DNA of 64,000 nucleotides from Squalus acanthias (Eukaryota). Under the pieces are notes generated by a model. That model saw nothing but the letters and a program-made list of their open reading frames with translations, searched no databases and had not been told where the DNA came from. The stretch spans positions 88,724,001 through 88,788,000 of the forward strand of contig CM059432.1 of assembly GCA_030390025.1 (NCBI GenBank), read 5' to 3'. This document shows positions 1-64,000 of this stretch, in pieces. Position 1 is the first letter of the stretch, and every line of letters begins with the position of its first letter. The translations under genes and the position numbers were made by a program.

Positions 1-1209
1 ACACACCAGCTGGACGTTAAGGGAGTGGAAGCCCTTGCGGTTGATAAATACAGCTGGGTTGTGTTGGGGTGCCCTAATAGCCACATGTGTGCAGTCTACG
101 ACGCCCTGCACCCTTGGGAAGCCTGCCATATTTGCCAAGCCAACCGTACGCGCGGTTACACTTGCTTCATCAATGGAGAAGTGGATGTAATTGTGTGACT
201 TTGCAAAGAGGGCATTGGTAGCCTGCGTGATGCAGGCGTGTGCGGCCAACTGGGAGATGCCGCTGATGTCTGCTGCTGATCCCTGTAAAGACCCTGAAGC
301 AAAAAAGTTGAGTGTGGTGGTGACTTTGACAGTAAGGAGTGTCCACCCGCACCTCTGGGCTCCAGGTGTTGATGCAGCATTGTGCAGATGTCAGCGACTA
401 CCTCTTGCGAAAGTCTCAGCCTCCTTTGGCACTGCTTCTCACTCATGTTGAGGAAGCTCATCCTCGGCCTGTAAACCCTGTGTTGGGGGTATCTCCTGCG
501 GCGCAGTGCCGCCCTGCGCTGATGCCCTCTGCCCTGTGCAGCATCAGGTGGCTGAGGAGAAGGTTGGCGCTCCTGTTGTTGCTGCTGCTGTTGTGCTCAT
601 TCTTCTGCTGCTGCGGCTGCTCTTCCTCTGATTCTGAGGACCAGGATGAGAGGATATAAATGGTTCCCATACCGCGGGTATATATCTCAGTTGAGGAATA
701 GATGTTATAAGCGCTCAGTCAATGTGGGGAGAGGGTTTTCCAAGGAGGTCACAGTGCAGATGGATCTCAGCTTAAACAGTTACAAGCTCAATATACCTGC
801 AAAATGTGTTCCAAAACCTCAAAACACAAAGTTCTGCCATCTGAAAGTGAGCTCATGTTACAGGTCCACTTTTATGCTGCAGGTGCAGCTGTCAAGAATT
901 CAGCTACTTGCTGAACCCGGCACAATCAGCTGGCGTGTTTGGCGCATGACGTGCAACACGCTGAAAATGTAGTAAAATGGGAAGAGTCTCTTAAAATGGG
1001 ATTATGTGGGCAGTTAACAAGCTGTTAACTGCCTTAAGTGCCTTTCTCGCCGCTTGGTGTCGGGTCTGATCGGGACTTGCAGACCCCACACTTTGCAAAG
1101 TTGCGTGGAGGCGGGATGGCGGCAGGTTCGCAACCCTTATCAATCATTTAGATTTTCACTCCTGACTCGCCTCCAAACCCGCCCTCTGAGCGCCAGCAAA
1201 ATCGCGGCC
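1..1209 (-). mobile_element. PIF/Harbinger transposon end with decayed transposase N-terminal half (continues beyond window start)
   Basis: Minus strand of 1-130 translates to [41 protein letters not shown] (Harbinger first catalytic D motif). ORF 156-461 resembles the N-terminus of the transposase at 45898. The terminus GGCCGCGATTTTGCTGG (minus, at 1209) resembles other Harbinger ends in the window. Confidence 0.85.
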
Positions 1210-1964
1210 AGTGTTTCTGCATTCCACCAGAATCCTTACCTCAGTTGTACCTCCTTGGGCCTAAATATTTTTGTCCCCCATTTTTCTTTTGTAATTAGTT
1301 ATTAATTATTGTTCAGATTACAAGATTATTGTATTCTGCACATAAATTGATATCTTGCTATAAAAGAAACAAAACAGTATTCCAAATTCAGACCTTCCAT
1401 GGTTCATACGCTAAAATGGGATGTCTGAGGTATGACACCTGAAGTGTGACAAGAAGCAAGTGTGATGCTTATTGGAAGTGCACGTTTATGCAAAATTTTA
1501 ATTTATTCTAGATAGCATAATAGCCAATATTTCATACATACTACAGTAAAGTGATCAATATTGATCACGTAACAACTGTCACTACAAGGCATTTCTAAGA
1601 GATTTGATAAAGGTGATATAAATGCAAGTCTGCCTTTCTTTCAATATCCCCACGTGATATATTCAAGTAACTATTTTATCAATAAATAGTTTCAGTAAAA
1701 TAGGAATCTTATATTATCTGAAATTTTTTGGTTAAAAGAAAGTGCTTAATTATTAAAGTAAATTAGGTTTCAACAAAAAACATCAATTTAAAAAATAAGC
1801 CAACAAAATGTTGCTAATTCAATACTATTACCTCCCTTTTCCCTTTGAGCAAAAAGGTGGATTTTATATTTCCTTGCCACATATCATTTACATATTAAAA
1901 TGAGTGTTTAATATAGTTCCTTGTGTGTTCGAGTTTACATTGTCATTTTAAAGTTGCCTTCATC

Positions 1965-4199
1965 AACAGAGAGAAATATTAAGGTCAAAGCTTGATTCAG
2001 AAAGGAGAGAAGCAAAGCTGGAATTAGAAAGCAGAAAATTAGTAAGTGAGTTTGGAAGGCAGAGAAAACAAAGGATAGAAAATGAACAACAAAGAAGTTT
2101 GGCAGTGCTTAATGGTATATACTTCAATGCAAGCAGTCTAGTGAATAAGGCAGATGAACTGAGGGCACGCGTGGAAGTATGATATCATAGCTATTACTGA
2201 AACATGGCTGAAAAAAGGGCAGGAATGGCAGCTCAACATTCCTGGTTACAGGGTTTTCAGACGAGATAGAGAGGGGGATAAAAAAGGAAGGGGTCGCAAT
2301 ATTGGTTTAAAGAAACAATTATAGATGTGAGGAGGGATGCTATGTTAGAAGGATCATCAAATGAGGCCATATGGGTTGAAATGAAGAACAAAACTGGGCA
2401 ATCACACTGCTAGGAATGTACTATAGACCCCCAAATAGTCAGTGGGAGATAGAAGAACAAATATGTAGGCAAATTTCTGAGAAGTGCAAAAACAATAGGG
2501 CAGTAATAGTGGGGGATTTCAACTACCCTAATAATAACTGGGATAGAATCAGTGTAAAAGGTATAGAGGGTACAGAATTCTTAAAATGCATTCAGAAGAA
2601 CTTTTTTAGCTAGTACGTAGCAAGCCCAAAAAGAGAAGGGGCAGTTCTGGACTTAGTTTTAGGGAATGAAGCTGGGCAGGTGGAAGGGGTATCAATGCAT
2701 TTTGGTGGTCGTGATCATAATTCAGGTAGATTTAGCGTAGTTATGGAAAAGGACAAAGATGGACCAGGAGTAAAAGTTCTCAATTGGGAAAAGGCCAATC
2801 TTACTAAGCTGAGATGTGATTTTGCAAAAGTGGACTGGAAACAGCTACTTGACGGTAAATCAGTGTCAGAGCAGTGGGAGGCATTCAAGGAGGAGATAGT
2901 GAGGGTTCAGAGCAAATATGTTCCCACAAAGAAAAAGGGTGGACTCCCAAATCTAGAGCCCCCTGGATGTCAAGGAGCATACAGGGTAGGATAAGGCAAA
3001 AAACGGAAGCACCTGTCAGATACCGAGAGCTAAACACTACAGAAAGCCTAGAGGAGGACAGAAAGCGCAGGGGTGAAATTAAAAAGGAAATTAGGAAAGC
3101 AAAGAGAGGCCATGTAAAAATATTGGCAAGTAAAATCAAGGAAAACCCAAAGATGTTTTATAAATACATAAAGAGCAAGAGGATAACTAAAGAAAGAGTA
3201 GCGCCTATCAGAGATCAAAAAGGTAACCTGTGTGTGGAGGCGGAATTGTGGGTTTGGTTCATAATGAATACTTTGCGTCTGTCTTCACAAAATAGAGAGA
3301 GATGATGCAGACATTGTAATTAAGGAGGAAGAGTGTGAAATATTAGATGAGATAAACATAGTGAGGGAGGAAATATTAAGGGGTTTAGCCTCTTTGAAAG
3401 TAGATAAATCGCCAGGCACGGATAAAAAGTAACCCAGGCTGTTAAAAGAAGCAAGGGGGGAAATAGCGGAGGCTCTGACTATCATTTTACAATCCTCTCT
3501 GGCTACAGGTGTTGGTGCCGGAGGACTGGAGGACTGCTAATGTTGTAACGTTGTTTAAAGAGGGAGAAAAGGATAGACCGAGTAATTGCAGGCCAGTCAA
3601 CCTAACCTTGGTGGTGGGCAAATGATTGGAAAAAATTCTGAGGGACAGTATTAACCATCATTTAGAAAGTCACGGATTAATCAAGAACAGTCAGGATGGA
3701 TTTGTTAAGAGAAAGTTGTGTCTGACTAACTGATTGAATCTTTGAGGCGGTAACAAGGAGGGTTGATGAGGGTAGCACGTTTGATGTAGTCTACATGGAT
3801 TTTAGCAAGGCATCTGACAAGGTCCCACACGGCAGATTGGTCAGGAAAGTAAAAGCCCATGGGATCCAAGGGAAAGTGGCAAGTTGGATCCAAAATTGGC
3901 TCAGTGGCAGAAAGTGTTTTTGTGACTGGAAGGCTGTTTCCAGTGGGGTTCCGCAGGACTCAGTACTAGGTGTCTTGCTTTTTGTGGTATATATCAATGA
4001 TTTAGACTTCAATGTAGGGGGCATGATTAAGAAGTTTGCAGATGATACAAAATTGGCTGTGTGGTCGATAGTGAGGAAGAAAGCTGTAGACTGCAGAAAG
4101 ATATCAATGGACTGGTCAGGTGAGCAGAAAAGTGGCAAATGGAATTCAATACGGAGAAGTGTGAGGTAATGCATTTGGAGAGGGCTAACAAGGCAAGTG
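1965..4199 (+). mobile_element. CR1 LINE ORF2, 5' part (APE endonuclease + RT), decayed; interrupted by the LTR element
   Basis: Translated fragments YFNASSL, AITETWL, YYRPPN, IVGDFNYP (APE endonuclease) and MDFSKASDKVPH, SGVPQDSVLG, FADDTK (RT), with many stops and frameshifts. The left boundary is approximate. Confidence 0.93.
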
Positions 4200-5141
4200 T
4201 GTAAAGTTTCCAAAATTTGCTGATCCCCCCAAAAAAAATCTAAAGGGAAAAAATAAGGACTTTGGAACTTTAAAGGAACATGTCTGGACATGTACAACAC
4301 GTGGATCTACCTCTGTGAATAGCAGGCTTGAGATTGCATTGTCTGGGAATTCAAAGCCCAGCAAACATTAACATTTGGACAATAGGCCCTGGGAGAAGGC
4401 CGCCCCACCCAAAACACAGAGCCCATAGAAATGCTAGGCCCAGCAAGGAACCCAAAGCATGAGAACAATGCAAGCTTCCATGGAACAACAGCTCAACAGG
4501 ACGCAGGCCATTTGATTTGGTTTAGCATAGTTGAAGGCCCATCAAAATTTAACAAGACAATGAACAGGCCTCACCTGAAAACTCAATGCATTACGAAACC
4601 AGTTTTCGTGAGGAGTTTTGTGGGGGGTGGGGGAGAAAAAGGACTATAATTGCAGCAGGACCCAAGATTTCTTTCTCTTTTGACTCGCCGACCACGCTGG
4701 AACAACGCTCCCTCTCAGCTCTGCCCAGAAGCCACATGGTAAAGGAAGACATTCGATGACCAGAATCACCATCAACTTACCTGGCTGGATTTCATACTGT
4801 TAATACCCCTGTTTGGTGAGCATTATCCCTGATCTCCTGAAACCGAAACCTAGCTAGAAAGTGGGATTTTTGGGAGGGATAAAGGTTTTTCTTGTATACT
4901 GTCATTTTCCCTTGCCTGTAACCGTGTGTTCCCCAAACCTGTTTAAGTGTGAAGTGTGTTTAAGTTTGTTACCTTTTAATTTTAATAAAAGTTATAGTTC
5001 TTTCATCGGAACCTGTTGTCTACTGCATCTTTATTCACAACCCCTAAATAAGTCCAAGTTTTGAACCTGGGGAGTGGGAGCGAATTCGAACCGCTCACTG
5101 AGTCAGGGAAAGGCTGACCCCTACCACAACCACCCCCTACA
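4200..5141 (+). repeat. 5' LTR (942 bp)
   Basis: Starts TGTAAAG and ends CCTACA. TATA-like CTATAAT near 4644, AATAAA at 4984-4989. Near-identical to 10895-11844. Confidence 0.96.
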
Positions 5142-5144
5142 AAA

Positions 5145-5164
5145 TGGCGACCGTGGCAAGGACT
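5145..5164 (+). promoter_or_regulatory. Primer binding site, tRNA-Arg(TCG)-like
   Basis: TGGCGACCGTGGCAAGGACT lies 3 nt after the LTR end. It resembles the complement of the tRNA-Arg(TCG) 3' end as I recall it (TGGCGACCGCGGCAGGACT), with one substitution and one extra A. Confidence 0.7.
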
Positions 5165-5216
5165 TGGCAAAAGGGGTTGTGAAGCAGTAGACACTGATTT
5201 GGAAGAGAGAACTGTA

Positions 5217-6944
5217 ATGGAAGAGAGGATTTCAGATTATGTATTCAGCAAAGTGAATATGGAAAAGAAGTGGGTCACTAATCTGTCAAAAACTGGGCGC
5301 CCGGTAGATGCAGCAGCTAAATGGACAGAAGGGAAGGATCATAAAAAATCCTTAGAAAAGGCAGTCTGGCTGATGTGCTTCAAGAAACAGATCCAACTTT
5401 TGGACAGACTCGTTGAAGCACAGGCAGCCGAGATTCGGGAGTCAGCCCTGGAAGTCCAAACAAAGGCCCTAGCAGGGGAGAAGTTACTGTTAGCATTGCA
5501 GGCTCTAAACCAGGAAAGGGTGCAGTTAGTGGGGGAACACAAGACCCGGCAGGATTATTTACAGTGCCAGGTCACTGAGGCCAAGAACAATGAGCTGAGG
5601 TTGCGGGAAAAGAATGCCCGCCTGGCAAAACAAGTAAGAGAGCAGGAGGAGACAGTAAAAGGCTTACAGGCAGCCTATAAGGTAATGAGTGCACAGGGGT
5701 TTGAGGATGCGGACCATGGCCCCTGCCAGAAGCAGATAGAGAGTCTCAGCCTTGCTCTAAGGAAGGCAAGAGGCGTGGTGTGCCTCATAAGCCCAAGTGC
5801 AGCCCAGGTCGACTTTACAGGGAACCTGGGGAGAACGGTTCAGACACCAAAGATAGCGCCAAGGGACGACCCGGTTGAGGAGCGGGAGGGCCCACGACCA
5901 CCACCCATAGCGCCAAGCTTTAGCGCAGTCTGGCAAGAAGAAGGGGTGGAGTTAGGGGCAGAAGCTGAGGTGGAAAAAACCCCGCAAGAGAGGCTGGGAC
6001 TGGGGCCGATGTGCCCGGCCCGGCAGGAAAGGTTTGGCCCACCCGCTGATAACGGGGATGCGGGACCCCTCCAAAGCCAGTTCGTGGCTCCCCACAGTAT
6101 ACAACAGCTTAGGGTTATGGTAAGCCACCTGAGTAAACTCACCCAACAAGGGGACCCGTCAGTTCACTTCATAGAGGTAGAATAGGCAGCAGGCATCAAC
6201 GGCTGTGACGATGCCGAGATGGCAAAAATGCTCCTGTTCTCACTGGACAGCCGGCTATACCAGTCTCTCTCTGCTGAGAGCAAGAGAGGACAGAATGGCT
6301 ATGCGGCCATCAGAGAGGAAGTTTTAGAGGCCATGGGGATGAATGAGGGAAGTCCTTTCTCCCGGGTGGAGAAAACAGTGCAGCTCACAGGAGAGACCCC
6401 ACAGGCTTTCGCAGACAGGCTGTGGCCCGTGTACAGGGGTGCTTGTGGTGGGGATCTTAACAGGGCTCACCTAAACCGGGACGAGCTGGCCCACTGGCTC
6501 CGTAGCCTAGTGGCAAACAGCTTGCCTCAGATCAAAACCCAGGCTGAGCTTTGGTTTGACCCGAAAGACCCTCGGGTCACCGAGGAGGCAGTGGTCAGAC
6601 AGCTGAACCTGGCCAACCGGAACGGGAGAGGGGCGGAAGAGCCCCCACAAAAAGGGAAAGTACATGAAATAAAACCCGGCCAGAGTAGGAAGGAGTGGCA
6701 TCAGGAAGGGAATAACCCTTCCAGCACAAAGCTTAACTGTTATGGGTGTGGGAAGGATGGTCACTGGAGGAAGGAGTGTAAGAATCCTTGGAAGGATAAC
6801 AAGGGAAAGAATTCCTCAGCCCCAGCCCAAAAGGCAGAGACAGGGATCCCTCCCGCCACGGTCGAGTCATTTTTGGACACCATGAGGTCCCTATTGACTG
6901 GCCCAGGGAAGGTAGCAGCAACCCCATACAACCCAGACCTATGA
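5217..6944 (+). CDS. gag: Gag (~575 aa: N-terminal coiled-coil, Pro-rich linker, capsid-like region, one CCHC zinc knuckle); one in-frame TAG at 6183-6185
   Basis: ORFs 5199-6185 and 6219-6944 are in the same frame, separated by a single stop. The knuckle CYGCGKDGHWRKEC (CX2CX4HX4C) is at 6738-6779. Position is directly after the PBS. Confidence 0.9.
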
Positions 6945-8009
6945 CTGGAACCAGCGCAGCCTGTCTACCTGTGTCCCCTTGAAAGACACGCACAGGAAGA
7001 GACCTCTTGTAAGGAGGCCAGGTTAAATGAGCAGGCTTTACGGGAGGAGAACGCCCGCTTAATGGGGAAAGTAGGCGGGCTAGAGGGGCAGCTTAGAGAC
7101 ATAAAGGCAGCCTACAGGGTAGCCAGGAGCAGGGAGTATGAGGATTTAAACCATGGGCCCTGTGAGGAAAGGATAAAAGGTCTGACCCAAGCCCTATCCA
7201 AAGCCAGAGGGATGGTTTGCTCAACAACCCCGGGGGAATTCACCACCCCGCAGTTGCAAGCCATGGTAGCAGAGTTGACCAAATTAAAACAGAATAGAAA
7301 CCCTCAGCCTGCAGCAGGACCAAATTCACAGACTGCACAAGCAGGGGCGGTGGCCTGTCTTGAGGGAGGAGTCACCCAGGCCCCTGTTCAAACCACCCCA
7401 ACTCTCTTCTGGGACTCAGGTGGGGAGGAGGAGGAGCCCGAACCAGATAGCCCCGCCCCCGACCCAGGTTTTGAACCTGGAGGCGAAAATCCTCAGCCTG
7501 CAGCAGGAGAAAATTCACAGACTGCACAAGCAGGGGTGGCGGCCTGTCTTAGGGGAGGGGCCACCCCACCCACCGTTTGGGACATTCCCCCAATCCTCTG
7601 GGATTTAGAGGAGGAGGAGCCCGAACCAGATAGCCCCGCCCCCGACCCAGGTTTTGAACAAGCACCAGGCTGCGAAGAGTCACCTGACCCTGAAACAGGT
7701 TTAGAAGAGGTACAGACTGAGGATAGAAATCCCCAGCCAGTGGCAGTGGAAGATTCACAGACCACACAACAGGGGGCAGTGGCTCGTGTTAAAGACCCAC
7801 CAGCCAGAGCCCCTAGAAGGTCCCCACGTACGCCACAGCCAAAGAAACCGTGGTCACCGGCTCCCCAATTTAAAAGGGCCGCCCCTCAAGCCAGGGATCG
7901 ATCTGAGGACAGAGGTTCCTGGCCAGCAGCCATAGGCTGCAAGGGACAAAAGGTACAGGACAAGGCCACACCAAAGGGAGTAGTGTGCTGCAGCCCGAAC
8001 AGGGTTTAG
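6945..8009 (+). CDS. ORFX in the pol slot: open frame continuous with gag after TGA; second Gag-like coiled-coil, acidic Pro-rich repeats, basic tail
   Basis: No stop from 6945 to 8006 in the gag frame (first ATG 7062). Segment 7014-7220 aligns without gaps to Gag 5577-5783 (33/69 identical by hand count). No polymerase motifs. Confidence 0.75.
   Translation: MEPAQPVYLCPLERHAQEETSCKEARLNEQALREENARLMGKVGGLEGQLRDIKAAYRVARSREYEDLNHGPCEERIKGLTQALSKARGMVCSTTPGEFTTPQLQAMVAELTKLKQNRNPQPAAGPNSQTAQAGAVACLEGGVTQAPVQTTPTLFWDSGGEEEEPEPDSPAPDPGFEPGGENPQPAAGENSQTAQAGVAACLRGGATPPTVWDIPPILWDLEEEEPEPDSPAPDPGFEQAPGCEESPDPETGLEEVQTEDRNPQPVAVEDSQTTQQGAVARVKDPPARAPRRSPRTPQPKKPWSPAPQFKRAAPQARDRSEDRGSWPAAIGCKGQKVQDKATPKGVVCCSPNRV
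7298..7790 (+). repeat. Coding tandem repeat, 189-bp period, two copies plus a partial third
   Basis: CCTCAGCCTGCAGCAGGA at 7302 and 7491. The peptide NPQPAAG.NSQTAQAG...EEEEPEPDSPAPDPGFE occurs twice, with a partial NPQPVAVEDSQT near 7727. Confidence 0.9.
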
Positions 8010-8220
8010 TCTGGCCGCTCGGAGATGGGTGGCGAATGTACATAGCTTTTGTTGTTAAATTTTGAGATTGTTAAGTTTGGGTGTTTTTAATTAAATTTTA
8101 AGTAAGGTGGTTGGTAGTTTTAAATGTTATAGTTTCAAGAGTGTTTTGTATTGAGTCGAGGTCGCAAGACCCGACCATGCTTCACCCAAGCCAGAGAATC
8201 TACTCGGGACCTGGCTATAT

Positions 8221-8240
8221 GCTCTTGTGTCTCCTTACAG
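8221..8240 (+). promoter_or_regulatory. Putative env splice acceptor
   Basis: Pyrimidine-rich GCTCTTGTGTCTCCTTACAG ends 13 nt before the env ATG at 8254. Confidence 0.65.
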
Positions 8241-8253
8241 AAGGGATTTCGAT

Positions 8254-10547
8254 ATGAAGGGGGGCATACTCCTACTCGCTCTGATAGGAATGAGCGCTGG
8301 GAGGCGAGGTGACGTGGAGGACTCCCACATTTTTGGGTGCTCAGGAGAGAGAGCACCGGTTGTGACTGCGGGTGGCAGCAAGCGAGGCGTGAAGGAGCTC
8401 GCTACCTATTCCCACGTGGGAAGATGGCCAGGGTGGCTGGGATCTAACTCCACCCGATACTCCAGTCAGACCGGGCTCACCTACGGGGAGGCCTCCCTCC
8501 CCTGTCCCAGCATACAGGTTGTAGCCACTCGGGTCGGGGTCACTGAGGGGAAACGCGTGTGCCTGACCTGCAGAGGACAGATTCCCCTGGGAAGGTGGTG
8601 GTGGCTCAGGAAGCTGAGCAGAGACATGGGGGACCGTACAGCTGACTGGGAGCGACTGGGGAATGACACCCATCGGACCATTACAGGGGACCATAGGGGG
8701 GTGAGCGTGTGCTGGGACAAGTGGTGGAAATCGAACAGGGGATTTATGTCTGCATGTGGGGGTCGCGGAAGGCCTGCCCCACGGGCATATCCATTATCTT
8801 TTCCGCAGCATGGCTGGATAAGGGGAAGGGGGTGGAATGGGATTCCCACCTACACACTTGCATAGTCCTGCCCTCTCCAGCCCCAGTCAAGGCCACTGAA
8901 CTCGTGGCAAACGCCCGTAAGCCCCTGCCCATGACCCAGACAGCAAGGACACACACAGAGACGTGCCCTACCACCACCAAGGGACCAGGGAATGGGCTGG
9001 TACTAGTGCCAACCGAAAAGGTGCTATACCAGGGGGTACACTATGCGGTAGCTTCCGTGATCCTAAACCTCACGGAGGTACACTTACCTGAGTGGTGCCC
9101 CAAAGAGATGGAACAGCTATACCAGGCCCTGTTCAGAGAAATGTTCAGGAAGTTCTACGAGTTCGATTTCGCAAACGTAGACAAAGCAGAACTGTACACT
9201 GCGCACACTGAGTATTTTAGCAATACAGGGAGACAAAGGAGGGGGGCCTGGAATGATATTTTTACAGCATATAATACAGGGTCCTCTGTCATCAACAGTC
9301 TGGATGACATAGAATTGCAGACACAAATAAACGATTTAAAAACACAATTGCGCAAAATCTTAATGGATGAAAATACAGTAGTGGGCTCAGAGTTACACGA
9401 GGACCAAGCTATGACGGTCCATTTAAAAGAAATCATTGCTGAGCTGGAAAGGCACGCAAAGACGGTAAATGCACTCATACGGGAGGACAGGAATGCATCA
9501 GACCAGGCTGCACAGAACGAGATGTGCGTACTGTACGGGGCATGGTTGCTAGGCGAGGGCCGGAGTAACCTGGAGGATTTAAAGCAAGGTTTAGTCTCCT
9601 CCTGGATCAGCAACAAGCACCTCGCAGCCCTCCACCCATTTGAGAATTCACTTAGCCTGTGTCAGCTCCGTCTAGCCTCTGAAGCCTACCCTGTACCAGT
9701 AGATTGTGGGTGTTCCAATCACACTATCATGGGGATAGTGGTGAGGATGCCGGTCATGGGTGGGACTGCCCGACCCGCACCGGTATACAGGGTGGAGAAC
9801 ATTGGAGTCATTCAAGGGGGTGCACATATCCGTTTCACAGCGGTCCTACCTTATGTCATAAAGTGGGAGCACGCTATGACAGGTACTGACCTCTCCGGGT
9901 GCCGGTGCCGGGGTTCACACATAATACTGTGTCCCCAGCACTTGAACGCCTATTCTAAACCACAGTGTGGGTTTAAAGCTGCGGGCGCACGACCTATAAA
10001 CTGTACCATGGAAGTAATGGCACAAGACCATGTTTCCCCACAGGTAGCATATATAGGAGGTGGGACATATTGTGTCACCACCAGCGCGCCTCACTACCAG
10101 TATGGACAGCATACCTGGTGTCCAGTAAGTGACAGCAGTTTCTGCTTTAAACCCGAGGCAGAAGTTCAAGTGGCCCAGGAACGGATTGTCCCCATTCCTG
10201 AACCCTCCACTGTTCACCTCACTGTAACACAAAATTTCACCAGCCTGCAAAAATATGTAGCACATTTTGGCTACGAAATTCCCCCTCTACCAGAACGCCT
10301 TACCAAGTTACTAAAAGCTGTAGAGCTATCACAAAAACATTTCTACACTTTAGAACAGAATACACACGAGATAGAGAGAGAGATTCAAGGTATCACAGTC
10401 CCACCTTGGTGGGACATCTTCGAAAACATAGAGGTCCCTTCATGGGTCAGAATGGCTTCCCACCTCCTCGTAGTTTGCCAACTGGGAATAGTATTGTACC
10501 TGTTGTGCACTCAGTGCAAGGGAAAGGGCAGAATACTACAGTTCTGA
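8254..10547 (+). CDS. env: Envelope glycoprotein (~764 aa after repair): signal peptide, Ig-like domain, Thr/Pro linker, F-type class I fusion protein, TM; one frameshift near 8720
   Basis: Signal peptide MKGGILLLALIGMSAG, furin site RQRR at 9231-9242 followed by GAWNDIFTAYNTGSSVINSL, heptad repeat, Cys-rich block, second heptad, TM ASHLLVVCQLGIVLYLLC and several N-X-S/T sites. ORFs 8227-8865 and 8709-10547 join if one base is added near 8720. Confidence 0.88.
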
Positions 10548-10883
10548 AATGAAAGGACTTGGAAGAAGCATTATGCTGAGGTGGAGAGAGATACACCTGT
10601 CTGAATTTTTTTATTCTGTGTTCCTGAATAAAGATTGTTGTTTTTTTGTGTTTTGTTCTTTTTAATAAAGATATATGTGTTTTCCCAAGCAGTGCAGGGG
10701 TGTCGGACCCTCTCTGTGCTTGGTTGTGAAATAAAGATCTTCTTACCTGTATGTACCTAAAACACCACATTTAAAGGGGAATGTATGTTTGGGTTTTAGT
10801 TTAGGTATTACAGGGGAAGGTTGGTTTTTAGGGATCAGGAATTTTGTCCACCCAGGACGATACTGTAGTGAACTGGAAGTATC

Positions 10884-10894
10884 GCAGGAGGGAC
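10884..10894 (+). promoter_or_regulatory. Polypurine tract
   Basis: Short purine run AGGAGGGA one base before the TG of the 3' LTR. Confidence 0.6.
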
Positions 10895-11844
10895 TGTAAT
10901 GTTTCCAAAATTTGCAGATCCCCCCCAAAAAAATCTAAAGGGAAAAATAAGGACTTTGGAACTTTAAAGGAACATGTCTGGACATGTACAACACGTGGAT
11001 CTACCTCTGTGAATAGCAGGCTTGAGATTGCATTGTCTGGGAATTCAAAGCCCAGCAAACATTAACATTTGGACAATAGGCCCTGGGAGAAGGCCGCCCC
11101 ACCCAAAACACAGAGCCCATAGGGATGCTAGGCCCAGCAAGGAACCCAAAGCATGAGAACAATGCAAGCTTCCATGGAACAACAGCTCAACAGGACGCAG
11201 GCCATTTGATTTGGTTTAGCATAGTTGAAGGCCCATCAAAATTTAACAACATAATGAACAGGCCTCACCTGAAAACTCACTGCATTACGAAACCAGTTTT
11301 CGTGAGGAATTTTGTGGGGGGTGGGGCGGGGGGGGGAGAAAAAGGACTATAATTGCAGCAGGACCCAAGATTTCTTTCTCTTTTGACTCGCCGACCACGT
11401 TGGAACAACGCTCCCTCTCAGCTCTGCCCAGAAGCCACATGGTAAAGGAAGACATTCGATGACCAGAATCACCATCAACTTACCTGGCTGGATTTCGTAC
11501 TGTTAATACCCCTGTTTGGTGAGCATTATCCCTGATCTCCTGAAACCGAAACCTAGCTAGAAAGTGGGATTTTTGGGAGGGATAAAGGTTTTTCTTGTAT
11601 ACTGTCATTTTCCCTCGCCTGTAACCATGTGATCCCCAAACCTGTTTAAGTGTGAAGTGTGTTTAAGTTTGTTACCTTTTAATTTTAATAAAAGTTATAG
11701 TTCTTTCATCGGAACCTGTTGTCTACTGCATCTTTATTCACAACCCCTAAATAAGTCCAAGTTTTGAACCTGGGGCGTGGGAGCGATTTGAACCGCTCAC
11801 TGAGTCAAGGGAAAGGCTGACCCCTACCACAACCACCTCCTACA
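10895..11844 (+). repeat. 3' LTR (950 bp)
   Basis: TGTAATG...CCTACA. About 18 substitutions and 3 small indels versus the 5' LTR by hand comparison. Confidence 0.96.
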
Positions 11845-12760
11845 GGGAATACACAATAAATGGTAGGATACTGAGAAGTGTACTGAAAAGATACCTTGGA
11901 GTGCATGTCCACAAATCCCTGAAGGTAGCAGGACAGGTAGATAAGGTGGTTAAGAAGGCATACGGGATACTTTCTTTTATTAGCCGAGGCATAGAATGTA
12001 AGAGTCAGGAGTAAACACAGAAATTGCTGGAAATACTGAGCAGGTCAGACAGCATCTGTGGAGAGAGGAATAGAGACTCTGTTTCTCTCTCCACAGATGC
12101 TGCCTGACTTGCTCAGTATTTCCAGCATTTTCTGTTTTTATTTTGGATTCCCATATCCACAGTATTTTGCTTTTGTATAAGAGCAGGGAGGTTATGCTAG
12201 AACTGTATAAAACATTAGTTGGACCACAGCTAGAGTACTGCGTATAGTTCTGGTCACCACATTACAGGAAAGATGTGATTGCACTGGAGAGTGTACAGAG
12301 GAGATTTACAAGGATGTTGCCAGGACTGGAGAATTTTAGCTATGAGGAAAGATTGGATAGGCTGGGGTTGTTTTCTTTGGAACACTGGCAGCTGAGGGGA
12401 GACTTGATTGAGGCGTATAAAATAATGAGGGGCCTCGATAGAGTGGATAGGAGGGACCTATTTCCCTTAGCAGAGTGGTCAATAACCAGGGGGCATAGAT
12501 TTAAAGTAATTGGTCGAAGGTTTAGAGGGGAGTTGAGGAGAGGGGTTCTGGAACCCACTGCCTGAAAGGGTGGTAGAGGCAGAAACCCTTAGTGCATTTA
12601 AAAAGTACTTGGATATGCACTTGAAGTGCCGTGATCTACAAGGCTACGGACCAAGAGCTGGAAAGTGGGATTAGGCTGGATAGTTCTTTTTCGGCCGGCA
12701 CAGATACAATAGGCCAAATGGCTTCCTTCTGTGCAATAAATTTCTATGATTCTATGATTC
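11845..12760 (+). mobile_element. CR1 LINE 3' part (continuation of 1965-4199) with TTCTATGA tail
   Basis: Resumes at EYTING. ALESVQRRFTRMLPGL...YEERLDRLGLFSLE is CR1 ORF2 C-terminus. Ends TTTCTATGATTCTATGATTC. Confidence 0.93.
12011..12176. repeat. Short palindromic insertion (Penelope-derived hairpin-type repeat) inside CR1
   Basis: Arms ACAGAAATTGCTGGAAATACTGAGCAGGTCAGACAGCATCTGTGGAGAGAG and CTCTCTCCACAGATGCTGCCTGACTTGCTCAGTATTTCCAGCATTTTCTGT. Flanked by an imperfect duplication TAAGAGTCAGGAG / TAAGAGCAGGGAG. Confidence 0.75.
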
Positions 12761-12924
12761 GAAAGCTGTTTTCTACAGTAGATTGAAAGAATTTTTAAAA
12801 ATCTTTGGAAAACTGGCCAGTGTCTTCTTAAACTTATGTGCCACTGGTGGCTAAAATCTTTCTACACACAAATGCTTTTTGTAAGATAATTTGTAATTTG
12901 TATCATAAAATCACCACTGTAAAA

Positions 12925-13250
12925 CTTTTTTAAAATTCGTTCCTGAGATGTGGGCGTCACTGGAAAGTCCAGCATTTATTGCCCATCCCTAATTGACCTT
13001 GAGAAGGTGGTGGTGAGCCGTCTTCTTGAACCGCTGCAGTCCGTGAGGTGAAGGCACTCCCACTGTGCTGTTAGGGAGAGAGTTCCAAGATTTTGACCCA
13101 GTGACGATGAAGGAACAGCGATATATTTCTAAGTCAGGATGGTGTGTGGCTTGGAGGGGAACTTGCAGGGGATGGTGCTCCATGCGCCTGCTGCCCTTGT
13201 CCTTCTAGGTAGTAGAGTTCGTGGGTTTTGGAGGTGCTGTCGAAGAAACT
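12925..13250 (-). mobile_element. 3' fragment of a second LINE family (same family as 33671-34721)
   Basis: Near-identical to 33680-33995. Minus-strand peptide SFIVTGSKSWNSLPNSTVG...GLQRFKK. Confidence 0.85.
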
Positions 13251-14465
13251 GCAGTCAGTTATGAGTCAGAACAAAATAAAAACATTGCGTGGTCAAAAAA
13301 AGTTAATGTCTGCAGCATTATCAGCACTGACCTACCAAAAACATAAAGAACCTCTGCCAGAATTAGTTAAGTGTCAAAAGCTAGCTCCACCTCCAAAAAA
13401 GGTATAAAAAGCAAATGACTTTTAACTTTGCTTTTGCAATGCCCACAAAATCCATCTGTGTTTGATTAGATGGCACACACACAGTTTAGTACTGATGTTA
13501 AACTTGCAAAATCAGGCAGATGATGTTGATGGAATGAAGACAGTTCACTTCTGCTGCCTATTCGATGTGTCCTGTGATAATAGATTTTAGTACAGAATAG
13601 AAACAACCATTAGCAGCTTAAGTTATAAAGCCTTAGCAAGAGCTGACTGGCATCTTTCAATTTTTAGATGCATTTAAAATCCATGCCATAATGTCTTAAC
13701 TCTGTGTAAGACTAAATGACTTCTCATAATAAAGCTTAAGCTTTGATGTTTTATATTGAAGAATTAATGATGCCTGGTTCAGATATGCCAGATGGATTGT
13801 TTCCAGATATATTGGCCTACTTTTTTCATTTTTCATTTATAGAGATTATAAAGAATAATCATGTGCAGTGTGGGTTTAGTGGCTCAAACTAATATACAAT
13901 CCCCCCAAAAAATTGCAGCATAAAAGCAAAGGAATTATTAAAAAAAATAGAGTGCCTGCTTCTGTAATTTGATTACTTGATATGTATTATTTATAACAAC
14001 AATTAGAATTTTACTTTTCCCAGCTACAAATGCAACATGAAAGCATTCGTATTACACGGATGCAATTTAATATGTTTTTACTTAAGAGTATTTGGAATAT
14101 AATTACAACATTAAGAATTACAGGCACTGTCCTAGAAATTGGTTTGCCCCTGAAAACAGGCGCAGTGATCGATGGGCCAAACGGCTTCCTGCTGTGCCAT
14201 AAATTTCTATGATTCTATGATTGAACCTGCGCCCGTTCGGAGGAATGATGGCAGCATGCGAAATGTTTCCTGCCTGCTCATTTCCATGATTGTGGCATTC
14301 AGCCCAGCACTGAATGCTCAGCAGGGGGACCAAGTTCGTGTGAGGCTAGCACCAATTAAAGCTAGCCTGCACTACTTAAAGGCAGTCTGCACCTCTTAAA
14401 GGGGAGGTGCATTCTGCCTGCAGCAGATCATTGAACTGGCTGGGGAAGACCGTTAAAAATAACAA

Positions 14466-16350
14466 ATGATGGTACAACAGGGGAGAGAGTGTGCATCAAG
14501 GTTCTCAGATGCAGCACTGGAGGCCTAGGCACAGGAGGTAGATAGGAGGAGAGAACATTGCAAAGTGCACTGGGAGCAGGTAGCCACTGTGGTGAATGCC
14601 AGCAGTGTAGCCCCAAGGATGTGGATGCAGTGCAGGAAGAAGTTTATTGAACTCACATGAGTGGTCAAGGTCAGTTAATTCATCTTCAAATGTCATATCC
14701 CACCATCTGCACCATAAGCCTCACACGCTGCTCAATACACCACACCCCCATCACTCACCTACCAACAATCTCTAGCAATCACGACTCATACCTCACAATC
14801 ATAGCTTCAGCTCACCCTCACATGCTTACCACTGCTGTAAGCCTCACACCCACATCTCACAGCTCACACACACTCCCAGCTATTCAATGATGACAGGCAC
14901 AGTAGACAAACACATTACACCACACTCACTGACACATTTTCCTTTCTCTTACAGGAAAAGGTGGTTTATAACCAGTGCCAGCCGCACCTAATAGGTGGGG
15001 GATAGGCATGCCTGCATAACCTAACCCCATGGAGGAGACGGTGCTGGTCATTCTTGGAAGGGGCATCGCTGAGCCCGTGGCTAGCAGCGGGGCTGAAAGG
15101 ATACAAGATGCCGATATCCTCATACGTAATCCTCCTTCTCACATCTTGATTTACAAGTTGCACATGGTGTAAGCATGCACCTCTTGCTTTCCCCCCCTCC
15201 CCTCACCACAAACCTATCCTTGTGCCATTCTCATTTCAGAGACCCAAGAAATCCAACCTGCCCAGCCAGTGGTGCAAGAATAAGAGGGAGAGGAAAGTGA
15301 TGAAGAAGGAGAAACACCATCACTCGATCTGACACTCACAGCCACCAACTCAGATACTAGCACTGCGCAGAGTTTAAAGGGTAGCTTAGAGGTGGGATCA
15401 GTACGTGGTGAGTCACTGGGCACGAGTGGGCTGCAGCCAGAGCAGGGGAAAAGGGCAGCACAGGTGCCAGCTCCCCAGAGGGTGAGGTCACACACAAGTT
15501 CTGCTGCAGAGAACTCAGATGAGGACTTTGATGGGCAGCCTATAGAAGAACGCTGATGGGTATGTTCAATGAAATGCTTGGTGCATTGGCAGGCCTGCCA
15601 GAAAGCCTGTGTGGAATGTCAAGGAGCATGGATGAGTCCGGCACCAACCTTGCACAGAGCTTTGCACAGAGCTTGGAGTTAATGATTTTCAGCGTGGAAG
15701 GGGTGGGCAGATACATTCGCACACTTATGGACCCAACCAGGATGAAGCGTCTGATGGCTGATGTCTCAGCTTCCATTGGAGCACAAGCCGAAGCCACCCA
15801 ACGTCTGAGTGCTGCAGTGGAAGCTTAGACTGAAGTCATGCAAGCTCAGACTGTTCTCATGCAGGCTCAGCTTGCTGCCATGCAAGCTCAGGCTGCCGCC
15901 ATCGTGGCTATGTTTACCAGTGTGGAAAGGGGCTTGCAGGGTGTCACTGCAGTCCAGCAATCTGTCCTCCAACAGATAGCTAGGAATGTTGAGGCGCTGC
16001 CCCGGGGGAGTGGCAGTGGCTCCGTGGAGCAAGAACCTGCTGTCCTCTCTCAGGACGACAGCATTCATCCTCCCACCACTGTCACTCCATCAGTGCCCTT
16101 GCTGTTGCCTGTCAACCAGCTTGCCCAGACTGCTGCCGCCCATGCCGAGGTAGTGCAGTCTTCAGCTGGGCTTTCTAGGCCCAGAGCTGCTCGAGGTCAT
16201 CCTGCAAGGCCATCTGCAGTCTCCCCCACTAAAAGTCAGCAGCCTTCCACCAGCCATGCTGCAGCCATTGGGGTAGCACTTCGTAGGAGCACTAGGACAG
16301 GCAAAGGCACATGCAAAACAGGCACTAAGGGAATGCACAAGGGTGATTAG
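14466..16350 (+). pseudogene. Harbinger Myb/SANT-like DNA-binding gene, three exons, decayed
   Basis: RFSDAALEA...WEQVATVVNASSVAPRMWMQCRKKF in the first exon. Later exons are homologous to the minus-strand gene at 47390-49261 and end at TKGMHKGD*. Confidence 0.8.
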
Positions 16351-17396
16351 TTGACTTTGTTATGTAATATTGGATGGGATAGTGTTGGATTGGAATGTTT
16401 ATTTTGTGGTGGCTTTTATTTCATCATTGTGGCCAAGAGGACGCTGTGATGGTCAGTAACAGGGGGATGGTAAGGTGTGGGACTATTGTTGAATGGAGAA
16501 TTGGGGTTGTGGTCACTGGTACCACCATTGGATGAGTCGATCACGGACAGCCCGGGCAAAAAGGGGCTGTCTTGGTTGCCTCCTCCCTTCCGCTTCCTCC
16601 TCTCCCACCTCCTGCTCCACCTCCTCTTCTGCTTTCTCCTCTTCCTCCTCCTCCTCTTCCTCCTGCTCCTCCTCCTCTTCTGCTTTCTCCTCTTTCTCCT
16701 CCTCCTCTTCCTCCTGCTCCTCCACCTCAGCTTGTTGGCGTATGCCCGGTGGCAAGGCCTGGGCCCTCATTATGGCAAGGTTGTGGAGCATGCAACAGAC
16801 CACAATGAATCTTGAGACACATTCTGATGAGTACTGCAGGTTTCCTCCAGAGCGGCCCAGGCAGCAGAAGCATTGTTTAAGAATGCCCATGGTCTGCTCT
16901 CTGAGATTCCATGTGGCAGCATGGCTCTCATTGTATGCATACTCCCCATGTGTGGTTGAGTTGCAGAGCGGAGCGGAGTCATGAGCCAGGAGTCAGCAGA
17001 TAGCCCTTGTCGTCCAGTAACCACCCTCTGGTTTGTCGTGGTGGTTCATAGACTGAGGGAACGGCAAATTGGTACAGAATTAAAGCATCATGACTGCTGC
17101 CAGGATTACAGGCATTCACCATCATGATGTGCTGGGCATGGTCGCACACCAACTGCACATTTTGCGAGTTGTAACCTTTGTGGTTGTGGTACAGCTCAGC
17201 ATTTAGATGCGGCACCTGCAAAATCACGCGCATGCAATTGATGGTGACCTGCACCATGGGGAAGCCCGCTTTCCTGGCAAAGCCACGTGCGCACTCTGCC
17301 TGCTTCTCTCTGGTCAGAGAGAAGAGAGTGAAGTCCCCTCTCCTGGCATAAAGAACGTCTGTCACCTCACTTATGCAGCAATGGACAGTGAACTGG

Positions 17397-18202
17397 TGTA
17401 AGAAATCGTGGATTGAAAGAAATAATAGCCTGTTACGGGTTCCCTAGATCAGCAGGTTGCCTAAGTTGATGAAACAGAAAGATTCCAGTCATGTCAGAAA
17501 AATAGCTGTACAGAGAGTTGAATTACGAGGTCAGAACACAAAAACAGGCCTTTGAGTGGGCATAGCTAGGCCTGATAAGGGATGCAGCAAGGAGCTGTAG
17601 GATAAACAAGCTGTCTACAAGAGGGCAAGAAGACCTTTAGAACAGAGATAAGGAGAAAAATGACCTCATGAGGCTGGGAGGGGGTTGTCATAGGTAGCCT
17701 CTCCCTTGTAATTGGACAATAGGATGGGGAACAAATGATTAACACCAGGTAATCACCAGCCCACCAAAATAACTATAAATATAGACGACCGAGAGAGGAA
17801 ATCAGGCAGTTAGGGGTGAAGGCTTCCCTGAGGTGGTTTAGGCCTAACACCTTGACCAAGTTTAGCCTCTGAGGTGGAAACCAATGCTGGCATATGCCTA
17901 ACACCTCCAACAGCTCAAGGGACGAATCAACAGAGGTGACTGCTGTTACCGGCTGCAGAGACCCGCTGACCCGAGACCTCCCGCTGTCTCATCGGGCATC
18001 TAGCCGTCCGTCCAGTCGTGGCATTCCGCTTTGGGAGTCGTAGCTTGCTCTCTATTGTCACGGGTTGTATGTCTATTATACTCAGCTTAAACCAAATGTA
18101 ATATCTGATTATGCTTTAAAACTGTAGCTCTTTAATAAAACGCCTTACAACTCCTAAGACCCTTTGGGTAATCTGTGTGTGACCTGTGATCCAAATCTTA
18201 CA
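17397..18202 (+). mobile_element. Solo LTR (806 bp), TSD CTGG
   Basis: Termini TGTAAGA...TCTTACA with CTGG duplicated on both sides. TATA-like CTATAAAT near 17773, AATAAA at 18134. The transposase rejoins across it. Confidence 0.92.
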
Positions 18203-18461
18203 CTGGGAGATGTTACAGATGTCGCCTGCTCCAGCCTGCAAGGATCCCGACGCGAGGAAATTCAGGGCCACGGTCACCTTCACAGCCACTGGCAGCACTG
18301 TCCTTGCTCTGATGTGAGGCTGCAGGTCTGGTTGCAAGAGGTGGTAGAGTTCTGTGAGCACGTCCTTTGTAAAGGGCAGACACCTCACACACTGCTCCTG
18401 GCTCAGGCTGAGGTAAGAGAATTGCTCTCGGAAGACCCTAGGTGGGTAAGGACTCCTGCTG

Positions 18462-20168
18462 TGTAGAATTCGCAATATATCGCGATTTTATTAATAAGGA
18501 GAAAAACACAGAGTTTCGTTCAAACAGCTTTTATTTCAGCAGAATGCTGTCAGGTTTTCAAAGTGGACACAAGCAGCTTGTAAAATGGCCGCCGCACCTC
18601 GTGACAGAACATTCTAGACTTTTCGACAGGCAGACAAGATGGCGTTCCAATAAACATTTGTGCAAGATCGATTAAGACTCAGCACATTGAAGATAATACA
18701 CGAGACATCATGGGTTTACAGTATACACATAAATACTGAAATCGGTCCCCCAGGTACGAATAAGAGCTATTGTACCAAGTAATCAAGAACCCATCCAAAG
18801 ACATTAATATGTAAAATCCCAACGACTCTACGATGAGAGAGCCGTTAGCGGGTAGTTACAGAAAACACCTGGAAGCCCAAAACCCCTCCAGGGAGAACAC
18901 CGACCGATTAAACAATGGGAGAAATATTAACAGGTACTCAGACATTTACGAGTAGCCCCGAAACCCATTAAAACGAAGATCACCCTATACAAGACATTTT
19001 GAGCGCCAAACCCTAACAAAAGAAAAGACATTAAGGTTGGGCGGGAAAACGGAAGATTTTGCACTATAATTGCAAGCTCCAAACCGTCCATCGCTCTCTT
19101 ATTCGGTTGACTCTTATCTTGCTGGTGTTTATCCTCGTGGCTGCTCTTGACTCGCCGTCTTGTTCCTGCTTGCCTCGTGTCTCTTTTCAAAAGACTGTTG
19201 AACTTTACGATCCGCTCGAATCTACCCCGGGTCGTGTCGCGAAGACCTGTGTAGAACTGGGCTCTGAAGCCTGGAAGCGGGCGCACCATCCCGATAAGTC
19301 GGTAAACGGTGTTGGAACCGAAGGCCCGAGATGAGATGAGATGAGATGAGATGAGATGAGAAGAGGAGAAGACCATACTTATCGCCACGGTCAGTAAGCT
19401 CCGACTGCGCCTGTAGGTCGAATAGACATTTTCCTTGCCAGGAAGACTTCTTCGAGTTTTACAGAACTGACAGGAAGACTATTTTTCGAATTTTATCGAA
19501 CCCGTGCGAGGGCACAGGAAGACTCTTTTTTGAGTATAGTCGGAACTCCGAGGACAACACAGATCTTCATGACAGCAGACGTTCCAGCCTGCTAGCCGGA
19601 GCAGAAACGAGTAAACAAGTGGGGCCAGGAGACCCCCTGATCGACACGTGGGCGCTGCGGTGAAAAACATCCGATCAGAGTTTTCGGAATTCTCCGAGTT
19701 ATCACGAGTGGTGAGCATGAGTCTCGAATCCTACGAATCTAGCTTAGGACAGATATTGATAGGGGAGGGTTTTAAGTATTAAGGATAATTGTAATGTGTG
19801 CCCCCATTTACGATGTGTCGTTCGTTCCTCGTTTCCCTGAAATTAGTTACATAACTGCGTGTAAGATTATACTGTCATTAATCTGTGCTTATGACATGTA
19901 TTTCGTAATCTTAAGTAATATGCAATAAAGATTTTCCATTTCGTACCATTCAACCGAGTCTACCTGAGTTTCATCTCCATTACTGCTCTCGCATCTAAGT
20001 CCAGTGTCTAGAACCGTAAGGGCGAGTGGGTCGAACCACTCACAGGTGTCTAGTGCTCCCAGACTGGCTGGAGACCAGAACAGGCAACAAGGCCTAAACC
20101 CGCACTAGCACCCGGGCTGCACAGAGCCACACGAATCTCACAGGCTGAGAGACAGAAAAACCCTTACA
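18462..20168 (+). mobile_element. Solo LTR (1707 bp), TSD GCTG
   Basis: TGTAG...TTACA with GCTG duplicated. AATAAA at 19924, internal (GAGAT)n near 19328-19360. A second copy lies at 50793-52464. Confidence 0.92.
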
Positions 20169-20911
20169 GCTGAGAGCCATTCTTCCACTCTTCCTGATCC
20201 CTCTGCGAGCAGCTTGTCCTTTTCTTCACTGCCTCGGCTCCATCTCCCTGTCATGCTGCAGGCCAAGGTGGATGACAACTAGAGCACCCATGACTGGGAG
20301 CTAGTGGTCTGACCAGAACCCTTGAAGTCAGAAGCAAGGTCTTCTCCACTTGCAGCACCATTCCCTGTCACCTCACCAACTTTAAACAACTCTAGAAAGC
20401 TCCAAACACTTCCACAAACTTACACAGAGCTAGTAGAAATTAATCAGCAACTAACCTGTAAGTAGGTAATGATCCCTTTAAATATCACTGGTAGGGGGTC
20501 TTTGCCACTGTTGAACGCCTGTTCAGCTGTGCGAGGTTAAGACAGGGCATTAGTTCCAGCGTTGAGGACGTAAATGGTAGCACTGGTGTCAAATCAGCGT
20601 TGCACGCTGATTGACGTCATGATATGCTTACTCAATATACCTCTGGCGCACGCTCCCAGCGCCAATGCTCATGCCCTCACCACCAGCATACACCAGAAGT
20701 ATGAGCGTGTGACACGGACGCCATTTTCATCACAAAATGGCACCCGTGATGCCGAAAAATTGGGCATTATGGAGCCGAATTTACTGAGTCTATAATATAT
20801 GTGGCAAATATCTGAAACAAAATGTAATACCTCAACAAATGCCACCAATATGCCAAGAAAATGCAGATTTCTTTTTAACTTATATTAATATGATAGTGTA
20901 ATTTTCATGTA

Positions 20912-21324
20912 CAGGAAACTTTCGTTTATCCGGCATCGATGGGACCGGCGTGGTGCCGGTTTATCGAAAGTACCGGATAACAGAGAGTTATATCTACCGA
21001 GGCTATTTTTAACAAAGAGACTCCAAGCAGCACGGGAGAATCTACTCATGCTACTGCAGTGTTTCGGACTTGCGACAGCGCCAGGAGGCCGAGTAGTGGC
21101 ACTTTTGAAAAGTACCCCTACTGACTAAATCGGCGTTCGCGGACTCGGGATCGACAACATTGCCGGTTATTTGAGAGGATTTTTCAGAGCACTCGGCGTT
21201 CGCGGAGACTCGACTGCGACTCGGCAACATTGCCGGTTAATTGAGAGGAGTTTTCGGAGGATGATTTTTGCCGGTTAAGCGAGAATTCCGGATATTTGGG
21301 TGCCGGATAAACGAAAGTTTCCTG
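20912..21324. mobile_element. Tc1/mariner (pogo/Tigger-like) MITE, 413 bp
   Basis: Perfect 24-bp TIR CAGGAAACTTTCGTTTATCCGGCA flanked by TA on both sides. Internal ~55-bp direct repeat near 21131 and 21193. Confidence 0.92.
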
Positions 21325-23027
21325 TATTGTTGTTAGGTATCTATATGCCTGAATAAAATTGGTCTTCAGTTAAAAATAACTGAGAATGTTCAGTTCCCTT
21401 ATTGCAAGTAGATTGAAGCTGGTTAGTCTGTATAAGCAAGGCTACACAGTTCTTTGTGCTGCTCGATATATTCCATTTCTTTCTATAATCTGGGTGAGAT
21501 ATTTATTTGGGGATAGAAAATAACGTGTCATTTTTTCCATTTGCAGAGAATAGCGGAAGTTGTTACAGAGCCTTCACTGTCAGCACCACTCATGCGCAGC
21601 AGTTGATTTTCAATTGCTATGGAGCCATTTTTCTGAGTAGTCATTGACTCAGCGATAGGTGAGAGAAGGCCCAAGCTGATGTACAGTAGCATCAAGCCAA
21701 GCTGAATATGCCCCATGTCATAAATGCTATATTTCTCCACATTATTTGGTGAGTAAATAATTCACACATCTCTGTTCCATATTTATGATTGCCATGGAGA
21801 ACATATTCTTTTCATTTATGCTGACTTCCTTTATGATGTGGACAGCAAATTTATTTCTTCACGATGTGTCTGAGCACACAGTGCTGCTCGATTTATTTTT
21901 GCAACAGAATGTCAACTCACTTGTGACTTATCAAAAAATTTGCCTGATTTAATCCTCAACATAAGACAGTCAGTCACCAATTTCTTTGTATGCTACAGGC
22001 TTTGATTTTCTGAGGTTAAGCTAATAGAACTGTTTCCTGTCCCCTCCCCCTCCAAATAAAACACACTGCAACTGAGCTCAGACTCATAGGACAACATAAC
22101 TTTTACATAAACACATATGAATACACTTATACAAAGGTTCGACTGCTATATTAAAACCAATTTGCATAATTCAACAGGATTAAGGAATATCACAAAAATA
22201 GTTACGTAAAATGGTTAATTTCATCACTGTTGGACCTTGCTTTCTTCTCTGTTTTACATAAATGAATTATTTTTTTTGATGCACATAGATATTTTGAGAA
22301 GAAAGCACTTATCTGACGATATCATGCAGGGTTTTTTCTCATCACAAGGAGCCAGGCCATATAAATGATGCATGTAGAGTGAGCCTAGTATTAGTTCTGA
22401 CAGAGCAAGAATGGCAGTGGCTGCTGGACAAAGGCAAGGTGTCATTTGCATCACTTATACACGATGAACTTGTACTATAAATAAGTCAATACACTCAGAT
22501 AGGGAATTTCATCAAATGATAGGATTGAGACTGACAACTGAGGTCATTTCTGAGATTTAGATCCCATATATCTTGAATTGCTTTGTGCTATTGATAAAAA
22601 TTGAGTTTAGTCACACAAGATAAAATTAGACACTGGCAATGTTTTCAAATATGGTCAACCAGTAAAAGAGTACTTCAGCATGCTAGCTTTCAAATATGTA
22701 TATGATATGGATATTGACTTAACCTCATTAGTGTCGGGTCTGATGGTTTCTGAAGGGATCTGACACAGTTAACATTTAAATATAAAGCTATTTTAAACAG
22801 AAGCACGTGGAATTAGATTCACAGAATGGAAAAGATAAATTACAACAAGATGCATCTTAAATATGAACAGGAAAGTGCAACTAATGTTTTATTGCTTTGT
22901 TTTAATTTTATTTCATTTTTTATCCTATGAAATCTGTATTTATAGCAATAGCCAACGAGTGAAACACATCCAGGATGAAACATTTTCAATTAGAAGCCTC
23001 AGACATTGACTTATCAACAACAGCATA

Positions 23028-23066
23028 CAGAGAGAGTGAGTGTGTGTGTGTGTGTGAGAGAGAGAG
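23028..23066. repeat. (GA)n/(GT)n microsatellite
   Basis: Visible dinucleotide runs. Confidence 0.9.
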
Positions 23067-23222
23067 GAACTGTTATTAGTTTGGTCTGTATATGACAACT
23101 TGCCAACCTTTGTAAGTTAGGCAACATTTTAGTTGTAAACTAATGATTTATCTGTTATTTACCATAGCTTTTCATGATAAATGATAATTGTTTTATCACA
23201 GTCTTGAGATTAATTTTCTTTA

Positions 23223-24409
23223 GGCTAGCAATTCGTCCCCTCAGCGCTACTCCTTAGAGTCAGCTGGTGGCGGGTCCTGCGGTGGCCGCCGTCTTGGTCC
23301 CAACTTTGCGCTGCCGGTACCTGGCAGTGCCGTACAGAAAGAAACAATGTCGTTTTAACTTCGACCTTAGTGCTGAATTCAGCACTGAGTCCTAAGCACA
23401 CTAGGTAAACCCAGCATCCACTCGCAGAGGGAAGAGGAATACACAGAAGAAGAGGAAGCCGAAGAGGAGGAAGCAGAAGAGCAGATGGAAGGATGCATCC
23501 TATACAGCCCCTTTGTGGCCGGGATATCCGGGATGGAATCATCCAAATATGGTCCCAGTGACCACAACCCCAATTCCCCTTTCAACATTAGTCCCACACC
23601 TTACCTTCCATCTGTTACTGACCATCACAGTGTCCTCTTGGCCACGATGCTGAAATAAAAGTCACCACAAAGCAAACTTTCCAATCCAACTTTATACATC
23701 TATCCATCCAATGTGACATCAAGAAATCAACTCATCACCCTTTTACATTCTCTTAGTGACTGTCTTGTGCGTGCCTTTGCCTATCCTACTGATGAGAAGT
23801 CGCACAACACCAGGTTATAGTCCAACAGATTTATTTAAAATTACAAGCTTTCGGAGCTGTCGCCCTTTCCTCAGGTAAAGTTACAATCATATCTCCGCAT
23901 CATATCCTACTGATGTCACACAGTGCTACCCCAGTAGCTGTAGCATGGCTGGTGAATGGCTGCTGACTTTCAGTGGGGACACTGCAAATGTCCTTGCTGG
24001 TTGACCTTGAGGAGGCTGATGACTGGGAGTGTGAAATCAATCTTCTTCTGTTCTTGTTCTTCTTCACTCTCCTCTTCCTCTTCTTGGTCACCCATTGGCT
24101 GGGCAGGCTGCATTTCTTGGATGTGTGAAATGAGGAAGGCAAAAGGGTGGAGTTGTGGTGATGGGAGTGCGGGAAAGCATGAGGTGCATGCGAGAAGGAG
24201 GATAACGTATGAGGATACCAGCATCTTGTATCCCTTCAGCCCGGCCGCTGGCCAAGGGCTCAGCCATACTCCTGCCAAGAATGGCCAGCACCGTCTCCTC
24301 CAAGGGGGTGAGGTGAGGTGAGGCTAGGAATGGGAGATGTGCCTTGTGATTGGTGCAGATTGTTGGTAGGTGAGTGATTGCAATATGTATTGTAAAGAGT
24401 GAGTGTAAT
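23223..24409. mobile_element. Internally deleted Harbinger remnant (transposase tail on plus, Myb-like exons on minus) with a ~90-bp Penelope pLTR fragment at 23792-23878
   Basis: Homologous to 14700-16600 in reverse orientation. 23792-23878 matches 36902-36987. Confidence 0.75.
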
Positions 24410-26430
24410 AGAAACATAGAAACATAGAAAAATAGGAGCAGGAGTAGGCCATTCGGCCCTTCGAGCCTGCTCCGCCATTCAACATGATCATGGCTGATCC
24501 TCTATCTCAATACCATATTCCCGCTCTCTCCCCTTACTCTTTGATGCCTTTTGTGTCTAGAAATCTATCTATCTCCTTCTTAAATATATTCAGTGACTTG
24601 GCCTCCACAGCCTTCTGCGGTAGAGAATTACACAGGTTCACCACCCTCTGAGTGAAGAAATTTCTCCTCATCTCAGTCCTAAATGTCCTACCCCATATCC
24701 TGAGACTGTGACCCCTCGTTCTAGACCCCCAGCCAGGGGAAACATCCTCCCTGCATCCAGTCTGTCTAGCCCTGTCAGAATTTTATACGTTTCAATGAGA
24801 TCCCCTCTCATTCTTCTAAACTCTAGTGAATACAGGCCTAGTCGACCCAATCTCTCCTCATGCGACAGTCCTGCCATCCCAGGAATCAGTCTGGTGAACC
24901 TTCGCTGCACTCCCTCTATGGCAAGTATATCCTTTCTTAGGTAAGGAGACCAAAACTGCACACAGTACTCCAGGTGTGGTCTCACCAAGGCCCTGTATAA
25001 CTGTAGTAGGACATCCTTGCTCCTGTACTCAAATCCTCTTGCAATGAAGGCCAACATACCATTTGCCTTCCTAACTGCTTGCTGCACCTGCATGTTTGCT
25101 TTCAGCGACTAGTGTACAAGGACACCCAGGTCCCTCTGTACATCAACATTTCCCAATCTATCACCATTTAAATAATACTCTGCCTTTCTGTTTTTCCTAC
25201 CGAAGTGGATAACTTCACATTTATCCACGTTATACTGCATCTGCCATGTATTTGCCCACTCACTCAACTTGTCTAAATCTCCTTGAAGCCTCTTTGCATC
25301 CTCCTCACAACTCACAATCCCACCTAGTTTCATGTCATCAGCAAACTTGGAAATATTACATTTGGTTCCCTCATCTAAATCATTGATATATATTGTGAAT
25401 AGTTGGGGCCCAAGCACTGATCCCTGTGCTATCCCACTAGTCACCGCCTGCCACCCCGATAAAGACTCATTTATTCCTACTCTCTGGTTCCTGTCTGTTA
25501 TCCAATTTTCAATCCATGCCAGTATATTGCGCCAAATCCCATGTGCTTTAATTTTGCACACTAACCTCTTATGTGGGACTTTATCAAAGGCCTTCTGAAA
25601 ATCCAAATACACCACATCCACTGGTTCTCCCTTATCTATTCTACCAGTTACATCCTCAAAAAACTCTAGTAGGTTTGTCAAACACGATTTCCTTTTCATA
25701 AATCCATGTTGACTTTGTCTGATCCCGCTGATATTTTCTAAGTGTCCTGTTAACACATCCTTTATGATAGACTCTAGCATTTTCCCTACTACTGATGTTA
25801 GGCTAACCGATCTGTACTTCCCTGCTTTCTCTCTCCCTCCTTTTTTAATTAGTGGGGTTACATTTGCCACCCTCCAATCTGCAGGAACTGTTCCAAAATC
25901 TATAGAATTTTGGAAGATGACAACCAATGCATCCACTATTTCCATGGCTACCTCTTTTAGTACTCTGGGTGCAGATTATCAGGCCCTGGGGATTTATTGG
26001 CTTTCAGTTCCATTAATTTCGCCAGCACTATTTTTTTACTAATACTAATTTCCTTTAATTCCTCCTTCTCACTAGTCCCTTGGTTCAATCGTATTTCTGG
26101 AAAGTTATCTGTGTCCTCTTCTGTGAAGACAGAACCAAAGTATTTGTTTAATTGCTCCACCATTTCCTTGTTCCCCATTATAAATTCTCCCGTTTCTGAC
26201 TGTAAGGGACCTATATTTGTCATCACTAATCTTTTATTTTTACATACTTGTGGAAGCTTTTACAATCTGCTTTTATGTTCCTTGCAAGTTTACTCTCATA
26301 TTCTATTTTTCCCCTCTTAATCAATCTCTTGGTCCTTTTTTGCTGAACTCTAAACTGCTCCCAATCCTCAGGCTTGCTACTTTTTCTGGCAACTTTATAT
26401 GACTCCTCTTTGGATCTAATACTATTCTTA
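24410..26430 (-). mobile_element. 5'-truncated CR1 LINE (RT region to TTCTATGT tail)
   Basis: ORF 25109-25945 has YLDFQKAFDKVPH, QGSVLGP, FADD. ORF 24668-25093 is the C-terminus. The tail reads AGAAACATAGAAACATAG on plus. Confidence 0.95.
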
Positions 26431-26805
26431 ATCCTAGCTAAGGATTTATCAAGTGATTCAGATATGTAACTGCTGTAGATCCGTAAATGTAAGGTGACAA
26501 AATAGAGTTCATCACAAGGCCTAAATTAAAGTGAGAACTCTTAGTAGAAATAGGAGGGCTGAATTCCGTCCACCCAGCACAGTGTAAGTCAGCTGGTGTG
26601 TTTGAGTTCAGCTCATTTGCATGTTGTCAACACGTTCTGGGCAGGATTCCCACCAGGGATTCGGCACATGCACAAGAGTGGAAGGAAGCTTAAAAAGAAA
26701 ATTGACTTTGGGAGTGGTGGCAGCAGAACGAATCTCTGCAACTGCAGATGTCTAACAACAATGTTGGAAGGAGAAGGGCTCCCATTTTGATGACAGGGAA
26801 TATGC

Positions 26806-27610
26806 TGGGGGGAATTTTAACCCCAAGAAACGGGTGGGTTGGGGTCGAGTGGGATGTTAAAGTGTTAAAAAACTGAATCCCGACCCCAACCCGCCTCCAA
26901 CCCACCCACTTCCAGTTTTGACCGAGGCAGGATGGGGCGCAGGCAGCCAACCCGCTGCCAGGAGGCAGGCCGCTTTTTAAATATTATAATGAGGCTGGCG
27001 TGCCTCATATTTAACCACCATTGCAAATTTATCTCTGGTTGGTTGGATTTCGCAGGCCTCGGGGAACCCGCCATCTAAAGTAAGATGAGGACTGCTGGAT
27101 CCAGGAGGTAAGTGCTTTTCTACTCACCTCCTCGATCCAGCGTCCTTGCTTCACCCATCCCCGCAATCAGACACCCGCCCCCCGCCCCCCGCCAGGCCTC
27201 GGATCCTCCCCACCAGGCCTCCGATCACCCCGACCTCCCCCACTCCGAGGCCTCCGATCACCCCCAACCTCCCACCTCGAGGTCTCTGATCCCCCCCACG
27301 AGGCCTCCATTCGCCTTCCTGGCCTCCCCCTCCAGCCCCGATGCTCCTCCGGCTCCCGATTCTCCACCCCACGACCAATGCTCCTCCGGTCCTGATCCTC
27401 CTCCCCACCCCCACCCGATGCTCTTCCGGCCCCGATCCTCCGGCCCTCGACCACCCTCCACTCGATCCTTCCTTCCCTCCCCTCTGCAGCCTAGTGCTGC
27501 AGGCCTACCCGCCCGCAGCCAGCTTGCCTCTCCATCTGGCTGGCTGTGGGCGGGAAACAGAGCTTTGAAATCCAAATCAGGCCCTGCCCTTAAATTCGGC
27601 ACTGTTCAGA
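26806..27610. mobile_element. GC-rich non-autonomous DNA-transposon-like fragment
   Basis: Starts GGGGGAATTTTAACC, like the Harbinger-type termini in this window. C-rich interior with segments resembling 58700-59440. Confidence 0.45.
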
Positions 27611-30206
27611 GGGTGCAACATCGTAAAAAGTTCAATAACCTTGCCAGGAGTTGCAAAGTAGGAGCTCACAATTCCATCTCATATTTATTAACTGCAATAA
27701 CTATAACTGTTATGAATTCATCCCTCGTAACCCTCCTACCAATACATTCCTTCACTAGGGCTGGTAATTTTCTTACAAACGGGGTTTCAGCTACACTTTT
27801 AGCGAAGTTATGGTGAAGGAGCAGCTCTGAGGCCTTTGTCTCCACTTTCCCATTAGGCTGTGCACTTTTCAGCATCTCCCCAGCCAATATCGCCTCCTTC
27901 AGTAGGAGCATTTACAAGTCAAGGCCCTGCCAGCTCCTTCCATGTACAGCACTTGAATCATGCATGCTAGTGTCTTGCCAATAACTACAGCGAGCACCAT
28001 AACACATGTGTTTAGGATATTACTGGTCACCACTGTAATCTGCTCACTGTATGCCTATGCTTTGTGGGCAAAGAAAGCACATATCTGGGACTGAGAGGAC
28101 GACTACAAGCAAAGGGACCACAAAGCTACATCCTTTCTCCCCTTTTGAGGAGCATCCTCTCTAAATCCAGGGCAGGGATTTGGACCAGAAAGCAGCAACT
28201 AGAAAAGTAGGATGCATGGCCTTAACTCTGAATTTGTGCTGGGCTTATTCTACCTTCACGCCCCACTCTATTCAGTCTCGCAATCACTTACACCAAAGCT
28301 AGCACTGACTAGGGTCTCCTTGACAGTCCTTTGGTGAAGGCTGCTTAGCCAAAAAGGATTGTGTTTGCAGGTGCGGCAGCAGAAGCTGTGGTGGGCCCTC
28401 CCTCTACTGGAGCCACCATACAGCTCACACAGCACCCCGCCCATCATGTGTACGCTGCCCAGCAGCAGCACAGGCTCATCCACTCGGGGAGAATTAGTTA
28501 CTGAAGTTGAGGACAGCACTCTGCTTGAACCACAGTGACCAGGAGCGGCGGGAGGAGGTGGGGGTGGGGGTGGGAGAGGGGGGGAGGCGAACAGGGCCAG
28601 AGGGTCATTGCCATCCATCCACAGCTGATAAGGCAGTGATCCTCAGCTTCAAGGCGCAGCATTTAAAAGACAGACGCATTCGGAGCTTGACAGATTGTTA
28701 GTGTCATCAGAGGAATTGCCTAGGAGCTTTCAGCACATGACAACCAGTGTGGAGGATCCCACGACCTGCATGTGTGGGCTTCCGATGCACGGCATTGAAG
28801 CCTTGCAGGGGAAAATTTTCACTTTTGCTCTCCTGATAGGAAACTTGGTCTCCCAAGAACCTGTAGTGGAAATAGGAGGGCTGAATATCATCCACCCACC
28901 ACAGTGTACGTCAGCTGGTGCATGTTTTAAACATACCTGACTTGAACTTTACTTTATTTCTGAGTTCATATCATGAATTCATGGACGCATACCCCATGAT
29001 TTCCTCCCATTAAAATGAATAGATGGAAAACCATGGGAAGCATCTGATACCTGCTCCCATGGGTGCAGCTCTGCATCGGGAGTGAAATAATGTAAAATCA
29101 CTCCAGTAGGTAAATTAAATTTTGATTTTAATTTTGAAAAAAGTGTCATTTTAATCTTTAAATTGTACATCAAGAGGCTGCTTATCACACAACCACAATT
29201 GTAAAGGAATTTTGCTGGATAAAATATTTAACAGTATATTTACTTTCAAAACCTTTTACAAACTTTATTTAAATTAATGGAAAATTAAAATGTTTGTTTC
29301 AGAAGTTGTGACTGAAATTGCCTGTGATGCAGAATATTTACTGGAACCTTCTCTGGAATAAAAGTCCAAATGATTACAGTGGGGGCAGGATGTCCTCTGG
29401 GCACTTGGTGTAGAGAAATCGCAAACATCTTTACAAAGTGCTGGCTTATGATTTTGCTGCACCTAGTTCACAGAGGAAATCTTTCCCCTTAGTGAAAACA
29501 CTGAAGCAGCAACACCAGAATGGATTTATCGTACATGTTAGAAAAATAGCTATTTTCCTGTCAGTTTATGTTTCAATGGGACAGACTACAACTGATATTA
29601 CAAAACCAAAAGCTGTGAATGAATGATTTGAGCTTATTTAATAACTATTTTTCTGGCCAATACACAAATACTCAGTGATTTCAAATTAAGGCTAGAGAAT
29701 TAGCAATAAAATGCAGAATTATAGTCCTGTTTTGAATATTTTCCTTTTGTACTTAAATTTCGATATATTGCATCAGGTGCTCATATAGCTGTGTGATGGA
29801 TTGGGTGTCTGTTTGGTTTCAAATCACATAAGACTATAGCCCTAAAAGTCCCCCGGGATCACACCGTCACCACCTTCACCACCTTCACCCTGCCCCCAGT
29901 GCCCTCCAACACTGACCCAGCTGGAGTTTGTGGGATCAGCAGGAGGGCTCCTCATTTACATGAGACTGGCAGACAAATGGAGCACTACCTACACATCTTC
30001 AGTGCCCACCTGCCTCTTGCAGCTGGAAAATCTGGTACCTAACCCTCTCCTGAGACCTCAGCCATCTCCCCTTCAGTTCCTATGCAAGAGAGTCGAACCA
30101 ATAAATATTTTGTGTTCAGGGGGGCAAGATCGCTCCACTTTCCCTGGACCACCCCTCCCCCCACTGCTGGGGCCAGTTTCGACCCATTTTGAAAGCAATG
30201 CGCCTT

Positions 30207-30914
30207 GGGGGGAAAATTCGGTTGCTTTGCGCCTCCCGTGCCTCCCACGAAATTCAGCGGGAGGTTAGCGGCGGCGGTAACCATTAGCGCCCCGCAGCGC
30301 TGCGCCGCCGGCAATGACGTCATCGCCGTGCGCAGCTCCCCGCTCACGCCCCGGCTGCAATCTTTGGTAGCGCCCCCTGACTTACTGCCGGATGCTATGT
30401 CCGACGGGGTCGGGGGGCCTACCTGCAGCCGGGGCGGCGCTAATTAAAGGCGAGGTTCCCGGCGGCCATTTTTGTTGCTGGCCGCCTGCCAGCACCTGCC
30501 CCCGTTGCCGTCCCCGGCCTCCTCTTCAGCCCCCCCCGCGGAGTGCCGGCTGCGCTCCGTGAGCCCAGCACTTCTCTTGAGTGCTGGGCTCTTTTGCCGG
30601 CACTCCGATACCTGGTGGCCCAGCTGGGCCCCGGGTCGCGCTGCACAAGACCCCTCCCCTTTAAGAAGGGGAGGAAGGCCTGCAGTACCGCGGTGCGACA
30701 TGCCACGGCGCATGGCGCTGTGGCACATAGTGCCGCAATATTCCCTCGCAATGCCCCAAGAGGGAGGCAGGACCCTTCCAGTAGCGCCCCGCTTCCCTCT
30801 TGGGGCGCTACTGGTGAATTTCAGCCGCGGGGGTGCTAATTTTTTCGGGAAGCTAAAAGTAGCGCCCCGGCGAAGTTAGCGCCCCAAAGGGGGCGCGACT
30901 CAATTTTTCCCCCC
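30207..30914. mobile_element. Non-autonomous Harbinger (MITE) related to 45417-49614
   Basis: TIRs GGGGGGAAAATT / AATTTTTCCCCCC. Repeated TAGCGCC/GGCGCTA subterminal motifs and CCCTCCCCTTTAAGAA are shared with the 45417-49614 element. Confidence 0.8.
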
Positions 30915-32324
30915 TTATATCTCTGGATGTACAGACCCCAGTTCTACGCTGGATCCTGACAGACACAAGCATCAGAAACTCCTGGTGCAGGGATTTGCCA
31001 CCCCAACACTGGCACCTCAATTCATTGGCCCTGTAAGGTGCAAGCAAACGTTCTGCCCCATACAAGGCCAAGCGGAAATTCCAGAAATGGCGGGGATCCT
31101 ACGCAACTGGATCTCTGCCCTTTCATGGTGGGTTCCGCTGGACTCCTGTTGGAGTTACACTGGGAAGCCCAGATAAAATTGGGGGCTGGCAGAGGGGAAC
31201 CTACCTCACAGGGAGCATAGATCGGAGATATCTTTCAACATTTTGTTATGGCAATGCATAGTTTGCCAGCCTTGTAACAAGTTTAAAATGTCTGCGTCTG
31301 TTTATTGAGTGAAATATACGTTCCCTGCATCGTGCAGATGCCAGTTCAAAGGAGATGCCCTCTCTGATGAGGTGGATTGTTTACCAAATATCACAGATGA
31401 CTGCTATTAGCAGTGCTCACTGGAGGAAGGTAATTACTTTTTGTATCAAGCTTCTCTTGTTTCACAGGTGTAAACATTACATCAGATGCAGCTCTATTGT
31501 CTTTGAATTCTAGTTTTGAGCAATAGCTTTATATATTGTCAAAGGTGAGATACCTTTTGATATTCCTTTGTCTCAGGTCAGATTTCAAAGCAGAGATTAG
31601 TTGGAACTGTTGCCCCATATCCAGGCTCTTGAGTAAATGTTTGCTTCACCAGGCTGCTGACAGGCTGGAGCCAGTGGAATTCTCTGTGAAATGTCCGACT
31701 CCAGGTATAAACTCCGCATCATGGACATAGGTCCAAGCTAAGCGCGTTAACTCCGACATCCATGAGAATTTCAAGACAGCTCATTGTTTGGGAGCAGGGA
31801 CTGTAAATTTAAGCAAAGTTTTTGCAAACTAATTCAAAGCTGCTGTGTTATTTGGACTGTCTCCTACAACAACAACAACTTGCATTTATATAGCGCCTTT
31901 AACATAGTAAAACATTGCTTGCTTCTATAAATGACTCTATCTGTGAATAAATTAATTTGGTAGCCTGTTAGAAAATGTCTGGCATGACTGAAATTAATGG
32001 TCTTCTGAAGTGACATGAGTGTGCAGCAGAAATCCTATGTGTAAATCTAAAGACAATAAATAGGTCTATTGCTTGTCCAAGGTATTCTATGCAGACCACG
32101 TTTCACATAAGGGGGGTAAAATTCAACTTCAGCAGGGATGATTTTAACCCTGCTGCCCGGTGGGAACGGGATGGTTAAAATCGCTGCAGAGGATTTACGG
32201 CTCCATTCTCGCTCGGTTCCCGCAGGCCGTCCATTTAACTGGGCAGTTTTTTTAGTCGGCCGAGGCACTTGCCAAAGGCAGGCGGGATCCTCATGAATAC
32301 ATGCACATTCAGGTCCTATGAGGC

Positions 32325-33192
32325 TTAACCTTCTAAATCTTAGGGAATACAACCCTAATTTGTGTAATCTCTCCTCGTAACTTAACCCTTGAAGTCCGGG
32401 TATCATTCTGGTAAACCTACACTGCACTCTCTCCAAGGCCAATATATCCTTCCTAAGGTGTGGTGCCCAGAACTGCTCACAGTACTCCAGGTGTGGTTTT
32501 GTACAGCTGCAGCATAACTTCTATCCCCTTGTATTCTCGTCCTCTAGATATAAAGGCCAGAATTCCATTAGCCTTTTTGATTCTTTTCTGTACCTGTTCA
32601 TGACATTTTAATGATCTATGTATCTGGACCCCCAAGTCTCTTTGGACCTCCACTGTTTTTAGCTTTTCACGATTTAGAAAATACCCTGTTCTATCCTTTT
32701 TAGGTCCAAAGTGGATGAACTCAAATTTGCTTACATTGAAATCCATTTGCCTTAGTTTTGTCCAGTCACTTAATCTATCAATATCCCTTTGTAATTTTAT
32801 GCTTTCGTCTACACTGCCTACAATGCCACCTATCTTTGTGTCATCGGCAAATTTGGATATATGACTTTTTATGCCATCATCTAAGTCATTAATAAATACT
32901 GTGAATAGTTGAAGCCCCAGATCCCTGTGGGACACCACTAGTCACATCCTGCCAATTTGAGTACCTACCCATTATCCCTACTCTCTGTCTCTTGTCGCTC
33001 AGCCAATTTCCTAACCAGGTCAATAATTTGCCCTCAATTCCGTGGGCTTCTACCTTAGTTAACAGAAACTTATATGGGACTTTATCAAATAACATCCATA
33101 GACATACTCCTGTCCACAACTTGAATTCAAAAAATTTAATCAGGTTTGTCAGGCATGACCTACCTTTTACAAATACATGCTGGCTCTCTCTG
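32325..33192 (-). mobile_element. CR1 LINE fragment A (continues at 38058-38465)
   Basis: FADDTKIGG and ALERVQCRFTRMIPGL. The reading EHFQLI/RESQH joins across the insertion at 33193-38057. Confidence 0.88.
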
Positions 33193-33670
33193 ATAGAATA
33201 GAATCATAGAATCATAGTATCATAGAATCATAGAATGGTTACAGCATGGAAGAAAGCCATTCGGCCAGCTCTCTGCAAGAGCACCTCGCCCGCCCTTTCC
33301 CTGTAGCCCTGCAAATGTTTTTCTTTCCGGTACTTATCCAACTCCCTTTTGAAAGCCGTGGTTGAATCTGCCTCCACCACCCTTTCAGACAGTGCATTCC
33401 AGATCCTAACCACTCGCTGAGTAAAAAAGTTTTTTCTTATGTCGCCTTTGGTTCTTTTGCCAATCACCTTAAATCTGTGTCCTCTGGTTCTCAACCATTC
33501 TGCCAATGGGAGCAGTTTCTCTCTATCTACTCTGTCCAGACCCCTCAAGATTTTGAACACCTCTATCAAATCTCTTCTCAATCTTCTCTGCTCCAAGGAG
33601 AACAACCCCAGCTTCTCCAGTCTATCCTCGTAACTAAAGTCCCTCATCCCTGGAATCATTCTCGTAAATC

Positions 33671-34721
33671 TTTTTTTTAAATTCATTTATGGGATGTGGG
33701 TGTCGCTGGCAAGGCCAGCATTTATTGTTCATCCCTAATTGCCCTTGAGAAGGTGGTGGTGAGCCACCTTCTTGAACCGCTGCAGTCCGTGTGGTGAAGG
33801 TACTCCCACAGTGCTGTTAGGGAGGGAGTTCCAGGATTTTGACCCAGCGACGATGAAGGATTGGTGATATACTTCAACATCAGGATGGTGTGTCACTTGG
33901 AGGGGAACTTGGAGGTGGTGGTGTTCCCATGCACCTGCTGCCCTTGTCCTTCTAGGTGGAAGAGGTCGCGGGTTTGGGAGGTGCTGCCGAAGAAGCCTTG
34001 GCGAGTTGCTGCAGTGCATCTTGTAGATGGTACACACTGCAGCCACGGTACGCCGGTGGTGGAGGGAGTGAATGTTTAAGGTGGTGGATGGGGTGCCAAT
34101 CAAACGGGCTGCTTTGTCCAGGATGGTGTTGAGCTTCTTGAGTGTTGTTGGAGCTGCACTCATCCAGGCAAGTGGAGAGTATTCCATCACACACCTTACT
34201 TGTGCCTTGTAGATGGTGGAAAGGCTTTGGGGAGTCGGGAGGTGAGACACTCACCGCAGAATACCCAGCCTTTGACCCGCTCTTGTAGCCACAGTATTTA
34301 TGTGGCTGGTCCAGTTAAGTTTCTGGTCAATGGTGACCTCCAAGATGTTGATGGTGGGGGATTTGGCGATGGTAATGCCATTGAATGTCAAGGGGCGGTG
34401 GTTAGACTCTCGCTTGTTGGAGATAGTCATTGCCTGGCACTTTTGTGGCGTGAATGTTACCTGCCACTTAACAGCCCAAGCCTGAACATCGTCCAGGTCT
34501 TGTTACACGTGGGCATGGACTGCTTCATTATCTGAGGAGTTGTGAATGGTGCTGAACACTGTGCAGTGATCAGCGAACATCCCCATTTCTGACCTTATGT
34601 TGGACGGAAGGTCATTGATGAAGCAGCTGAAGATGGCTGGGCCTAAGACACTGCCCTGAGGAACTCCTACAGCGATGTCCTGGAGCTGTGATGATTGACC
34701 TTCAACCACCATAACCATCTT
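33671..34721 (-). mobile_element. 5'-truncated LINE of a second family (CR1/L2-related group) inserted in CR1 B
   Basis: GVPQGSVLGP...FAD and IYKAQVR..MEY..LAW...HSLHHRR. A-rich tail at 33671. CR1 B rejoins across it. Confidence 0.88.
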
Positions 34722-36864
34722 CTACACCCTCTCTAAGGCCTTCACATCATTCCTAAATTGCTGTGCCCAGAATTGGACACAATACTCCAGTTGAGGCCGA
34801 ACCAGTGTTTTATACAGGTTCATCATAATTTCCATGCTTTTGTACTCTATACCTCTATTCATGAAGCCCAGGATCCCGTAAGCTTTTTTAACTGCTTTCT
34901 CAACCTGCCCTGCCACCTTCAACAATTTGTGCACATATACCCCTGGGTCTCGCTGTTCATGCACCCCGTTTAGGATTGTACCCTTTAGTTTATATTTCAA
35001 CTCCTCACTCTTTCTACCAAATGTATCATTTCACATTTTTCTGCGTTAAATTTCATCTGCCACGCGTCTGCCCATTTCACCAGCCTGTCTATGTCCTCTT
35101 GAAGTCTATCACTATCCTCCGCACTGTTCACTATACTTCCAAGTTTTGTGTCATCCGGAAATTTTGAAATTGTGCCCTTTACACCCACATCCAAGTCATT
35201 AATACATATCAAGAAAAGCAGTGGTCCTAGTACCGACCCCTAGGGAACACCACTGTATACCTTCCTCCAGTCCGAAATACAAACGTTCACCACTACTCTC
35301 TGTTTCTTGTCACTTAGCCAATTTTGTATCCATGCTGCCACTGTCCCTTTTATTCCATGGGCTTCAACTTTGCTGGCAAGCCTATTATGTGGCACTTTGT
35401 CGAACGCCTTTTGGAAATCCATGTACACCACGTCAACCGCATTGCCCTCATCAACCCTCTCTGTTACCTCATCAAAAAACTCGATCAAGTTGATTAAACA
35501 CGATTTGCCTTTAACAAATCTGTGCTGGCTTTCCTTAATTAATCCACACTTATCCAAGTGACTGTTAATTTTGACCCTGATTATTGTTTCTAAATGCTTC
35601 CCCCTGCCGAGGTTAAACTGACCAGCCTATAGTTGCTGGGTTTATCTTTACACACTTTTTTGAACAAGGGTGTAACATTTTCAATTCTCCAGTCCTCTGG
35701 TACCACCCCTGTCTCGAAGGAGGATTGGAAGATTATGGCCAGTACCTCCGCAATTTCTTCCTTCAATTCCTTCAGCATCCTAGAATGCATCCCATCTGGT
35801 CCTGGTGACTTATCTACTTTAATTACAGCCAGCCTTTCTAGTAGGTTGTCTTTATCAATTCTTATCCCATCCAGTATCTCCTCTACCTCCTCCTTTATTA
35901 TGTCTATGGCAGCACCCTCTTCCTTGTTGAAGACAGATGCAATGTACTCATTTAGTACCTGAGCCATACCCTCTGCCTCCATGTGTAGGTCTCCTTTTTG
36001 GTCCCTAATCGCCGCCCCCCCCCCCACCTTATTATCCGTTCACTATTTATATGCCTATAGAAGACTTTTGGATTACCTTTTATGTTAGCTGCCATTCTAT
36101 TCTCATACCCTCTCTTTGCTCCTCTTATTTTCTTTTTCACTTCTCCTCTGAACTTTCTATATTTAGCCTGATTCTCAGATGTATTCTCAACCTGACATCT
36201 GTCATACGCGCTCCTTTTCTGCTTCATCTTACTCTCTATCTCTTTTGTCATCCAGGGAGCTCTGACTTTAGTTGCCCTACTTTTCCCCCTAGTGGGAATG
36301 TACCTCAGCTATACCCGAACTGTTTCCTCTTTAAAGGCAGCCCATTGTTCCATTACAGTTTTGCCTGCCAATCTTTGATTCCAATTTACCCGGGCCAGAT
36401 CCGTTCTCATCCCACTGAAATTTGCCTTCCTCCAATTAAGTATTTTTACTCTAGATTGCTCCCTGTCCTTTTCCATAGCTAATCTAAACCTTATGCTGCT
36501 ATGATCACTGTTCCCTAAATGTTCACCTACTGAAACTTGCTCCACTTGACCTACTTAATGCCCCAGAACCAGATCCAGCAATGCCTTCTTCCTTGTTGGG
36601 CTGGAAACATATTGATCAAGAAAGTTCTCCTCAACACACTTCAGAAATTCTTCCCTTCTCTGCCCTGAACACGATTACGATCCCAATCTATATTAGGATA
36701 GTTGAAGTCCCCCATTATCACTACTCTATAGTTCTTGCACCTCTCTGTAATTTCTCTGCAAATTTGCTCCTCCATATTTTCCCCACTAGTTGGTGGCCTA
36801 TAGAATACACTTAGTAGTGTAATGGCACCTCTATTGTGTCTTAACTCTAGCCATATAGATTCTG

Positions 36865-37786
36865 ATGTGGAGATGCCGGCGTTGGACTGGGGTGGACAAA
36901 AATGAGAAGTCGCACAACACCAGGTTATAGTCCAACAGATTTATTTAAAATTACAAGCTTTCGGAGCTGTCGCCCCTTCTTCAGGTAGGGTAGCTGTGAG
37001 AGAATCTCCCAGAATTCACAATATAAACACAGAAAAAATGTATTCGAATCTTTCCCTACATCAAAGACACACTAAGAGCACAGCCAAGACAATGAGATGT
37101 GCCCCAGGGGGTCCAACGTGTCAAAACACCTGCTGGCTGCATATCCTCTCCATTTGGGTTTAAAAAAAAACCTGGAAAGACCGGCCATGATGTCAAGTCA
37201 CGTTCTGTATCGTGACATGAACCCGATATCGCGATTGAGGCCATCCTCATGAGTGCGGAACTTGGCTATCAGTTTCTGCTCTATGATTTTGCGCTGTCGT
37301 GTATCCCGAAGGGGAACACTTCAGCAGTCAGGGGCATTCAGCCTCGGATCTGCGGGTAAGCGTTCTCCAAGGCGGCCTTCGGGATACACGACAGCACAAA
37401 ATCATAGAGCAGAAACTGATAGCCAAGTTCCGCACTCATGAGGATGGCCTCAATCGCGATATCGGGTTCATGTCACGATACAGAACGTGACTTGACATCA
37501 CGGCCGGTTTTTCCAGGTTTTTTTTAAAACCCAAATGGAGAGGATATGCAGCCAGCAGATGTTTTGACACGTTGGACCCCCTGGGACACATCTCATTGTC
37601 TTGGCTGTGTTCTTAGTGTGTCTTTGATGTAGGGAAAGATTCGAATACATTTTTTCTGTGTTTATATTGTGAATTCTGGGAGATTCTCTCACATCTACCC
37701 TACCTGAAGAAGGGGCGACAGCTCCGAAAGCTTGTAATTTTAAATAAATCTGTTGGACTATAACCTGGTGTTGTGCGACTTCTCAT
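36865..37786 (-). mobile_element. Truncated Penelope-like element with inverted pLTR (fold-back), 13-bp TSD CATATAGATTCTG
   Basis: Arms 36902-37312 and 37376-37786 are reverse complements. Contains the PLE C-terminal peptide EQKLIAKFRTHEDGLNRD. TSD at 36852-36864 and 37784-37796. Confidence 0.92.
37704..37736 (+). ncRNA. Minimal hammerhead-ribozyme-like motif in Penelope pLTR
   Basis: CTGAAGA-A-GGGGC-GACA-GCTCC-GAAA-GCTTGTA contains the core boxes CUGANGA and GAAA, a 5-bp stem II and palindromic AAGCTT. A mirror copy lies at about 36952-36984 on minus. Confidence 0.65.
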
Positions 37787-38057
37787 ATAGATTCTGTCCT
37801 TGATCCCTCCAGGACATCCTCCCTCTCCAGCACTGTAACATTTTCCTTAACCAATACTGCCACACCACCTCCTATCTTTCCTTCCCTATCTTTCCTGAAC
37901 ACCCTATATCCAGGAATATTTAATACCCAATCCTGCCCTTTTTTGAGCCAGGTCTCCGTTATTGCCACAACATCATATTCCCATGTAGCTATTTGCGCGT
38001 GCAGCTCACCAACCTTGTTTCCATGTAACTATTTGCACCTGTAGCTGTTCAATCTGC

Positions 38058-38465
38058 AGATCAACTGAAAATGTTCAAGATGTTCAGTCATCCTATCCTT
38101 AATTATAGACTCTAGTAATTTCCCAATCACAGCTGTTAGGCTAACTGGTCTATAATTCCTTGGTTTCTCTCTCTTGCCATTCTTAAATAACGGAGCAACA
38201 TATGCAATTTTCCAATCTAAAGGAATGGTTCCTGAATCAAGAGAACTTTGGAAGATTATAGTTAGGGCATCTGCAGTGTGCTCACCTATTTCCATTTAAA
38301 CCCTGGGATGGAAACCATCTGGTCCTGGGGATTTGTCACTTTTTAGTGCCATTATTTTCTTCATTACTGTTATTTTACTTACATTAATTTTATTGAGTCT
38401 CTGTCCCCGATTCAATATTAGTTTCCTTGGGAATTCCGGCATGCTATCCTCTTCTTCTACTGTAA
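38058..38465 (-). mobile_element. CR1 LINE fragment A, upstream part
   Basis: KSPGPDGFHPRV and IIFQSSLDSG..PLDWKIA...NYRPVSLT. Confidence 0.88.
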
Positions 38466-38467
38466 AT

Positions 38468-38727
38468 ATCGGTGGTCGTGCCTTCAGCTGCCTAGGCCCT
38501 AAGCTCTGGAATTCCCTCCCTAAATTTCTCCGTCTCTCCACTTCTCTTTCCTTCTTTGAGACACTCCTTAAAACCTACCTCTTCGACCAAGCTTTTGGTC
38601 ATCTGCCTAAACATCTCTTTATATGGCTGGGTGTCAATTTCTTCTTTAATAACACTCCTGTGAAGTGCCTTGGGGTGTTTTATTACGTTAAAGGTGCTAT
38701 ATAAATATAAATTGTTGTTGTTGTTAT
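38468..38727 (+). mobile_element. L2-type LINE 3' end (or L2-tailed SINE)
   Basis: GGRAFSCLGPKLWNSLP...LKTYLFDQAF, tail GCTATATAAAT...(GTT)n. Confidence 0.85.
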
Positions 38728-39099
38728 AGGGGAGTGAGTGCGGGTGGGGGGTTAAATGTGGAAAAATTGGACTGATTCGGGGAGCACTCATCAGCCAGAA
38801 GGAGCAGGAGTGCTTCCTCCTGGCCCCTCAAGCTCCTCCACCATCAACTGCATCCCATACAAGCCCCCACCCCCGGGATTGGATCCGCCCCCTCCCCCGG
38901 GGTCGGGGATCGGACCTACCTGGTCCTGCAGACACTTCTCCAGTGTTTCCTGCCCATCTGGAAGCCAAGCCTGTCAATCAGGCTGACTTTAGGGTGGGAA
39001 ACCTATCAATGATGCCAGACGCACACTGTGGAGTTAAATCTCTACAGTGTGTGAGAAACCCAGACTTCCGGGTTTCCCGCGTGCTACAAAAATTGGAGA

Positions 39100-40645
39100 A
39101 GGCGCAGCAGTACTTCTCATTGGATGAAGAGGGCCAGGGTGAAGGCGAGGAAGCAGAGGAAGGAGGGCCACCTCAACACCTTGCAGCAAGAGATGCCAGC
39201 GATGAGTTAATTGCACCGCAGTCTCGGTGACCACCTCATTCTCCGTACACCAAGCTCTCTGCATTAACAGCCGTTTCTATATCGTTCATCCCTTCCTTAG
39301 TCCTGTATTAAAGAATATTGGGGGGAGAAATTCCCTACCTTATCACCACCCGTTAGCACGGTGTAATATGGAGAAAGCCGCCACCGCACTTCTGCCAGCT
39401 GGTGGTCGGTCCTGCGGCATCCTCCATTTTCATAGCGCTGCCGGTAAGTAGCATTGCCCTGAAAAGAAAAATGACACTGTGGTGACGTGCACACCGACTT
39501 AACGTCACAATTGCGAACTTTGACCCTAGCGCTGAGTGTCAAATCAATCTTCTTCTTCTTCATCTTCTTCTTCACTCTTCCCTCCCTCTTCTTGGCCAAC
39601 CACTGGGTGGGCAGTCTGCATTTCTTGGGTGTGTGAAATGAGGAAGGCACAAGGGTGAGAGGAGGGCGGGAAAGCAAGAGGTGCATGCCAGAAGGAGGAT
39701 AACGTATGAGGATACCAGCATCTTATATCTTTACTGCCCCGTTGCTGGCCAAGGGCTCAGCCATGCCCCTGCCAAGATTGGCTTGCACTGTCTCCTCCAA
39801 GGGGGTGAGGTGAAGCTAGGAATGGGAGATGTGCTTCATGATTGGTACAGATTATTGTTAGGTGAGTGATGGGGGGAGGGTGGCGGTGGGTGAGGAGTCG
39901 TGCATTGAGAAGTGTGTGAGGCTAGTGGTGCAGTTGGTAGGAGACGGCTTTTGAAGATGCATTCACTGACCTTGACCTGAGGTCATGAAGCTTCTTTGGG
40001 CACTGGAGCCAGGTGGTGGGGGCGACACTGCCGGCAGTGACGGCCTCGGTGATCTGGTCCCACATCATTCTTTCTGGAGGGCTTCCTGGCCCCTGTGGGT
40101 AGAGGACCTCTCTTGCAGTGTTGACCCCCTGCACAAAGCTGGAGTGCTGCGTGTGAGACCCTGGGTGCCCCTTCCCTGGCTTGCTGAGCCATTTGTGTTA
40201 GTGCTGAAGCACTTTTCCCATTTTTTGAGGTTCTGAAGGGAATTCAGCTTCAAGTGTTGACTTCTTTTTAGTGATCATTTTTTTTTTGAAAGACAGTAAG
40301 GGCTGAAAAATGCATTTTTCACTTGATTTTAATTTTTATTAGTTCTGAACGCATTGCCCCTTTAATTCATAGCCCTTTTAATTGCCCACAATTCATTGTG
40401 AACTTCACAGCCTCGCTCCCAGAGGCTGTAAGAAGCTGCAACACCACTTCAGGACGGGAACTTCGGGTCAGATGCCTCCACTAACGCCACCAGGAGGGCG
40501 TTACATTGTAAGTTAGCGCTGGGCTAGAAATCTTCAACTCCAAGTGTGAATCTTTGGCCGGTAGCACTGCGTCCATTTTCAGCGTCCGTAAACCCGAGGC
40601 CGCAGTGACATCGGCAGGTTTTTGTCAATGTCCAATTTCTAGGCC
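39100..40645. mobile_element. Harbinger remnant (transposase acidic tail on plus; Myb-like gene on minus from 40192)
   Basis: MAQQAREGAPRVSHAAL...WDQITEAV...WLQCPKKLHDL. Ends CCAATTTCTAGGCC. Confidence 0.75.
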
Positions 40646-41989
40646 ATTGAAACCATTCAGCCAACTTCTCTATCAATGACATACTGACAATGCAGATTCA
40701 GAAGCTGCTATAAACCCACACTGGAGACCAAAATGCCAAATGTGATAAAGGTGATAAATTTAATTGCCAACACAATAATTACCTTCCATTCATTTTTCAC
40801 CTAAGTGTCAACCCATGCCGTATTTCTTATACAAAGGTTTCCCAAGTCTACTACCCCTATGGGGTGCTCCAAAAGTGGCCTGAGCAGATTTGGTGGCAGG
40901 CTGCTGTGACTCATGTTGGGACCATTGAGATGCTTGTGGCTGGTGACTTCTGGGTGAGGGCCCAGCCGCAGACTGCTGCACTTTGGTTGTTGCCGGGGCA
41001 GTCTAGCCCAGCTGACTTGGTTGAGGTGTGGCGAAGTTGCAGACATGCTGACATCCTGAAAAGACACCTACTGCTCCCACCGCGCCACTGACAGTCCTGT
41101 GAGGCTGGGGCTCATCACTTCCACTGATCTGTAGGACAGCAGACTGTAGAAGATGAGTGAGTCATTGAATGCCCCTATCTATTCGGCCCAAAAATCTGTC
41201 CAAGGTGGACACCTGTCTCTCCAAGATGGAGCCCAGAGCTGGCATAGCGATAGTTTGAGCTTGCACCACTTCAGAAGATGATCCTGCTCAAGGAGGCAAT
41301 CTTCTTTTCTCTGCAAGCCCAGTGAGGTCAGAATCCTTAGGCTCTGCAGGTGAGGAAAGGGCCTCCTGGCAGCTGGTCGTGCTCCTACTCTACCACCACC
41401 AGTTGCTCCTCCTTGTGGTACACTGTAACTAACTCAGTGCTACCTCCTCACACTCTCTGTCTAAATCCCTCAGCACGTGCTGATGCTTGTGACAGTTGAT
41501 GAGAATGATGCAGGGTGCTGTAAGGGGTTGGCTTGCATGGGGCCACTTACAGCGCTGTTAGACTGTTCTACCAGGCCTATAAAAACAGAAGAGGAACATC
41601 TGTTCTAATACTGCTGTGAAAAGTGCTTGCATTGCAATAAACTGTGAGTGATGTATTTCTGGTTGGTTGAATGAATACGTGAGTGAGTAGAATGGTACTA
41701 AAAGTGAGTTTTGCATTCAGACTGGGGCAACTATTTTGTATGCAGCACTATTGGTTAGCCTTATGTAAGCAGCCTTATGTTAGCAGGCCGACAGATGTGG
41801 GCGTGTTATAAAATGTGTGTTGGTGGTGCAAATGACAAGAGAGGGTGGGCGTGCCCATTTCTTGTAGTTTCACATCCCTCTCATAACTACTCATTTTACA
41901 TTGGCTTTTTCCATAATCAGGCCAGCTTCCTTGCTTGCCTTCTTTGTCACGAAAATGAAGAATTAGCAACAGGATTTTGGAAAGATATT

Positions 41990-42736
41990 GGCTCAGAATT
42001 TGTGGTCCTGATGATGGTGTACGCTCAGCGGACATCGTCGTAAGCATTCTGAAAGACCCTGCAAGTTCCGGGACACCATGCGCGAAAACCTGGAATTTGC
42101 GATCTGTCAAGGTTCACCTTGATAGATCTATTGCACCGACTAGAAATTCACTTTCACTGGCGCAGAGTTGGGCTATTTGCCCAAGTACTGTCCAGCAAAT
42201 GCCCACAAAACTCTTACGCCTGGAAAAAGCAAACGTAGGGCCTGCTTTCCCTAGTGTAATAGTTAATATAAATCTTAAATTAAAAATCTAAAAATAAAAA
42301 ATGATGCACAAACACTTAAAATTAGTTTATTCAAATTTGGGCCTGGATTAAAATGTTTAAAATTATTTTTCAAAAAATTAAATTTTTATTGTATTTATTG
42401 TATTGAAGGGACCTTTAATTAAATTTGAAAATGAGAACATTTATTTTGATGGCAGTTGTCTAAATTGTTTCATTATTTCGGGATTCCATTAGGGTTTATG
42501 AGGATTCCGTTTGTAAATGGGATCCTCCTTTCTCATTGGAGGACCTGGCCCACGTGATCCCAGGGACGCTTCCAAACCGCCTGCGTCCCTGGGATCGTGG
42601 GCGTGTACGTAAGTGTACACCTGCAGGCCCAGGACCCGAACTCTCCGTAGCTTTGGAGCCAGGAGGTAAGTTTGGAAATATTTCTTGGGTTGGAGGTGTA
42701 CTCCAGAGGTACGCCTCCGACCGCAAATTCAGGGCC
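41990..42736. mobile_element. Harbinger-type MITE, 747 bp, TSD ATT
   Basis: 18-bp imperfect TIR GGCTCAGAATTTGTGGTC / GGCCCTGAATTTGCGGTC with ATT on both sides. AT-rich core. Confidence 0.8.
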
Positions 42737-42740
42737 ATTT

Positions 42741-44660
42741 ACATAGAAACATAGAAACATAGAAGATAGGAGCAGGAGTAGGCCATTTGGCCCCTCAAGC
42801 CTGCTCCGCCATTCGATGAGATCATGGCTGATCATCCAAACTCAGTACCCTGTCCCTGCTTTCTCCCCATATCCCTTGATACCTTTAGCTTTAAGAAATA
42901 TATCTAACTCCTTCTTGAATATATTTACTGACTTGGCCTCAACTGCCTTCTGTGGTAGAGAATTCCACAGGTTCACCACTTTCTGGGTGAAGAAATTCCT
43001 CCTCATCTCTGTCCTAAATGGCTTACCCCTTATCTTTAGACTGTGACCTCTTGTTCTGGACTCACCCACCATCGGGAACATCCTTTCTGCATCCAGTCTG
43101 TCTAGTCCTGTTAGAATTTTATAAGTTTCAATGAGATCTCCTCTCATTCTTCTAACTCCAGCGAGTATAAGCCCAATCGACCCAATCTCTCCTCGTACGT
43201 CATTCCTGCCATCCCAGGTATCAGTCTGGTGAATCTTCGCTGCACTCCCTCCATGGCAAGAACATTCTTCCTCAGATAAGGCGACCAAAACTGCACACAA
43301 TACTCAAGGTGTGGTCTTACCAAGGCCCTGTACAGCTGCAGCAAGACATCCTTGTTCCTGTACTCGAATCCTCTCGCTACGAAGGCCAACATACCATTTG
43401 CCTTCTTAACCGCCTGCTGTACCTGCATGCTTACCTTCAGCGACTGGTGCACAAGGACACCCAGGTCTCGTTGCACTTCCCCTTCTCCCGATCTATTGCC
43501 GTTCAGATAATAATCTGCCTTTCTGTTTTTGCCACCAAAGTGGATAACCTCACATTTATCCACATTATACTGCATCTGCCATGCTTCTGCCCAATCACCC
43601 AACCTGTCCAAATCATACTGGAGTTTCTCGGCATCCTCCTCGCAGCACACACGCCCACCCAGCTTTGTGTCATCTGCAAACTTGGAGATATTACAGCTAG
43701 TTCCCTCGTCTAGATCATTAATATATATTGGCCCTGAAATTCGCCTCTCCGGCTTGCTGCGGGGGTAAGGATCGCGCGCGCACTTACCTACCGCGCCTGC
43801 CGTTGACCTCTGGGCCCACGGGAACTTCAGCTCCTGGGCCTGCTCCAAGTGCCGGCGCGCAGTGCTTGCGTGTCCCAGGCGTGTAGTTAGTGCGATGCAT
43901 CCCCTGGGATCATGTGGGCCATGGAGAGCCAATGGCAGCAGACCATCTTTCATTCATAGATTTGACAGGAAGACCTGTCAAATCTATGAATTGAAATCGG
44001 CCCCAAAAGAACAGCTAAACTTCAAATACATTTTTAAAAAACCATCACATTTATAAAATAACTATAAGTTAAATAAATTAACTACTTTAAACAAAAATTA
44101 AAATTTTTGAAAAAATTAAAATACTTTTTAACAGTGCTAAAAATAAACTTACCTTTCTTTAAAGTATCTGAAAAAGATAAACCTGTTGAAAAATTTTTTA
44201 AATTATAATTAATTAACCACTTACCTTGTTAAAAACGGGTCCTGCACCTCCTTTTTAAAAGCGCAGGTTCTTCAATACTTACCCTCTCGGAGAAACCTGA
44301 AAAAAAACCTAAGTTTGCTGCGTGCGCGCAGCCTCTACCGCGCACGCGGTTCACCTCTGAACTGCTCCCTTCACCAGACCGGAAGTTCCGGTTTCCCGCG
44401 CATGCGCAGTGCATGCAGGAAACCGACACTTCAGGAGGCCTTGCGGGTGAGTACACAGTGCATACTCACCCGGCAAGTGCCGAAGTTTTGACCCAATGTG
44501 AATAGCTGGGGTCATAGCAATGATCCCTGCGGAACCCCACTAGTCACTGCCTGCCACTCAGAAAAAGACCTGTTTATTCCAACTCTTTGCTTCCTGTCTG
44601 CCAACCAGTTCTCTATCCAAGTCAATACCTTGCCCCCAATCCCATGTGCCTTAACTTTAC
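42741..44660 (-). mobile_element. 5'-truncated CR1 LINE (same family as 24410-26430), interrupted by a MITE
   Basis: IYINDLDEG...FADDTKLGG...LVRPHLEYCVQFWSP. Tail ACATAGAAACATAG on plus at 42741. Confidence 0.93.
43730..44494. mobile_element. Harbinger-type MITE, 765 bp, related to 41990-42736 in opposite orientation
   Basis: Begins GGCCCTGAAATTCG. The CR1 rejoins as ATATATT/GTGAATAGC with an ATT/AAT duplication. Shares CCCTGGGATCAYGTGGGCC with 41990-42736. Confidence 0.78.
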
Positions 44661-44804
44661 CAGTTTTTTCCAGCTAATGCCTGGCTGAAGCAACAAACGA
44701 AGGTTGCTCACCACTGAAAAACACAAAGTTATTGTGGTCAATGAAAGGAGCCACTGTGCCTCTCTTTATATAATGTCTTGCGCTCATTTAAATGTAAAAA
44801 CAAT

Positions 44805-45052
44805 AAATATTTGCATTTATATAGCGCCTTTAATGTAGTACAATGTCCCAAGGCGCTTCACAGGAGCGTTATCAGACAAAATTTGACACCGAGGCAACTA
44901 AAGAGATATTAGGACAGGCAACCAAAAGCTTGGTCAAAGAGGTAGGTTTTAAGCAGCATCTTAAAGAAGAAGAGAAAGAGGTAGAGAGGCAGAGACGTTT
45001 AGTGAGGGAATTTCAGAGCTTAGGGCCTTGGCAGCTGAAGGCATGGCCACCA
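44805..45052 (-). mobile_element. L2-type 3' end fragment
   Basis: Reverse-complement homolog of 38468-38727. Confidence 0.85.
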
Positions 45053-45897
45053 ACTGAGAATGGAAAACCCTGCACCATTGTGCACAAGGGTGGCTTCACC
45101 AAAGGGTGCCTCAAAGATGTGTGAAAATGAACAGAGTGACAGTAGGATTGTGCAACTACATTTGCAAATGGATCAATCTAAAAGATTATGCTCTTACATA
45201 GTAAAGTGCATAATTGAGTAGGTACTGCAGATTGCTCACACAGTATTGATATCAAATCTTCAGAACTGTGAAGGCTTTTATGGCATAACATTTAAAAAAG
45301 TGAATACAGGGTAGATTTTACAAATTCCTGCTCCCGCTGTGGAGCATCAAATGTACTGGGATTTCAGGTGGGAAGCTCAGTGGGCCCAGAAGGATTTTCT
45401 GTAAATAAAATTCATAGGGGGAAAAATTTGGTTGGTTAGCGTCTCCCGTTAGTGCCTCTGGGGGGCGCTAACGAGGTGCTAACGATTTACAGCCGGAGCG
45501 CGGCGATGTTAGCGCCGCCCGCGAAATTGATCTGGCGGTTTGCGGTGGTGCTAAACACTACCGCCATGATCTCTTGCGCCTGGAGATCGAAGCGTTATCC
45601 AAGCATGCAACGCCCTGGCAGTGCCCCGGACCGGAAATTGATTCTCGCCCCCTGCCTTAGCGCCTGCCACTAGGAATGACAGGTAGAGGGGGATGTTTTG
45701 CAGTCGGCTGGGAGCTGGGGGAGCACTATTTAAAGGCGTGCACTTCCTGCTTTTTCCTGTCGGCAAAATATTCTACATGTGCAGGTTGAGAGATGGAGAG
45801 AGGCATCTAGCTGTCCTACAAAGAGCTTTGTTCCTCACCAACACTTTTCAGGTTTCCAATTCTGTCAGCTTTATTACTACCATATTTAGAAGATTAA

Positions 45898-47078
45898 ATG
45901 GGGGCTGTACTAACATGGGGCGTCGTCCTCCAGCTTCACCTTTGGAGGCAGCAGAGGCGCAGAGAGAGAGAGTGGCAAACGTGGCCAGAGGGAGGAGGGC
46001 CAACAGGGCTCTGCACAGGAGACCTTACCCTCCCAGGGTATTCAGGGAGCATTTCTCCTATATCCATTTGTCCGATGAGCAGTGTTTTAGAAGGCTGCAT
46101 TTCAGCAAGGAGGTGGTCACAGAGCTCTGCCACCTCCTGCAACCAGATCTGCAGCCTCAGCTCAGGACCAGGACATCTCTGTCAGTGACAGTGAAGGTGA
46201 CGGTGGCTCTCAATTTCTACGCCAGTGGCTCCTTCCAGGCTTCAACTGTGGATATTGTGAATATCTCCCAGTTCGCCGTCCATTGTTGCATTCAGGAGGT
46301 GACAAATGCTCTATACCAAAGGAGAAGGGAGTACATCTCTTTCCCCATGACCCGAGACAAACAGCGTGAACGCGCATGTGGCTTTGCTAGGATAGCGGGC
46401 TTCCCCATGGTTCAGGGCGCCATTGACTGCACGCATGTGGCATTGCGGGCACCTCATGAAAATGCAGAGGTTTTCCGCAACCGCAAAGGCTTCCACTCTC
46501 TCAACGTCCAGTTGGTTTGCAACCACAGACAGTGCATCCTCACCGTCAATGCCCGCTATCCTGACGGCAGCCACGATGCCTTCATCCTGCACCAGACTGG
46601 TGTCCCAGACCTCTTCCAACCACCGCGTCAACCACGTGGCTGGCTCCTCGGGGACAAGGTTAATCCACTCTGCACCTGGCTGATGGCACCACTCCGTAAC
46701 CCCAACACTCCTGCTGAGCTCGCCTATAATGAGAGCCATAGCGCCACCAGGAACCTCATTGAACAGACGATCGGCATCTTGAAACAATGGTTCCGGTGTC
46801 TTGACCACTCTGGAGGAGCCCTGCAGTACTCTCCTGAATGAGTATCGGTTTTCATTGTTGTGTGCTGCATGCTTCACAACCTCGCAATTATGAGGACTCA
46901 GCCATTGCCACCAGGGATTGGTGCACCACTTCAGGAGGAGGAAGAGGGAGAGGAGGAGGAGGAGGAGGAGGCGGAGGAGGATGAAGAGGAGGATGAGCAG
47001 CAGCAACGTGGGAGGGAGGCGCTCAATGTTGCCTCTGCAAGGGCCGTCCGTGAACGCCTGATAAGACACCGCTTCTGA
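45898..47078 (+). pseudogene. Harbinger DDE transposase, nearly intact (TGA at 46839-46841; probable early frameshift)
   Basis: GAIDCTHV (D), LLGDK (D), RNLIEQTIG (E), [21 protein letters not shown]. The frame continues after the stop with CCMLHNLA and poly-Glu. Confidence 0.93.
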
Positions 47079-47389
47079 TCAATGACAGAGAAGAAGGCTT
47101 TTGGGATGAACAAGCACATCATCACAACCATCCCGCAGCTCCTATTGCCGGGCAAAGCTCCAATGATTCAAATGAGCAAAGTTGTGAGGTTACAATAAAA
47201 AAAATTATTTATCTGACAAACTGTGTCTTATTTATTCAGCGCAACCAATAACAAACAAACACAACAATTCATTAACTAACAAAACTGATTCTTACCACAT
47301 CGAGATAAGTGTAAACAGAGTGAATTAATATATTAACATGAACATCAAACTTTGGGACAAACATTCCCCCCATTTGTTGGAGAATTTTT

Positions 47390-49261
47390 AGTTATTCGCC
47401 CTTCGAGGGTGATCTCCCTCCCCTTCGCACTTACCCCCTTCCCACCCTACTGCTCCTCCGTAATGTGGCCCTAGTGGCTGCAGCAAAGCTGGCGGAAGGC
47501 TGCTGAATGTCAGATCCAGAGACTGCAGATGCCTTGAAGGACGCCCTCGACCAGCTCTGGGCCTGGAGGGCCCGGCTGCAGACTGCACCAACTCTGCATG
47601 GGCGGCAGCAGTCTGGGATCGCTAGGTTACAGGCTGTGGCAAATGCAATGGCAGAGTGGCACTGGTGAGAGCAGGAATGCTGTCATCCTGAGAGAGGACA
47701 GCACCTTCCTGCTCGACCGACACACTGGCACTCCCCTGGGGCAGTACCTCAGCATCCAGAGCAATCTGCTCAAGTACAGATTGCTGGCCTGCTGTGGCAC
47801 CATCAGATCCCCGGTGGACAATGGGCAACCAGCGATGATGGCAGCAGTCAGCGCTTGCATGACGTCAATCTGAGACTGCATGAGAGCAGTCTGAGATTGG
47901 ATGGCACCAGCCAATGACTCGATTTCAGCACTAAGCCGTTGCGTTGCCTTGCTCTGTGCTGCAGTAGATCCTGCCACCTGACCCATTACACGCGGCATGG
48001 ACTCTGGGTCCCCACGGTCTCCCTGCAATTCAACCATCCTCTGCAATGAGGCAAGGATGGGTTCAAGGGTTTGCGCACAGATGACAGCTGTGCTGGCAGC
48101 GCACTCCTCCACGCTCCTAGCCAGTCCATCCATGCTGTCGGGCACCCTTGCCATTGCACCCATGAGCTCCGTATGCATGCTCTAGGCCTGGGTATTCATG
48201 GCTGCTATATCGATGTCCTCATCCAAGTCCTGTGCAGCAGAACTCGTGCGTGCACTCCCCCTCCGGGGAGATGGCCCCCGAGCTTACCTTCCCCCATGGC
48301 GTTGCTGCAGGCCGCTGGGTCCCAGAGCTTCACCCAGATCAGATCCAAACCCCCCACTCCCCTCCAGTGAACGCGTGGCCCCAGTGTCGGATGTGTCGAC
48401 CTCGGGAGATGCAGGCGGTGAGGCGCGGGCTTCGTCTTCCTCCTCCTCTCACGCGTCGCTCCACTGGGAGGCTGAGGATCAGGCTGCTCAGCTGGTGGCT
48501 CACTATCTGAAGGCAGGAAGGTACAAGAGTGGCTTTAACGTGAGGGCAGGAAGCGAGTAAGGAATGAAGACAGTATAGTTAGATGGAAAGTGTAAAAGGC
48601 TGGTGTTGTGAGGGGGAAGTGGTATGAGAGAGGAGAGAAAGCTGATGAGCATACCATGTTGTCCCCAAGGGGGTCAACCTCTCCAATGGCCACAGCACCG
48701 ACGACATGACTGGCAATGAGTCTGTGGACTCTCTCCTCCAATTGTGTGAGGGGGTGCAGCTCCACCTGTCCTCCTCCCGTTTGTTGTTGCTCCCTCCGAT
48801 TATGTGAAAGCTTGGCCTGCAAGAAAAAGGATAGCGTGTGAGTGAGTGTGCAGCCATGTGTTTGGCAGATGTGCCTACCATAGTTGAATAGCAAGGTGTG
48901 GGATGTGCATTTGACTTTTCTGAGATGGGCATAGTTGTTGGGTATTTAAGTATTTACACTGTCTGTGCACAGAGTGAGGTTGAGATGGTCGGATGTAAAG
49001 GTTTTTCAAGCAGGTGCTCACCCTGACCACCCGAGTGAGGTCGTTGAACTTCAGACGGCACTGTGTTCTTTGGACCAGGCTCCTCGATGAAACGTGCTGG
49101 GCAATCTCCCTCGACACCCTTGTAAACTCCCAGGGCAATGGCCTCCTGCCAGTCTCTAGAAACAGCACTGCCCGTCGGTGTTCCACAGCGCCAACCAGAG
49201 CCACCAATGCCTGGTCGCTAAACCGGCAAGCTGTCTCCCTGGGCCTCTGAGTATCCATCAT
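47390..49261 (-). pseudogene. Harbinger Myb/SANT-like gene, three exons (about 49261-49022, 48816-48655, 48506-47390), decayed
   Basis: RFSDQALVALVGAV...QCRLKFNDLTRVVR|GTGAG, TTGCAG|AKLSHNRREQQQTGGG...|GTATG. The coiled-coil-like third exon has stops and frameshifts. Confidence 0.85.
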
Positions 49262-50459
49262 AAATCTTTGATGAAGATTTTTGACTGCTTGCAGGCCGTG
49301 TCAAAAACTGCAATGAGCAGGGTGTGTCTGTGCAGCAAGATGGACCCTCCCCTTTAAGAACTGGATGGCGCCAGTCTGTCTGAGTACAAGGTAATTGACA
49401 TCGCCTGAGCTTCGGTAGCGCTCTGAGGTAACGCCTCGGTCCCTGACGTTAGTGCCCTAAGAGAGGTGTGTAGCGCTTGATTTAGCGCTCCAATCACCTC
49501 CAGGGGCGCTGGAGACGTATTTCACGGTCGGCGGCGATAAGTAGCGCCGGGCACTAAAATTTGCGCCCAGCCGGTATTAGCGCCCCAAAATGGGCGATAC
49601 CCAATTTTCCCCCCATAAAATCTACCCTCATAAGTACATAATACAACATATTTGTGGGTGATTTTGGCAAATCTTGTATTTTCTTCAGTGTTGCTTAGGT
49701 GTATCTCGCTTCCCGAACCATTTATTTTTTTCCAGCGAATGTGAAATATGCGGCTCAAGGTTATTAATTCACAGTTATACGACAGTTACTACAGACAAAA
49801 CTACTTTGGGGTTAAAATTTGCTTGATCTTGACTTGTTTAATTTATTTAATCCAACAGAATAAATTTGTCCATCTATATTTTCATTCAGTTCAAATCACA
49901 ATTCTATCAGTGATGTGTTTGTAATCGGTGAGCTTCTCCAAAGAGGTTTACTAATCATTTGGTCAAGTATATGTTTGTGTGTACATGTGCGGACATGCAT
50001 CTCTGTGTATGGTGAAAAATGTATTCGCTTTTGATCTAATTACTAGTGACAAAGCTAGCAGTTCCCCTGTCAGGGTCAAATATGCTTTATATTGACTTTT
50101 GTTTAATCAATTTAATCTTTTGGACTACATTTTATGATACATATTGTCATTCTGTTGAAAGCACAGTAGTTGTAACACTACTGTATTTCTAATTATGTCT
50201 TTGATGCAGAAAGGCTTCCTGATAGCCTAACAGTACGGCCCGGATTTTGCGGTCAGCGGCGAAGGAACGGCGCTCGCTGTTCACCTCGCTGACAGCTGCC
50301 CACAATGATTTGACCTGCTTTAGAGTGGAGACTTCCTGTCATCGGGCGTCTGATCCAGCGTGGCACCATTTACAGGGGATCTGTGGCATCTGTGGACAGG
50401 GCAAGAAACAGCAAGGCTCTTCAACCAATCAGACTGAAGAATCCTCACTGAGACACATA

Positions 50460-52901
50460 GGGCTGGATTTTCATTGACCCGTGGAGGCGGGTTTGGAGGC
50501 ATGTGGGGGGTTAAAATTGCGAAAACTGGTGGGCGGGCACAAGTCCGCCTCCATCCCGCCTCCACGCAATTTTCATTAAATCGTGTCTGCTGGTCCCGAC
50601 TCCGTCCAGCCTTTAAGAGGCGGGATAGGCTGTTAAGGCCCTTAACAAGCACTAAATTGGCTCTATAATGCCATTTTGAAAGGCCTTTATGATTTTAACC
50701 CTTGATCTACGTGAAGCACGCCTGATCTGAACCATGATTGTGAAACCTGGCGGGAGCACATTTGGATAGCTGACTATCAGCTACAGGTCCACTGTAGAAT
50801 TTGCAATATTTGCAATATATCGCGATTTTATAAATAAGGAGAAAAAGACATAGTTTCGTTCAAACAGCTTTTATTTCAGCAGAATGCTGTCAGGTTTTCA
50901 AAGTGGACACAAGCAGCTTGTAAAATGGCCGCCACGCCTCGTGGCGGAACATTCTAGACTTTTCGACAGGCAGACAAGATGGCGTTCCAATAAACATTTG
51001 TGCAAGATCGATCAAGACTCAGCACATTTAAGATAATACACGAGACATCATGGGTTTGCAGTATACACATAAATACTGAAATCGGTCTCCCAGGTGCGAA
51101 TAAGGGCTATTGTACCAAGTAATCAAGAACCCATCCAAAGACATTAATATGTAAAATCCCAACGACTCTACGATGAGAGAGCCGTTAGCGGGTAGTTACA
51201 GAAAACATTTGGAAGCCCCAAAACCCCTCCAGGGAGAACACCGACCGATTAAACAATGGGAAAAATATTAACAGGTACTCAGACAATTACGAGTATCCCC
51301 GAAACCCATTAAAACGGAAATCACCCTATACAAGAAATTTGAGTGCCAAACCCTAACAAAAGAAAAGACATTAAGGTTGGGCGGGAAAAAGGAAGATTTT
51401 GCACTATAACTGCAAGCTCCAACCGTCCATCTTTCTCTTATCCTTTCGACTCCTTGCCGCCTGCCTCGTGTCTCTGCCTCTTGTAGCTTATAAAGACTGT
51501 TGAACTTTACGATCCGCTCGGATCTACCTCATGGCGTGCCGCGAAGATCTGTGTGGAACTGGGCTGTGAAGCCTTGAAGCGGGCGCACCATCCCGAGAAG
51601 TCGGTAAACGGTGTTGGAACCGAAGGCCCGAGATGAGATGAGATGAGATGAGATGAGATGAGAAGAGAAGAAGACCATACGTATCGCCACGGTCAGTAAG
51701 CTCCGACCGCGCCTGTAGGTCGAATAGACACTTTCCTTGCCAGGAAGACTTCTTCGAGTTTTACAGAACTGCCAGGAAGACTATTCTTCGAATTCTATCG
51801 CATCAGTGCGAGGGCACAGGAAGACTCTTTTTTGAGTAGAGTCGGAACTCCGAGGACAACACAGATCTTCATGACAGCAGACGTTCCAGCCTGCTAGCCG
51901 GAGCAGAAACGAGTAAACAAGTGGGGTACAGAGACTCCTGATCGACACGTGGGTGCTGCGGTGAAAAACATCCGATCAGAGTTTTCGGAATTCTCCGAGT
52001 TATCACGAGTGGTGAGCATGAGTCTCGATCCTACAAGTCTAGCTTAGGGCAGATATTGATAGGGGAGGGTTTAAGTTTTAAGGATAATTGTAATGTGTGC
52101 CCCCATTTACGATGTGTCGTTCATTCCTCGTTTCCCTGAAATTAGTTACATAACTGCGTGTAAGATTGTACTGTCATTAATCTGTGCTTATGACATGTAT
52201 TTCGTAATCTTAAATAATATGCAATAAAGATTTTCCATTTCGTACCATTCAACCGGGTCTATCTGAGTTTTATCTCCATTACTGCTCTCGCATCTAAGTC
52301 CAGTGTCAGAACCGTAAGGGCGAGTGGGTCGAACCACTCACAGGTGTCTAGTGCTCCCAGACTGGCTGGAGACCAGAACAGGCAACAAGGCCTAAACCCG
52401 CACTAGCATCCAGGCTGCACAGAGCCACACGAATCTCACAGGTTCAGAGAGAGAAACCCTTACACCACTATTACAATGGAGATGTGATGAAGGTAGTAGT
52501 AGTATTAGGTCTGAAAGTCACCTCTGATGCTGCTGCATTGAAGGTCTTCAGAAACTGCCTGGCCTTTTCTGTGAGAGGACCTGGATGCAAAAAAATTTCT
52601 CTCTCTCTCTCTCTCTCTCTCAGCAGACGTAGACCTGCTGCTCATTTTGCATCCAGGTCCTCTCACAGCAAAGGCCAGGCAGACTCTGACCTTCAATGCA
52701 GCAGCAACAGCAATGATGACATCATCAGAGGCGACTTTCAGACTGAAACCACTAATTGGTTCATGGGTTCCCACATGCTGGAACTCAATTGCCCAATTAA
52801 GTGAAAATTGCATCAATCTCCCACATCCAATTGCAGTCGGGTGGATGACACGAAATGCGGGTGACATGACCCCAACCCGCCCCAGTATCAAAATCCAGCC
52901 C
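50460..52901. mobile_element. Harbinger-type MITE (~770 bp net) with TSD ATA, hosting a solo LTR
   Basis: Perfect 12-bp TIR GGGCTGGATTTT / AAAATCCAGCCC, ATA at 50457-50459 and 52902-52904. Confidence 0.8.
50793..52464 (+). mobile_element. Solo LTR (1672 bp), TSD CCAC; second copy of 18462-20168
   Basis: TGTAG...TTACA with CCAC duplicated. Colinear and highly similar to 18462-20168, including (GAGAT)n. Confidence 0.92.
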
Positions 52902-53981
52902 ATAGGCTGTGATTTTGCTGACTGTGGTGGGTCCGTGGCGGGTGATGTCGGTGGCGGGTCCTGACCCCGCTGCTGGCTCCATCCCACTGTCTGAAATGAA
53001 GTACCTTGATTAGGCTTGTTAAGCCCGCCCAACACATTTCCCGGCCAATTAGAGGAAGCGCATCTGGTGACGTCATCAGCCGGTTTCCTTAAAGGGACCA
53101 AGTCCAAATTTATTTTGACAGTTGTGCTGTCAGTGTTCTACAGCATTGAGGTGCTGCAAACACTGACAAGCACTGCACATGTGCTTATGAGGGAGTCACA
53201 GCACGCAGCATGCAGGGAGGTTCTTTTCCCTTCCAATGAGCAGAAGAGACATCCCCAGGACACCAATGCAGCATGGTTGCACATTGCAGAGGAGGACACA
53301 AGCAGGGATGTGGTCATGAGGTCCTGGGTGCAGTGCCGCAAATGTTTCAATGATCTCAGTAGATCACGAAACGTTAGTACAAAGCCACACTCAGCCTCAT
53401 CCTGCTGTGCCTCTCATCACATCCCCATCACTCTGCCTTCCCTACCCTACTCCTGCACACCCTTACTCACACCAACTACAGATTTATGTGCACCTTTCGA
53501 AGTGGCTTAGTGTGTTGCAGTGAATGGTGAAACTTAATGGTACCTCCACAATGGTGATGAGTGCGAAAGGAATGGCTTGGGCATTGTTGGGGTGCTTTAT
53601 GGTGTCGCTGTGCGGTGGTGCCAACCTGGCACATCATGTGGCAGCCAGGGTGTAAAGCATCAAGTGAAGTAAATCTGGCCATGGTGAGGCCATCCCTGGC
53701 CTCCCGGGCAGCAATGTGGTTGGGTGCTGATGCCTTGTGTCCTGTGCAGTATCAGTTGATTGCGGAGAAGGTTGGTGTTGTTATTGGTGCTGCTGGTGTG
53801 CCTGGTGCTGCTGGTGTTGGAGCTGATTGTGGTGGGATTCTAAGGACCAAGGTGAGAGAGTATAAAGGGCACCCATGCTGATGGAATAGATGTGATGCAG
53901 AGATGCCGGTGTTGGACTGGGGTGGACAAAAGTGAGAAGTCGCACAACACCAGGTTATAGTCCAACAGCTTTATTTGAAAT

Positions 53982-54013
53982 CACAAGCTTTCGGAGCGCT
54001 GCTCCTTCGTCAG
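53982..54013 (-). ncRNA. Minimal hammerhead-ribozyme-like motif in Penelope pLTR
   Basis: Minus strand reads CTGACGA-A-GGAGC-AGC-GCTCC-GAAA-GCTTGTG. Confidence 0.65.
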
Positions 54014-54385
54014 GTGAAGTGAAGAAATACAAATGGGCACAGCATATATAGTCAGAGAGCACTGCCAGACGATTACAGTTAATCTTTCTAACTGCCCTTT
54101 ATCACACCTCGGCAGAGAGACAATCACGGCAATCAAAGGTGTGGATGGTGTCCAACCAGGTCAGTCAGGAAGACATTACATCAAAGACGATAGCAAAATA
54201 CAACAAAGACAATGAGGTGGGGTCACAAGGGGTCAAATGTGGCAGATGCTGGAGTCTGTATGGAAAGCAAAAAACTTTAAACTTTTTACTTTTTTTGCTG
54301 GAAATCACAGCAGGTCCGGCCACATCTGTGTAGAGAGAACAAGCCAGCGACGACTCGAGTCTGGATGACTCTACGTCAGGTGGGG

Positions 54386-56528
54386 TTACATGTAGTGTGA
54401 CATGAACCCAAGATCCCGGTTGAGGCCGTCCTCATGGGTGCAGAACTTGGCTATCAGTTTCTGCTCAATGATTTTGCGTTGTCGTGTGTCTCGAAGGCCG
54501 CCTTGGAGAACCCTTAACCGAAGATCGGAGGCTGAATGTCCTTGACTGCTGAAGTGTTCCCCTGACTGGGAGGTAACACTCCTGCCTGGTGATTGTTGCA
54601 CGGTGTCTGTTCATACGTTGTCGTAGTGTCTGCATGGTCTCGCCGATGTACCATGCTCCGGGGCATCCTTTCCTGCAACGTATGAGGTAGACAACGTTGG
54701 CCGAGTCACATGAGTATGTACCATGTACCTGGTGGGTAGTGTCCTCACGTGTGATGATGGTATCTGTGTTGATGATCTGGCATGTCTTGCAGCGGTTGCC
54801 ATGGCAGGGTTGTGTGGTGTCGTGGTCGCTGTTCTCCTGAAAGCTAGGTAATTTGCTGTGAACGATGGTACTTTTGAGGTTAGGCAGCTGTTTGAAGGCG
54901 AGTAGTGGAGGCGTGGGGATGGCCTTAGCGAGGTGTTCATCGTCATCGATGACATGTTGAAGGCTGCGAAGAACATGGCGTAGTTTCTCCACTCCGGAGA
55001 AGTACTGGACGACGTAGGGTACTCTGTTGGTTGTGTCCCGTGTTCGTCTTCTGAGAAGGTCTATGCGATTTTTCGCTGTGGCCCATCGGAACTGTCGATC
55101 GACGAGTCGAGCGTCATATCCTGTTATTACGAGGGCGTCTTTCAGCATCCGTAGGTGTCCATCGTGTTCCTCCTAGTCTGAGCAGATCCTGTGTATTCGC
55201 AGGGCTTGTCCATAGGGGATGGCTTCTTTAACGTGGTTAGGGTGGAAGCTGGAGAAGTGGAGCATCGTGAGGTTGTCCGTGGGCTTGCGGTAGAGGGAAG
55301 TGCTGAGGTGTCCGTCTTTGATGGAGATTCGTGTGTCCAAGAATGAAACCAATTCTGAGGAGTAGTCCATGGTGAGTTTGATGGTGGGATGGAACTTGTT
55401 GATGTTATCATGTAGTCTTTTCAGTGATTCTCCGCCGTGGGTCCATAGGAAGAAAATGTTGTCGATGTATCTGGTGTATAGCATTGGTTGGAGGTCCTGT
55501 GCAGCGAAGAAGTCTTGCTCGAACTTGTGCATGAAGATGTTGGCGTATTGGGGTGCGAATTTGGTCCCCATGGCTGTTCCGTGTGTTTGGGTAAAAAACT
55601 GGTTGTCGAAGGTGAAGACATTGTGGTCAAGGATGAAGCGGATGTGTTGTAGGATGGCGTCTGGAGATTGACTGTTGTTGGTGTTGAGTACTGAGGCTGT
55701 CGCAGCGATGCCGTCATCATGGGGGATATTGGTGTAGAGTGCCGAGACGTCCATCGTGGCGAGGAGTGTTCCTGGTTCAACTGGTCCGTTGGTGCTGAGT
55801 TTCTGTAAGAAGTCTGTAGTGTCGCGACAGAAGCTGGGGGTTCCCTGTACGATGGGTTTCAGGATGCCCTCGATGTATCCAGAGAGGTTCTCACACAGGG
55901 TTCTGTTGCCTGATACGATAGGACGTACGGGTGTGTTGGCTTCTTGTATCTTTGGGAGGCAGTAGAAGTCTCCCACATGGGGAGTACGTGGGATGAGAGC
56001 ACGTAGGATGCTTTGAAGGTCTGGATCGAAGGTGTTGATCAGTCTATTGAGTTGGCGGGTGTGTTCTTTGATCGGATCTGCGGGTAACTGTCTGTAGTGT
56101 TCCTGGTTGTCCAGTTGTCGGTATGCTTCTTTGCAATAGTCCATTCTGTTCTGTATGACAATGGCTCCTCCTTTGTCCGCTGGTTTGATGACGATGTTGC
56201 GGTTGGTCTTGAGAGCGTGGATGGCGTTGCGTTGTGCTCGGGTGTCATTCTGGACTGTCTTGTGAGTGCGGCTGATGAATCTGACGTTGATGCATCTCCT
56301 GACAGCTTGAGCATACATGTCAAGCTTAGGGCAGCGACCCTCCGGAGGGGTCCAATTTGACTCTTTCTTCTTCGGTTGCTGCACTGCGGGTCCCTCTGTC
56401 TGCTGTTCCGGATCATTGATTGTCTCATTGGGTTCGTTGCTGACATCTTGGGATTCGTGGAAGAATTCCCAGAGCCTCATTCTCCTGATGAATTCCTCTG
56501 TGTCTGCCGCGAGACCGATGGGGTCCAT
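54386..56528 (-). pseudogene. Penelope RT + GIY-YIG endonuclease ORF (one TAG at 55173, frameshift near 54565, YIDD appears as YIDN)
   Basis: IKPADKGG, FYCLPKI, RPIVS, MDVSALYTNIPH, GTAMG, RYIDNIF, FLDT and NVVYLIRC...YIGET...LRQRM..HR. Confidence 0.93.
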
Positions 56529-57984
56529 TTTAGTGTTGGGGCAGAAATTGAGATGGAATAGATGGCAGGCTAAGTAGAGATGACAGAAACGATCTGTTAA
56601 TGGTGAGATAGGTAATGAGGTCAGACTGGATGGAGACCTGTGTAAAGACTTGCAGCATTCTGAATCTGTTGTGGAAATGCAGTGAGGAAGAGCTTGTGGC
56701 TGAGGGAAGCTGAAGCTGTCAACTCAACAGCTGATTCAATGGTCACTGAACTCCGCAGCTTAACAGACGTGATCCCCGAGCAGCGAGGACCCCGTGGGCG
56801 AGCACGTAAAATCAAAAGGTGAGCTGAAATGTATTCTTAATGATCTCTAAACAAATTCATAATTACCTGAATTGGATCCCCCGCCACTGCGTGTCGAGTC
56901 TGCTCAGCGCTGACAGACCCGACACCGGGGAAAGGTAGTGGGTTCACAGCGGGTTCACAGCGGGGTCCCGACCCACTGGGGAAAAAAACCACTTTCCCAT
57001 GCAATCTGCCACCAATCGCGCCTGCTGACCCCCACAAAATCTCGGCCACAGAGTCCAAACCAGGAAGTATAAAGCAGGAAATATAAATTAGATTTAAATG
57101 ATGCACAGAAAGCAAAATAAAGTTTGTGATATACAAATGGGATGAAGGGAGAGAGATAAAAGAGACAGACAGAAAAAGTCAAAAAATATATTTTATTTTT
57201 TTTAAACACAAATTTTCTTCGGAGGGAATGAAACTCCACATCTGTAAAATAATTTTTTCAGGGCCAGAGAGGTTATTCAGCAGTAATTATCACTTATCAC
57301 AGCGTTAAAAACTCACTTACACCTGAATGCACCATCCCTAACTTTTTTAGCCATCTTTAGTGCAGAACTAGTGGGTAAGTATCACAATTTCACGCCGTTG
57401 TAGTCATTTCAATGCCGAGTCTATCAGCGAGAACTGCACTAACGCATCCTGTGGAGGAGCAAGGTATCTCTGACAGGAACTTCTGAATTTCTGTGTTTAA
57501 ATGCGCATGTGTGGATTCTAGAAGTTGCTGTCCGATTTACCCCATAATAATGGTGAGCATGATAATCCAGGCCTATGCATCTGCGAAGGTGGGCTGAATT
57601 GTCAGGAAATGGAGAGGCAGTGCCCTGAAAATGGTAACCCCAGCAATGTTCTCCGGGACCTACTGCTGGGCAAGCGGAGTGGCCTCCTGTGACAGACGGG
57701 AGGCCCAATTAAAATGACAATCGGGATATGATGTACATAGGACCACGATTGTTATTTTCAACCTGAACTGGTTGGAGGTTACGTCGTGCACACTCCGACC
57801 AGTATCAGCTGGCTGCCCAACCGAAGATCCCAAACGTAATTTCCTCATTATTCTTTGTGGGACCAAGAGGAGCAGGAGTGGTCCTCCAGGCTCCACAAAG
57901 CCAGTCTGGGCCATTGCCTCATGGGCTCCGCACCCCCACCCTCCCAAACATCGGAGCCCCACTTCTTACTTACCTTCAAGGAGC

Positions 57985-58650
57985 AGAGTTTGTGTTTAGG
58001 GACATATGGTTGGAGGTGATTGTTGAGGTGGAGTAGGATAAAGCCATGGAGGGATTTGAAGGCAAGCACACGAATTAAAATTCAATCCGCTGGGCACAAA
58101 GCTGATGGAGCTTGATAAGGATGACGTGATGGGCCTTAGTGCAGATCAGGGTATGAACTGCAGTGGTTTTATTTTGTTGCAGTTTGTGGAGGGTGGAGGC
58201 AGGGAGAAGAGTATTGGACAAACGGAGCCTCAAGGTATAGGTGAGCCTTTCTGTGGATTAAGTAAACTGGGAAAAGTGGGGAAGATGGCTGGAGAAGGTG
58301 TAAGAAAATGGCATTGATAATAGTTTAGATGTGGGGAAAGAAGCTGAGCAGTACACGATTCCGCACCTCTGGGCTTAGCCTGAGGTGGCAGCCAAGGAAG
58401 TGAATGGAGTCGAGACCTGAGGCATGTGGGCATTTGTGGGTGCTGATTTTTAGCTGGAGGAAGATTCAGCTCATCCTGGTCTTAATGTCAGACAGCGAGT
58501 GAGAACAGTCTTGGGGCTAATGGAGGAAGCAGAACTGAGTGTTATTAGCATATATATGACAGTCCCATGCTTCTGGATTATGTTGCAGAAGGGTAACATA
58601 TAAATGATAAAGACAAGTGGGTCAAGGACACAGCTGTGCAGGCACTGGAG
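57985..58650 (-). mobile_element. Old L2 LINE ORF2 fragment
   Basis: Minus-strand QRIEF...LAFKSLHG...L...LQPYVP motif typical of the L2 ORF2 C-terminus. Heavily decayed. Confidence 0.6.
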
Positions 58651-60654
58651 GAGAGATCATTGGAGGCATTGTAATGCCTTTAAGCACTCTTTAGGCAATA
58701 TTTTCCGGTTGACGTTATTTTAACGGCAGGATTAACCCAATTAAAGGGGTTGATATTAAACCCTCACGATGTGCAAGAGAGTGTCGGGGGGCCGGTTAAA
58801 AAATGTAAAATCCCGAAATGTGACCCAAACCTGCCGCGTACGTGCCTGCCACCATTTTTATGGTGGCGGGTTGCATGACGTGTCTGTGTCAAGCTCTCAA
58901 GAGGCGGGACACTGCCTTATATTTAAATACGGCAGTTGGAAGCCTGATTTAAATTTAATGCTGGCCGGCCGGGTTCCCCAGGGCTCGGGAAACCTGCAGC
59001 TAAATGGAGACGGGAGCAGCCAGATCAAGCAAGTTGGTGCTTTACGGTGCACTTCGTGTGGGTCACGAGGAGCAGGAAAGTTTCCCCCGGCCCCTCAAGC
59101 AAACCTTCGGCCAATCGCGGCCTCTCACCGTGGCTGCGATTGGCTGACCCCCACATCATGCCTCGATCTTTACCTCCCTACTGATTGCCATGCTCCGATC
59201 CCCCCCACCAAGCCCCGATCTTTCCCAATTGCTGGGGACCATGCCCAACGGTCCCTGGCTATGACCTTCCACCGTTGGCTTTCCCAGTCAACCTGGCCAG
59301 CTCCCAGGCAGGAAACGGAATTAAAAATTAAAAATGAGGTCCTGCCATTAAATTCGGCAGGACCTCCGTGTTACCGGGATTTCTGGGTTCTCCCCTCACA
59401 ACCACGCTCCCTTGGTCCCTCCCCGCCTCCCCGTAAATATTTGTTAAAAATAATGCTTCTGGGAAAACTTTGGCCAGTATCTGTGATAAGTCAAAACAAA
59501 AAGGGGTAATTTTGACTTTGTGCAATAGTATAAAATGGGTGATAACAAATCAGCAGCCTGGTTTATATTGCAATTCACATGCTTTACACTATTACACAAA
59601 GTCAAAATTACCCCCAAATAGTCTGGAAGTTCTCCTCACTAAAAAAACGTTTCTTTCATCACACTGGAGACCATTGACACCATGCATTGACAACCTGCTC
59701 CGTCCATAGGAAAAAAAGTTTTGTCAACATACATGTAACTTGGACAAAACATGGAGCCCCTTTAGCAGCTCTCAGTAACATCAGGGTTAATATTTTCTAG
59801 GTGCCATAAAATAGCAACTTCAAAATAAAAATCAGCTCTTTCCTCATCGAATTGGTACTGGATCCGACTCCTTACCCTGCAACAGCTAACAGGCTTCAGA
59901 CAAGGGCAAATAACAGTAAGGGTTAACTGTTAAAGTGAGCACAATGATGGGGAAGGACCCTGAGAAACACCAGCTGAGGTGTTTGATGCAAGTGTGAGGT
60001 TGAGAATCAATGCTGCATGAAATATAATTTTAGTTATACAGCAGTTCGTTGCTCCAACAGTGGAAATACCTCAAACAGGTGATGCCAACAATACTTAAGA
60101 GCCTCTGTGCCAGGTATACCCAACATCAATCAGGGAGATATACAAGAAGCAGTTTAGTCAATTCTGAATTCCTAGGGCTCCAGGAGTTGATTCTTGGATA
60201 AACCTCATTAACTTTATATCTTGTTCTGCAGCATAGAGATCCTGCCCTTGCAGATATTTTTATAGTGTAGTTCTGTTAATTTCATGCTTGCAATTGGATA
60301 TTTATTTTGCCACAGGGATAGCCTTTGGCTGCGATTGCCACTGCAAACAGTATGAGAGAGCTATGGCAAGTTAGCAAAGAAGTAAATTGGGTCAGCTTCT
60401 AGTTTATTGCGCTCATCTTCACTAAGGAGAAAATGTATTTACTGTTGTTATTCATCACTTTCATGTTTCAGACCTCACTGAGGTCAGAGCACTCAGTTCA
60501 GCCCAACAGAAATGTAAGAAATGGGGGGACAAGATGGTACTTTTTGTCTGAAGGCAGTCTCTAGAAGGTTCGATGAAAACAATCAGGTATATTTTCCAGT
60601 CCAGGCACTAAACTGCCTGGACCGAGTGCAGCAAGCTTAATGCTTGGTGATTTC

Positions 60655-62759
60655 CAATCTGGCAAAACTTCTGTACAAACTGGAGCGGGTGTCCCATTTC
60701 GTGGTGGTCTGCTGCATGCTTCACAAATTGGCCAGCCCTTGCCATCAGGGATTGTGGGATCACCTCAGGAGGAGGACGAGGAAGAGGAGGAGAAGAAGGA
60801 GGAAAAGGAAGAGAAGCAAGAAGAGAAAGACGAAGAGGACGAGGAGGGAGGGAGAAGGCAGGCAGCCAATCCCACTTCCGGATTGGCTGTCCGTGAACGT
60901 CTCATCAGACTCCAATTCCAATGAATGAAACCCCAGATCCCCGTTGCTCACCACATCCCCATCATACAATCCCACTGTCACGGAAAATCACAGTACCCTC
61001 CTGGGCACAAAGCTGAAATGAGAGACACCACAAAAGATTCCAAACAAAATTAATACATTTATCAAAAATCAATTTACACATATTTACAGTGATGATATGA
61101 ACTAATCACCCTTGTGGAATCCGTTAGTGCCTGTCATTCGGGTGTCCTTTCCTGTCCTAGTGCTCCTACGATGTGCTACCCCAGTGGCTGCAGCATGGCT
61201 GGTGGAAGGCTGCTGAGCTTCCATAGGGAAGACTTCAGATGGCCTTGCAGGACGACCTCGAGCAGCTCTGGCCCTAGAAGGCTCGGCTGTAGACTGCACC
61301 ACCTCGGCATGAACGGTAGTCGTCTGGGCTGGCTGGCTGACAGACAGCGGCAAGGGCAATGCATAGTGGCAGAGCTGGGAACAGGAATGCTGTCCTCTTG
61401 AGAGAGGACAGCAGGGTCCAGCCCCACTGCCACTCGCGCCTGAGCAATCTTAGCAATCTAATGGCGCCTAGATTCCTGGGCTGCTGAGACACCCTGCAAG
61501 CCCCTGTCAAGAGTGGTAAACCCAGCCACGATGGCAGCAGTCTGAGCTTGGGTGGCATCAAGCTGAGAATTCATGAGAATGGTCTGCGTTTGCGCTGCAG
61601 CACTAAAGAGGTGGGTCGCTTCCCCCGTGCTGCAATGGCAACCGTGACATCGCCCATCACATGCACCATCATGTCTGTGTTGACACTGTCTCTTTGGAAG
61701 TCTTCCATCATTTCCAGCCTGGAAATCCTGGGCTCCAAGCTCCTCATAGAGCCCCGTGTAATGTTGGAGGCGGACTCCTCCATGCTCCTTGACATTGCGA
61801 AGAGGCTCCCTGGTAGGCTTGCCATTGCACCTAGCAATTCGGTGTGTACGCCCATCACCCTTCTCCTGAAGGCCACCCCATGAAGGTCATCATCTGAGTC
61901 CTGTGCAGCAGAACTCATGCACAAATTTGCCCTCCAGGGAGCTGGTCCTCGAGCTACCTTTTCCCCCTGGCCTTGCTGCAGCCCACTCGTGACCGGTGCC
62001 TCACCCTGTGCAGATCCCGTTTCTACACTAGCCTCTAAAGTACGCACAGTGCCAGTTTCTGAGCTGAATCTGCGAGTAACAAATGCAGTGATGCTGTGTC
62101 TTCTTCTTCTTCTTCTTCCCCGTCGCTCTCATGCATTGCCTCGGGGAAAGGCTGCTCAGGTGCTTGTTGTTCATTTTCTGAAAGCAGAAAGGCACAAGAG
62201 TCAGGTTATGGTGAGGGAAGAGCGTGGCATCCAGATATCCATGCATACAGCATCAGCAGCTTGTAAGTGAGAAGAAATTATGGGATGAGGGGGAAGTGGG
62301 ATGTGAGAAGAAGGATTAGGAATGAGCATACCGTTGTTGTCCACAAGGGGTTCAACCTCGCCGGTTGCCACGGCCTCTACGATCTGCCGTCCAATTATCT
62401 CCAGCATTCTCTCCTCCAGCTGGCTGAGGTCGTGGATGTCAGCTGCCCCCCCACCTGTCTGCCGCTGCTCTCTCCAGTTATATGTGACCTTGGCCTGCAA
62501 GGGAAAGAGAAGTGTGTGAATGAGTGTGGAGCAATGTGTTTGAGTGATGTGCCTGCCATGGTTGAATAGCTGTCAGTGTGTGCAAGGTGTGAGATGTGCG
62601 TGTGAATGTTGCATCAGTGGTATGGTTGTGAGGGTGAAGTGAAGCTCTGATTGTGAGGTCTGAGTGTTGATGGGTCGAGATTGTTGGTAGGTGAGTGCTG
62701 GCAGTGTGGTGCATTGAGCAGTTTGTGGCAGGCATACTTCAGCTTCTGGTAATTGGTGT
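60655..62759. mobile_element. Harbinger remnant (transposase C-terminus on plus, Myb-like exons 2-3 on minus)
   Basis: ERVSHFVVVCCMLH plus acidic tail plus AVRERLIR. Minus strand AKVTYNWREQRQTGGG...LEERML and ...TNGFHKGD*. Confidence 0.85.
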
Positions 62760-64000
62760 TGTAATGTATCCTTACCTTGACAGCTTCTTCAGGCATGCTA
62801 TCTTTTTCCTCCAATCCGTTCCCAGGTCGTACAAGTACTGTACATGGCATTGATCCTAGCTATCACTTCTTGCCAAGCATGCTGCACCACTATCCTTTGA
62901 GAAGGGTGTCCTGAAGTGTCACCTCATACAGCTGCATGTCCACCTGACGAGCCATCAGCTACTGCGGCACTCTAGCATTTGCCCACAGATTCTGTTTGCT
63001 GCACAACATTTATTTTGCCATCTACTCATACTTGCGAGCTGCTTTTATCCCCATGCAATTTTGGAAAGACTAAAAGATACTGGGGGAGAAATTTGTGTTC
63101 GCCAGCAAAGTGTCACTGGAAACTGGAGTCAACAGCCTGTAAGATTCTAAAAATTGTAATAAAACCGCTGCTACCGTGTGGAGATCGAAATTGCGAACGA
63201 ATTGTGAGATGATAACGGACGGATTCAAAATGGTGGAAATCAGCACGTGTTCTTTGTTTGTGAAGACACAAAATGGTGGAAGTCAGCAGAGGGTCCTTTG
63301 CCTGGTGGTCAGTATGTGTTCTTTGTTTGTGAAGACACAAAATGGTGGAAGTCAGCAGAGGGTCCTTTGCCTGGTGGTCAGTATGTGTTCTTTGTTTGTG
63401 AGGCCACATGGACAAGAAGGAAGAACAAGATTGACAAGGAAGTCCCACCCCCACACATCTCACAGGAACAGGAACGTGTCATGCGGAAGGAACTCTAATC
63501 AGGGAAGGTTTGGAGTGAAACTGACCTATCAGAGGAAGGCAGAGTGTAAGATAACAGAAGTAACCCAGGGGCAGGAGATTCAAGATTCAGAAGGAACACC
63601 GAAGGAACCAAGAGGGATTCAGAAGAAGCCCAGAAGACAGAACAGGAGGAAGAATAAACTGAGAAAGCTGACCAGTCTATGTTTTGACTTGCAATTTCCC
63701 TGGACTGATCACCTAGAGATAAAGGAGTATGTATGAAAGTCGGACATAAGCTTAGATGTTGTTAAAGGAGTACTTTTATGTACATTTGAATTGTTAAGGG
63801 GGTACTTTTATGTACGTTTGAATTAATAAGTTGCAGGCATATTCATTGCCGAGAGTTCTTTGAATTTATTGCCAAAGGGGCTTCTATGCACACTCGAATT
63901 TTGAACTATAGTGTGAATAAAGACCAATTTTATTGATCACATCCTTGTCTGTCATTGTTAAGCTAATTCGTAATTCTCAAGGTCTCAACAGTAGTAAGAG
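62760..64000 (+). mobile_element. Probable LTR running off the window end
   Basis: Harbinger similarity stops near a TGTAATG start. Internal tandem repeats and AATAAA near 63916. The far end is not visible. Confidence 0.5.
63248..63402. repeat. 69-bp tandem repeat, two copies plus partial
   Basis: TGTTCTTTGTTTGTGAAGACACAAAATGGTGGAAGTCAGCAGAGGGTCCTTTGCCTGGTGGTCAGTATG repeated. Confidence 0.92.

Follow-up and report, generated by a model that had tools for sequence, protein, structure and literature searches.

A 354-codon open reading frame in the place of pol in an LTR element of Squalus acanthias (positions 6945-8009 of the window, the whole stretch of 64,000 nucleotides that was analysed) is real and family-wide. 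It is neither a chance product nor an accident of a single copy, the latter because a 25-mer across its leader/insert junction has 338 genomic matches versus none for the reversed control; the other copies on which the original prediction depended do exist. Compared with pol-bearing siblings, the elements that carry this frame (hereafter, cassette elements) have about 3.6 kb of pol replaced by 312 nt. Our preferred reading, held with slightly better than even confidence, is that the cassette element is a pol-less, helper-dependent ERV whose mosaic read-through frame, running to the old pol stop, would aid its own RNA in cis.

Why defective retroviral elements often outcompete their helpers is mostly unexplained. 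The genome that we searched for copies (3.7 Gb) holds two independent fillers of the pol slot, which provide a natural and countable test of translation through the slot as a cis requirement. Our literature search found no description of this pol-slot cassette, which is not proof of its absence in print.

Anatomy of the element and of its pol-slot frame

The window element is a 7.6-kb pol-less LTR element of the form gag-ORF-env, inserted in a LINE fragment, and the features described here lie on the forward strand. Its 5' LTR (4200-5141) and 3' LTR (10895-11844) pair with 923 matches, 4 gaps and 17 mismatches, the last being the 17 positions at which the two LTRs of this copy differ. The lineage A gag (5144-6944) encodes an N-terminal coil, a capsid and a CCHC knuckle (zf-CCHC, E 0.00095), and env (8254-10547) encodes a signal peptide, a weak Ig-like match, an RQRR site and a TM helix. 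Both genes are broken in the window copy, gag by a frame break near 5170 and a stop at 6183-6185, and env by a frame break near 8730. The gag ATG overlaps the primer-binding site (5144-5162), which we take to be of the tRNA-Arg type and which occurs in two variants among sibling copies. A clean 4-nt target-site duplication is absent in the window copy (4196-4199 and 11845-11848) and present in several siblings. Elsewhere, the window holds an inverted repeat at 36902-37786 (arms of 411 nt, 98% complementary, spacing 63 nt) and, at 15200-18500, a degraded transposase, presumably Harbinger-like, with Myb-like fragments, of which there are more copies at about 46700-48900 and 60800-62700.

Between gag and env, 6945-8009 reads without a stop for 354 codons in the frame of gag. 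A leader of 12 codons comes first, then 104 codons from foreign gag, and then an integrase C-terminal tail. The gag stop, in a TGA-CTR context (6942-6947), is in frame with pol in the siblings and is the likely read-through site; the same context precedes pol in siblings of lineages A, Y, D1 and D2 too. Four loci that match only the 3' half of the ORF are siblings that bear pol and share LTR, gag and env with the element (92-96% alike between element and siblings). Beyond the TGA of gag, the frame of these siblings passes through the shared leader into protease, RT, two RNase H domains and integrase, and ends in the repeats and basic motif that the ORF also has. Because these siblings read the same ends around pol, we assign the leader (6945-6980, the sibling match ending at 6980) to the start of the pol (protease) frame, and 7293-8009 to the integrase tail.

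The acidic, Pro-rich repeats of the tail (7293-7720) follow rve and SH3 domains in frame in L031, L033, L035 and L037, and their 63-aa units (7299-7487 versus 7488-7664) are 81% identical in nucleotides. The basic tail end with the natural pol stop (7721-8009) is about 96% identical in nucleotides to the pol-bearing L031 and L033. It contains the motif RRSPRTPQP (7815-7841), which recurs in the tails of lineages X, B and Y; the suspicion that this motif belongs to an integrase tail was correct, as it lies in frame after integrase in pol-bearing siblings. The form R(R/K)xxR(T/E)PQP(R/K)xxW (7815-7850) is kept in the otherwise unalignable integrase tails of four lineages. A Pfam search of the ORF gave no match, including none to RT, RH or IN.

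Upstream of the tail, 7014-7220 aligns without gaps to a distant homologue, the coil segment of the element's own Gag (5577-5783), at 33/69 amino acids and 131/207 nucleotides, and QLQAMVAELTKLKQ in the ORF pairs with QLRVMVSHLSKLTQ in gag, a match at the start of the capsid. The frame, this coil match, the 63-aa repeats and the RRSxR motif had all been reported in the original prediction, and all are present in the sequence. When the first 115 aa were searched against proteins of greater length, 228 candidates came back, none at E 0.001, which is weak evidence, and a profile of seven Gag N-domains found only generic coiled-coil matches in the PDB.

Donors, backbones and a second filler

On nucleotide identity, the coil insert is evidently a mosaic of two other pol-bearing lineages, D1 and D2 (91-100%); the element's own gag is only 61% identical to it. 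A motif search located nine D1 loci. A second search gave 34 matches, of which the 12 fetched represent a sister lineage, D2, and at least three of the unfetched ones are cassette variants. The first piece of the insert (6981-7052) is D1 gag, interrupted near 7011 by a gap of 33 nt that keeps the frame; 7014-7052 is identical at 36-39 of 39 nt to the seven D1 loci holding that stretch, and the piece is the part of the insert never lost in shared variants. The second (7053-7238) is D2 gag coil, with 171-176/186 nt in 10 of the 12 D2 loci versus 123-126/186 in D1 and 113/186 in the element's own gag. The third (7239-7292), joined after an in-frame linker deletion, is the D1 capsid start (51-52/54 nt in 9/9 D1 loci). 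All four non-homologous junctions are in frame: leader to D1, the 33-nt gap, D2 to D1 across the linker, and D1 to tail.

These identities bear out the proposal that the segment was recombined in from a related element and is closest to the gag of a pol-containing family, with D2 in the middle and D1 at the flanks. The other origin proposed, an old self-duplication, is rejected by the lower count for the element's own gag. Also rejected as donors were the gags of X, Y and B (at most 41% aa) and D1 as the sole source, the middle being saturated at synonymous sites (dS at least 1.5, dN about 0.17); the gag coils of the carrier backbones have at most 47% protein identity to the insert. A search with the leader plus native pol gave three matches, all cassette copies, and no exact leader parent. 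At L120:751-3021 (element strand) a D1/D2 recombinant gag occurs naturally; its crossover is similar, and its frame enters protease without a stop. It had been suggested that the donor family might be the helper, which is not likely, since each backbone has its own pol-bearing siblings.

The cassette is present in three backbones (A, X and B) with different gag and LTR, and its junction has 338 matches against 24 for the A-type pol junction, so that the cassette exists in at least 338 copies. For the analysis of copies we retrieved 99 loci from the first 100 exact junction matches listed; 36 have backbone A, 60 have backbone X and three are unclassified. Backbone B carries the cassette in two best-match loci. 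Backbone X is 63-75% identical to the window in gag and 69-76% in env, with an unrelated LTR and a different tail, and cassette identity across backbones is 91-99%. In a tree of 76 full-length cassettes one A/X change suffices (support 97/81). Because X copies hold the start of the A tail, we infer that the cassette moved from A to X. The crossing, between lineages whose gags are only 63-77% alike, shows that these lineages exchange pieces of RNA across large distances.

X-type native integrase ends number 210, with RNase H and integrase in 6/6 checked. Median divergence between paired LTRs is 1.8% in 17 A copies and 1.2% in 27 X copies, the latter median including partial LTRs and one false pair. 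About a third of A copies lack env; six short loci without env (L043, L047, L054, L067, L093 and L040) retain gag, the cassette and the tail with its RTPQP motif. At L039:836-3283 and L100, a pol-bearing lineage Y element is nested in the gag of a B-type cassette element. Contigs from public runs of two organisms bridge the ORF junctions (X5 record 25, 6362-7134; X4 record 19, 7105-7369; X2 record 10, 7156-7477), and that they derive from RNA is a guess.

We used tail sequences as controls on what fills the slot. The 53 A-tail matches on C1-C6 comprise 38 with the cassette, 14 with pol sequence and one unclear (classes assigned by position, 16 by fetching), and the 37 X-tail matches on C1 comprise 19 with the cassette, 15 with integrase, two with partial pol and one unfetched. 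An amplified plain deletion, sought in the 53 A-tail copies on C1-C6 and 36 X-tail copies on C1, was not found. Among 24 B-tail loci fetched of 113, one has the coil cassette, nine have an integrase end and 14 have another filler. This second filler consists of a D-type protease piece, an RNase H end and a linker leading into the integrase tail, with no Gag coil, and is open to the tail motif in 5/14 loci. It is seen at L211:595-1690 (element strand), L219, L220, L223 and L224, some with an A-related gag. One genome thus holds two independent multi-junction fillers, both in frame.

Conservation of the frame and of its amino acids

The TGA-CTR context is retained in 92/99 cassette copies. Seventy-six copies have the TGA, a tail anchor and a backbone that could be classified; in 42 of them the frame stays open from the stop to the tail motif, compared with 41 for an equal length of gag and none for either of the other two frames, in keeping with the expectation that the frame is kept across copies. 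No stop shared between cassette copies was found when we looked for one. A 1-nt loss at 7085 is common to L041 and L078, which lie on opposite sides of the tree.

Rearrangements point the same way. All ten shared later rearrangements keep the frame, versus 4/8 private multi-base indels (Fisher p=0.023); against microhomology nulls of 0.45-0.6, the ten give P=3e-4 to 6e-3. Shared here means seen in at least two loci, the ten were identified by eye, with homologous tails joined in some of them, and the private count leaves out four copies cut by other insertions. They comprise the A-to-X tail join with two shorter forms of it, one duplication of 69 nt, one deletion of 162 nt, two joins located after EDL, and three small changes (-9, +6 and -3 nt). 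Together with the four founding junctions, 14/14 are in frame. Microhomologies arising by chance fall in frame at a rate of 0.38-0.61 in the larger comparisons, and of up to 0.7-0.75 in the smallest (within the cassette, 6-7 nt), which have 23 and 4 cases. Because in-frame microhomologies are enriched, a mechanical cause can account for some of the bias, yet 10/10 by mechanics alone is unlikely.

Amino-acid constraint was gauged by comparing nonsynonymous to synonymous counts (N:S) among shared and singleton changes, with CpG sites excluded. The difference is significant for gag A (20:26 shared vs 116:35 singleton), gag X (60:65 vs 158:64) and env X (34:116 vs 251:119), and not for env A (7:3 vs 117:36). 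For the whole cassette, N:S is 22:10 shared vs 103:31 singleton (p=0.36, 89 copies); with 134 copies, p=0.022 and 0.155. Shared counts mark the A tail (22:12) and X tail (87:22) as unconstrained and the 3' part of the cassette (12:2) as free of amino-acid constraint, and in 134 copies 7152-7292 has 14:2. The exception is 7014-7097, with 7:11 shared vs 36:11 singleton in 134 copies (p=0.007 at three or more copies, 0.06 at four or more), a region chosen after the deletions had been seen. Amino-acid constraint is therefore weak and confined to the first half of the coil, and of the protein-level selection raised in the original prediction no strong form was found in these counts.

Readings of the frame and known systems

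We propose that template switching between co-packaged RNAs produced the mosaic frame. Because the gag stop sits in frame before pol, ribosomes likely read through the TGA and run to the old pol stop; read-through of the MLV gag stop is put at about 5% (PMC9143442). The open frame would then help, in cis, to keep the same RNA stable and to get it packaged by enzyme-bearing siblings. The cis benefit might be RNA stability itself, long 3' UTRs after gag being described as NMD targets (PMC9143442), or alternatively a Gag-tail protein that binds the RNA encoding it. Since frameshifted lineages are not amplified though helpers could supply proteins in trans, a requirement in cis is likely. Translation to the old pol stop heads our ranking because the feature common to both fillers is a frame that stays open as far as the integrase tail. 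Since another lineage has a filler without a coil in this slot, it is probably the open read-through frame that is selected rather than the coil. For the Gag coil, the most likely role is that of an in-frame spacer that is tolerated, its first 39 codons being somewhat constrained, and not that of an essential part; a pure spacer would not show the constraint seen in its N-terminal half. A more ambitious reading, which we regard as doubtful, is that of a mobile 0.35-kb pol-replacement cassette that turns any pol-bearing backbone with which it recombines into a successful parasite, the Gag-coil-integrase-tail protein replacing Gag-Pol in cis. If true, a module built from the gag genes of two lineages would serve three backbones differing in gag, env and LTR.

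The first rival to translation as such, and in our judgment an unlikely one, makes the second coil a working adaptor, through which the read-through protein would co-assemble with helper Gag, or bind membrane or Env, and win particles for its own RNA. Every shared deletion variant retains the first 39 codons, and one sub-lineage that has done well carries an in-frame duplication of them (+69 nt, 15/99 copies, one clean gap). The cassette has entered two other backbones, the coil of zebrafish Bik-1 Gag is reported to be required for membrane association (bioRxiv 2024.03.25.586437), and a single-sequence model of the insert predicts a long helix (pLDDT 87-96 over residues 11-60); a complex prediction of the Gag N-domain with the insert gave a score of 0.06 and a mark of 0.34. 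The N:S counts at 7014-7097 fit an adaptor as well, but the region was picked post hoc, the whole cassette gives the mixed p values above, and the synonymous changes could come from constrained donor gags. Moreover, half of the coil is dispensable, and the coil-free filler thrives in lineage B.

Somewhat less likely again is that nothing in the frame is selected, the element being a lucky multi-switch recombinant and a short parasite that hitchhikes, its frame kept open by the youth of the copies and by in-frame microhomology. The LTR pairs are indeed young, the microhomology nulls exceed one third, most of the frame is without amino-acid constraint, and cattle ERVs without functional genes are described as outcompeting their helpers (PMC10924933). 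However, chance alone sits poorly with founding and shared junctions that are in frame without exception, with two independent multi-junction fillers both in frame, with the failure of frameshifted and plain-deletion classes to amplify, and with a stop context conserved though no enzyme lies downstream.

We think it improbable that the borrowed gag DNA acts as RNA, as a packaging or read-through signal, with the open frame secondary. The high identity of the cassette across backbones would suit such a signal, and X-type changes give an 8-bp hairpin 55-70 nt past the stop, but this reading leaves the conservation of the frame unexplained. Over the 100 nt past the stop, four cassette copies have folding z-scores of -0.5 to -1.75, similar to those of pol-bearing controls, and conserved RNA structure past the gag stop was not significant. 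The hairpin is perfect at L066:3023-3040, where quasi-palindrome correction or RNA selection could have produced it. Retention by the host as a dominant-negative restriction factor was an idea of the original prediction, and poisoning of assembly by a Gag fragment is conceivable in principle. Such retention is very improbable given a dispersed family of hundreds of young copies whose private changes decay neutrally, a window copy whose gag is broken upstream, and no single conserved locus seen.

As to the family, gag, pol and env lie between two LTRs in the pol-bearing siblings L031-L038 (the window copy being without pol), RT_RNaseH is followed by RNase_H in L037 and L031 (sibling order PR-RT-RH-RH-IN), and Env has a hydrophobic N-terminus, RQRR as a variant of RXKR, and a TM helix. 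A PDB search with the RT gave p80 RT-RH and Pr125Pol chains, which we take to be MLV-type and foamy, at 225-194 bits versus 130 for Ty3 Gag-Pol, partly owing to a longer match. Env had no paramyxovirus F match among Pfam and PDB sequences, and its single-sequence model (pLDDT 33) was unusable. On layout, dual RNase H and Env motifs, the family fits the lokiretroviruses of Wang and Han (PMC7947760), which share LTR-gag-pol-env, a tether and second RNase H, and an Env that has a signal peptide, a basic site for cleavage and a TM; an RT nearer to retroviral RTs than to Ty3 may be a further point in common. The portions of that paper on which we drew describe no pol-slot cassette, their smc gene was not seen in the family here, and the terms shark, cartilaginous and Chondrichth- are absent from its main text. 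BHIKHARI Bik-1 and Bik-2 (bioRxiv 2024.03.25.586437) are likewise non-autonomous lokiretrovirus relatives with an N-terminal Gag coiled coil, but are described as encoding gag alone, env and a second frame being absent. In cattle, the ERVK[2-1-LTR] D-type (PMC10924933) is similarly a defective clade with a shorter, poorly alignable centre that outnumbers competent elements; it is described as having no intact ORFs, whereas here gag, the pol-slot frame and env are under frame selection.

The closest parallel is mouse IAP 1-delta-1 (PMC6466679), a non-autonomous ERV subtype that has lost pol and retains an in-frame fusion ORF; its fusion is reported to work in cis, and it outnumbers helpers among new insertions. 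In the family described here, too, enzyme domains are absent from the ORF, pol-bearing siblings with the same LTR are present, and the fusion frame is open across amplified copies. IAP 1-delta-1 is described as a plain 1.9-kb deletion fusing gag directly to pol. The cassette element, in contrast, has no single gag-pol deletion and keeps the gag stop, which is likely leaky; gag and often env are whole, the foreign gag insert comes from two lineages, and the cassette has moved between backbones, so identity with IAP 1-delta-1 is rejected. By analogy, then, the pol-slot frame behaves like IAP 1-delta-1 without being one.
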